Origin: Octopus vulgaris
Taxonomy: Eukaryota
Direction of reading: 5' to 3'
DNA length: 64,000 bases
Assembly: GCA_951406725.2 (NCBI GenBank)
Contig: OX597820.1
Location: 54,746,001 to 54,810,000 of the forward strand
The notes under the pieces were generated by a model. That model ran no database searches. It had not been told where the DNA came from and saw only the letters and a program-made list of their open reading frames with translations. The position numbers and the translations under genes were made by a program. Positions 1 through 64,000 of this stretch are shown here, piece after piece. How positions within the stretch are numbered: the stretch's first letter is position 1; each line of letters begins with the position of its first letter.

Positions 1-670
1 TGCCACTAATGCCTGGACACATGTTGATAACATATTGAATATGATTCATTACTGCCATTTAGTTTAGAGACTAAAGGTTCTTAATACTAGTCTGGTACTA
101 TGTACATACCCAGTAATAAGACACCTGGTGACGATCAGAGATCATAACAATTGAAACAATGTAAATATAAATATTTAATGTTTTATTTCCAAAGAGGCTA
201 TTAATAGTCTAAAATTTTATTATTGTTTTATTATCTCAGACAATTCATTTGAAATATTTTGCTTTGGAAAAAAAAAGCATTTTTTATTTTTATTCATTTA
301 TTTATTTGGCTTTTTTTTTTTTTTTTTTGAAGGGTTAATTTATGTGTTGTGTCAGTGTGACATGAGTACAATAGAGGTTTATTAGTTGTGTGTCTCATAC
401 AAAGTAAAGTTGTCAGAGATGCCAACCTCATAAAAATCTAAGTAAATTTGTGTTAATATACTTAAAGTATATGGTATTAAAATGCTAACTAGAAAAATCA
501 GTATTAGACAATGTCTGATATTTATTTTAACAAGTATTGAGACAGCTTTGGCTGCGTTTCAATATTATTCTGGCCTCATGAACAGTATATAACCTTTCCT
601 TTACTTGCTGAAATAATGACGAATGAATCATTAAGTAAATATATGAGATTTTTTTTTTAATGAGAAATAA

Positions 671-890
671 CCCTTTCGTTACCAACCCAGCTGAAACCGG
701 CTCTGGCTCTGAGTACAAATGCCTTGTTTTCATTAGTTTTGAATTAAAATCTTCCACCAAACCTTAGTCACAATTTATGTTCCTAACACTAGCTTAATGA
801 TAACCAAGTAATTTTACTAAATTCTTTATTATATTTGAAGTAATTGAAAGAAACACAGAGCATCCCAAAATAAATACAGTAACGAAAGGG
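671..890. mobile_element. piggyBac-type MITE (non-autonomous)
   Basis: Terminal inverted repeats CCCTTTCGTTAC...GTAACGAAAGGG, flanked by ATAA (mutated TTAA) and TTAA. CCC termini plus a TTAA target are piggyBac hallmarks. Decayed relatives near 14319-14546 and 54090-54312. Confidence 0.7.
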
Positions 891-1844
891 TTAATCACTG
901 ACTTGTATCACATTTTTATTCTCTCTCTGCATACCATCTTCATCATGTAATGTCTGCCTTCCATACTGGTATGGGTTGTCATGCTCCAATGTTTGTTTTG
1001 GCATGGTTTTTGTTGCTGGTTGCTCTTGCTAACAACAACAACTATATAGAGTGTCCTGGCGCCTTTTTCACAACATTAGCGTTAGTGAGATCACCTTGCA
1101 GCTTGCAAGGCTAAGTGCCTAAAGTAACCCCTATAACTGATGGAGAATGGGGAGAAAGAGAGAGTCTGTGTGTGATTATTCTAGACAGGGTAAAGTAAGA
1201 TTAGAAGAATAGATTAATAGTTGTTATAGGAAACAGGGAAAGAGAAGGGATTTAGTGTCAGGGTTTATTGAGAAAGCAAGGGACAGGGTGGAAAGGTGAT
1301 AGCATATGTTGTGTAGGGATGGATCAAGGGCTATTCCTATATTATGAAAGAGCCATTGAAAGAGGGGTGGGTATTGGGGAGGTAGAAAAGCTGTGTGGAG
1401 AAGACTGAGAGGAAATGAAAGAGTGGGAGAGTAGTTAAGGACATTGAGGGGAAAGAGGCTGAAGGTGCCATAAAGGGAAGAGAAAGAGCAGAGAAAGCAT
1501 CTCATATGGGAAGGCTGTGGAGAGAACATAGAGGGAGAGAAAGGAGTAAAAGGGACTGAGTGAAAGAAAGGTTAGAGGTCATTGTACAGGTGTAAGGATG
1601 GCTAGTGAGATGAAGGCAAGTGGAAGTGTTGGGTGGCAATACAGGTAACCTGGGAGAGTGTACTGGTTTGTTGTAAGCAGGATGATTGAAACAGATGAGA
1701 TGGTGCAGCTGTGAGTGAAGAGATGGGAGCTGTGGAGGAGAAGAGTGAGGATACAAAGTGAAGGGGCAATAAAGTGAGCTTGACAAGGAACAAATACACA
1801 CACACATATTGGCCACACTCATTTTTCTAGTACACTTTCTTTAA

Positions 1845-2063
1845 CCCTTTAGTGTTCAGATTATTCTATCAAACATAATGCTTATTGACTCCCATTGATT
1901 TGAATTAATCATGCATTATCTCATATCTTCAAGATCTTGATGGTGTAATTACTTAATGCAGAATAACATTGTAGGGTAGGTGTGAGAGCCTGGATCTGGT
2001 CACTTTGAACATAAAACAGATTAGCTATTTTGGCCGGATATGGCCGGTTTAAATACTAAAGGG
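1845..2063. mobile_element. piggyBac-type MITE, second family
   Basis: TTAA-CCCTTTAGT...ACTAAAGGG-TTAA with perfect TTAA on both sides. Related copies near 10671-10872, 31601-31800 and 43440-43652. Confidence 0.7.
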
Positions 2064-2929
2064 TTAAATGTACAGTATATATATTCTGTTGCTAAGCCGT
2101 TTCCCCTCACTGTTCATTGTTCCATCTATTCTCATTCATTTAAAAACCCTTGGCTGCTCCATTGAATAGATATATTAACACTGACTTAGCTATTAAAAAA
2201 AAAAAAACTAGACTACTTTCCATAGTAAAAACTGAGTTAGAGGAAGTTTTATTTATTATATTTATTTTTAGAAATTGTTTTCATGAGTTAATTTGGTTGA
2301 AAGATAACAATTGACATTAACTCCATAACTTATATTATTCTAGACTTTTGCTTCTTGAGTTTAAACTTGTGGAATCGGGCAAAGGTTGATTTTAATATTT
2401 TTGCGTGTAGCTGAATGTATGAGGTTTCAGCAAAGTAAAATACCAGTAAACATCTCATTGGTAAAGTTTTTATTATAAGTGTAAATAGGGCTTTTAAAGG
2501 AGGACTTGAGTTCTTTTTACTGCTAATTGAATGTAAGGTACATGTCTTTCTCCCTCCGGATACATGGTAGACTTAAATCTATTGCTTGGCTTAATACCTC
2601 CACTCAGTTCTATGATGCAGTCATGGGACTGCAGCATGGCATATTGTGAAGAGGTAGCAGGAGAGTGCAACTGAGCCAACAGTGCTTCTTACATTGATGC
2701 TGAACCAAGGAATCCTAGAAGATCATCAGTCAGGGTCACCAAGCTCTATCATGAGAAGAACTGCCACACATCTATAGGATTCACTACGATTCAAGCTCCC
2801 AATTCAAATTCATAATGGAATTGGATGGTAACATGAAGTCATGGGAAACTGCGAGAGTAGCGCAAGAAAAAGAAAGCACTTAGAAGTATTCAGGCCAGGA
2901 TCTGAGGATAGTCTCTTCTTTTCATTGTA

Positions 2930-4145
2930 TCGGGCTGAGTAAAAAGCAAGCAACATTTTGAAACATGAAATTCATCACAATATATTTCAGCAATACGGAA
3001 ATTTTATTCATCAAAGAAAGTACCATTACAATCAACACATTTTTGCCAATGAGTTACAAGTTTATTTATTCCAGTAACCTAAAAATCTGGAGCTGATGAA
3101 ATCTTTGAATGCACTTTCAGCATTGGTTTGATTTTTGAACTCCTCTCTCAGGAAAACCATCAAGATGCTTGGAAAAGTGGTAGTCGGTAGGAGAAAAGTC
3201 TGGGGAATAAGCTGGGTGGGGAAGAACTTCATAGCCAAGTTCCCTCAACTTCTGGAACATCATTAGTGAAAAGTGTGGTCATGCATTTTCATGAAGAATG
3301 ATTGGCCCTCTTCTGTTGACCAGTCTGGGATGGAGGAGTAGCAGTTTTTCATTCATTTTGACAATTTCATGGCAATATGTTTCTGCAGTAACGGTTTTTC
3401 CAAGTTTTAAGAAGTTATAGTGGATGAGTCCAGCAGTACACCACGAAACAGTCACCATAACTTTCTTTTTGAAGACCTTGAGCTTAGGGAAGGTTTACAG
3501 TGTTTCATTTGGGTCCAGCCACTGTAAAGTTTTTTTATTATTGTACAAAATCCACTTTTCATCACAAGTTACAATACGGTCGAGAAAAGGATTGATCTGG
3601 TTACAGAGAAGAAATGACAAGCAAATTTCATATCTGCGTATTTTCTGATTTTCATTTGTCGAACTTTTTTGATTTTCCAATCACATGTAAATGGTTGCAG
3701 GCAGTTCTCTGACTAACTTGAAGTTCTTTTGCCAATTCTCGAGTGGTTTTACGTGGATCTTTTTCAATGACAGATGGGCGTCCCCTACGCTCGCAGTCTT
3801 CAAGGTTCAGGTCTCCACTGCAAAATCAGTTAAACTCTTTTTGAGCTGACTACTCGCTGACCATTTCCTCACCAAACGTTTTGTTGATATCATGAGCATT
3901 TTCAGCTGCTTTACATCCTTTTTTTGAAGTTGATAACAAGATTGCTTTAATATCTTTGACAGTTCCATTTCAGATAGTGGTAACAATGGTGAAAAAATGT
4001 TAATTTATTGATGCATTTGGATAAGTCTATGTCTGTATTATTAGACAATTGCGAAAAAAATGTTTAAAAAAAATTCAAAACCCCGCAAAAGTCCAGTACA
4101 AATTCTTCATGGTTCAAAACGTTGCTTACTTTTTACTCAACCTGA
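2930..4145 (-). mobile_element. Near full-length decayed mariner (DD34D) transposon, Hsmar1/cecropia-like
   Basis: About 40-bp imperfect TIRs (TCGGGCTGAGTAAAAAGCAAGCAACATTTTGAA / TTCAAAACGTTGCTTACTTTTTACTCAACCTGA) with TA on both sides (2928-2929 and 4146-4147); 1216 bp long; internal transposase remnant. Confidence 0.92.
3004..3968 (-). pseudogene. Mariner transposase pseudogene
   Basis: Minus-strand translation gives RGRPS, FLDRIVTCDEKWILYNN, KKVMVTVSW, GPIILHENA*PH, HPAYSPDFSPTDYHF and GINKLVTHWQKCVDCNGTFFDE*. It has in-frame stops, frameshifts and has lost the WVPHEL motif. Confidence 0.92.
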
Positions 4146-5054
4146 TACCATTTTCTGGATCTCCGAGAGGTTCTCTCTAATCGTCATCATGATCATGTAA
4201 TACCTACTTTTTCATGTTTCCCTGGGTCAGACGGAATTTGTTAAGGTAGATGTTTCTTTGACCAAATGCCCTTGCCTGTTTCTGTGCAAGGTAATATTCT
4301 CTATGACCAGACATGGAAAGGAACCACATCACTTGTATGAGCTATGCTTGTTTAAAACCATCATGTGAAGACAAGTGTACACACATACGATGGGCTTTTT
4401 CCAGTTTCCTTTTATCAAATTCACTCACAAAGCTTAGGTCACCCCAGGGCTTTAGCAGAAGATATTTGTCCAAGGTACCATGCAGTGGGGCTGAAACTGA
4501 GGCTACATGATTGCGAAACAAACTTCTACCCACACAGCTATGTCTGCATTTCAGTCACAAAAGAAAAGGGTTGTTAGTCCATTGTAGATATCATTTCTCA
4601 GATGATCCAGTACCTAATACTAACAACTCAGTGAAATGAAGAACCATAAAAGAACTTGTGGATATGAATTTGTGACTTTGTAGCCAAATACTATGTCCAC
4701 TTGACCATTCAGCTATGACAGCATCATAGAATTTTATTCTGTTTTTAATGCTTAACATGAATTATTCTATGTAAACATAGACAGGAAAAAGTTTGACGAA
4801 GCAGATGTCTTTTACAGTTGCATGTCCACTTTCCTTCTAACCACTCACAACATAATGGCTGTAACATTAATCTTTTATATTTTACTTGTTTCAGTCACTG
4901 GATTGTAGCCATGCCAGGGCACTGCCCTGCAGAGTTTGTGGGGAACACCCAAAGGCGTCTATGTATGTGTGTGTGTGTGATTATGTGTTTGTATTTTGCT
5001 GTGTACAGATTTAATGTATTAAGAAAAAGAGGCAATAAGAATTTTTGGATAATT

Positions 5055-5101
5055 ATTTATTTAGCACTTTCATCTCATTTCTGTGATTCATCAGGATAAA
5101 T
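5055..5101 (-). ncRNA. Minimal type-I hammerhead ribozyme-like motif inside a ~90-bp palindrome
   Basis: Minus strand: ATTTATC-CTGATGA-ATCACAGAAATGAGAT-GAAA-GTGC-TA-AATAAAT, i.e. stem I, core, stem II, GAAA, minimal stem III, UH, stem I'. One mismatch each in stems I and II. Confidence 0.55.
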
Positions 5102-5879
5102 CTCTGAAATGAGATGAAAACGCTAAATAAATAATGATTCAAAGTACCAGTCAAGTACTGAAGTCAATGTAATTGATTTGCCCCCTATACTCAAAATAAC
5201 TGATTTTGTCTTAAAATTTCAAGTCATTATTGTAAGAAATATTGCAAACAAAAAGCAATAAAACAAATGATTAAATCGGAGTTCACTCCCTTAGTTTAGG
5301 TATTTATATATTGGATGAATGAATGATATTTGTGTCTCAGATATTAAGAAGAACTTGGCTGAAGACAGAATTATGGTGGACAATAACTGTTAAATTCCAT
5401 ACTGTTGCCTTAGTACCTTCACTTTCGATCTCACTTTTGGACATCTTAGACAATTGCCTTTTCTATCAGCTATTTTGTACAATCGAGTATATCTGAAATG
5501 TTGGCCAACTTAGTATGTAATAGACAGTTATATAAACCCTGTCTTTATATACAATATCTTCATGACAGAAAAAAAGGTTAGTTATTTGTTGATGAAATAC
5601 CAGAATAGAAATGAAACTAGTTCAGCTAGTGGGTTCTTTTCTGTTAAATAGCAGTGAGATACCTTGCTTCATGGGTAGACTGTTTTTCAACCAAGACTAA
5701 AGAGCAACTATCTAGAAGGTAAAAAAAAAAAACTCTTTAAAAATCCTCAACAAGTGTGTATGTATTGAATAAAGAAGGGGACATATATCCACATATGTAT
5801 GTGTGCATATAATAGATATATAGTAAATCCACTGTGAAGGTGAGTGGCTTAGTAGTTAGGGTATTCACCTTATGATATT

Positions 5880-6968
5880 GACTAGAGGACTATGATGAAT
5901 AAGAGGGGGCTGAAGACTGATACTTGGTGGACCCTATCCCTACCTGGAATTCTTCACTATACTTGTTGCCAACTCTCACCTTACTGACAGCATCCCTGTA
6001 CATGGCTTGTACAGCTCTCTCTAACCACTCATGTATCCCTAGTTTCTGCATAGACCACCAGATAAGGGATCGAGGGCCCTATCAAAGACTTTCTCCATGT
6101 CAACAAAAGCCAGGTACAGAGGTTTATCTTTGGTTAGGTATTTTTCCTGCAGCTGTCTTACCAGAAATATAGCATCAGTGGTGCTTTTCCCTGGCACAAA
6201 CCTAAACTGACTCTCTCCCTGATTAGTTGGGCTATGACACTCTCTATGACTTTCATTACTTGATACCTCTGTAATTATTCATATCTAATGCCTCACCTTT
6301 ACCTTTGTAGCAGTTGTCTATGGTGCTGCTACACCAGTCATTAGGTATGACTCCTTCATGTATCACCTGATTGACTATACAGGTGACTAAACTATAGCCA
6401 ACACTGCCAGATATTTTAGGCATCTCTGCGGTGATACTTGATGGGCTGGGAGCTTTCCCTGTCTTATACCCTTAATTGCTTTATCTACCAAGGTACTGTC
6501 AATTCGGATAGTAGGTCTCTCTGTTGGATCGACATTCGGCAGACCCTCTTTCTCCCATTCATTCTCTTCATTTAGCAACCTTTCATAGTGGCGTCTCCAA
6601 GTCTCTCTCCTTGCAGCCTCATTAAATGCAAGTGAGCCATCATCCATGCAGACACATTTCTCTCCAGTGACATCACGATTCTCTCTCACACACTGTCTTG
6701 CAACACGAAACACTTCAAGTCTTTGGTCCTCATGACATAGAACATTGGCAAATTTTTTCTTATCTGCTTTCCCTCTGGCTAAGTAAATCTGTGTCCTATC
6801 TTCGCTTCTGGCAATCTGATACAATTCCCTTGTACCACCATTCTTCCAGTCTTTCCATGCCTGTTTCTTTTCCTTAATGGCCCTGTCAACTACATTATTC
6901 CTCCACCACATTACCTTGGGTTGAGAGGGGACTTTGCACCATCCACAGATCTGGTCAGTAGCCCTCCT
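5880..6968 (-). mobile_element. RTE-clade LINE fragment (linker and reverse transcriptase region), decayed
   Basis: ORF 6387-6911 (WWRNNVVDRAIKEKKQAWKDWK...WRRHYERLLNEEN) followed by frameshifted RT motifs including VHQVSVFSPLLFIIVL. Confidence 0.85.
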
Positions 6969-7186
6969 GTAAGATTTATTTCAATTTTTTTACATATCAA
7001 AAATTAACAGGGGTAAAATTCTTTAAAATTGTATCCTAAATTGAACATCCTTTCTGTTATATTTTGTGTTGAATCATTATATGCAGTTTACAATAAGGAT
7101 AGTTAAGAATCTTTGATTTAGCTAACCTAGTCAATTGAACTGGCTGTACAGTATTCCTTTATTATATGTATTCAAATCACTGCCTT

Positions 7187-7490
7187 GTGGAGGCACATGG
7201 CCTAGTGTTTAGAGCAGTGGACTCACAGTCGAGGGATGACGGGTTCGAATATCAGAACGGGCGATGTGTGTGTTTATGAGTGAATACACCTAAGCTCCAT
7301 GCGGCTCCGGCAGAAGGTAATGGCAATCTTCTGCTGACTCTTTCGCCACGACTTTCTCTCACTCTTTCCTCCTGCATCTTGCAGCTCACCTGTGACGGAC
7401 CGGCGTCCCGTCCAGGTGGGGAACCTATACGCCAAGAAACCGGGAAACTGGCCCTTATGAGCCAGGCATGGCTCGAGAAGGAACAAACAA
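7187..7490 (+). mobile_element. tRNA-derived SINE, full length
   Basis: Head with A box (TGGCCTAGTG) and B box (GGTTCGAAT), GC-rich body and an AACA-type tail; cannot form a complete tRNA cloverleaf. Confidence 0.75.
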
Positions 7491-9946
7491 ATCACTGCCT
7501 TCATAGGCTTAGATTTTCACTCCACCACAGTTAATGAAATACATCCTAGTCATTCATTGACATGGATTCTTCCTATTGTGCTCATTCCCTTTAGGAGTTC
7601 GCTCCTAGTTAAGAAAATGTGTCCATTAAATGCAGAGTTATTTGTCTGTTGTAAAGGGCTGAAGGTTATGTTTATCCTTTTATACTAACCGATGCACAAG
7701 TCTTTACCTTCTTCTCAGCTTTTCTCACCCTTGTATGATGTGGAGTAGCCATGTATCTCTTCTATAGCAAGACACCTGTGTTTGTCCCTCTGTCACACTT
7801 TAGCCTCACAACACCTGGCATAAAGCCACTTCTCAAATACTCTGCCCATTTAGTCGATGGGGCTTTTTCCTATTCTTTTTCTGTCTAGTTGGTTACTTAG
7901 CAACCTCACTAATGCTGTAAAAAACACACTGTAAAGTGGTTGGTGTTAGGAAAAGCATCTTGCCATAAAAACAAAGCCAAAGTTGGCATTGGAGCTCAAC
8001 ATAGCCATGTAGCTTGCCAAATCCTATCAAACCATCCAATTCATGAGAACCGACATGAAATGATGAGGATAGTGGTGTGTGCATATCCTCTGAACAACGT
8101 GCATAATTTATCAGCTACAGTATATGCTTGTCTTTTGATTGATACAATGCATGGGATTATAATTTTATCTTTTATGCCTTATTTTACTAATCAATAGCTA
8201 TAATCTCATATAATCTCCAGCTGCCATGTTTTTGCATGTTGTTAAGATTAATGGAAACAGCAGAGTAAACACAGATGTAGTTACTATACAGGGCTTAGCT
8301 GTTTAGTTTCAGAGGAAAGGAAAGAAACTATAAACGGAAATCTTGTCAAAAACTACTATAAATTCTTTTTTTGAATGATTAGTAACAGTAAAACTGACAA
8401 AATATCTTTTACTTGTTTCAGTCATTGGACTGCAGCCATGCTTAGCAACATTTTTTTGTCCATCTTAACATTCTGAGTTCAAATTCCACAGTGGTCAATT
8501 TTTGCCTTTCATCCTTTGCAGACCAATAAAAATAAGTACCAGTTGAATACTGGAGTCAATGTAATCAACTAGGCCCCTCTCCAAAACTTCAGGCCTTGTG
8601 CCTCTAGTAAAAAAATGTATATAAGCTATCATTGGTTCTTGATACTGTTTCACTTTTCAATTCTGATCAATGTTCTATTTATTTAAAAACCTTTTTTTTT
8701 TTGGTGTTATATTTTGCAAGGGTTTTGAAACAAAATACTCACCCTAGCTCAGTCCATTGTCACACAAGTAACAATGTACTAAGCTTGATGCCTTTCCACA
8801 TTCCATGTCCTATTTGCTCTTCTGCCCTCTTAATCTTGAAAAACTGTTAATAGCATCATACATCACACAATTGAAAGCATTGACAAAATGGCCAAGTGAT
8901 AGAGTAACAGCCATGACTTAAGTTCTTAATTTAGCATTGTGTTGCGTTTGTAGACTAAGGCATTTTTCATCTGCATGTCTCAGTCCACTTGGCTATCAGC
9001 AATGGGCACCAGAATTCCTTGGAAAGTAACCTGTAGAAAAGGGGTGGTGAATTTATCTTTCTTCTGTTAAGTAACCAATACTAAGAAAAAAATGGTCCAC
9101 TTGCACTTTCTTAGTTTGTAAAAGGAAAAAATTTTTTGATGTAAAAATATATTTTGGGTTTGGAAGTTAAAACCTTGGTTTTTGGAGAGAGAAATAATTT
9201 GATTCTAGCCAGAATATCTGTCAGCTTCAATATAACTGTTGGAAGAATTGAACTTTGCACTGTAAGTTAATGAATTACCTCTCAGTTTTACAGTACTTTA
9301 CTGTCTTTTTTTTTTTTTTAACTTATATTTGCTAGGTTTACTGACTGTTGACATCTGCCTTAGCCAAAGATTTTAGTGCTGTGACTGAGAAAGATATAAA
9401 GTGTCAATCTGCTAGTTTTCTAGTGGTCTCATTGATTTTGCCATCCATTGTCTCCTAGCAATTAGGCCTTCATGAATATATTTTCTTTGGAATAATGTAT
9501 TTACCTAGGGATCTTAATGATAGGAAGTTACTTGTCAACAATAACATACAATGGATAAACTGAATACACTTGAAAAGCCAAACAAAATTATGTTTAGTTT
9601 GCTATGAGGATAAGAAGTGCATTACATTTTGAGCAAAGCCTTCTCTTTATTTTATTGATGCTTTCCCGTGCTGACTGCAGCTACTCTTGAACTTTAGTAA
9701 TTTATATAGAAATGAGTCTATATTATTTTTTGCTTTTATTTATGAACAGTACCTACCTAACAGCAGTAGGACAAATAATGAGTACCCATTGAAATATATT
9801 TAACCTCACTGTATTGGAGCTATGTGAGGTTGCTACTGTTGTGGCTTGGAATACCTTGGATGTAGAAAATGACAATGAAGATATGAAAGTGAAGTGCAAG
9901 ACAATCACATTTAAGACATGGAAAGGAGAAAAGTATAAGGTTGGTT

Positions 9947-10184
9947 AATGAAGGCGGCGAGCTGGCAGAAACGGTAGCAAGTCGGGCGAAATATTTAGTG
10001 GTATTTCGTCTGCCGCTACGTTCTGAGTTCAAATTCCGCTGAGGTCGACTTTGCCTTTCATCCTTTAGGGGGTGATTAAATAAGTACCAGTTACGCACTG
10101 GTGTCGATATAATCAACTTAATCCATTTGTCTGTCCTTGTTTCTCTTCTCTGTGTTTAGCCCCTTGTGGGTAGTAAAGAAATAG
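9947..10184 (+). mobile_element. SINE (GGCGGCGAGCTGGCAGAA family) with 14-bp TSD
   Basis: Direct repeat GTATAAGGTTGGTT at 9933-9946 and 10185-10198; internal B-box-like GAGTTCAAATTCC; many paralogous copies in the window. Confidence 0.85.
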
Positions 10185-10348
10185 GTATAAGGTTGGTTGT
10201 GAGAGTTTCTCAAGTCAGTTATCAACCAGGGATTTTAGTTGCTCTCGGTGGGTCTGACATGAAAAGTAACCAGCACCAACATGACTCAGGTTGGTGTTCA
10301 ACCATCATGACCATAGCATATTATTTAAACTGAATTTTCTTTTTCCAG

Positions 10349-10400
10349 GAATGCTTTAAAAAAGGGTGGAATGATCACAAGCAGTTACACAAAAAAGCAA
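10349..10400 (+). CDS. METAP1: METAP1 exon 2 ([18 protein letters not shown]-terminal half of the zinc finger)
   Basis: ttttccag acceptor, gtaagt donor, 52 bp. Confidence 0.93.
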
Positions 10401-13400
10401 GTAAGTTCTTTAAAGACAAGCTTCAGCCTTGTCTACTTAACATATTTGGTCTTTTTTTTATGTGAATGTTTACTTCTTGAACAGAAATTTTAAAATTAAT
10501 ATATATATATTTTTTCTTTTCTTTCAGAAGAAAAAAACTTAACTCAAAGTGTATATAATCCATGGCCTAATTATCGGTTTACTGGCCCACTCCGACCATA
10601 TCAACAGGTAAACTATGTGAATTGTTTTGGATAAAGTGCTCCCTCTAGTGTGGCAAATTTTTTGTTTGTCTTAATCCTTTAGCATTCACATTATTCTGTC
10701 AAAAGCAATGCTTATTTATTCACATTGTTTTGAATTAATCATGCATTATTTTGTATGAGATAACAGTTAATTTTTAGAATGCTAATGTAGAGTAGGCTTG
10801 AGAGGCCAGGTATGAACATAGAACAGGTAGAATATTTTGTCTGGATGTGGCCAGTTTGAATGCTAAAGGGTAAAGTGCATCATCCACATCCATCCCATCA
10901 TACCAGTAAGAGTTGAGAGGAACACAAAAAGTCTTTTTCTTTCTTTGATTGTGTTGTTGCAAATCTCAAGTAATTGTTACTTTCGACTGGCTGTCCCTCC
11001 TACTAAGCAAACATCATTGAACACTGCTGGTCTTATTCTATACCTGACGCTCATCTCACAATGTATCAAGAGTACATGCAGGTAGCAAGTATAAACATAT
11101 TTGTGTATAAGACAAATAAGCACAGATGTGGCTGTGTGGTCAAGAAGCTTGTTTCCCGACCATGTGCTCTTGTAATATGTAAGAGTGGATGGTATAATTA
11201 GTAAGCAAAAAAAGGTAACTGATGATTTTGGACACTTAATGAACCAAAGTGCCTTGTGTGAGCAGAGGATATCCGTGGTTTTATATCTTGGGTGGACAAC
11301 AGTAATTTATTACTGTAAATAAAGGAGTGAAATGGAAAGTTGTGATATTTCTTTTCCTAAACCTTGAAGCAACATTAAATGAAGACAAATGGGTCTTGGT
11401 CTCGCTCTCTCTCTTTCTTGCACACACATACATGCAAGCAATTGAGTGTGCCATGGTTATAATGTTAGTAAAAAGCTGACTTGGAAGGCGGATGTTAAAT
11501 GATGATGATGATTATCCACATCAACATTACTAACAGTGTCAATGGTGTTAATTAAATGCTAAGATTTTAATGTAAAGGCCATAAGATATTATAAACACTA
11601 CCAGTGAACTTGTTGCTCCTTGCTATTGTAAATTGGTGCTTATAATGTCTAATATCATCATTAGTAGTAGTAGTAGGAGTAGCAGCAGCTATATTAATAC
11701 CAATCTCTCTTTCCATATATATTCTAAACAAACAGCAGCACTTTTTGTTTTCTTGACATATGCCAGTTCTCTTATAATGTAATACATATATTGTTTCTTT
11801 TTTCAGAGTCCCAAGAGAATAGTACCAGATCTTATCCCAAGGCCTGATTATGCAGATCAGGCAGAAGGTTTGTTGAATTTTTAACATTAAATTTAGTTCA
11901 GCAGCAGCAGGCAGTCTTGTGTGCATGCGTGCTAACATTCCTTGCAAGAATGAGTGTATGTGTTCATGCTGTACTTTTTTTTTTTTTGCGGTGGGTGTGG
12001 AGTGTATAGATTTATGGATTTACTCCTTTGCTCACTCAAATTTATTAAGGTGTCTTTCCATAGCTCCAAAACAGTATACTCTAAAGCTAGCTCGTATCTT
12101 TGCCAAGTTCTTCAGTCTCTGTCTATCTCTTTCTTTCTCTCTCTCTCTCTCTCTCTTAACATACTGGTGGCGTTCCATCCCTAGAAGTACTATTCTCTCT
12201 GACTCCTCAAACTACTGATCGTCTCGCTCTCTTCTAACATTACAAAAGTAATCGAAACAGATATCAACGATCACTTTGAGTCTGTCCATTCTCTCTCTCT
12301 CTCTCTCTCACCACCACCACCTGTACATCTTCTGTTGAGCTAAATCTACCAGTGACTTGCTCTCCTATCTGACTAATTATTAGTAGTTTACTCTTGAAAA
12401 CTTTAGTAGTGGCAATGCTGTTGCACTTGCCGTACCCAAATTTCCATCTGTCTCTCATTTATTTGGTTGTGCAATTGCATCATGCACTGATGATCATTCC
12501 AATCTATAACTTATTAACACCCACCATCTTCAGGATATTCGTTTCAAATTTTGGCACTAGGCCAGCAATATAGGGGGTGGGGTGCAAGTAGTTTACAATG
12601 ACCCCAGAGTTCAACTGGTACTTATTTTATCAACTCTGAAAGATTGAAAGGCAAAATCAACCTCAGCAAAATTTGGACATTGAAAGGATGCAAGGCAATT
12701 CGACCTCGGCAGAATTTGAACTCGGAACATAAAGATGGACAAAATGCTGTGCCTGGCATGCTAATGATTCTGCTAGCTTGCCACCTTAATCTCTTTAGTA
12801 TATTAGTTTTGAATTTTGGCACAAGGCTAGCAGTTTAGGGGGAAGGGGCAAGTCGTTTACAAGTTGATGACAACCTTACTTCTACCAATAACACAAGATC
12901 AATTACTACATTAATTAGGAAAACAATTTTGTACCCCACTATTTCTCAACATAACACAATCAAAACCCTCAGAGCTGGTAGGCTTCATATATCCCTTTAT
13001 TAGCAATTTGCACTTATATAACATGGCTAAAACATCATCACAAAGGAAAATTATAGTTCCTTTGCAGAGCCAAGAATTATTTCATTCTCAACCAGTTGTC
13101 TGTCCTTAACAAAGTTCACATAAACACAAATTGGAGAGCTGCTCAAATTTATGAGGTGATGCTGCAGTTATACACACTAACTTCTTGTATCAAATCCAAA
13201 AGGCCATTTAACTGGGTGGAGAAGATTCAGTTATTAGTAGGTTTCAACTATTGACTCACAGATGTACTGCTTTATCATTTTGACAATCCTTTTTCTATTA
13301 CAATGACTTCTGCTCCTCTGAAGTAATTACCTCTATCCTGGTGCACATCAAGCCTATTTTTTTTATCTTGCCACTCTTACTGTATCTCACTTCTCAGATG

Positions 13401-16400
13401 TTAATTAAACCCTTGCAATATTCAGAAGTTTCTTCCCTACCCACATTTGATATATAGGTGTTCCAGGTGAATATACCATATCAATCTTACCTGTCTGGAA
13501 GTAGCTGCAGCAGTCATGGACACTACCATCTGAGTAACTTATGCTGATTGAAGAGTGAATGATAGAGAGGATGGTAGTTGAAAAGGAATAAAAGAGGAAA
13601 GTATGGAAAAAAGATGGCAAGAGAATTAATTAGGTGGGAATAAAGCAAGTATGAAAGGTTAGAAGTTGCCAAAGGTTGTGTGTGTGTGTAAATATTTGAG
13701 TCACTTAGTTTACTCAAATATTTACACTCAAGTTCAGCCTGAGTAGGATTGTGACGTTTAGACAGTCAAATATATTAGAGCAAGTTGAAATTACACCATC
13801 TAGAATATATCATATTTCTATCTGGTTTGAAATCACATTCTGTATAGGAATGAGAGATAAAAGATAAATAGGAAGCTACCAAAGCAGATGTGGACAAGGC
13901 TCCATATGTGATAGTCTCAATCCCAGAACTATTATTAGGGATGGTTGGCAACCTGCCTCCTGTGAAATGAACTGTCAATGGGCAACTTTTTATTGTATCA
14001 ACTGCAATGATATGGGTGCTTTCTTTAAGATTGTGTCAAGTTAACCTGTACATACTGTAATAATATCTTCATTCAGGATATACAGGTGCACTACATGATG
14101 CAGTGCTTCAAATGATTGCTTTGTAGACTGTCCTTTCCTCTTACACCCTATTTAGCCTTTTATCACCTTGTTATCACTGCTGTGATAACATTTTAATTAA
14201 GAACAAAACAAACATGCTTTAGGCTCTGTTTTTTAAACTTCATTTTTTTCTTCTTGTTCATGTTTTATCTGTTATGGACTTGTACTTCACTGAATTTAAA
14301 CCTGTCATCTTTATTTTTTAACCCTTTTGTTATTGTATTTCTGTTGAATTATACTGCCTTTATTTCAATTAATTCTAAAAAGAATGAAGAATTTAGTAAA
14401 CTAACTACGTCATTATTAAGCAGGTATTTGGAACATAAATTAACTTGAAATTTTAGTGGAAGGTTTTAACTTAACCACTTTAAAACAAAAAGTTTCTTTA
14501 GTAGACCCAGGAGAAATTTCAGACTGGTTGGTATTAACAGGGTTAATTTCGTTAAATATGATATCTATCTAAGTCTTGTTTTTACCTTCTCAATTTTAGG
14601 AATACCAATCTCAGAACGACAAATGAAAGAGACTACTGGTATTAAAGTCTTGAATGAAGAAGAACAAGAAGGAATGCGTTTAGCCTGCCGGGTGAGTTTA
14701 ACTCATCTAAGTAGCGTTCATTTATTTGTAAAGTTTTCCATAAAATTTTTGGCAGATATGAGTGTAGCTTATTGACTAATTAATATTCTTGGACCTGGTA
14801 GTTACTGACCCACTTAATAGTGCCTAAAACTAATGCGTTGAGTGAGTTTAATTAGTAGAGATTCTTACATACTATAGGTTATCGTAAAGGATAAGCTTGA
14901 GAATCCAATGGAACTAGTGATGTGCATCAATAACAATTAGTCAGTGGGCTAATTTGATAAGTGAATTTATTGTGAGTGGGGCATAGAATCTAACAGTTTA
15001 GGCCCTGCCCTTGAACTAAGAATGAGAAAAAGTGTTTTTTTTTTTCTTTCTTCGCTCTCAGATTCAGTACAAAACATTATCCTCTACATTCCTCACAAAA
15101 TATATATGTTATGGTCCCCTGTTGTAAAGAGTTTGGTTAGTGATGTAACAGTATTGATGAAAGATATGATGAAGAGAGGTGGCTATGATGCAAAGGATTA
15201 TGTATATATATATATATATATGAAGTTGAGGAATTGCAGTTTTTTATTTATTTATTTATTTATTCATTGCACAAGGAAAATTGGCCACACCTAGATCTTT
15301 TACATGCTCTGCAAGAAGGTTGAGACTTGTACTGAAAAAAGTGAACAAGTGTTATAGTTCTATGGGGCAAAGTATTCTGTGAGTGAAACCAGAGTTGGCT
15401 GTTGTTGTTTAGCCAAAGATCAGCCCTGATCCTGTAGATCAAAACTGTATCAGCCATGAACACTCACCAAATCTTTATTTTAGATGTAGTACATCTAGGA
15501 CTACATTATCTTATATATCCTTCTATTTCTGAACATAATACTGATGGTTTTTGGAGATTTGGTTGTTATTACTAGCAAGTTGGGCAACTACTTTACATGC
15601 TTCCTTGGATTCCAGATACTCCTTTATTGGCCCAGAATGACATGTACAGTAAATGTTGGTGTGCTTAGTGATTGGAAGTATGTTGGTGTGTGAAAAGTTA
15701 GTAATCAGCTAGATACTTGCGTATGATGCAATTTAAAATATTTGTGCATGTATGTGTCTGTAGCAGCTACTCTGTTCAGGATGGATGAGCAATATTTACG
15801 TGTCTTTTATTGAGTATCAGCAGTTGTTCAAAGAATTTTCTGATCCTAAAAAAAGAAATCTATCATTTGAGATGCAATTTATTTTATGTTATAAAGATTA
15901 TTGTTGCAGTGAATGAGCGTTGGAGATTGTCAAGTCTATCAGTTACCTTGAGTGGATTTCATAGGCAGAAACTGAAAGAAGCCTGTTGTATATATGTTTG
16001 CATGTCTGTGTTTGTCCCCCCAACATCGCTTGACAACCGATGGTGGTGTGTTTACGTCCCCGTCACTTAGCGGTTCAGCAAAAGAGACCGATAGAATAAG
16101 TACTAGGCTTCCAAAGAATAAGTCCTGGGGTCAATTTGCTCAACTAAAGGTGGTGCTCCAGCATGGCCGCAGTCAAATGACTGAAACAAGTAAAAGAGTA
16201 GAAGAGTAATCATGCATTTCAGTGAAGTGGTTAATTCAAATTAATGTAGGTAAATAAGCATTGTTTGACAGAGTAATCTGAACACCAAAGGGTTAAGCAG
16301 GAAGTTTGTATGATAAAACCAAGAGTAGTCTCAGGTGGGTTGGCATCAAGAGTTAAAGCTGTTACATTAAGTGATCATCTCTTTTTCTTTATGGTAGTAT

Positions 16401-19400
16401 TATTGTGTCACAATTGTGTTTCCTCGACATGTTTTGTGATTGCATTTTGGATATTCTTAATTAGTCTCTGTTGTCTTGTCTGTGTTGAAAGATTTTTTTT
16501 TTTTAATATGTGGTGTTTTTGGAAGTAGTGTTTAGTGTAGTTGTGTGGGCTTCCTGCACCTAGGCAATGACAAGATGGTCATGGTTGGAATGCTTTTGAA
16601 TGGAGGTCTGCTTCATCAGGTCTCAAGCTGGGGTTATAAATATCAACAACAACAGCAACTAGAATCAACATCTTTGAAACCTTTCTGGTTAACATCTTCT
16701 GTTCTAGCACTGATCTCTCTTTTTGTATCCAAAATGGAGGTATGACAATAGTTGAATATATTCCTTGCTTACAGTATGAAATGCTGGACTCATCTCGTCT
16801 TCTCCCTCACTCACTCCAACCCTCTTCATTTATCAGCTCGGTAGGGAGGTGTTGGATGTTGCTGCCAAGGCAATACAAGTTGGAGTCACTACAGATGAGA
16901 TAGATCGAATTGTGCATGAGGTAAGTTGGAATTTATTTACTCTGTATGTGTGTATATGCTTTTAAGTATGTGTGTGCATTTGTATATGTATATATGTTTG
17001 TACATGTATATTATGTATGCATAGGCGCGGGCATGGCTGTGTGGTAAGAAGCTTGCTTCCCAACCACATGGTTCTGGGTTCAGTCCCACTGCGTGGCACC
17101 TTGGCCAAGTGTCTTCTACTGTAAGGTGAAAACTGAAAGAAGCTCGCCGTTGTGTGTGTGTGTGTATGTATGTGTTTGTGTGTCTGTGTTTGTTCCCCGA
17201 CCATCACTTGACAACTGATGTTGGTGTGTTTACATTCCCGTAACCTTGCAGTTCAGCAAAAGGGAATGATAGAATAAGTACTAGGCTTACAAAAAATAAG
17301 TCCTGGGGTCGATTTGTTCGACTAAAGGCAGTACTCCAGCGTGGTCACAGTCAAATGACTGAAACAAGTAAAAGAATAAAAGAATGTAATTATTATAATA
17401 TGATGATAGTTTCACGTTTTTATCAAAGTGAAGGAAAATGATTTCTCTTATCAGATGTTGCTGTTGAGGTTTTTGAGTGCACAAGAGATATTGTAAAACA
17501 TTAGAAAAAGAAAAGTAGTGAACTTTTATTCAAGCATATTGGCTAGCCATACAATCAGTCAGTAAGAAATACTGATGGGATTTTAAAGGGTTGACCACAA
17601 GGATGATAATGACATTTTAAATGTATTAATAGACTGTAAAAGGTCAAAAGAGGAGGAGGAAAATCGATTGTTTTATCTGGTATTCCTGTTGAGGCTTTAA
17701 GAGAAGCAATACATTATAAGTCATTTATATGCTATTAAAAAGAGAGGCAGTGTACTACTGGTCAAACAGCTGATTGGTTGACTATGTAATCAACTGTTAA
17801 GAAGTATGGATTGGGTAATAAGTTGATAATATGCTAACTTGAGCATTTCATTGTTTCTCGCTACACGGTCAATTTGAGATAGGTATGACTGATTAAATTG
17901 CCATCAGTACATTTTATCAAATCCTTAAAGAGATTAAAACAAAATATATCTGATGGAGATCTGAATACAGACTGTGTAGAAAGGAGGAGGCGGATGATGA
18001 TGATCATCATCGTCATCATCAAGTCAGGGAGCTGGCAGAATTGTCAGCACGCCGGGCGAAATGCTTAGTGGTATTTCATCTGCTGCTACGTTCTGAGTTT
18101 ATATTCCGTGGAGGTGAGCTTTGCCTGGGGGGGGGGTCGATAAATTAAGTACCAGTTGCATACTGAGGTTGATCTAATCAAGTGACACCACCTCCTCCAA
18201 AATTTCAGGCCTTGTGCCTATAGTAGAAAGGATTATTATTATTAAGGCGGCGAGCTGGCAGAATTGTTAGCACACTGGATGAAATGCTTAACAGTATTTT
18301 GCCCGTCACTCTGTTCTGAGTTCAACTTCTGCCATGGCCGACTTTTCCTTTTATCCTTTCGGGGTCGATAAAACAAGCACCAGTTGTATACTGGAGTCGA
18401 TGGAATCAACTCATCCCCTCCTCCAAAATGGCTGCCCTTGTGGAAAAATTTGAAACCATTATTATTATTGACATTGGCTCTGTTGATTAAATTGACTGGT
18501 AACCATAGTAACATAATCAGGATTTTAATATAAAAGGGTATTGGTTACCTAAATACCATAAAGCATTTTGTCCAATACTTCGCCAATTCTGTTATCCAGT
18601 ACTCTTATAATGATTTCTAACATAGACACAGAATCCCAAATTTGAAGGAGGGAACAGTTGAATACAGGAGCCACTATAATCAACTACTATAGGCACAGGC
18701 CAGCAAGTTCAGGGGAGCAGATAAGACGATTACATCAACCCCAAAATGATGAAAGGCAAAGTCAACCTTGGTGGAATTTGAATTCTGGATGTAAAGACAA
18801 TGCTTAGCAGCATTTTGTCCAGTGTGCTACTGATTCTGTCCGTTCACTGTTTTAATACTACTAATAATTATTATTATAATTAAACTAAGAAAGACCTGTA
18901 ATACGCTAACTTCAATGCAGTCAGCTACATGATCCACACTTTGACAATGTGTGGGGAATGTTAGTGATGTATAAATATAGTAACTTTACAAATTATTGGC
19001 TTTTACCTTTGTAAAAGTTTTTGAAACTGTGATTAATAATTGAGTATCTACATTCAGAATACCAATTTAAATGGTTTGTTTCTGTTTTTACAGGCTTGTA
19101 TAGACCGTGATTGTTATCCATCTCCTCTTAATTATTATGAATTTCCCAAATCTTGTTGTACGTAAGTACATTATTGTTGTTGCTTTTTTTTTCTTATAGT
19201 ATTGATTTCTAACATAAGCATAAGATCATAAATTGTTGTGTATGTATATGATTGATTATTATATCAATCCAATACTTGATGGGTACTTATTTTATAGGCC
19301 CCTGGGAAAGTGAAAGGTAAGAATGGGATTTGAATGCAGAATGTAAAGGAAACTGGATGAAATGCTTCACATTATTCATCAGTGTTTCAAATTAAGATCT

Positions 19401-20712
19401 TGCTGAAAACAACTTTGCTTTTCAACCTGTTTAAAGCACAGAAAATAAATATCAAGAACATGCTGGGTGTTATTTCAGTTGACTTTACCTCTGATCTCAA
19501 AGTGTGTACTTTGTGCCAATTTAGAAAGTAATGGGTTTTTATTCCTGTTGACACTACAATGGTCAAAGAGTTGATGTATCCTAGACATGGTTATTGAGAG
19601 TTGAAAAAATTTTTTTCAAGCAACATTTTGAGAGCTGTAAAGTTATAGATGAGCTAATAATCTCCAGATCATCTGTGCTGCTAATGTTGTTGGTACAAGA
19701 ATGTACATCACACACCATCTTTCTCGTTTATACCCTTCTGTCTCGATTGCAAAAAGCTACTTTTGTTTTGTAGAAATGGAGAAATAGGAGAGTGCTAGAC
19801 CTAATTCCTTTTATTATTCAGTTTTATCCCTCTACTTTCTAAGTTCAAATTGGAAAAGTGTTAAACTTTACCGTCTCTGCTGATGTCTTGTAGTGACTTC
19901 ACTTATACAACATTTCCAATACCACTTTTAAAGTCTAAGATTCTTCTTTAGTGCTAGGAAATACTTCAGACCTGATCAGTTGCTGACCTTTTATAAAGCT
20001 CAAAATATGCCCCACATTGAAGTACTGCTTAAATTTGTGGAGCAATGCTGTTGCTGTACACTAACTCCAATATAGCATCTATAGCATGTTTGGTTGATAC
20101 GAAGAAAGGCTATGCAGTTCTATCCTGCTGATAATACCATTTTTGTATACAGTTGTAGCTCCACACAGCCTAGACATCTTACATCAGACATGCAATACTT
20201 TTGTAACAGGGATTTTAAAGGCATTTTCTGCCAATCAGCAGCAAAAAGACACAGGGACTGCTTCCGCTTTGCTCAGGAACAACACACAATTAAAATTCAC
20301 GATTTTTATCAATGATTAACAGCCTCGTAATTTCTAACAACCTATCATGGTAGCTACACAAAAAGTGCTCAGAATGACCTCATAGAATAGTTGTGTGCAG
20401 AATTTTAAAAAAATATACTTAAACTACATATGAGCACAGGTGCAACCCTCATTAGAATACTGTTCACAAAAATCTGGGATTGCATCCCCAAAGCCACCTC
20501 TAGTACTTCTATGGCTTTTGTTAAACACACTAATAACTTTACTCTGTCCATTCTCCCCAAAACTGCAACCTTCTGGAATTGACAGCTCATCCTTACCACT
20601 TGCTAATGTGTCCCTTAAGTAAATATTTTTTAAAAAATGCATAAATTTCTTTTTTTCAAACTGCTTGCTAGACTTGATCATAGCAACATGTGAAAACCAA
20701 CAGTTCAATGAT

Positions 20713-20751
<39 letters not shown>

Positions 20752-23700
20752 GAGAAATTAATAGTAGAGAAACTTGAAATATATTTTACTTTTAATGTAT
20801 CTGCTCTTCATTTCACTCAGTCAAACTTTCACTCTATTAACAATTGAACTTTGTTCTTGTGTAGGTCTGTTAATGAAGTCATCTGCCATGGCATCCCTGA
20901 TATGAGACCACTTCAAGATGGAGATATTTTGAACAGTAAGTAGTTTGATTCAACTGTGTGTGTGTGCATTGTGATTTTGAAGTTCAAGTGGGAATCAATT
21001 TTATCTTTCATTCTTCCGTGTTTGATACTATGTCTATCCCAGTTTTAGAGTAGGTATGTTGCATCCCTGCCTATCATAAGAGGCAACTAAAAGAGTTGAC
21101 AACAAGAAGAACATCTCACTGCAAAACACTAATCTCAAGAAAACCATCAAACCCATACCAGTATGAAAAAGTGAACATAAAAATACTGCTGCTGCTGCTG
21201 TTAATGGTCCTCCTCTTCTTTTCGTGGTTGATAAAATAAGTGCTAGTTAAGTACTGGAGTTAGGATCTACTACATCCACACCAAATTGGTGGCTTAGATA
21301 TTATTATTGATTATAAACAATTGTAAGCAAAATATAGTTATAATAATTACTATTATAATTTAGAGTATGACAGCAAACTGGCAGAATCATTAGATTATTG
21401 AATAAAATGCTTAGCACCATTTCTGCTGGTTCATTAATTTCTGAGTTTAATTTCCACCGAAGTCAACTTTGCCTTTCAATCTTTCAGAGTCAATAAAATA
21501 AGTACCAGTTGAGCAGTGGCATCAATGTAATTGACCAGAGCAAGTTACAAGCTTCTGTTTTAACATCTACTTTACATGCTTGGGGCAGGATTCAGTTGGC
21601 CAACTCAGAGCTTTATTTGAAGACACATGCCCAAAGTGCTGCAGTGGGACTAAACCCGAAACCATGTGGTTGTGGATTGAACTTCTTAACCACACAGCCA
21701 TATCTATGTATATAAAACATTGGTATAACTACATAACAAAATGTACATGTTTAACATTAATGCCACCAATACTGCACATTACAGGGGAATTATTTATCTT
21801 TTCTAGTCGATGTAACAGTGTATCATAAAGGTTATCATGGAGACCTGAATGAAACGTTTTTTGTTGGCCAGGTTAGTGAAGCCAGCAAAGAACTGGTAAA
21901 AACTACCTATAAGTGCCTGGAATTAGCTATTAATGAAGGTATGTTGATTTTTGTCTTTCCAAAACACCACCATCGCATTTTTTACTTCAGTTTTTCTATT
22001 TATTCATCTATCAAATTTTCAATTGCTATCAATTACTAATATGTATCTTTGTTTTTCTCTTTGCATATCATACATTATGTATGTTTCTTGCCTGTTCTAT
22101 AAATCTTCCTGCTATATTGTATTTATCTATCTATTTGTTCAAGTAACTACCAGTATATTTGTTCATCTACCTACCTTTATGTACCAATCTATCTGTTCTA
22201 CTGTATGTTTATCCTATTAGTTCAAGAGTCTATCTATCTGCTACCACCTATCTACCTGCATTTCTTGTTTCTCCTCTACTTTTGCTCTGCTACTGTATTA
22301 ATTACTCTCATTCTGTTTGTCCACTCTAGTGCGACCTAATGTCCGTTACCGTGAAATAGGTAACATCATCCAACAAAACGCTCAGGCTCATGGATTTTCT
22401 GTGGTTCGTGGTTATTGTGGACATGGCATTCACCAGTAAGTTTTTGATAATGTGGCATTTCTGAATAGAAGAAACGTTGAGGTTGTGGTAATGAGTGAGG
22501 GTGGTGGGGATTTTTGAAGGTGAGATAATAGTGTGCTGATGTGAAGGTTGTTACAATGGCATGATGGTGTTGAGACTGCCAGGTTAACCTGAGTGGTGGT
22601 GGTGTTGAAGTACACATTGTCACTGTTATGGTTTTGTACAGTTGTGAGGATAATGTAGAGGAACCGTGGTGGTGATGCTACAGTGTTCTTTTGTTGATGA
22701 TGATGATGTGGTGTTGATGTTTGTGTTAAGGCTTATACCAACCATCCTAGTATGCAAAACTTTAAAGTAAAAGAAAGATGTCAAAGATAATACTTTTGTT
22801 TTCCTTCTTTAGGTTGTTCCATACTTCACCAAGTGTACCTCACTATGCTAGTAAGTATTCTAAGATTTTGTCATTAATCTGTTAAAATTAAACAACAGAA
22901 GCAAAAAGATGTTATCTTTTCTACACTCTCTATTCTGTCTGTTATAATGTTATGCATACACACATATTCAGGGACATATATAGAAATATGCAGCTGTATT
23001 GTCTGTCTCTCTCTGTACACAAATGCACATTCTACAACAGGATTGTTGAAGACATTTAGCTAACTTATTAAGAAACAACTACTGAAAATGAGAAATTTCT
23101 AATTTCTAAAAGTATTAGCTTTATAATTTAACTAAATGTTTCTAACAACCATGTTGAGAAATTTTTGTGTGTTTATTCCTGTAAATATATACATACTGAG
23201 AAACAAACTGATAACACTTGTCATATTCTTAAGAAAATATTTGTGTGTGCATATGCATGTGTTATTATATAGAGAAATACAAAGCAGAAGAGAGAGAGAA
23301 TGCCTGGACAGACAAAAAGAATGGAGAATCATATTTCTTTCTTTCAATGTTGTAATAAGCTACTTCTTTTAAAAGATCAATTTATCTACCTGTTTTATTA
23401 CCTCAAACTCTCATCTAATACACAAGTAACCCACATACTCTACAAGCATTGTCCACTTCAGTTTCCACCATTCAATCATTTCAGAAAAATTAGCTGAATG
23501 ATGATTTTCTTAGTCTTTTTCTATATCTTTCAACTGCTTCATAAACTTAATTCACTCTTTAGAGACAATACATCATAAGATGGCAATGGACTGTATTAAA
23601 AGATGATAAACATTTTCTATATTTTGATCTTTTAAATGTTTGTTTTATTTCAATATTGTTTTATCATCTTTTATTTCAGTTCTAGCATATATATACTTAT

Positions 23701-24643
23701 GTTTTCAATAAAGCAAATATAGCTTATTCCAGGTATAGTAAAACTGGTCATGCACTGGTTAATTTTGAAAATAACGAAAAATATTTTACAATATTTTTCA
23801 TTATTATTAAACCAATAATATGAAATTTTTAATTTAGATCACAGGAAGTCTGTAAAGATGATCTCTGGCAGACTGGTATCAGAAGCAATATTTACTTCTC
23901 TCTCTTTTTTTTTTTTTTTTATAGAAAACAAAGCTATAGGTGTGATGAAGCCTGGCCACTGTTTCACCATTGAACCCATGATTTCTGAAGGTAAGTGGAT
24001 TTAGAAGTACTTTCAATGGGATTTCACTATGGCCCTTCCAACCTTATGTGATATTCTCTCTGGTCCTAATTTCAACTCTGAAAATTATTGCAAGCATTAC
24101 AATATTGACCAGACCATCAAATGTTGTCATATACCGCTGGTCACAATATGCTTTGCATTGACTTAACTTTTAGAAGAATAGTGTTGACAGTGACTTTGAA
24201 GTTTCAATTTGCTTAGCCGTCATCAGACTGTAGTATATTTGAGTTCATCTTGGTAAATTTACTTTCCCTGGGGTTGGAGCTTTGTTGGATGATAATTAGG
24301 TTGGAGGGTAAACTCTTGAGTTTTTTTTCTTTGAGAACATTCATCTATAACATAGCCAGGATTCCATCATAGTAAACACTTGGGTTTTCTGTTAAAGCCT
24401 AGAAAAAAGTAAAACATATATATGTATTTGAGATTATTTTTCTTTCCCTTTAATTTTTCCTTTTCATCTCATTAAGGAACATGGAGGGATGAAACTTGGC
24501 CTGATGGTTGGACTGCTGTCACACTTGATGGTAAAAGGTCAGCTCAGTTTGAACATACGCTTCTTGTCACTGAGACTGGCTGTGAAGTGTTGACTAAACG
24601 ACTAACAAATGATGGACAGCCGCATTTTTTCGACCAGTTGTAG
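10349..24643 (+). CDS. METAP1: Methionine aminopeptidase 1, exons 2-13 (5' exon not in window)
   Basis: join(10349-10400,10528-10607,11807-11867,14600-14691,16837-16920,19094-19161,20865-20935,21807-21938,22330-22435,22813-22850,23925-23990,24477-24643) gives one open frame with GT-AG introns. Motifs [44 protein letters not shown] and SAQFEHT show all five metal ligands. Confidence 0.97.
10528..10607 (+). CDS. METAP1: METAP1 exon 3 ([27 protein letters not shown])
   Basis: ctttcag acceptor, gtaaac donor; PW..Y.FTG.LRP motif. Confidence 0.92.
11807..11867 (+). CDS. METAP1: METAP1 exon 4 ([20 protein letters not shown])
   Basis: tttcag acceptor, gtttgt donor; RPDYA motif; 61 bp. Confidence 0.92.
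14600..14691 (+). CDS. METAP1: METAP1 exon 5 ([31 protein letters not shown])
   Basis: ttttag acceptor, gtgagt donor; EGMRL.CR motif. Confidence 0.94.
16837..16920 (+). CDS. METAP1: METAP1 exon 6 ([28 protein letters not shown])
   Basis: tatcag acceptor, gtaagt donor; GVTT.EID motif. Confidence 0.95.
17024..17385 (+). mobile_element. tRNA-headed SINE (GGCTGTGTGGTAAG family) with internal TG microsatellite
   Basis: A/B-box head (GGTTCAGTCCC), conserved body and GTAAAAGA tail. Paralogues at about 15948-16208, 25321-25530, 39805-40085 (-), 45068-45448, 55108-55558 and 56618-57056 (-). Confidence 0.8.
18023..18470 (+). mobile_element. Two tandem SINE copies (GAGCTGGCAGAA family)
   Basis: Two consecutive head-to-tail copies, each ending in an (ATT)n tail. 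Confidence 0.75.
19094..19161 (+). CDS. METAP1: METAP1 exon 7 ([23 protein letters not shown])
   Basis: tacag acceptor, gtaagt donor. Confidence 0.95.
20865..20935 (+). CDS. METAP1: METAP1 exon 8 ([23 protein letters not shown])
   Basis: gtgtag acceptor, gtaagt donor. Confidence 0.95.
21807..21938 (+). CDS. METAP1: METAP1 exon 9 ([21 protein letters not shown]...AINE)
   Basis: ttctag acceptor, gtatgt donor; overlaps ORF 21818-22039; contains two Asp metal ligands. Confidence 0.96.
22330..22435 (+). CDS. METAP1: METAP1 exon 10 ([35 protein letters not shown])
   Basis: ctctag acceptor, gtaagt donor; His ligand. Confidence 0.96.
22813..22850 (+). CDS. METAP1: METAP1 exon 11 ([13 protein letters not shown]), 38-bp exon
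   Basis: ctttag acceptor, gtaagt donor; phases match both neighbours. Confidence 0.94.
23925..23990 (+). CDS. METAP1: METAP1 exon 12 ([22 protein letters not shown])
   Basis: poly-T followed by atag acceptor, gtaagt donor; TIEPM ligand. Confidence 0.96.
24027..24307. repeat. 281-bp direct repeat, copy A (last METAP1 intron)
   Basis: Ungapped match to 27269-27549 with 5 mismatches counted by eye. Confidence 0.93.
24187..24231 (-). ncRNA. Minimal type-I hammerhead ribozyme motif (copy A)
   Basis: Minus strand: ACAGT-CTGATGA-CGGCTAAGCAAATT-GAAA-CTTCAAAG-TC-ACTGT. Perfect 5-bp stem I, canonical core, near-palindromic stem III and a GUC cleavage triplet; stem II is weak. Confidence 0.65.
24477..24643 (+). 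CDS. METAP1: METAP1 terminal exon 13 ([55 protein letters not shown])
   Basis: Polypyrimidine tract plus AAG acceptor; TAG stop at 24641-24643. Confidence 0.96.
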
Positions 24644-24787
24644 CAGGAGTGTTGTTGGACAAGCAGAGAAATTCAAAGATTTTTTTTTTCCTCCACTTCT
24701 GTTCCTTCTTTTCTGCTTCATTAGAGACTATTACTACTACTACTATTACTATTAACAATAATAATAATAATACAAAGGAGGAAGATG

Positions 24788-24793
24788 AATAAA
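24788..24793 (+). promoter_or_regulatory. Candidate METAP1 polyadenylation signal
   Basis: AATAAA 145 nt after the stop, followed by a T/GT-rich tract (caggtttttttttattgtttt). Confidence 0.5.
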
Positions 24794-25684
24794 GTACTGT
24801 AAAAATTAATCAGGTTTTTTTTTATTGTTTTATATATATTATCCCTGTTTTAATCTTTTTTTAATGAATCTGTACCATCCGAATGTGGTTGATGCCAGTG
24901 CCTCCTGTGTCAGTGGCATGTAAAAAGCACTATCTGAATGTGGTCAGTGCCAGGGCTGCCTGACTGGCTCCTGTGCTGGTGGCATGTAAAAAAGCACCCA
25001 CTACACTCTCGGAGTGGTTGGTGTTAGGAAGGGCATCCAGCTGTAGAAACCTTGCCAGATCAAATTGGAGCCTGGTGCAGCCGCTGGTCAAACCGTCTAA
25101 CCCATGCCAGCCTGGAAAGCGGACGTTAAACAATGATGTATATTGTTGAAGCAGTTTCTAAGTCATCATCGTTTAATACCCACTTTTCCATGCTTGCATG
25201 TGTCACAGAATTTGTTGTGGCAGATTTTCTATGGTTGGATGCCAACCCTCAACTGTTTCCAAGCAAGGTAATATTTCCCTCATGGCTATGCATGTTTTTC
25301 ACAGAAGATCAGCAAACAACGTGTGGTAAGTAGCTTGCTTACCAACCACATGGTTCCGGGTTCAGTCCCACTGAGTGGCACCTTGGGCAAGTGTCTTCTA
25401 CTATAGCCTCGGGCCGACCAAAACCTTGTGAGTGGATTTGGTAGACGGAAACTGAAAGAAGCCCATCGTATACATGTATATATAATGTATATGTGTGTTT
25501 GTGTGTCTCTGTTTACGTCCCTGTAACTTGTAATGTCAACAGCAATATATTGTCACTGATTTACAACAAACAAAGGAGCTAGTTGTAAAATCTCATGAAG
25601 AGATCAGAATAGTAACTCTACTAACAAGTAAAGTCAATCACCACATCATAGTGGCTGTTCCATTTTGACCCCAGGAAGATCTTT

Positions 25685-26220
25685 GGATCTTTTCCTTTTG
25701 AACGGCACATGTCAACACAATACCCTTCCCCAACCCCTAACTCTAACCCTAAATCTAAAATAGATTGATACTAGGGTTATAATTATGGGTGATATTTTCA
25801 TTTGACACCGCTAGAAAAAAATCCTATTTTCCATAGCGGTGTCGTATGAAATTGTCACCCATAATTATAACCCTAGTATCGATCTATTGCATTTCAATCT
25901 ATTTTAGATTTAGGGTTAGGGGTGGGGGAAGGGTATCTTTTTTTTCTTCGCAAATGTAAATAAACCCAATCTGTTTCTTAAACGAGAGACATATTCATAC
26001 AGCACGGAATGTTTTCACCCCAAATGGAGGTCAGTGATTGGTTTAAATTGCCGAAATGCTTGAAATTAAAGTGGAAATATCTTACAAACTATAGAATTTT
26101 CTCAATAAAGCCAAGAAAAAAATGATGTTTTATAAACACATTCTACCAGTATACAAAGTTTAAAAGTATTTAGTTAACTAGAAATTGTGTTGACATGTGC
26201 CGTTCAAAAGGAAAAGATCC
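25685..26220. mobile_element. MITE with 37-bp perfect TIRs and 8-bp TSD (Merlin-like)
   Basis: TIR GGATCTTTTCCTTTTGAACGGCACATGTCAACACAAT at 25685-25721 and its reverse complement at 26184-26220; TSD AGATCTTT at 25677-25684 and 26221-26228; no coding capacity. Confidence 0.9.
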
Positions 26221-26959
26221 AGATCTTTCAAGACATTCTCACCACCCATCTCTTTAACTGCTGCTGTAATTAAATGTGAGAACTACACACTTCATTAGTA
26301 TCTTCCTCATATCTATTCTTACTTCCTGGAACCATTTCACTTGTTATCAATTCCTTCTTTCTTAACACTGTCCTTTCCATCACTTTTTATATTGATCACT
26401 CTCAACCATGCCTCCTCTCTCATTCGCTTATCCTCTGTACCATGATTACTATTCTGCTGCTCCTTCTCCCTCCTTTTTCTGCACTGTCAATTCTCTCCCA
26501 CTCTTCCAGCTTATATGTATCATGCTTGATGAGATCATTGCAAAGAGCTTCAGGGTTTGTAACGTAGAAGTTTGGGCAATGCAAAGTATGAAGAAATGTG
26601 GCAAAATATTTTTGCTCTTTGCAAAGATAAACATTAGTAAAAACTCTTAATAATGTAGGAAAATACATTGTCTTAGTAATTCTGCACCAGTCGAACAAGT
26701 GTTTTCTGTAATAATGTGTTGTTCGTTGAAAGGGACAGTATGGCAGAAGCTATAGTCAGGGGCCTTCAGGTGACTACAATAACATGCCACTAAGTTGCTC
26801 AAACATTTTTTTTGCAAGATTAAAAATGCCAATGAATTTCTTAGAAAAATATCAAAGAATCAGTAAGTAAATGAAATACTACTTGACAATAAAGACAGGT
26901 TTAATTTGATTTATTTTTTTAATGTCACTGTTTTACTTGCCTATATCTTACATGCTTGA

Positions 26960-27002
26960 TTGTCCCCTCTATGTTTAGCCCCTTGTGGGTAATAAAGAAA
27001 CA
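26960..27002 (+). mobile_element. Extremely 5'-truncated SINE (43 bp) with 18-bp TSD
   Basis: TATATCTTACATGCTTGA at 26942-26959 and 27003-27020 flanks the 3' tip (GTTTAGCCCCTTGTGGG...AAAGAAA) of the SINE family seen at 9947-10184. Confidence 0.85.
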
Positions 27003-27268
27003 TATATCTTACATGCTTGAGCTGTCAAGGATAATTGTTTTACACATTTTCTTTTTTCAGTATCTATCTCTCTGCACCTTAACCTAACACTTAACTTTCT
27101 TAGTGATAAAGATAGATTATACATTTTACTAGTTTACATGTCACTTCAGCCCTTGTTAGGAATCTCCTTCGAGAAGAAAATATAATTAATACACTTGCTA
27201 TAAAAATCTGTTTACCTCTAGTTGGTAGGGAGAAGAGACTTGTTCTCCTTTAGTACCCACCCCACATG

Positions 27269-27549
27269 CTATGGCCCTTCCAACCTTATGTGATATTCTC
27301 TCTGGTCCTAATTTCAACTCTGAAAATTATGGCAAGCATTATAATATTGACCAGACCATCAAATGTTGTCATATACCGCTGGTCACAATATGCTTTGTAT
27401 TGACTTAACTTTTAGAAGAATAGTGTTGACAGTGACTTTGAAGTTTCAATTTGCTTAGCCGTCATCAGACTGTAGTATATTTGAGTTCATCTTGGTAAAT
27501 TTACTTTCCTTGGGGTTGGAGCTTTGTCGGATGATAATTAGGTTGGAGG
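27269..27549. repeat. 281-bp direct repeat, copy B (downstream of METAP1)
   Basis: Matches 24027-24307 at a constant offset of 3242 bp. Confidence 0.93.
27429..27473 (-). ncRNA. Minimal type-I hammerhead ribozyme motif (copy B)
   Basis: Identical to the motif at 24187-24231. Confidence 0.65.
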
Positions 27550-28695
27550 ATGAACTCTGATAGAAAGATGTTATAGATTTTTATTGATTTAAAATTGGAG
27601 TTGTTTTATTGTTCAGAATAAAACTTTTGTAATCAGGTGTGTCATCTTATATATTATTGTTGATGGCTGTTGACTGGGTAATGCAACAATCTACACAAAT
27701 TGTAGAACACAAGTATAGTGTTGGCACAAGACAAGATGCTAGAGCATTGAGATTTTATAGTTAACATTTGGCTGATATCTCAGAATTTTCAAGACAAGTA
27801 GAAAAAGACAGTCTAACAGAAATAGCAGTAAAAACTAGACTGAAGGTTAACATTGAAATATTGTGTGTTGGTGATTAATGCTATGCTATGTTGTGATAAA
27901 AAGTGTCCAATCCGTGGTAATACAGTCTTTTCTGCAGATATAATGCATCTAGGATTACATTAGTCTACCCTCTTTTTTTTTTTCAAGATGCATAGGTATG
28001 TTTTACTGCCATTTCTAGCAGGTCAGGGGACCACAAAAGTGCTCATTATAATGAAGAACTTTCATAGTTGGATTATAGGGCCAACATTCAAACCTCTTTC
28101 TCTTCAAGGAGAGACTTTTTTTTTCCCCACAGAGCATCAATGAACTCAGCATTGTGAGCAAACAAAACAAACACTCATAAGCTTCACAGTGCTACCACTG
28201 CTTACTGCAGTAAACTGTACATAGACTCTGCTGTTTAATGTCTTTGTCAAGGATTTAACACATCACTCCAGCAATTTTTGGCCAACTGTCCAGCACAATA
28301 GCAATTCAGATAGATATAACCAAGACAAAACCAGAAAGTTTTTTTGTTTTTTTTTGATAAGATTCCAATATACTCTCCAATTAAAGGCTCCATTCTACTT
28401 AAAGTTTATTTTTTATCCAATCATACATTATTTAAAGAACTTGTTTGTGCAATACAATAATTAACCTTTAATTGTGTGTGTGCGTGAATTCACATAGCAT
28501 AGTTTGTCATATCACTTAAGTGACAGTCGTAAACTAAAAACAAGCTACATCCGATGTGTTGTACTTCTAAACTATTTCCATTCTGGGAAAATATGAGATG
28601 AGAATCTTATTGATTTCTCAGAATAGTTTTGTAAATAAAGGAATGAAATACATTATGCCAACTTACAATTAATGCATATGCATGTATTTAATATT

Positions 28696-28900
28696 CTTTT
28701 CTACTCTAGGCACAAGGCCCGAAATTTTGGAGGAGGGGGCCAATCGATTAGATCAACCCCAGTATGAAACTGGTACTTAATTTATCGATCCCGAAAGGAT
28801 GAAAGGCAAAGTTAACCTCAGCGGAATTTGAACTCAGAACGTAAAGACAGATGAAATACTGCTAAGCATTTTGCCCGGCGTTCTAACGTTTCTGCCAGCT
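28696..28900 (-). mobile_element. SINE with 17-bp TSD
   Basis: TGCATGTATTTAATATT at 28679-28695 and 28901-28917. Confidence 0.85.
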
Positions 28901-29349
28901 TGCATGTATTTAATATTAATCAATATACTTCACTACAGAGTATACTATATATCATTGCCACCACCATACTAGTATGGGTTGGATGGTTTGAAAGAATCTG
29001 GTAAGCCCCAGACTATATCCAATATTTTTTTTTTTTTTTTTCCTATAAAGCATCACTGAACTCTATTATTGTGGAAGTTGTAAAGATAATTTATGGTCAC
29101 CTTTGTGTGATCCATGGCTTGCAACATGGATTCTTGTGCTTGCAACACTTCATCAACCAAGAGGTGGAAGCTTCAGTGATGGAGTTTTTCACATCGAAGG
29201 ACAGGGACTGATAGCAACATGGGATCAAAGAACTGACAGAAAGGAGGCTTCAGACAGTCCAACATGATGGCCTCTGCTTTGAATGTTAAGCTGCTTTTGA
29301 TACAATTTGATGAATAAAGCTAAGATACCAGAATATTGCAAAACATGTG

Positions 29350-30160
29350 GGTGGTCTGATCAATAAGTATCTGGACTGTTGCAATAGTAACAAAGCTAAA
29401 GCACGCAGAGTGAAGCTACTAGACACAGTGACCTTGAACTCGCAGTGCTTGGGAGGAAGGTGTGTAGTGTGTGATCATTGCATTGAGCAGAAAATCTGCA
29501 TCAAATTTTGCCAAAAGCTTGGTGATACCTGCTCAGAGGCCTATGCAAAGTTTCCAAAAAGTTTTCATTATACTTGACACAATCAAGATCTTGTGCAACT
29601 GAAACCCCGAGTGTCTGTTTGGTCAGCTGAAAGCAGTTTTGGCACAAACTTGACAGACACATATCTCATAGCCAAATCTTCAGTGATAATGGACTGAACT
29701 GTAACTAATCTGCACATACTTTGATAACTCATGGATGGTGATTCAATGATCTCTCCTCACAGCTGCATGCACATCTGTGATGTTTTTCTCAGTTCTGCTG
29801 GTTATGGGTCTCCCAGAATGTTCATCAACATCAACATCTTTTCAGCCTTCTTGGAAACATCTGAACCATTCGTACATATGTACAGCTTATTCACTCCTAT
29901 CTATACACTTTCTGCAACTTTGCATAAAGATCTAAGCAGTTATCGCCATGACAACTTTCTTTGTCAGGGTCAATGCAATGATCACACACTACACATGTTC
30001 CTTCCAAGCACTGCTGTAAACAGCAGAAGTGAGCTAGAACGTTCAAAACTTAGTCTGCATGCACAGCAGAATTCAAGGTCAATCTTTGCCAAGCAGCTTC
30101 ACTGTGTGCTTTAGGTTCGTTATTATGGCAACAGTCTGGATACTTATTGATCAGACCTTG
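29350..30160. mobile_element. Rearranged mariner derivative (two inward-facing 5' ends)
   Basis: Inverted termini GGTCTGATCAATAAGTATC...GATACTTATTGATCAGACC with TA at 30161. The + strand reads EQKICIKFCQKLGDTCSEAYAK; the - strand reads YEWFRCF..DEHSGRPITS..EDLAMRYVSVKFVPKLLS. Confidence 0.8.
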
Positions 30161-30164
30161 TATA

Positions 30165-30295
30165 CATGTGAAAGGGATAGACCCAGGAAGACGTGGGTCG
30201 AAGTAGTGAGAAAGGATCTTCTGACATTGAGCCTCACAGAGAGGATGACGGGACTCAAACTCCTAGGCATTTGCTGTGCTTGAGAAGACATGCTA
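30165..30295 (+). mobile_element. RTE LINE C-terminal fragment
   Basis: RDRPRKTWVEVVRKDLLTLSLTERMT, typical of the RTE ORF end. Confidence 0.65.
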
Positions 30296-30654
30296 GGTAA
30301 AATTGTGGCTTTTCTTGCATACAAACATAGCATCTGTTATAAAGTAGTTGCCATTAGCAGGTCCTGCAAAATCTATGTGCACTCAAGATCATGGTGCTTT
30401 TGGAACTGACCAAGGAGTGCTTATGTAAATAGGTAATTTTGAGGCTTTTGCACATTTTGAACATGTTTGCACAAGAGACTCCCTGCATCTCTCTCCAGCT
30501 GAGCATTCTTAGTCTTGCAGTGCTGGTGCCATGTAAATGCATTTGTGCCTGTGCTGCAAAAAGCACCCAAAATACTCTGTAACAGCTGTAGAAGCCATGC
30601 CAAAACAGACATGGAGCATGGGCAGCTCTTCAGCTGGCCAACTCTAGTCAAACC

Positions 30655-30882
30655 TATTTCTTTACTACCCACAAGGGGCTAAACACAGAGGGAACAAACA
30701 AGGACAGACAAACAGATTAAGTCGATTACATCAACCCCAGTGTGCAACTGGTACTTATTTTATCGACCCCAAAAGGATGAAAGGCAAAGTCGACCTCGGC
30801 GGAATTTGAACTGAGACCATAACAGCAGACGAAATACGGCTACGCATTTCGCCCGGCATGCTAACGATTCTGCCAGCTCGCC
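30655..30882 (-). mobile_element. SINE nested within another retroelement tail
   Basis: Reverse copy of the 9947 family flanked by a GTCAAACC duplication; it interrupts a GTCAAACCATCCAACCCATGCCAGCATGG tail. Confidence 0.75.
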
Positions 30883-33531
30883 GTCAAACCATCCAACCCA
30901 TGCCAGCATGGAAAACGAACATTAAATGATGATACATACATATATATACTAGTATGTAAGTAATTATAGGGATTATATGTACATGAGTACACATTTACAT
31001 TTATCTTATAATTTAATACGATAATTAAATTTTTACCCTTAAAAATTTTAATTTTAAACTAGCAATATATCAAATTTAAAAAAAGAAAAAAGTAGTTCAG
31101 TTCGGCAACCCTATCTTGAGGCTAAACAATAACGACAACAATTGCAGGGACTAATACAGCAATCTCCCTGAGGCTGATTCATGATTGATTAAATTAGAAA
31201 GAAATCTGTAAATTAATTGGGTCAATTTATAAGATCATTATGTTATATAATCGTTATTGTAAGTCATAATGATTAGTAGTAATGGTATGGTTGGCTAATG
31301 TTGTTGATGGTGATGGTGATGGTGGTGTTATGATAGTGATGTGGTGCGTAGGGAAAAATGTTCTGAAGCAATATTATAATGGAATTGATACAGTGGAGCA
31401 ATGTTTGTGATGGCATTGTGACAATGAGGTAGTATAAAGGAAATGATGTTGTGACGTTAGTTATGATGAGGAGGAGATGATAATGTATGATAGGAATTAT
31501 GTTAATTCAGGTCAACCCTGACACAACTAAACAGACCAGTGATGAAAGGTGTTCAAATTGTGGTTAATCTGCCTTTTGGTAAATGCAATTGTGGCATTAT
31601 TAACCCTTTAGCATTTAAACTGGCCAAAATATTCTACCCATTTTATGAACAAAGTGGCTATATCTGGCCTCTCACACCAACCCTTCAATGTCATTCTAAA
31701 AATTAAGTTACCTCATCAAAATATCAAAGCTATAAGATAATGCATGATTAATTTAAAACAATATGAATAAATTGACTGAATAACGTAAATGCTAAATAAA
31801 ATAGCCATCTATGTATTATAATGTATATACACCATTGATAGGGCAGTTACTGAGGTATTTGTCCTGAGGTAACATCTCTTGGTAATGAATTCTCATCAAA
31901 GCATGTGACCATCTGTGAGTACAAGTTATTGAAAGGTCCCAAAAAGTTCAAGTGCATCTGGCATTCTTGCAAGCCACCACTGGAATGATTTGTGTTTTTA
32001 ACACTGCATGTCCTTAATAGATGTTATCTCAGGGTGAATACCACAGTAACTATTCTATCAACACAGCATATATATTAAGTATAATACCTAGATGGCCATT
32101 TCATTTTCTTCCTTCTGTAAGGTACACTTTATCCCAAACTACATTAAGGCCCAAACACATCTCCCTCCCTTTCTATAATGGTGTAGGGTGTAATTTAAGA
32201 GGATTTAGTTACTATTTCTAGGAGGTCAAGTGATCACATACAGACCCTCCTCTTTGGCTTGTGTTGAAGTTATATTGGTCATGATGGTTGTTATTGCTTA
32301 ATGCCATTTCAATCCTGAGCAACTGAACTACATGTGACACATGAGTCTCAGGTTGCATGTTTCTAGTATCGATGGTAGTGGTAGCAGTGGTGGTACAGTA
32401 TGACTGCTGACTTACTTAAACAATGTGAACAGTTGACAAATTCTCATCTAAATATACCAAACTAAAAATAGCAAGTTCTACAAATAAAAAAACCATAAAA
32501 GCTATTACTTGTTAATTAACAGAAGTTATATTTAGTACATCACTGGTTATTAGTGGATAATGATTCTTTCTTCTTTTTAATCTTAAATTTGTGTGTAGCC
32601 TTCTTATTTTGTTTAATGCTTACACCTGGAGAGAGGGGGTGTGGTGTGCCTATAGTCTGCAAAGAGTTTGATATCATTACTGTTCCTCCTGAATTCTTGC
32701 AAGTGAATAGCTGTAAAAAAAAAACACTGAAATCTTTCCTAGATCTAAAGAGACAGGCCTGTCCTTGATATGTAGTCTTTGCTGCATTGAGGACATGCAT
32801 TCACCAGAACATCCACAACAACTGAGAGAGACCTAAGATTTGAAGCAATCACAAGAGATTTGGTTATGTACTGTTCATACTAAGGGATGTGATAATGCTT
32901 TATTGAGGTGAACTGATTGTGCTTTTTTTGCCACTGAAAGAAACAAGATTAGCATGACCTCATTGGAGAATGTTTTTGAGTGTACTCAGATTAATGCTCT
33001 TCAAACCATGTATGGTTGGGTGTAAACATTTACATAGATATACACATACACAGAAACACAGATATGGTTTGAAGAACATTGAGCTGAGAGCACTCAACAC
33101 AACATAACAAATACCATGCATGAATCTGACTGCACAAGTGCAGAATAAAACTTAAATAAATTGGAATAGAGATCCTTCGGTAAGCAGACTACTATGTTCT
33201 TTTCAGGGGTTATAACCCCTAATGATGTTTTAGAACAAATGTACAATTATATATATAAATGGATGTATGATGATGATATATATGTGTAGTGCCCATGGTT
33301 TTTTTTTTTACCTTTTCTTTGTACTTTTTTCTGTTTTGCAACTTATTTGGCAACTCACTAACATTGGTATACAAAAATAGACACCCAGTACACACTGTAA
33401 AGTGGTTGGCATTAAAAAGAGTATCAACCATAGAGACCATGTCAAAGCTGACACTGGAATTTTCTGGAACCTGTCAAAATGTCCAACCCATGCCAGCATA
33501 GGGAAAATGGAAGTTAAATGATGATGATGAC

Positions 33532-33576
<45 letters not shown>

Positions 33577-33619
33577 GGCACACTTCATAAATATATTACA
33601 ATTTAAAAAACAAAACAAT

Positions 33620-33685
33620 TTTATTAAATTTTTTCACAATTGAAAATTTTGTTTAAAAAAAGAGACAAACAAAATCAAATTTATT
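33620..33685 (-). promoter_or_regulatory. Candidate poly(A) signals of the ASB gene
   Basis: AATAAA on the minus strand at 33680-33685 and 33620-33625, about 120-180 nt after the stop. Confidence 0.45.
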
Positions 33686-33802
33686 TGAAGTTCAGTATCT
33701 TTGTGTATCACACAAACTCACCTCTCACTGATTTCCCCATCTATATAGAGCAAAAGGTTTGAGTATGTTCAGATGTTGGCAGTGTTTTACATTAAGTGTA
33801 AT

Positions 33803-35012
33803 TCATTGTATGTCCATATAGTTGAGGTAATCCTGCAGTGTCTTGGGAATGGGAAGAAGATGAGTCCATTTCGCCACTGGTGCACACATTGACTGGCGAA
33901 TGATCAACCGACACAAGTGTGAGAGGGCGAGTGGTGTGGAGGCTACCTGCTGTAGCCACTCCTTTATCACAATGCTTTCTGTCTGTTTCGAAATAACCCC
34001 TGAATGCACTACTGACTGCAGTTCCGAAAGACTGATCCCACCGGCAAGAAACAGAACCTTTGTAAGTTCAAGATTCCCGTGGGACAGGGCTGCCCTAAAT
34101 GGAAGAGCTTTTGTCCATCTACCAGCTAATGCTGTACCCCCTTTAATTGTAGCATCCCCACCAGCATGAAGAAGTAACTTTATGACATCAGTACGGGCAT
34201 ACACAGCAGCTTCCATCAGAGGTGTGCTGCCATGAAAATCACATTTGTTGGGGTTACAACCAGCTGCCAGTAAAATTCTTACACATTCAACATGTCCCTT
34301 GTTTGCAGCATAATGCAATGATGTCTTCTTTGCATGACATGAGCAGTGGACATCACAATTGAAGTCTATAAGCATTTGTACAATTTCTGGACGGTTCTCC
34401 ATGGAGGCCTGCAAAAGTGGTGTGTAACCCCACATGTTTTGAGCATTGATGTCGGCACCAGAATTGATGAGATACTCTGTTAATTCCACAGTCCCATTCT
34501 TTGCAGCAGAGTGTAGTGAAGTTGCATTATCCAAATTGCTTGCATTGACATCTGCACCAGATTTAATTAACAGTTTGGTTATCTCAATGCTGTTGACCAT
34601 AACAGCCAAAATTAGAGGTGTGTCGCCATAGCGATTCTTCAAATTAACATCACTGCTGGTGCTCAAGAGTAGCTCAACCAGTTGTTTGTTTTGGTGGTAG
34701 GCAGCCATATGGAGAGCAGTTTGCCCACAATGACTGGCCAAGTTAATATTGCAGCCATAATTAATCAAAAGCTTGGCAACCTTGAGAAAATTTTTGGCAG
34801 AAGCTAATACCAGGCTGGAATCTCCATCTAAATCTACAGTGTCCACATCTGCTTCTGCATCCAATAGCAACTGTACACATTCATAATGACCAGAGTTTGC
34901 TGCTCTGATTAGTGCTTCATTTAAGTCATCAGTACAGAACTCTCCATGAAAGCCAGATAGAGCAACCTGCAGCAAGTCTGTATCATTTTTACCGGCAGCA
35001 TCTTTTATAAAA
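33803..35012 (-). CDS. Ankyrin repeat and SOCS box protein (ASB family), terminal coding exon
   Basis: Eight clear ankyrin repeats (e.g. GQTALHMAA, GDTPLILAV, GYTPLLQAS, GSTPLMEAA) plus degenerate caps, and a C-terminal SOCS box PLALSHLCRLIIRQ...LPIPKTLQDYL. The frame stays open up to the ttttcag acceptor at 35013-35015. Confidence 0.95.
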
Positions 35013-35192
35013 CTGAAAATAAAAGAAAAAAGGGAAACATTACAAAAACAAAACCATTGGTTTCTTATTGGTACAAGATTACAAATCTAGAGGAGAAGGA
35101 TGAGACCAGTATGTATACATTTAGTATGATACACAGATGGCAACTGAAATCAATGCTGTTTCAATTGCGTACATTGAGTTTTTACACACACA

Positions 35193-35227
<35 letters not shown>

Positions 35228-35531
35228 CACAAATGCATTCATAGAGATATCACTGACTTCTTGCTTCACATTATTTTCTCATCTCCTTCTCTGCTCATGA
35301 GAGGTAATAAGAAAAGTAAATGTGAAGCAGATGATTGTACTGACCTCATTCATCATGCAGGGACTGCTAAAGCTATAGATATCTTTCAAACACTTCAGAA
35401 CAGATAGTTAAAATAAATAAATACAAATTAAGTAGAGTAACTTCTACCATACAAGTTTACCAAAACAGACTTATGTAACATATTGAAACTATTCAGCTAT
35501 AACAATAACAAAGCAATGAATTAAGTCTTAC

Positions 35532-35597
35532 CTTCCCATGACCGATAACGAATTGTAAGATTCTGGGGTACATCTAAAACTACAGCGGCATTTATAC
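35532..35597 (-). CDS. ASB gene upstream exon (66 bp; contains in-frame ATG at 35539)
   Basis: tttctcaccag acceptor and gtaaga donor. Reads YKCRCSFRCTPESYNSLSVMG and joins in frame to SFIKDAAGKND. Confidence 0.7.
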
Positions 35598-37335
35598 CTG
35601 GTGAGAAAGAAATATTTAATAAAATATAGTGTAAAAATGTAATATATGAGAAAGTCTTAAAAATGAGATTAAAACAATATTTTACATATTTTTTTCAAAA
35701 AGAAACCCAGCACACTCTGTAAAATGGTTGGCATTAGGAAGGGCATCCAGGTATAGAAACCAAGCCACAACAGACAATTGGTGTCTGGACTGCTCCCCGA
35801 TTGGCCAGCTCCTGTCAACCTGTCCAACCCATGCCAGCATGAAAAGCAGATGTTAAACAATGATGATAATGATGGACAACTTCAACGTTTTATCAATATT
35901 TTACCAAATATCTATGAGTCTGTCATATCACATAACAACCTTACATTCACAAGTGACTTAGTAGAATCTTGTGACATTTCTTCTGAGTTCAAATCCTGCT
36001 GAGGTTTTTTTTTTTTCATACCACCAGGAACAATAAAGTACAGGGGTCAGTGTAATCAACTAACAACCTCCTCTCGAAATTGTTAGCCTTGTGCTTGAAT
36101 CGGAAACATTATTATAAAAAGAGGTTACTTTGCCTTTCATCCTTTCAGGGTCAATAAAATATGTACCTGTTAAGTACTGGGGGTTCATGTAATTGATGAA
36201 TTCCTTTCCCCAAAATTTTAGGCCTTTTGCCTAAAGTAGAAAGGATTACTACAAAACACTAAATTAGCAGAACCATTAGAACATTGGATAAAATACTTTA
36301 TGATAGTTAATTACAGACCTAAACATTCCAAGTTCAAATCCAGCCAAAGCCAACTTTACCTTCTATCTTATCAAAGTTAATAAAGTAAAATACTAATCAA
36401 GAATCAGCATTGACTGAGTCAACTAACTGACCTCCTGCCAAATTGCAAGCATTTTGCATAATTATAATATTATTATTATTAAATTCAATAGAACATGAAA
36501 CAACTTTGTGATATTTAGTTATGTTCCTTCTGCTCCAAGAAGAAAAAAAACATTTCGCCTTTTAACTGTCTAACCTCAATAAAATAAATACATCTCAAGT
36601 ACGTGGGTCAATTAAACTAACAACATTCATTTCCAAAATTCCCAGATCATATTTCTGATATATATATATGAAAAAAAAAAAAGAAAGAAACATCCTGTAT
36701 TTACGACTACATTATTCAATGTGTCCTTCCATTTTTTAAGATGACAGTGATTGAAAGAGACATGGCTTACATTTCTAACAAGTGAGACAATGACAAAGAG
36801 GTTCCCACTATTTTTACCCTGAACTTAAAATGAACTCTAGGAGGAGAATTAACAGATATTATAACCAAGAATGTGGTACAAGTGAATCTCCCAATCTTGT
36901 AAGAAACAACACATTCTAATAAGATGCAATTAGCCCAGTATAAAAAATTATAAAAATATGGCATAAATTTAAAAGAAATTTGCTGATATGATATAATAGT
37001 TGATGTATATTGTAAATGTGGATTTTACTTGTTGCCATGTCACTTTCACCTACCAAGGTAGGTTGAATACAATTATATTGATTACACAATTCATGGGCAT
37101 TGATTTCCTGTCTCAGAGATGAGTTTGTGCACCAGTTTGTCTCTGTAACTTAGAAGCTGCACAACTCTGATTAGAAAAAGAATTCTGAGATATACCTTCA
37201 TCTCCAACAGTTATAAAACCCAAGACATTTTACTCTTATTGCAATAATTACACTCTTCCCATAAACCCATCAGTATGCAGAAACCTTACATTTAAAATAA
37301 TATCAGTAATTTAATGTTTCTTTCGTATTCCTTAC

Positions 37336-37387
37336 CATTCACTAATGAAAGCATTGATGCAATATCAACTACATGGTAATTCCGTTC
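37336..37387 (-). other. Possible alternative ASB 5' exon (donor only well supported)
   Basis: Strong donor ATG|GTAAGG at 37336/37335; acceptor uncertain. Confidence 0.3.
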
Positions 37388-40300
37388 CTACTCCAAATTG
37401 ATAAATCCTGATATCACTTAGCTAGTGTTTATAAATGACAACAAAATGTTACTAAATATTTTATCCAAGTTCAAGTTTTCCTTCTCCAGCTAAATCATTG
37501 ATAAATAAATTATTACTAAATCGTATTACAGTATTCTAATTCACTACTTAAGATGTTAGCCACCATTACGCTTATAAATCAAAGGAAGAAAAAAATCCAG
37601 AGAAATTCACAGGGTAAGATACAAAAAAATAAACACATGGTGTGAACAGGAATTTCCTTCTCAAATGAGGTTTAAACTTTGTTTCTCATACAGGACAGTA
37701 CCTAGTTCCTGTTTATTTTTTTCTTTGCTTCCCACCAAATAACATTCATTGAATTCTGTTTGTGCAGTTTGGGATTTGGTGACAATTGTGGACATTTGCA
37801 ATAGAGGACTTTAAGAGTTAAACACACACACACACACACACACTAATAAAGATGACTCGAAAATGAAGAAGGCATATCACCAAAGGATTCACAGATGAAT
37901 GAGAAAATTATTATAATTGGTAGGAAAGTATATATATATAGTAGAAGACAACTGCCCAAAATGCCATGCAGTTGTAATGAACCTGGAACCATGTGGTTGG
38001 GAAGCAAGCTTCTTACCACACATCCACGCCCGTGCCTATATATATCATCATTATCATTTAACATCTGCTTTCCATGCTGGCATGGGTTGGGCAGTTTGGC
38101 TGAAAACTAGTTAAGCCGGGGGAGCTGCACCAGGTTCCAATCTGATATAGCAAAGTTTCTACAGTTAGATGCCCTTCCTAATGCCAACCACTCTGAGAGT
38201 GTAGTGAGTGTTTTTTATGTGCCAATGGCACTCATGCCTTTGACCTGACACCGGCATCAGCCATGACTACAGTCTCACTTGGCTTGACAGGGCTACACAA
38301 GCATGGTATATGGTCAAAGGTCTTGGTTACCTGTCACTGCCTCCATGAGGCCCCACGCTCAAATGGTGCCAGTCGGATGGCACTGGCATTGGCCATGACT
38401 ATGATTTCACTTGATTCAATAGGTCTTCATAAGCACAGCGTATTGCCCAAGATTATACATCACATGATAGTTGGAAATAATCATCGCTGTCATACAAGCA
38501 ATGTCATTCATTTCCAATATCCTACGAAACCATGTCTGGCCATGGGGAAATATTATTGTGTTAGGAAACAGGTGATGGTTTGTGACAGTAAGTGTAATAA
38601 ACTCCATCCAACCCATGTAAGTATTGAAAAGTGAATACTATAATGATGAAGATAACGAAAGTGCATTTCTTCAAACAAGACAGGGGAAAACATCAGTAGT
38701 GTTTTTACCTAAATATTCCACATTTTGTAGTTAATAACAAAATAGTTCACTTTAATCTGATCAAAAAATCAAGACCAACAATTTTTAAATGTAATAGTAC
38801 ATACTACCTGCAAAAGTGACGGGTCACATTGACAATTTAACACACATACACTTATGCTATCAAAAGTGACAGCCTTTTCACTAATAACTCTTTTTTACTG
38901 GACCACTTAATGGTTTAATGATAATCATAACATTTAATTAAAACAGCGAAACTATACTTACAAAATTATTATATTATTTACAAACCATTAGAAATTTTCC
39001 ATTATTTTAGAGGTTCTTTAATCAGAAAATTTACTGTAAAACTATGACTTCCATACAGATTTTGTTTTATATCATTATTTATCACCATATTAAGACTGTT
39101 CCTCCTTTTCATCCTGCTTAAAGCAATATAAAGCTAAGCTCTTAGTCCAACTCACTTTTATTCCCTGGTTCCCTGTCAGAGCAATGTGATAAACACCTTA
39201 TCTTCCCATTCATAATCATTTTACTTCCTCTACTATCATTCAATCACTCTCTATTTTACCTCAGACAGCTTCCTACTTCCACAAAACGTGCTTTCCTTGA
39301 CAATAAAAAAACACAATGCTAATTATTATATGTGGGTATGTGTGTTTGTGTGTGTGTGTACATAAGGGTTTCCAGCTATGAAAACTGAGCCAAATGACAC
39401 ATATGAGTACAAATCTATGAGAGTAGTAACTTCAGAAGTGACTTGGACTGTGACACCCATCCAACTCATGCCGGTGTGGAAAGCAGTCATAAAAATATTA
39501 TTGCTGCTGCTGCTGATGGTGTGCGTGTGTGTATCACTGTCCTTCATTTCCAATGGGAAAATATTACCTTACTTGGAAAATGGCAGAAGTTGGTAACACA
39601 AAGGCATCTGGTCATAGAATATCTAAATTCCATCTGACCCATGCAATCATGGAAAATGAATGCTAAAATGACGATGACATACACATGCAGATCAACAGAG
39701 ACAGACTTTAAAAGGAAACGTGAGGCAAAACAAAAAACCTGTATTCTGCCTATACAGTACTAATAAACTATTCATGAAGTTAGTCGCTATCATTTGCTAT
39801 ACACTCTTACTCTTAACTCTTTTACTTGTTTCAGTCATTTGACTGTGGCCATGCTGGAGCACCGCCTTTAGTCAAGCAAATCAACCTAAGGACTTATTCT
39901 TTGATAGCCTAGTACTTATTCCATCAGTCTCTTTTGCAGAACCGCTAAGTTATGGGGGACGTAAACACACCATCATCAGTTGTCAAGCGATGTTGGGGGG
40001 ACAAACACAGACGCACAAACATATACACACATACATATAAATATATATACATATATACGACGGACTTCTTTCAGTTTCCATCTACTATATGCTTATTAAG
40101 GACAGATATTCCAGTATTCACAGTTTAAATTTCAAATATTTTTTTATGATTTGATAGATCCGTACAAAGGAACCCATAGTGAAAGCAAATAATAATCTTA
40201 TAAAGGCTTGTTTGGAGGTGTAATTCAAACCTATTATTTAATTAATCATCTGTAAACCAATCCAAGAAATTATGACAAAATTATCTCGGGATACAGTGAT

Positions 40301-41118
40301 TAATTATATATAAAAGATTAAATGGTGCCACCTTTCAGCTTGTACTTAATTTAGCAATGAGCAAGACTTCAAAGACATATGCATAATGTGTGTGCGTGTG
40401 CACGTTTATGTACATGCATGTAGCATTTGCCGAGTGAAATTTGTACATTATGATTAATTAAATAATGAGTTTCAATTACACCTCTAAATGAGCCATTATG
40501 AGGTTGCTTGGTTTTGCTAGTGTTACTAGGTTTCTCAGCTTACCTTGTCGTTACCGGTGCTGGTGGAACGTAAAAAGCACCATCCGAACATACTCGAAGC
40601 TAGTCCCTGCACCCCCACCCCCCACCAGCTCCTGTGCCGGTGGCACATAAAAAGCACTATCCAAATGTGGTCAATGCCAGTGCTGCCTGACTGGCTCCCA
40701 ATGACACATAAAAAGCACCCACTACACTCTCAGAGTGGTTGGCATTAGGAAGGGCATCCAGCTGTAGAAACCTTGCCAGATTAGATTGGAACCAGGCATA
40801 TCCTACTGGCTTGCCAGTCCCCCCCCCCAGTCGAATCATTCAACCCATGCCAGCATGAAATGAAAGGAACGTTAAACAATGATGATGAGGAGTATTTGAA
40901 ATACAAATTGTGAAAATAGGAAAATCTGAATTTAATATAAGCATATTGGAAGTGATAGTTATTAACTTGAATAAGTCAGTAATATTGCATAAACAGAGTA
41001 CATGTGGCTGTTTGTCTGTAGCTATCTACAAGTGTGTATATGTGTATTGTGCTTTGCCAGGGAATTTAGTACAAAAACTGTACAAACTCATTGTAAATAT
41101 ATGTGTGTGTATGTTACA

Positions 41119-41537
41119 CTTCCAGAAGGGAAGGGTCTTCCTTTGATGCTGACATGCAATGTTTGTGCAAGACCCTGCCTCAGTAAAGCTGGACTCAAGA
41201 GTCATCTTCGTAGTCATAAAACGAGATAGATGAGTGACAACCTGGCCACTGGTGGTGGTGTAACACACCATACTAATCATATCTGTCGGGCATGTGGAAG
41301 AGAGTGTAATTCGGCAGGAGGACTTAAACGACATGCAAAGGTACATGAAGCCTAGTTACAACTACAGCCAGCTATTACCAGTAAAGGTCTTAGTTGCCAA
41401 TTTTGTACAAGACGTTGTAGATCTTTAGCTGGGCTAAAAAGTCACATTCGATCACAGCACCAGTAACAGTTAAGCTTCGTGCAATGGCCATACTCGATAA
41501 CGAGGGGGCAGCCATAGATGATGATGATGATGATGAT
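41119..41537 (+). mobile_element. 3' end of an RTE/BovB-like LINE encoding three C2H2 zinc fingers, pseudogenised
   Basis: One frame reads CNVCARPCLSKAGLKSHLRSH..*..CRACGRECNSAGGLKRHAKVH..*..CQFCTRRCRSLAGLKSHIRSQH*, then a short UTR with a CTCG..CGAG hairpin and a (GAT)n tail. Confidence 0.7.
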
Positions 41538-41830
41538 ATATATATATATATTATTAGTTGCTTATAAGTCAGATAAAAAGCCATACTCAATAAGAGCAAG
41601 AGAGCAGTTATGCCTTTTACCATCAAGTAGTGTATTATTTGTTGTAGCACATATTTGGTCAGAATGTTACTACAGGTTTTACATTGACTATTGCACTTGG
41701 TAATATTGATAAATCTTCAGACATACTGGCTGGAAGTACATAACCATTTTTATGCAGAAGATATATATATACATGAGTGAGTGAACAAACGAAAGAAGGG
41801 CACTTAAATTTATTGGAAGTTACATGTATG

Positions 41831-41978
41831 GATCAAAACAGTTCGATTCAAATTCACTGGCACTCTTGAGTTTCAAGCATGATGCTAGTCATCAGACATT
41901 TGGAATTTAAAATGGCTGAAGAGTAGCACCATGCTTGAAACTCAAGAGTACCAACGAATTTGAATCAAACTGTTTTGA

Positions 41979-41980
<2 letters not shown>
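41831..41980. repeat. 150-bp palindrome formed by two inverted hammerhead-containing units
   Basis: Arms of about 70 bp, GATCAAAACAG...CTGTTTTGATC; each arm carries CTGA(T/A)GA...GAAACTCAAGAGT. Confidence 0.9.
41903..41961 (+). ncRNA. Type-I hammerhead ribozyme motif
   Basis: TGG-CTGAAGA-GTAGCACCATGCTT-GAAA-CTCAAGAG-TA-CCA with a GUA triplet and cleavage predicted after 41950. Stem I extends through an internal loop via GAATTT/GAATTT. Confidence 0.7.
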
Positions 41981-42023
<43 letters not shown>

Positions 42024-43099
42024 TAAGTGAAAGATGGAAGATGGAATATACGAGAATTTTAATTATTAATCATAACAAGTGATTTGACACATCTAGCATT
42101 GATCCCTCACATGTGGAACACTTAACAACTGGTTCAGGAGCATCTGGCAGTTCAGATATGTCTCATTGGGTGATAAATAGATACAACTCATTAAAATAAC
42201 AGTTCTGCACTGTATCTTCTCATTTTGTAGAAACAAAGGAAATATATATATATATATACTTAGCCTGGCCTGATTTTGTACCACCAGCATAAAAAAGGTT
42301 ATGCACTTATGCACTTCCAGCCAGCATGACTGAAAAATCATTCATATTACCTAGTGCAATAAGGTGATGAGCTGACAGAACTGTGAGCACACCAGGCAAA
42401 ATGCTTAGCAGCATTTCGTCTGTCTTCACATTCTGTGATCAAATTTTGCTGAGGTCAACTTTGCTTTTCATTCTTTTGGGGTTGATAAAACAAGTACCAC
42501 TTGAGCACTGGGTCAATGTAATTGATTTTCCTCCTCTCCCAAACTTGCTGGCCTTGTACTAAAATTTGAAACCAATATTACCTATTACAATAATCAGCAT
42601 GAACCCTATGGTAACATTCATCATCATCATCATCATTGTTTAACGTCCACTTTCCATGCTGGCATGGGTTGGATGGTTTGACTTAAGACTGGCAAGCCAG
42701 ATGGCTGCACCAGGCTCCAATCTGATCTGGCAGAGTTTCTACAGCTGGATGCCCTTCGTAATGCCAATCACTCCAAGAATGTAGTGGGTGGTTTTACATG
42801 CAACCTGCATGAGGGCCAGTTAGGTGATACTGGCAATGGCCAAGCTCAAATGGTGTTTCTTTTGTGCAACCTGCACAGGAGCAAGTCCAGCGGCACTAAC
42901 CAAATATATGTCATAACCAGTAATATGCTGCTCAATATAACCACTCTATTACTAATATTGAGTGACTTTTTTTCTGATTTATAGATAACTAAGTGATAAT
43001 ATACCTTTCTGGCAGAATGTATCCCACTAGGCCACCATGTGGCTTGTTTTTTATAGCCATTTCTCCAGCTTATACAGTTATGAAAATACTTGCATTATA

Positions 43100-44770
43100 T
43101 TCTCTTTGAGAATATCAGGTTATATGACTTCTGATACCCTACCATGAATGAACATACCTATACTGCCTAACAAACTCTACACAAGGAAGCTCTGAGAGAA
43201 AATAAACAACTTCATAAAGGTACATGAAGTGGAAAGCCTTCTCCTATGACCAAGCAGCATCGTTCTCAGAATCCAATTTCTACAACATTAAGTCTAGAAG
43301 ATTTCCACCCAAGATCAAAGAACTAGAAGCCTTCAAAGTAAACCTCTAGGGCATCATCTCCAAAACTGAAATTCCATTTAGTTCTCTAAACCCTTCCAGC
43401 AAAAGCTTACTTCTGATAGTATTCCATAATCCTATAGGATTAAAACCAGCTACATTTAGCCTAAACAACCAACCTGATTTGTGTTCAAATCAACCAGATC
43501 CAGCCTCTCACACCTACCATACAATGTCATTCTAAAAGTAAACAATCACATCATCAAAGTCTCAAAGCCATGATATAAAGCAAGATTAATTCAAAACAAT
43601 GTGAATAAATAACCATTAGACATGATGGAATAATCTGAATGCTAAAGGGTTGAAAATTCAGATAGGTTTTACTTTATTCAGATAAAACAAGAAATTTATA
43701 TAGGATAGACACAAAAACCTATAACAGACTTTTATCACAGAAAACAATCAGAGAGCTTCTCCTCAAACATATGACAACATTAACAAGGTCAAAGATTTAG
43801 TGAGTGTTTTGTATACAGCAGACAGGATAGAAACCTTAGCTAAGAGGAATGCATTTTTAACCATTAAAGATCACAAACTGAATTTTGCCTCTGTCTTCAG
43901 GTGTTACCTGATTAACGCAGCAAAATCATGGATTGGTCTAGTGAGCAAGCACATATTGAGGAAGATAAATGATGATGATGATATAAGGAAAGCATCCTAT
44001 CAATTCTTATGGCACAACAACAAATGAAGAAATTTCATGGTTCAAAGTAAACCTGGGTAGAGGCAGAACAAGGCTCATCCAATTTAATATAGTGAACATT
44101 TTTATTATCTATATTGAAAGATAGCCAGCGAGCTAGCAGAATCATTGGCACACCAGGCAAGGTGCTTAGTGGCATTTTGTCCATCTTTAATCAAAGTCCG
44201 CCGAGGTCGACTTTGCTTTCCATCCTTTCGGGGTCAAAAAAATAAGTACAAGTTGAGCACTGGGGTTGATGTAATCGACTATCCCCTCCCCCAAAATTTC
44301 AGGCCTTGTGCCTATAGTAGAAAGGATTATCTATATTGATAGAGTTGTTATACAGAACACCTAATTACTCTAAGGAGTTCACTGAAATTAGCAACAGGGA
44401 TATAGATGTAATAATGCCAGAAAGACCCTACTGTTCAATAAAGATTCAGCATGGGTTAAACAACCAGGTCTAGAAGGCCTTTGACATGGTGAAGGGAGGA
44501 TTCAACACCATGGATATCTGTGACCTCATAGGCCAGTTTATGCCTGACATGTTGTGTAAGAGTCTCCTGTCGACCCACTATGGCCTGTATAGAAGCAACA
44601 ATTTAGCTGTCTCTGGAGGTGTGAACAGGTACGCTCAAGATGAGCTTAAGAAAAACTTGATCCACACTCTTATCTCCCTAGGGTTTGAGGTTACTACAGA
44701 CATCAACCTTACAATAATTACTTTCTTAGCTATAATGCTTGATTTAGGCATAGGTTCTTGTTTCACATAA
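43100..44770 (+). mobile_element. Decayed Penelope-like element (RT region), interrupted by a MITE and a SINE
   Basis: AFLTIKDHKLNF..CYLINAAKSWIGLVSKHILRKIN, LIQFNIV, GGFNTMDICDLIG and YGLYRSNNLA correspond to the PLE RT motifs (LKDHK, CRLINPAKSEIG, MGSYDGAEVCELVG, GLYRDDGLA). Confidence 0.75.
44118..44325 (+). mobile_element. SINE with 14-bp TSD inserted in the Penelope-like RT
   Basis: ATTATCTATATTGA at 44104-44117 and 44326-44339. Confidence 0.8.
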
Positions 44771-45682
44771 TATTCCCAGGTGACCAAATACTTATTCTCA
44801 ATAATATCTAACTAAACTTGGAAATGTAACATTGGAGTGTATTTAAATGCAAAACACTTCCGCTAAAAAAAATCCCATGACTAAACAACTTGACCGTTTG
44901 GCTTCTATGGTTTATTTCCTATTGTTGGATTATCCTGTTTGATAATTTACATATCAGTAATTGTTATTGTTTAGCTCCACATCAGTCTTGATTGAGCAAA
45001 CTATGATCCAAGTTCAAACTATGACTATCCCATTTTTTTTTATATCGAAGACAATAATATCTAATGTGGCATAGGAGTGGTTGTGTGGTAAGTAGCTTGC
45101 TTACAAACCACATGGTTCCAGGTTCAGTTCCACTACGTGGCACCTTGGGTAAGTGTCTTCGACTATAGTCTCGGGCCAACCAAAGCCTTGTGAGTGGATT
45201 TGGTCGACAGAAACTGAAAAAAGCCCATCGTATATATGTATATATATGTTTGTGTGTCTGTGTTTGTCCCCCAACATCGCTTGACAACTGATGCTGGTGT
45301 GTTTACATCCCTGTAACTTAGTGGTTCAGCAAAAAGAGACTGATAGAATAAGTACTAGGCTTACAAAGAATAAGTCCTGGGGTCGATTTGCTCAGCTAAA
45401 GGCGGTGCTCCAGCATGGCCACAGTCACATGACTGAAACAAGTAAAAGGAGGCAGCAAGCTAGCAAAATCATTAGAAGGCCAGGCAAAATGCTTAGCAGC
45501 ATTTCGTCCATTTTTATGTTTTGAGTTCAAATTCTGCTGAGGTTGACTTTGCTTTTTATCCTCCCAGGGTCAATAAAATAAGTACCAGTCGACCATTGGG
45601 ATCAATGTAATTGACTTACCCAACTGTTCCAAAATTACTGGTCTCGTACTGAAATTTGAAACCAATATATTGGTAGAATGTC

Positions 45683-45915
45683 GGTGAACTGGCAGAAACG
45701 TTAGCACGCCAGGCAAAATGCTTAGCCGTATTTCGTCAGCCATTATGTTCTGAGTTCAAATTCTGCCGAGGTCGACTTTGCCTTTCATCCTTTCGGGGAA
45801 GATAAATTAAGTACCAGTTACACACTGGGGTCGATGTAATCGACTTAATCCCTTTGTCTGTCCTTGTTTGTCCCCTCTATGTTTAGCCCCTTGTGGGCAA
45901 TAAAGAAATAACAAC
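45683..45915 (+). mobile_element. SINE with 12-bp TSD, last of a three-SINE cluster (45068-45915)
   Basis: TGGTAGAATGTC at 45671-45682 and 45916-45927. Confidence 0.8.
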
Positions 45916-48900
45916 TGGTAGAATGTCAAACAAGATGTCTTACAGAATTTAGTTGTTGTCTCCTCTTACATTCCAAATCCACCTCCCACTAATATTAATT
46001 TTGCGGCCATGTTGTTAGGGTGCTACACTCATAATCATAATAAAATCTTGGTTTCAATTCCCAGTCCAGGTGGTGTGTTGTGTTCTTGAGCAAAACACTT
46101 CATTTCATGTTGTTCCAGTCCACTCAGCTGTAAATTAATTCCAGCAATAGATGGGAAGTTAACTCTTCAGAAGGGAATGTTGTAATCTCAATCATTTATA
46201 CATAATGGAAACCAGGTTAAGTTCTGACCTTATGAGTTCCAGGGTTCAGAACAGACCTAAAATAAATATAGAGCAAATACGGAGTCAATGTAATCATGTG
46301 TCTCCTCTCTGCACACCAGTAACCTTCTACTTATGCTAAAAATTAATATTAATGCATGAGAATAGGATGGTGGTTAGCCACTGAAAAAAATACCTTCTGT
46401 TAATTAGCCACAACCTTTTACATTCTGAATCTAAATCCTGCCTGAGTTATCTGCAGAGTTAACTTCACTTTCATCTCTCAAGAGTTTACTAAAATAAGTA
46501 CCAGTCAAGAATAGGCATTGTTTAGATTGATATGGGCTTGTGCCAAAGTTGTAGATTTATATAAACACATGAGAATAAAACCAGGATGAGGGACAATAGT
46601 GGAAATGTACTGGATATTTCTGTTGACTCAAGAGTTTCATGGGTTAACACAGATAATTTATGGTGTCAAAGCTTGAAAATACTTTCAGGACTACCAAATG
46701 GCTCTTAAACTATTGATGCTCTTAGCTACAAATTCATCATAGATTATTCTAACCTCTAGAGAAGGGCTAGTCTATCACAAGCAACATTCTAGACAAACTA
46801 GTATCATCTGTTCCCTGACAACTGAAGCATATAGAAATTAGTGTTCTATTTAAATACATAAAGCCTGTCAGATATCAACTGGGTCATGTCTTGTCTATTG
46901 TCAACATTTTTGAAAGCAAAACTTTTCTGCATTCCATCCACTCCCAAATTACCTTCCACACCCCAGGAATTCAATAAATTAAGAACCCTTAATAAAGGCA
47001 TAGGATGGCCTGCACTATCAAGTTTCCACATTGCCTCTGAAACACCAACAAAAGAGAACATATGAAACCAGTCCTGGTAAATGGAGATGATTGCAATCTG
47101 TTGCCAAAGACTGAAATAGATGGCATATTGTACTGGGTGACCAGTTCATGCCCTGGGAGTTCAAGTGCCAGATCTTCATTTGTTCAATAAACCCTGGCAA
47201 AATAAGTGTCTCTATCTAGGGAAGTGAGAGATGGGGGAGTGTAAGAGTTTATTACAGATCTATTCAATACAACTGAAACTGGAATTGTGCACCAGCTTAA
47301 CAAGGATCAACATCAGTTCAACAATAGTATTGCTGTTGTGAGTATTCTCAGGTGCACAAAAGCAAAGTGGAGAGTAGAACATGACCAGACTGATGGCATA
47401 CTGTGCCTCAAATGATAAATGCTAGTGCGGTCATCAGAGTGTGTATAGTATGGCTGGTTCTCCACTAGGTGGATGAATAGTATGTATATAGAACAACAGA
47501 TTTGTGGGTTACACCTAGTTGTTCAATCAAATACCTACAGGTTATGCATCTTGTTTAAGTGTATAATGGAACAGCTGCGGTAAGACTCAATTATTTTGTG
47601 GTCATTGAACTAGCACCTTCAACCCTTTAGCATTCAAACTGGCCAAATGTAGGCCATAAAGAGAGTGCTTATTTGTTCAAATTGTCCACATGCAACTTCA
47701 TCTTTTGGTATTAGAAAAATTCTACTCTCCCAGGATGCTATGCTCTTTTAGTTCACTGTTTTCATCATTGACACACATGGCTATATGGGTGGTGGCTGGT
47801 GTACTAAATAGAGAATCACACAATATACCTGGTTATGTCCCTTTACACAGTTAAAATCCTGCTCAGCTTGACTTGGCATTTCATCCTACTATGATTATGA
47901 AATAAATACCAATCAAATCCTTGGTTGGATATAATATATGATACTCATGACTAAATCTAAAAAAAAGAATAAAAGAATATTCCAACTATAAGAAAATAGC
48001 ATCCTCAGCCTTGTGAGCGAATACCTTGCTTATACAAGACAAAGGTGCAGAGTATAAATCCTCAGAGAAAATCAAAAATGGAACTACTAAAACTGTCAGA
48101 TTGACCCCCGGTTTCCCTTCTGCAGCTCTTGTAGTCAAATCATAACCAAACATGATGCCTATGCAATCATCTTGTTTACATAAGTGAGGTAAAAAATTTC
48201 TAATGTAATTCTGCAATTCATATAGATACAGGCCTACAACTATCTAATTGTTTTTCTTTATTGATTTCTAACACATGCACAAGGTCACACATTTTGAGAG
48301 AGGGTATAGTCAATTAAATCAACCTCTAGTACTTGAGTGGTACTATATTTTAGATCACAGAAGGATGAAAAGCAAAGTTAATTTTGGTAGGATTTAAACT
48401 CAGTATGTATATCTATGTATATTACTTTGTCTAATAATGAATGACAAATAAATAAAAAGTTTCACAGCTGCTGTTTTGTCATACAGTGTGTCAGGAACTG
48501 CTAGCTCTTGGGTTCTGCCAAGACCTGAAAGATGAGAGGGTTACAGTAGGTGGTGGTCGTTGTTATTATTGTGGTTGTTTTGCCACAAGTTAGCCCTGAT
48601 TTGAGTAGACCCTTGATCAAAAACATTGCAGCCAACCCAACCCATTTTTTTCTTTCAAGTATAGTGTTATCTAAACTGCATCATCCAATGTATTCATTTT
48701 TTTAAAGATGGTCGGGTGTGATTTGAAGGCGATTTGGCTATTACTTTTAGAAGATAAAACAACCATATAAAAGGTTCCTTGTTGGATACTGCAAATCTCT
48801 TATACTGTCACACGAGGTAAATCATTATGGGTAATACCAAATGTGATTTGTTGCATTTGGGACAATGAAGGCAATGAATAAAGCCAAACTACTACAACTA

Positions 48901-48943
48901 CTACCACAAACTGTGCTGCAATTCTGTGTAAGGGATGGCTTAC

Positions 48944-49045
48944 CTCAGAAAAGGCAGCATAGCTACAGAGGTAAAAGAGATTGACAAGCTGGATAATCGG
49001 AATGTAGTAGACAGGAAGAGCTGACTTAGATTTTTATATTTCTAT
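48944..49045 (-). CDS. Candidate first coding exon of the ASB gene (ATG at 48960; MLPFL-)
   Basis: Strong acceptor atttttcttcttccttccag and donor GAG|GTAAGC. Stops occur in all frames before the ATG, and the phase-2 end fits both downstream exons. Confidence 0.5.
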
Positions 49046-50957
49046 CTGGAAGGAAGAAGAAAAATATCAACAATAGCAAAATATACACAAAGTAAAAAAG
49101 AAACAGAAAACCCAGATATGCTATGGACTAACTGAACTTTATAATGCTGAGTTCAACAAAGTAATTAGAAAGAAAAAACTGTCCTTCATTGCTAATTAAA
49201 TCACTTTGCTAATTAAGTCACTTCGTTAATTGAGTCACTTCTTAAAACATGGAAATGAAATAGTTGAAACATTAAGTTCAGAGAGCCTTTACCACCACCA
49301 TTATCATAACAAAACACATCGCAACCCCACAATATATACCACAACAGATAACCATCCTACCCTGGATGTTTTACATAATAATGAAAACCTCCAATAACAT
49401 CCCAATCCCTTTCCTATGCTGCTTCCTACCCCATCACTTCCAGTATGTCACCTGGTAACTAAAAAGCGAATCATATAAGTAATCAATCAATTAGCCAATT
49501 TTGAATGGCTTAACCTAATTTCAGCTTCAATGGTTTGAAGTAGGCTTCCTTCCACCACCACCACCACAGTTGCCAAAGTGGACTGCCACTATCACCACCA
49601 CTATCAAGACAGCTGCCAAATTGTACCACCCAGCAGTAACTGAGTGTAACAACAGAGCAGTTATATGATGCAATCAGGACTAGACTTTTTATTGAATTCA
49701 GATTCTTTTTCTTTGTCAAGTCTACAAGACTGTCAGCAGAAAAAGTGCAAGAAAAGCAGATAATGAAGAAGTCAGAAAACCTAAAATGAATGAAAAACTG
49801 AAGGAGGTCGACCATCATCATCATCAGTGCCAACATACCAACTCAACCACAGTTATCATCATCAACAGCATGACAGACTAGTCAAATCTATTTCACCCAT
49901 CCACTGTTTTACTTCTAATCTTTGTTGTAGTCTGATGTCTTATGTCCCTTAACAACCCTGAAAGCTATGCCAGTGGAGTGCAAGCTCCTGATAGGGTCTC
50001 TCATGCAGGAAAGGTCACAGGATAGAGACCAAACTATTATGGACCACCTCTTCCCAGAGCTAAAAATGCCTTTGTGTAAGGCTAATGACCCTGCCTAGAA
50101 AAAAAAAAAGCATCAATGAAATTCAGAACTAACAAGACTTGGGAGAGTCAAGAACAGTGAACAAAAGTTACCAATTGCCAATGCTTCATAGGGGAAGGAG
50201 CTAAAATAAGTACAGTAATTGTTTTACTTATAGCCCATATGAGAGAAAGAAGGGTTATTGGAAACACCAACATCATCATCGTTTAATGTCCGTTTTCCAT
50301 GCTGGCACGGGTTGGACAGTTTGACTGGAGACTGGCAAGCCAGGAGGCTGCACCAGGCTCCAAACTGATCTGGCAATGTTTCTACAGCTGGATGCCCTTC
50401 CTAACATCAACCACTTCAAGAGTATAGTGGGTGCTTTTTACATTCCACTGGCACAAGAGCCAGTCAGTCAGCTAAAAAGATATACAAAATGAACATGAAA
50501 CTAAACAAAAAGTGAGAGTTCAGTGGATATTGAACTCACATTCCCTTGGTGCATATATATTTATTCAGTAAGCACTTTGACAATATTCACTGGTCACACT
50601 TATGCTTTCATATGCATTTACAGCAAGTTTAAAATAGTTTAGAATCATACATGATATTTACTTGCTTTAACTAAATTTATATGTTACAGCTAAGATATGA
50701 CTACAAAATCTCTTCGTTATTCTGACAATCAAATTAGTAAAACTTCAACTGATCTTTTTGAGAAAATTCTAAGGAGCCAAAATAGTATTCTAATGATTTG
50801 TAGATTCAACTATTAAATTTAGATTTTAATTATTTATTTTCAGAAATAGATTAACTAAGAGTGAATAGTAGATCTGTACTTACAGTTTTAAATAAAAGAG
50901 TTTTGTGTAGATATGTAAATGAGGGGAAAATCCAAAACTGATTCTCAACTTTAACTT

Positions 50958-50959
<2 letters not shown>

Positions 50960-50990
<31 letters not shown>

Positions 50991-52085
50991 TTAATGTCTG
51001 TTTTCCATGCTGGCATGGATCGGATGGTTTAACAGGAACTGGCCAGCTGAAGAGCTGCCTGGGCTCCACATCTGTTTGGGCATGGTTTCTACAGTTGGGT
51101 GCCCTTCCTAGTGCCAACCACTTCACAGAGTGTAATGGGTGCTTTTATGTGGCACAGGCACAGGTGCTTTTTCACGTGGCACTAACATCTATGAGCCCCA
51201 CAAGAGTTATGGTCACTCAGCTGCAGAGGGATGTAGGGGACATACCTATATGCAAGGACAACCATGATTTTACTTAGCTTGACATGACTTCTCAAGCACA
51301 ACAAACAATCAGAAGTCTTTGTCCCTTGTCATCCCCTCTATGAGGTTTAACATCTGAAAATCCTTTCTCACCATTTCAGATCACATCTTTCCGGGTCTAC
51401 CCTTTCCACACGTTTCCTCCACGTTTAGAGATCGGCATTTCTTTAAGCAGCTGTCCTCATCCATTTGCATTACATGAATGTACTGGTGCAGTCTTCTCTC
51501 TTTCACACTATATCTGAAGCCTCACATACCCAGTTTTTCTCACAAAACACTTACACGCTGTTGTATATGCACACTGATATTACCCATCCAGCTGGCTTCA
51601 TTTCTTTCAAGCCTTCCCATGTCTTCAGCAGTCACAGTCTATGTCTAACAGCCATGCAGCATAGCTGTTCATGCACAAAGAAAGAGATCTTTTGTTACTA
51701 GCAGAGGTAGCAGTTCTCTGAACTTTGCCCAGCCCATTTTTATTCTAGTAGCTATGCTTTTGGAATAACCTCCATCATTGCTAACTTGGTCACCTAAGTA
51801 CCAGAAATTGTCTACTACTTTTAAAGTCACCACTACCACCATTCGAGGGAGTCTACTTTCTGTACATTCTTAGTGTTTAATGTACCTGCACATCTGCCAC
51901 ATGTAAAGACTACTTTCTCTGTTAATCTTCTAGTGATATTGTTGCACCTCTCATGTGCCTATAGCTTGCAATGGTTACACCATATGGAGTTTCTACCAAT
52001 ACATTTTCTACATATTGAGCAGGGCCATCTCCCAGAAGGGATTTGTGATTTGTCTGTTTTCCTACTTATTAGGAATTTGGTCTTT
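50960..52085 (-). mobile_element. RTE LINE 3' portion with (GAT)n tail, decayed
   Basis: Minus strand reads SLKVVDNFWYLGDQVS and CGKGRPGKM*SEMVRKD, followed by the shared 3' UTR and microsatellite tail. Confidence 0.75.
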
Positions 52086-53074
52086 GCTAAATCAACTCTA
52101 AAGCTCTTTGATTCCAACAAAAAGTATGTGAAAGCATTAACGTTTAGGAGTTAAAACATTTCCAGACTTTAACATTAAAAACAATTTGTTTGTAAAATGC
52201 CTCAGTCCTTTGGGTGTTAAGTTCATGTTTTTTTTATTTTTTTAAGGTTTGAAAGGGTATTAATAGATATTGTCAACAATGTGAATTCAAAGACCTAAAC
52301 TTTGGTGATGTAACAGAACTAATAATAATAGTTTCTAACAGAGGGACAAAGCCAGAAATTAAGTGGTGGGGATTATCTACTTATATCCAGTGCTTGATCA
52401 GTACTTTATTTTATCAACTAGGGTTGATAAAATAGTTATTTTATTGACCCTATTATCCAGGAAGATAAAAGACAAAGATGACCTCAGCAGGATTTGAACT
52501 CAGAATGTAAAATGCTGGAACAAATATAAGATATTTCTCCAATATTTTAACAATTCTGTCAAGGCCAACAATTTTGAGGAGAAGGGAAGTTGATACCATC
52601 AGCTCCAATCTTTTAATGGTCCTTTATTTAATCAACCCTGAAAGGATGAAAGATAAAGTTGACCACAGCAAGATTTAAACTTGGAATGTAAAGAGCTGGA
52701 ACAAATAACCCAAGGCATTTTTTAAATGTGCTTATGATTCTGTCAATTCACTGCAATAATATTAACAATTCCTTCAACACTTTTTCTGTAAAAATATAAA
52801 GAAGACATTACAAAACAAGTGCCAAGAGTTTTAACTATGACCAAAGAAGAACGGTTTTGGAGATACAAACCATCAAGCTTTAAATTCAAGAGTACAAAGC
52901 AATAAGACAACCACACAGCTTCCATTGATAGTAGTATCACTATTAAAATAAATTGTTATTGTTTGGCTGATCTGGAACTAAAGCAAGTTCAAATTTCTGT
53001 AAGATTCAAGTTCTGATAATATAAGCTGGGATCAATTGATTACAACAAATCCATGTTTGAAGGTGCAAAGCATA

Positions 53075-53256
53075 TAATCAACTTATTAATTCTGTTAATC
53101 CCAGATGAAGTTAACAGGACACACGATCAATTCACTAGCCCTATTAATCCCAGATCAAATGAAGAAATTGTAAGACCAACTTGTTAGCTTTATTAATCTC
53201 AGATCAAGTGCACAATATGACCAACTTATTAGTAATATTCACCCCAAGTTGAAATG
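53075..53256. repeat. Degenerate ~48-bp minisatellite, 4 units
   Basis: Recurring (A/G)A(T/C)CAACTT(A/G)TTAG...T(A/G)TTAATCCCAGAT core. Confidence 0.55.
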
Positions 53257-56200
53257 AAAGGATATTAAATCATCTATGACTAAAATAGCTTGAAAATGTC
53301 ACATGACATGATATATGAAAGAAAGGATTATAACGTGAAATACACAAACACATAGTGCAGCATTATAAAATTGCCAATTATTTATTATAATACTTGACAG
53401 TATTGAATTTAACTCCATTTCAAGCTAAATTTTAAAAGGATGGGCATTACATAATTGACATTTTCTAATTCCTATGTCATGAGACTCAACAATGCAGGGC
53501 AAAAAAACCCAAAACAAAACAAAAAAAAACAACAAAAAACAAGACTATCAACCATATTCACTTAACCTAAATTCAATTCATAAAAAGGAAAACTTTATAT
53601 ATTTTTTGCATCTAAGGAAACTGGGTTAAAAGACTTACTTCACTCTTTTCTATTTAAACATATTTTCAAACACAGGGATCAGTTCATCAATAAAACAAAA
53701 CAAGTAAAAGAAAAGCTATATCAACTTACCCACTTTTTCTATAGTGAAACAATAATCTGGTTTGTTAACAAATGCAAAAGCACTCCCTCCCTCCCTCCCT
53801 CCCTCGCTCTCTCTCTCTCTCTCACACACTCACACACACACACAAAATTGCATTTTTATATTATTGCATACTTTCAGATGTATTACTAAAGCCTGATAAA
53901 GCAATAATACTAAAATCAAGTGAAACCCCACTTGAAACAGAAAGCACAGATTATGTTTAAAGTAAGATTATTTACGGTATGAATAAGTGCGACATATTCA
54001 CACACTGGACTTCAGCCCAAGCCACACTTTAGCCACTTAGGAAAATTGTGTGTTTGATCGCTCATTGTTTAATGTTTATGCGTTTTACTACCATATTTCT
54101 GTTAAAATAAACTGCTTTTGTTTAAATTACTTTTGAAAATAATGAAGAATTCAGTGAAATAACTTTGTCATTGGCATTATTAAGGTGGTGTTTCAAACAT
54201 AAATCAACAAGAAATTTTGATGGCAGGTCTTAATTTAGATCACTTTAAAAATTGGAGGTTTGTTACATAAAACCAAGAGTGATCTTAGGCAGATTGGTAT
54301 CAAAAAGGTTAAACTATATAACTGTAAACCATATTTAGTCAAGTTGCAGTATAATAATGATATATTAAGGTTATAACCATAAATGAGGTGGAATGGCGAA
54401 AACGAAAGTTATAGAATAAAGAAAATGTTGTAACATTTAGTAGCAACCCTTTAACTTCTGAGTTCCAATCTCACTACAGTTGGTATTCTCTTTCATGCCC
54501 TGAAAGTTGATGAAATAAACAAAAGTCATATATTCTTTTCTACTCTAGGCAGTCAGTTAGATCGACCCCAGTATGCAAAGGATGAAAGTAAAAGTCAACC
54601 TCGGCAGAATTTGAACTCAGAATGTAAAGCCATATATTGAAGCCAATTCAATTACCTATTCCTATCCTCTGAAAAAGTTTAGTCATAAGGGGCAACCTGA
54701 GAAATTATTCTTGATTTCATGCTGGTATGGATAAAATGAGAGCACAAAGTGGCCATTACTTCACTTTGATATCAAGAGTTCTACTCTGAGAAACCTATCT
54801 AAAGGAGAGTTTGATAAGTCTATTTGCAGAGAAGGGTGTAGAGTATAATATTTAGGCTTTGCCTTTCGTTTATGACAGAGGAAAGGAGGAAAATGTAGCC
54901 TTATCTACAGTCCAAGCGACAACACCACATTTTCCTCTTTTTGTTACTTTCAGATGAAAGACAAGATCTAATTAGATTCTGCACATTGCACACAAAATGA
55001 AATTATTTAACCATTCTATTAACTGCTGCCAACACAGATCACCGCAAATCATTTATTACCCATTTAAGTTGTTTGTTACAGATCTTCCTTAGTCTATATC
55101 ACTTCCATGCAGGAGCAGCTGTGTGGTAAGTAGCTTGCTTACCAACCATATGGCTCTGGGTTTAGTCCTATTGCGTGGCACTTTGGGCAAGTGTTTTCTA
55201 TTATAGCCTCAGGCCGACCAAAGCCTTAAGAGTGGATTTGGTAGACGGAACGTGAAAGAAGTCCATTGTATATAAATACATATATGTGTGTGAGTGTGTG
55301 TGTGAGTGTGTGTGTATGTATGTATGTGTGTGTATATGTTTGTGTGTCTGTACTTGACCCACACCATCCCCAACATTGCTTGACAACCGATGCTGGTGTG
55401 TTTACGTCCCATAACTTAGCAGTTCAGCAAAAGAGACTGATAGGATAAGTACTAGGCTTGCAAAGAATAAGTCCTGGGGTCAATTTGCTTGACTAAAGGC
55501 AGTGCCCCAGCATGGCCGCAGTCAAATGACTGAAACAAATAAAAGAATAAAAAAAAATAATCTATGAACACAAAAACACACAATGATAACTGCACATAAA
55601 CATAAAATGAAAGGAACACTTCCATATAGACCAGAGTTTCTCAGGCTTTTATACCTCTGTAGCCACTTTCACTGAACAGCATTTTACAAATGCTGCTTCC
55701 ATATGCTTTGCTAAACAAAACGAAAAAAAAAAATTCAAAGTGAAGATTGTTATCTATATTTTCTTATCATAACCAGCATGCCCCTCCCTTTAAATATTTG
55801 TATGGATTAGTGCTCCTTTAGTAAAATTCTTGAGGAAATTACTAAAGGTGTGGACTTATCTGATGAAATTTATATTGGACCATGATACATCATCCATCAT
55901 GTTTCAACTCTATGATAATACTACAATGTCCTATTTACAGTTTAGTCTTGACAAAGATCTTTTTGAAAATATGTTGAAAAAACAAGCAGTGTCCTCGTTA
56001 AAATGTTTTATTTCTTGACACTCTCAACAGCCAGTACCCACCTCATAACAACCCCTCTAACAATTTACTCCTGCCCCCTATAAGTTCACAACTCTCCCTC
56101 ATATTAAGAACCACTGATACAGACACATATACATAAACATAGAGAAACAGTGATTGAGTGTGGAACATGTGTATAGAAGAAGCAGAGAGAGAGAGAGAGA

Positions 56201-57959
56201 GAGAGAAAGTAAATGAGAGGAACAGCAAGAACAGCCATACAGAGAAGAAACAATAAAAATGCAACAGCAGCAAACCCAGACTATGCAGTAACTATTACTA
56301 AGAGGAAAACTTTCTTTCACAGTCTCCACCTCAACGTCATTATAGACATAAAAGTGCACTAGTTACATCTGCTGCTAAATGAAATGCAGACAATGACTGT
56401 GTATGTTGTGTAGGAGGGGGTCGGGTGGAAGGTGCATGACATAAATAACCAGAGTCAGTCTTTGTACTTTAATACTTTTTGATTCTATCTAGAATGGAAA
56501 GCAGTGATTCTAGTTTATAGACTACACATGTAAGTGCTCAACACAAGCTTGCACAGAAAAGCATAATATTATCATACATATGTATCATATAAGCACACAT
56601 TTCTTTAAGCATATATATTCTTTTAGTCTTTTACTTGTTTCAGTCAGTTGATTGTGGCCATGCTGGATGGAGCAATGCCTTAAAGAGTTTTTTTTTTAGT
56701 CAAAGAAATTGACACCAGGATTTATTCTTTCTAAGCCAAGTACTTATTCTATCGATCTCTTTTGCTGAAACCGCTAAGTTACAGGGATATAAACACACCA
56801 GCATCATTTGTCAAGTGATGGCAGGGGTACAAATAAAGACATACACACACGTACATAAATATACACACACACACACACATATATATATACACATACATGA
56901 CAGCTTCTTTCAATCTCCGTCCTTTAAATCCACTCACAAGGCTTTGGATGGCCCAGGGCTATAGTAGAAAACACTTGCTCAAGGAGTCATGCAATAAGAC
57001 TGAACTTAGAATCATGTGGTTGGGAAGCAAACTTCTTACCAAACAACCATGCCTGCAATATATCATCATCATCATCATCCTTTAATGCCCATTTTCCATG
57101 CTGGTATGGGTTGGATGGTTTGACAAGAACAGATGAACCAGAGAACTGCACCAGGTTCCAGTGTAATTTGGCTTGGTTTCTACAGCAGGATGCTCTTCCT
57201 AACACCAAACTTTTCCATCTCTTTTTAATGTTCCCTTTCTCATGCTTGCATGGGTCAGACAGAATTTGCTGAAACAAATATTCCACACGTGTAGAGTTCT
57301 GTTCTCATTTATTCGTTTACCGCCTTGTTTTTTATTATGCTTGTTCTGATATCTGCTTTCCCGTGCTAGCATGGGCCATATGAATACACTATTGAGCGTT
57401 GTTTCACTGCCAGATGCCCTTCCTGTCACTAACATTTACCTACTTTTCATTTTTAAATATAGGGTCCCTTATTTTCACACATCTTCGAAGACATAAAACT
57501 AACAGACAATTTGTTGACAGGAGGAACGACAGAATCACTATTTGTAACTTGTAATTTTCAGAGAAGCATCAGTGTAAACACACATACATACACACCCACA
57601 CGACTAGATTCCTTAAGTTCCTATCTACCAAATCCTCTCACAAGCTGCTTTGCTGTGGGATGATCATTGCCAGAGCGGCTAACTGGCACTTGTGCCGGTG
57701 AGCAGGTGGTACGTAAAAAAAAAACACCATTTGGGTGTGGCCGTTGCTAGTACTGCCTGACTGGCCCTCGTGCTGGTAGCACGTAAAAGCACCCACTACA
57801 CTCTTGGAGTGGTTGGCATTAGGAAGGGCATCTAGCTGTAGAAACTCTGCCAGATCAAGACTGGAGCCTGGTGCATCCATCTGGCTCGCCAGTCCTCAGT
57901 CAAATCGTCCAACCCATGCTAGCATGGAAAGCGGACGTTAAACGATGATGATGATATAT

Positions 57960-58320
57960 ATATATGTGATAGACTCTCCCTTCGGTTTTGACATATGAGG
58001 ATCTGACAACCTCCTCTTTCTTTGTCAGTCGCAATGCTTATGTCAAATATGACATTTAAGTCACACCAACGATTTGCAAAGAAGGCCATAGATGCTGCAA
58101 GTATGAAGATTACAAGTCAGTGCATGTGAGTATATTTTCAGCCACTTTTCTCCTTTGCCTTGCACTCCTAAGCCTGTTAACACTGTTTGCAACAAAGTTT
58201 CTGATACCATTTTGATGCATAATCTCCAAAGGTGTCATAAGCTATCTTCACTGCTGAGAGGTTACTCTTCAGCGTATCCTTATATCTGTGCCATGGTCAA
58301 TCAAGATTCCTGAGCCCACT
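57960..58320 (-). mobile_element. RTE/BovB-like LINE 3' fragment
   Basis: Minus strand PWHRYKDTLKSN and a decayed C2H2-like motif (CKSLV*LKCHI*HKH). Confidence 0.5.
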
Positions 58321-59289
58321 ATCATATGCATGTATGTGTGTCTTTGTACATGTGTTTCCCACCCTAACCCCCGCTTAGCAATCAGTGTTGGTTTGTTTAT
58401 AACCTCATAACTTAGTAGATTGGCAAAAGAGACCAATAGAATAAGCATCAGACTTAAAAATAAGCACTGAAGTTTATCTGTTCAACTAAAACATGACAAA
58501 GCAGTGCCCCAGTGTGATTGCAGTCCAACTACTGAAACAAGATAGAAGATAAGTATTTACAAAGAAATCTTATATTTTAGGTTTGATTACCAACTGTTAC
58601 CCAAGGACCATGTCGTGGTGTTAAAACAGGCAATGGATTGCATTTACAACCCAGGTAGATTAAAGCAGGATTTGAACTCGGAACACAAAGAACTAGAAGA
58701 AATACAAGAAGGTATCCCTTTTGATACTCTATAATTTCCACTAGCCCACCACCCTAGACTGTAATGTATTTAATAATGCTTGTTCAGAATAAGTCACCTG
58801 GGACCAAAAAATATCCACATCAGTTACAAGTCAGTGGGTGAGCCTGTACGAGGCTACATGACCTGTTAGATACAGCAGCCAAATCTCTTAAGATAATGGA
58901 CATATTGGATAATATACTTCTAAACACTACATCTGAATGGAAAATAGTAAATTAAATTGGCTATTACAATTCTGTTTGATAGTTATTTAGTTTGTAATGA
59001 TCTCATACGACAAACACATCTGCCTTATTTGTATTGCTATATCACAGTATGCTATGTACTCTTATAGTATATAGGTTAAACAATACTATATGGGATGCAT
59101 ATAAGATTTGTATATATATACAGAGGGTGAAGTAGAGAAGGAAGGCTTGCAAAACAGGCAGCTGCTGGTCTTCTATGACAAGCTCGTTAATTCAACCATG
59201 GACAGGAAGTCATACAAGCAGACAGACAGTCAAATGGATGGGTAGCCGTGTGTGTGTGTGTGTATGTGTATGTGTGTGTGTGTGATTGT

Positions 59290-59812
59290 TCAATTTTATT
59301 TCAAGATTTCTTGCCAACAGAGGAAGAGTCCGTTTCTAACCTAGGTCCAAGGCTTCTTCCTAGGGATTTCAACATCAACAACAGGGTATTTTTGTATGCA
59401 TGTATGTATGTTTTGTTTTATGTATGTCTATTCATGCATATCTAGACATGCTGATATATACTTAAAATGTTAAACTTCTGGAAAGTTTTGCAGATTTTTG
59501 CAGTTCCAGTGATGGCTTGGGTCGTTAGTCTTCGAAACAGCTTTCTCCTTTCTGGTTTTGAGAAGCCTAATTTCTCAAGATTGGTATCTAGGCAGTGTGT
59601 TACATATCCCAGTGCCCCAATGATTGCAGATATAAACCTGAACTTGTAATCTAGATAGAGTAACTGCAGATTTCTCAATAGTTCAGCATAGGTATTCTCT
59701 TTTTCACTGAACTTCAGTTTTATGTTAACATCCACTGGGCAGATGATTTCCACAACTGTACAGTTCCTCTTCTCTATCCCAAATCATTATATCAGGTCTA
59801 TTGTGTTTACAT
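59290..59812 (-). mobile_element. 3' end of an RLE-type non-LTR retrotransposon (R4/Dong-like)
   Basis: RPDIMIWDRE..CTVVEIICPVDVNI...EKENTYAELL...IIGALG is a restriction-like endonuclease motif set; followed by a 3' UTR. Confidence 0.8.
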
Positions 59813-60396
59813 TTAATTTATTTATGTATGTATGTATATATGTATGTGTGGGGGGGGGGGGCATACCTAGACATGTGTACCCACCCACCAACTTTGTTTC
59901 CTCCTAACTTCCAGAAAAATGGATATTTTTTGATAAAATACTTTTCAGATGGTGTATCCTCTGACTATTTTGGAAATTTATTATGAAAATATTTTTAGAG
60001 GGTGTTGAGAAGATTTTCAGAAAATTTACACAAGTCAGCTTTGTTTCCTCATAACTTTCCCAAAAATGGGTATACTTTTTTTAATGAAATTTTCAACAAA
60101 TTCTTTTCCAATTGTGCAGATTACAATTATTTTGGTATTTAACATGGAAAAAAAATTGGTAGATGCAGACACACACACTGACACAAAACATTTTTCTCAA
60201 AATTTCCGAGTTTTATTTTGTGTGTATATATATATATATCTAAATCACTTAGTACACTCTTAATGGCATCCTGACATAAAATCCATGCCAAAACAGACAT
60301 TGGTTCTCAATGCAATCTTCTGGTTTGTTAAATCCTGTCACACTATCCAACCCATGCCAGCATGGAAGACAAACATTACATAATGATATACATAAC

Positions 60397-60426
<30 letters not shown>

Positions 60427-60429
<3 letters not shown>

Positions 60430-60860
60430 TCATCATTTAACATCCGCTTTCCATGCTATAACGGGTTGGACGGTTTGACTGTGGGCTGGCGAACCAGATG
60501 GCTGCACCAGGCTCCAGTCTTGATCTGGCAGAGTTTCTACAGCTGGATGCCCTTCCTAACGCCAGCCACTCCGAGAGTGTAGTGGGTGCTTTAACGTGCC
60601 ACCGGCACGGGGGCCAGTCAGGTGGTACTGGCAATGACCTCGCTCGAATTTTTTACACATGCCAACGGCACAGGTGCCAGTAAGGCGATGCTGGTAATGA
60701 TCCCGCTCGAATGGTGCCTCCTACATGCCACCAGCACGGAAGCCAGTTAGCCGCTCTGGCAACGATCACGCTCGGATGATGTTCTTAGCACCCTACTAGC
60801 ACGGGGCACAAGTGCCAGTAAGGCAAAGCTGGCAATGATCACACTCAAATGGTGCCTTTT
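60427..60860 (-). mobile_element. RTE-tail-related SINE with internal ~62-bp tandem subrepeats
   Basis: Shared tail CCCATGC.AGCATGGAAAGCGGA.GTTAAA.GATGATG. Other copies at about 24875-25138, 38045-38440, 40545-40888, 42618-42895, 50270-50470, 57655-57955 and 62955-63205. Confidence 0.7.
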
Positions 60861-60886
60861 ATGTATATATATATATATAATGTTAT

Positions 60887-61165
60887 TTATATTAAGAGAA
60901 TTACTCATGTAAATGCCTCATGCTATAAGGGACTCTTAAAGTCAAACAAAAATACTTTAATAAACATACAGTGTACTGACAGCGAGGGAATGCAACATGG
61001 ATGTTGTCTCTTAAAAACAGATGTCCGGTGGAATCTGTTTTTAAGAGATGACTTCCAAGTTGCATTCTCTCACTGTTGGTACACTCTATATTTATTGAGG
61101 TCGTTTTGACTTTAAGAGTCCCTTATAGCATGAGTCATTTACATGTAGTAATGCCCTTAATATAA
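60887..61165. repeat. ~280-bp imperfect palindrome (foldback element)
   Basis: Arms of about 135 bp (TTATATTAAG...CATGCTATAAGGGACTCTTAAAGTCAAA / TTTGACTTTAAGAGTCCCTTATAGCATG...CTTAATATAA) with a loop of about 10 nt or less. Confidence 0.9.
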
Positions 61166-61879
61166 TAATGTATTTAAAAGGGAATAAATTAATTATATAT
61201 TTTGTATAAATTCTTCCCTTAACTGGTTTTTCACACTGACTACTTGATAAATTTTTATATAGATTTTATCCTTATATTTAATTTTATATATATATATATA
61301 TATATATCATGATCATCAAAATTTTTATGTCTACATTCCATGCAGGCATGGGCTGGACAGGTCATCTTGGTCTAAGTTATCTCCTATTCAGAACTGTTGC
61401 AACTATAGACTGATTTTGCGCAAATTTGGCTTGATTTTTTTTTTCAGCTTGATGCTTGTCTTTTCATCAATCACTTTACAGAGTATACTGGGTGCAGTTT
61501 TTGCAGCACCAACACTAAAGTGGTTGAATTAAGGGATATCAGAACCCTATGCACTCTTTGCTCAATTTGCCAAGCCCTTTACAAGGTGGGCATATTTTAT
61601 GGTATTAGCATTAGAAAGATTATTTTGCACACATGTCATTTTAAAGGAATGTGAGCTATCAACTTTCTATTGTGGAACTAGTACGGGATGGTGCTTTGTA
61701 CAGAGGACAATGTAAAGAGTACTCAGAAGGAAGACATGTAGACTAAGAAGAAGAAATAGGATGGGAACAATACCAGGAGTGAGACCAGAAGTGAGTGAGG
61801 GGGAACAAAGAAGTACTGAAAGTACTCAATAATTGAACACATTTGTACACACACACACACACACATCATGGCTTAGCTT

Positions 61880-62400
61880 TGCAATGAAAGATTCAACAGG
61901 GAGATTGTCCAAATCAACTACAAACTCACTGATGGCTGACTAGGTCAATACAAGAGGACCTGTTTTAAGCTCAGTCTTGCTGTTTCATAGTTCTTCAATA
62001 TTCTATACTCAAAAACAACCCTGCCTGCATTCTCAAAAGAGGAAACAGACTGGTGAATGGTATGTTACCTAGCTACACGACTGGAGGCAATGGTAAATCA
62101 CTGACAATGGTCAATATAACAGTCTGTGATTTTCCACAGAACCTTCCTGTTCAGTGTTGAACACTTTGATAAAGTCAATAATTGTCAATACAGTGCCTAG
62201 TTCTGTTTTCACATTTCCTTAAGAGTTGCCAGAGAATAAATAACAGTTGGTGCTACTCTTGTGACTCTGAATCTACACCGGCTTTCTGGGAGCCATCCGG
62301 CAATGATGACTATCAGTCTATTCAGGAGTATTTTCCTCAAAAAATCTTGTGAAGGAAAACAGTTATCCTGTGAGTTGGAGCAAATAAACTTCCCCATTAC
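61880..62400 (-). mobile_element. RTE/BovB-like reverse transcriptase fragment
   Basis: RKILLNRL...WLPESRCRFR...IYSLATLKE...LNRKVLWKI corresponds to the ILLNRL, LPESQCGFR and VNREGLWKI motifs. Confidence 0.7.
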
Positions 62401-64000
62401 TTGTTCTTGTACAGGATGATGATCAAATCAATATTGCACCCCACTCAGTTGAGGGACCTTGTTTTGCAATTGATTGTTGACCTCACCAGTGCTGGTGCCA
62501 TGAAAAAAAGCACCCTGTACTCTCTGTAAAATGGTTGGGATTTGGAAGGGCATTCAGTCATAGAAAGCTTGTCAAAGCAGATATTAGAGCTCAACACAAT
62601 CTTCTGGCTTGTCAGACCCTGTCAAACTATCCAACCCATGACAGTATGGAAAGCAGGTGTTAAATAATGATGATGATGATAAAATATATACACATACACA
62701 CTTTTTCAGGTAGCTGTTGTCATTCATATGCATCTCATACTCATATCTATACAACCCTCTGTTGAGCACACTACAGATGATTCCTCATACATCCAGTTTT
62801 TCTTTCATCTCATTTGTACTCCATTATTCATTTCTTCTTAGCTTTAGCAAATCCTCTGTATTCAAAGCTTATGCCTCACTATCATGCAGCACTGTACTTC
62901 ACACACAATGCTGTATTCAATCTTCCCATAACTGGTTTACATTTAAATCTGTTTCATCATCGCCGTTTAACGTCTGCTTTCCATGCTGGCATGGGTTGGA
63001 TGGTTTGACTGAGGTATAGCAAGCCAGAAGGCTGCACCAGACTCCAATCCGATCTGGCAAAGTTTCTACAGCTTGATGCCCTTCCTAACGCCAACCACTC
63101 CGAGAGTGTAATGGGTGCTTTTTACATGCCACCAGCACAAGGGCCAGTCAGGTGGTACTGGCACTGACCACACTTGAATGATGCTTTTTATGTGCCACCA
63201 GCACAGGGTTATATTTATGAAACATTATAGTCCATGAATTAATCTGCTAATTTTTATACATTTTAACATCCACTTTCCTAGGTCAGAAAGAAATAATAAT
63301 TCAAGTTCACTATCCTTCAGTTAGGTCAACTGCACTATAGATGTCAGTAAAAAAAAGGAGGATCTCCAATAATGTTGCTACATAATATGTGGTGATAACA
63401 TAATATGTGGTGATGCAATGGAGTAAAATAAATGAAGAAGCTTATACCATATGTCATCAGGATTACTAGGTTCACTTGGCACACCAAAAGAAAGGGTGCA
63501 AATTATATATGAACATGCCCTTTTGATTTAGGAGACTTCAATTTGCAGAACATCTAAGCACTGCCATGTCAATCAATAAAGCCAAGAACAAACACTGACA
63601 CGTTGGACTGCATCTTGAAGAATGGTTTTAATAATGACCAATTGTATGTGAGATGCTCAAGTTGGAAGTTTCTATAATCTTGTTATTTATATGATGCCAC
63701 ACGGATTTTTTGTCAGTGAACAGGTCGTGGTCTTAAAGCGACGAAAATATTTTGACAAATTAAACTTAAATGTTGAAGTGAATCGAACGGCTTTTGTGTG
63801 TTTCTTAAATGGCTTACCAACACCTTCCACGCTGCAATTGTTTTCGTTTCAGCACACGATCTCAGATCAAATCATTTGCTATGCAAGTACATCTCTGTTA
63901 TTTATATGTTGGTTGGTAAAATATTAAAAAAAAAAACATTATAGCTCTTGAGGTGCTGACATGACAATGTTCAGAATTCTCAAGGCTACAATGTTACTTA

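What the first reader, a model, noticed from the sequence alone, without database searches (positions are those of the whole stretch)
24027..27549. Two near-identical 281-bp direct repeats, each carrying a hammerhead ribozyme core, bracket the last METAP1 exon (retrozyme-like layout)
Seen: 24027-24307 and 27269-27549 align without gaps with 5 mismatches, far younger than the surrounding repeats. Both carry on the minus strand ACAGT-CUGAUGA-(14 nt)-GAAA-CUUCAAAG-UC-ACUGU, with no difference inside the motif. Known: minimal type-I hammerheads with palindromic stem III typify Penelope-like elements and animal retrozymes, can act as dimers, and tandem copies release circularisable monomers; plant retrozymes have direct repeats of similar size with one hammerhead each. 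Inference: an antisense transcript cut at both GUC sites (24192 and 27434) would release a 3242-nt RNA complementary to METAP1 exon 13 and its 3' UTR. The repeats could also delete that exon by unequal recombination. Caveats: stem II lacks its closing pair, so activity is doubtful, and a plain local duplication explains the layout equally well.
Basis: partly seen in the sequence, partly recalled or inferred. Interest (0 to 1): 0.75.

Follow-up and report, generated by a model that had tools for sequence, protein, structure and literature searches.

The report
Decayed Penelope hammerhead, locally duplicated
The two repeats are the worn-out tail of an old jumping gene plus 140 bases of its neighbourhood, likely copied once by DNA repair into a nearby intron; the self-cutting RNA motif they carry is predicted to be dead, so this is an ordinary relic and likely not a working retrozyme.

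Summary
The duplication is real: 290 bp, 7 mismatches, junctions seen in independent DNA runs. The motif is a true hammerhead relic, but the layout is not a retrozyme. The 290-bp unit occurs only twice and is a composite: the 3' end of a dispersed Penelope-like element (PLE, Hydra-clade features), a piece of another repeat, and flank. Copy B runs 85 bp further into the element. Copy A is a truncated duplicate in the last METAP1 intron, without target-site duplication, and is spliced out normally in 4 of 4 RNA runs. The spacer holds no PLE sequence. Against intact family copies, this hammerhead has lost stem II and its stem III palindrome, largely by CpG decay, and is predicted inactive. The more interesting point is at family level: the family's original core was CCGAUGA (C4), as in a young sister family with 4,880 motif matches, while 66 of 67 hammerheads beside related elements from other sources have U4. 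The textbook CUGAUGA seen here is likely a deamination product. The scan had already noted a CCGAUGA core in another element of this genome.

The parts
27269..27558 (.). Copy B, the likely donor of the 290-bp duplication
   Evidence: family match continues beyond it
24027..24316 (.). Copy A, the likely derived insertion, inside the last METAP1 intron; no target-site duplication of 4 nt or more
27409..27643 (-). 5'-truncated 3' end (pseudo-LTR region) of a decayed Penelope-like element with Hydra-clade features; about 16% from the family majority
24167..24316 (-). Part of that element carried in copy A
24187..24231 (-). Decayed minimal type-I hammerhead, copy A (C17 at 24192)
27429..27473 (-). 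Decayed minimal type-I hammerhead, copy B (C17 at 27434), identical to A
24093..24170 (.). Fragment of a second, unrelated dispersed repeat inside the unit (27335-27412 in B); SINE-like is a recalled label
23991..24476 (+). Last METAP1 intron, GT..AG, 486 nt, spliced in 4 of 4 RNA runs
24477..24643 (+). Last coding exon of METAP1; AATAAA at 24788

Best explanation
Copy B is the 5'-truncated tail of an old Penelope-like retroelement lying antisense behind METAP1, and copy A is a 290-bp piece of it plus flank, likely pasted once into the last intron by DNA break repair; the hammerhead in both is predicted to be inactive. Shown: the composite make-up of the unit, the continuation of B into the family, the family's link to decayed RT plus GIY-YIG reading frames, the mutations in the motif, normal splicing across A. 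Inferred: insertion of the element tens of millions of years ago, CpG deamination after methylation, a templated insertion a few million years ago, and no function. Because the motif is antisense to METAP1 it never appears in the pre-mRNA, so it would be neutral.
For: Only 2 of 43 matches cover the whole 290 nt; most others cover the hammerhead half (804 candidates, 40 scored) and a few the separate second repeat. B matches the family to 27643, 85 nt past the repeat; A stops at the repeat edge. Family copies are variably 5'-truncated, often carry a head-to-head inverted copy and often end in microsatellites. At four loci (L098, L140, L143, L144) family sequence abuts broken reading frames that match a 539-aa RT/GIY-YIG-like frame (tblastn E 1e-30 to 3e-4). 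No such match and no family DNA in the 2952-nt spacer. Hammerhead fold +4.8 kcal/mol against -3.9 for an intact copy; stem III self-duplex -3.4 against -12.5; stem II G-U, G-U, C/A. A relaxed descriptor finds 67 motifs in 78 related loci and none in the window. All three CpG sites of the motif are decayed here. RNA contigs of 4 runs from 2 studies join across copy A at the splice sites.
Against: No empty site was seen, so the direction B to A rests on the truncation argument. No microhomology or filler proves the repair route; a 6-bp inverted match at A's right junction is only suggestive. A PLE hammerhead that cut only with its protein present has been reported (PMC11167929), so folding energies do not exclude cleavage. 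The RNA runs are unstranded contigs and only guessed to be RNA. The 3242-nt spacing is close to the size of a native unit of this family.
Confidence: 0.85

Rival explanations
1. Copy A is a retrocopy: a read-through transcript of B was reverse-transcribed in trans by a younger PLE, starting in the 3' flank.
For: A has the shape of a 5'-truncated copy with extra 3' flank; PLE RT starts internally without homology (PMC11167929, parts 1-2 read); a younger related family exists in the genome; short inverted match at A's 5' junction.
Against: A landing within 3.2 kb of its donor is very unlikely for a genome-wide insertion; the site is not a microsatellite; A's end lies in foreign sequence, not in the family's own tail.
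Confidence: 0.08
2. The pair works as a retrozyme-like cassette: an antisense transcript is cut at both GUC sites through a dimer fold and releases a 3242-nt RNA against METAP1.
For: Core letters, stem I (5 bp) and the GUC site are intact; the duplication is shared by runs of four organism labels; minimal hammerheads cut weakly as dimers (PMC4209133).
Against: Stem II is broken and the dimer stem III weakened; identity inside the motif is expected by chance; the unit is a two-copy composite; animal retrozymes are 170-400-nt tandem units (PMC7229834 passages); U4 here is likely decay.
Confidence: 0.03
3. The duplication is older and kept similar by gene conversion.
For: Present in several organism labels whose flanks differ by about 1-4%, similar to the 2.4% between copies.
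Against: 2.4% (95% interval 1.0-5.0%) fits one event shortly before those lineages split; no extra process is needed.
Confidence: 0.04

Closest known systems
Hydra-clade Penelope-like elements (Craig et al. 2021, PMC8557442; passages, section 11 and part 2 of 59 of the supplement read)
   Same: C-terminal GIY-YIG-like frame, RWK and DKT-like motifs, Cys linker, inverted 5' copies, microsatellite ends, sense-strand hammerhead behind the frame with palindromic stem III of the ACUU..AAGU type.
   Different: All 26 Hydra-clade rows of File S2 have a CUG core; this family has CCG. Its motif differs from the listed Hydra-1_oBim motif. The 3' region is long (over 850 nt with about 200-nt internal repeats); the linker mostly has F for the second C. 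All linked frames seen are broken.
Minimal hammerheads of metazoan PLEs (Cervera and de la Pena 2014, PMC4209133; parts 1-2 of 4 read)
   Same: Type I, 5-bp stem I, unpaired base between A9 and G10.1, palindromic stem III, many solo and opposite-strand copies.
   Different: Family core C4; in this copy C11.1 is U and stem II is lost. The two copies here are not the pLTRs of one element.
Metazoan non-LTR retrozymes (PMC7229834, passages; bioRxiv 10.64898/2026.07.22.740005, part 1 of 5)
   Same: Two type-I hammerheads in direct orientation; repeat of about 300 bp.
   Different: Not head-to-tail tandem, two copies only, 3242-nt period holding a host exon, no evidence of expression.
Plant LTR retrozymes (as described in the bioRxiv introduction; PMC4918200 listing only)
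   Same: Two direct repeats with one hammerhead each around a spacer.
   Different: Type I not III, no 4-bp TSD, B continues past the repeat, the spacer is native gene sequence.
U4C hammerhead variant of a viroid (one passage in Perreault et al. 2011, PMC3088659)
   Same: C in place of U at core position 4.
   Different: There a single variant with much reduced in vitro activity; here the apparent master state of two genomic families.

Membership tests
Non-LTR (animal) retrozyme | Head-to-tail tandem units of about 170-400 nt, each with a complete hammerhead | tested here: not met
   Two copies 3242 apart with 2952 nt of unrelated spacer
Non-LTR (animal) retrozyme | Unit dispersed as a family | tested here: not met
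   Full unit 2 of 43 matches; halves belong to different repeats
Non-LTR (animal) retrozyme | Expression as self-cleaved linear and circular RNA | not testable with these tools
   Only unstranded contigs were offered
LTR retrozyme | Type III hammerhead in LTRs with 4-bp TSD around an inserted body | tested here: not met
   Type I; body holds the spliced last exon; B continues past the repeat
Minimal PLE hammerhead (as a working ribozyme) | Core boxes, UH site and stem I | tested here: met
Minimal PLE hammerhead (as a working ribozyme) | Stem II of 3 or more pairs at its base | tested here: not met
   G-U, G-U, C/A; no fold of the region; fails relaxed descriptor. Met in family copy L045
Minimal PLE hammerhead (as a working ribozyme) | Palindromic stem III for dimer formation | tested here: inconclusive
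   8 of 10 pairs left, -3.4 against -12.5 kcal/mol
Minimal PLE hammerhead (as a working ribozyme) | Self-cleavage | not testable with these tools
   bench test
Penelope-like element (parent family) | RT plus GIY-YIG frame linked to the hammerhead repeat | tested here: met
   Broken frames at L098, L140, L143, L144; RT and nuclease labels rest on motifs read by eye, since Pfam and PDB gave no hit
Penelope-like element (parent family) | 5' truncation, inverted 5' copies, short tail | tested here: met
Hydra clade | RWK, DKT, CxCx5C linker, CxxC and CxH in the nuclease | tested here: met
   Among 120 homologues RW[KR] 85, DKT 102, CxCx5-6C 107, YRDD 118; remnants show IRWK, SDKI, CNFx5C, CxxC, CKH; linker only partly met
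Hydra clade | Placement in a phylogeny with named Hydra families | not tested
   No named reference proteins were fetched

The most novel reading that the evidence does not exclude
Two Hydra-clade PLE families of this genome spread with a working hammerhead whose core is CCGAUGA (U4C), one to thousands of copies, and CpG deamination turns dead copies into the textbook CUGAUGA. Standard descriptors would then pick the decayed copies, like this one, and miss the intact ribozymes. The C4 master state is well supported (about 0.9); cleavage by it is untested.
Probability: 0.55. Interest if true: 0.5.

Novelty: new member of a known kind. Interest (0 to 1): 0.25.

Why it matters
The locus itself matters little: a neutral relic and a local duplication. 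It is a useful warning that two hammerhead cores in direct repeats need not be a retrozyme, and that a perfect core can be made by decay. The family-level C4 core gives a natural, high-copy test of how far position 4 can vary and suggests that CUGANGA-based counts of animal hammerheads are biased in methylated genomes.

Tried and rejected
Rfam: no hammerhead or snoRNA worth noting. Free folding of the motif is no better than shuffles (z -0.27 to 1.45). A reading frame within 850 nt upstream of the motif: none; the frame lies further up. Pfam on 24 frame fragments, on the 539-aa frame and on 4 homologues, and PDB by sequence: nothing significant. Repeats as pLTRs of one full-length PLE: rejected, spacer has no PLE match. 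RNA cover of the copies: depth 0 over the bins holding A and B in 4 of 4 runs, while weak contigs reach about 27140; contigs cannot show absence or strand, so this is not used as evidence. Deletion allele by unequal recombination: not detectable with contigs that break at the repeat, and the joint table was cut; longest perfect run is 111 bp. Empty site: not seen in the listed rows. First metagenome scan with one protein found nothing. A stricter pattern that includes stem I gave only 13 matches (CCG 5, CTG 5, CCA 1, CTA 1, CAA 1), which taken alone does not favour C4.

Full report
Observation. The repeats are real and slightly longer than stated: 24027-24316 and 27269-27558, 290 nt, ungapped, 7 mismatches, 5 in the first 281. 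The minus-strand motif and the GUC positions are as written. The exon between them is the last coding exon of METAP1; its number was not checked. Contigs of 4 RNA-like runs from 2 studies splice 23991-24476 (GT..AG) across copy A. In DNA run X2, from a different study than the best holder, contigs cross both right junctions with 79 nt inside the repeat and break 30 nt inside the left ends; runs X5, X6 and X9 of other organism labels cross B's right junction, and X6 and X9 show about double depth on the collapsed repeat. A's junctions were not among the listed rows for X5. So the duplication is no artefact and likely predates a recent species split.

What the unit is. Of 43 matches to the 290-nt unit in G000 only the two window copies cover it whole; most of the rest cover positions 141-290, at 70-93% identity (804 candidates, 40 scored). 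Positions 67-144 belong to another repeat (480 candidates, 40 scored). Copy B matches the hammerhead family from 27409 to 27643, 85 nt beyond the repeat, while A stops at the repeat edge. B is therefore the likely original. No target-site duplication of 4 nt or more flanks A.

The parent family. Copies are variably 5'-truncated, reach over 850 nt upstream through a non-coding region with about 200-nt internal repeats, end 15-200 nt after the motif, often in microsatellites, and many carry a head-to-head inverted copy. These are PLE traits (PMC8557442, passages). Of 9 long loci fetched one (L098) shows inverted pLTR, pLTR, broken frame and 3' region in order; of 8 fetched, three more (L140, L143, L144) join family sequence to the frame. 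The frames match a 539-aa stop-free stretch elsewhere in the genome and its homologue P0001. Pfam and PDB name nothing, so the RT and GIY-YIG labels rest on motifs: RWK, DKT, YRDD, a Cys linker, CxxC and CxH, which section 11 of PMC8557442 gives for the Hydra clade. No tree was built. Nothing of this element lies in the 2952-nt spacer, so the 3242-nt period only resembles a native unit by coincidence.

State of the ribozyme. Intact copies read stem I 5 bp, core, one unpaired base, stem II GGC/GCC, stem III a perfect 10-nt palindrome, GUC. In the window stem II is G-U, G-U, C/A; the hammerhead fold scores +4.8 kcal/mol against -3.9 for L045, and the stem III self-duplex -3.4 against -12.5. A second family copy tested, L064, also has a weakened stem III (-4.1). 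A relaxed descriptor finds 67 motifs in 78 related metagenome loci, none in reversed controls and none in the window. Against this, a PLE hammerhead was reported to cut only with its protein (PMC11167929, parts 1-2), so energies are not proof.

The core. In 32 aligned copies (34 collected, 2 near-duplicates on C10 left out) core positions 4-5 read TG 14, CG 8, CA 7, other 3, the same symmetric pattern as the two other CpG sites of the motif; the set was found with the window copy, which favours TG. Among 53 best-preserved matches 32 have C4, 20 U4, 1 G4 (counted from the table). Among one-mismatch copies a second CpG transition occurs in 9 of 18 U4 copies and 0 of 25 C4 copies (p 9e-5; 23 of the rows counted by hand). 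A stricter pattern gave an even 5 to 5 split in 13 matches. The younger sister family has 4,880 matches, and 85 of the 100 listed are CCGA. So C4 is the likely master state and the window's CUGAUGA a deamination product. Outside this genome 66 of 67 motifs beside related frames have U4, as do all 26 Hydra rows of File S2 of PMC8557442, though that table came from a CUG descriptor. Three full-text searches found U4C only as a viroid variant with reduced in vitro activity (PMC3088659, passages) and no CCG-core PLE; subscription papers and several supplements were not searchable.

Mechanism and age. Shown: composite unit, truncation, decay, normal splicing, antisense orientation. Inferred: an element of this family inserted behind METAP1 and decayed to about 16% from the majority (JC 0.18); later a break in the intron was likely patched from the template 3.2 kb away. 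The copies differ by 2.4% (1.0-5.0%). If the clock of an octopus repeat study applies (JC 0.2 for 56 My, PMC13282606, 4 passages; the host group is my recalled guess), that is roughly 50 My and 1-7 My. Templated insertion during break repair is established knowledge; I saw only search listings. Unequal recombination could delete the exon, but the longest perfect run is 111 bp and no call could test it.

Verdict. Works like nothing now; derives from a PLE pLTR hammerhead. Not a member of either retrozyme group: tandem units, dispersal and LTR traits were tested and not met. New member of a known kind; interest 0.25, most of it owed to the C4 core of the parent and sister families.

Noticed in passing
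G000, e.g. L137, L138, L145-L156: Young sister PLE family with a 539-aa stop-free RT/GIY-YIG-like stretch and a hammerhead with CCGAUGA core: 4,880 matches within one mismatch, control 0; of the 100 listed, 85 CCGA, 8 CTGA, 5 CCAA, 2 CAGA.
   Followed up: partly
window 41870-41941 and 43155-44746: Head-to-head pair of hammerhead cores of another family, and a decayed Hydra-clade-like reading frame about 1.2 kb away.
   Followed up: partly
window 25684-26221: MITE-like element with 38-bp perfect inverted ends and an inner 62-bp palindrome, high copy in DNA runs.
   Followed up: no
window 29353-30157: Element with nested inverted repeats (56, 45 and 40 nt), MITE-like.
   Followed up: no
window 24477-27140: RNA contigs of the METAP1 3' end stop near 24690-24940, close to AATAAA at 24788; weak contigs reach about 27140, short of copy B.
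   Followed up: partly
window 24310-24323: 6-bp inverted match with a 2-nt gap across copy A's right junction; fold-back priming or chance.
   Followed up: no
L172:1673: The single C4 hammerhead among 78 metagenome loci; its stem III differs from the others, so it may belong to another element.
   Followed up: no
L029, L031, L039, L040 (G000:C10, 2.45-2.83 Mb): Four family copies inside larger near-identical blocks (93-98% in the pairs listed), a segmental duplication.
   Followed up: no
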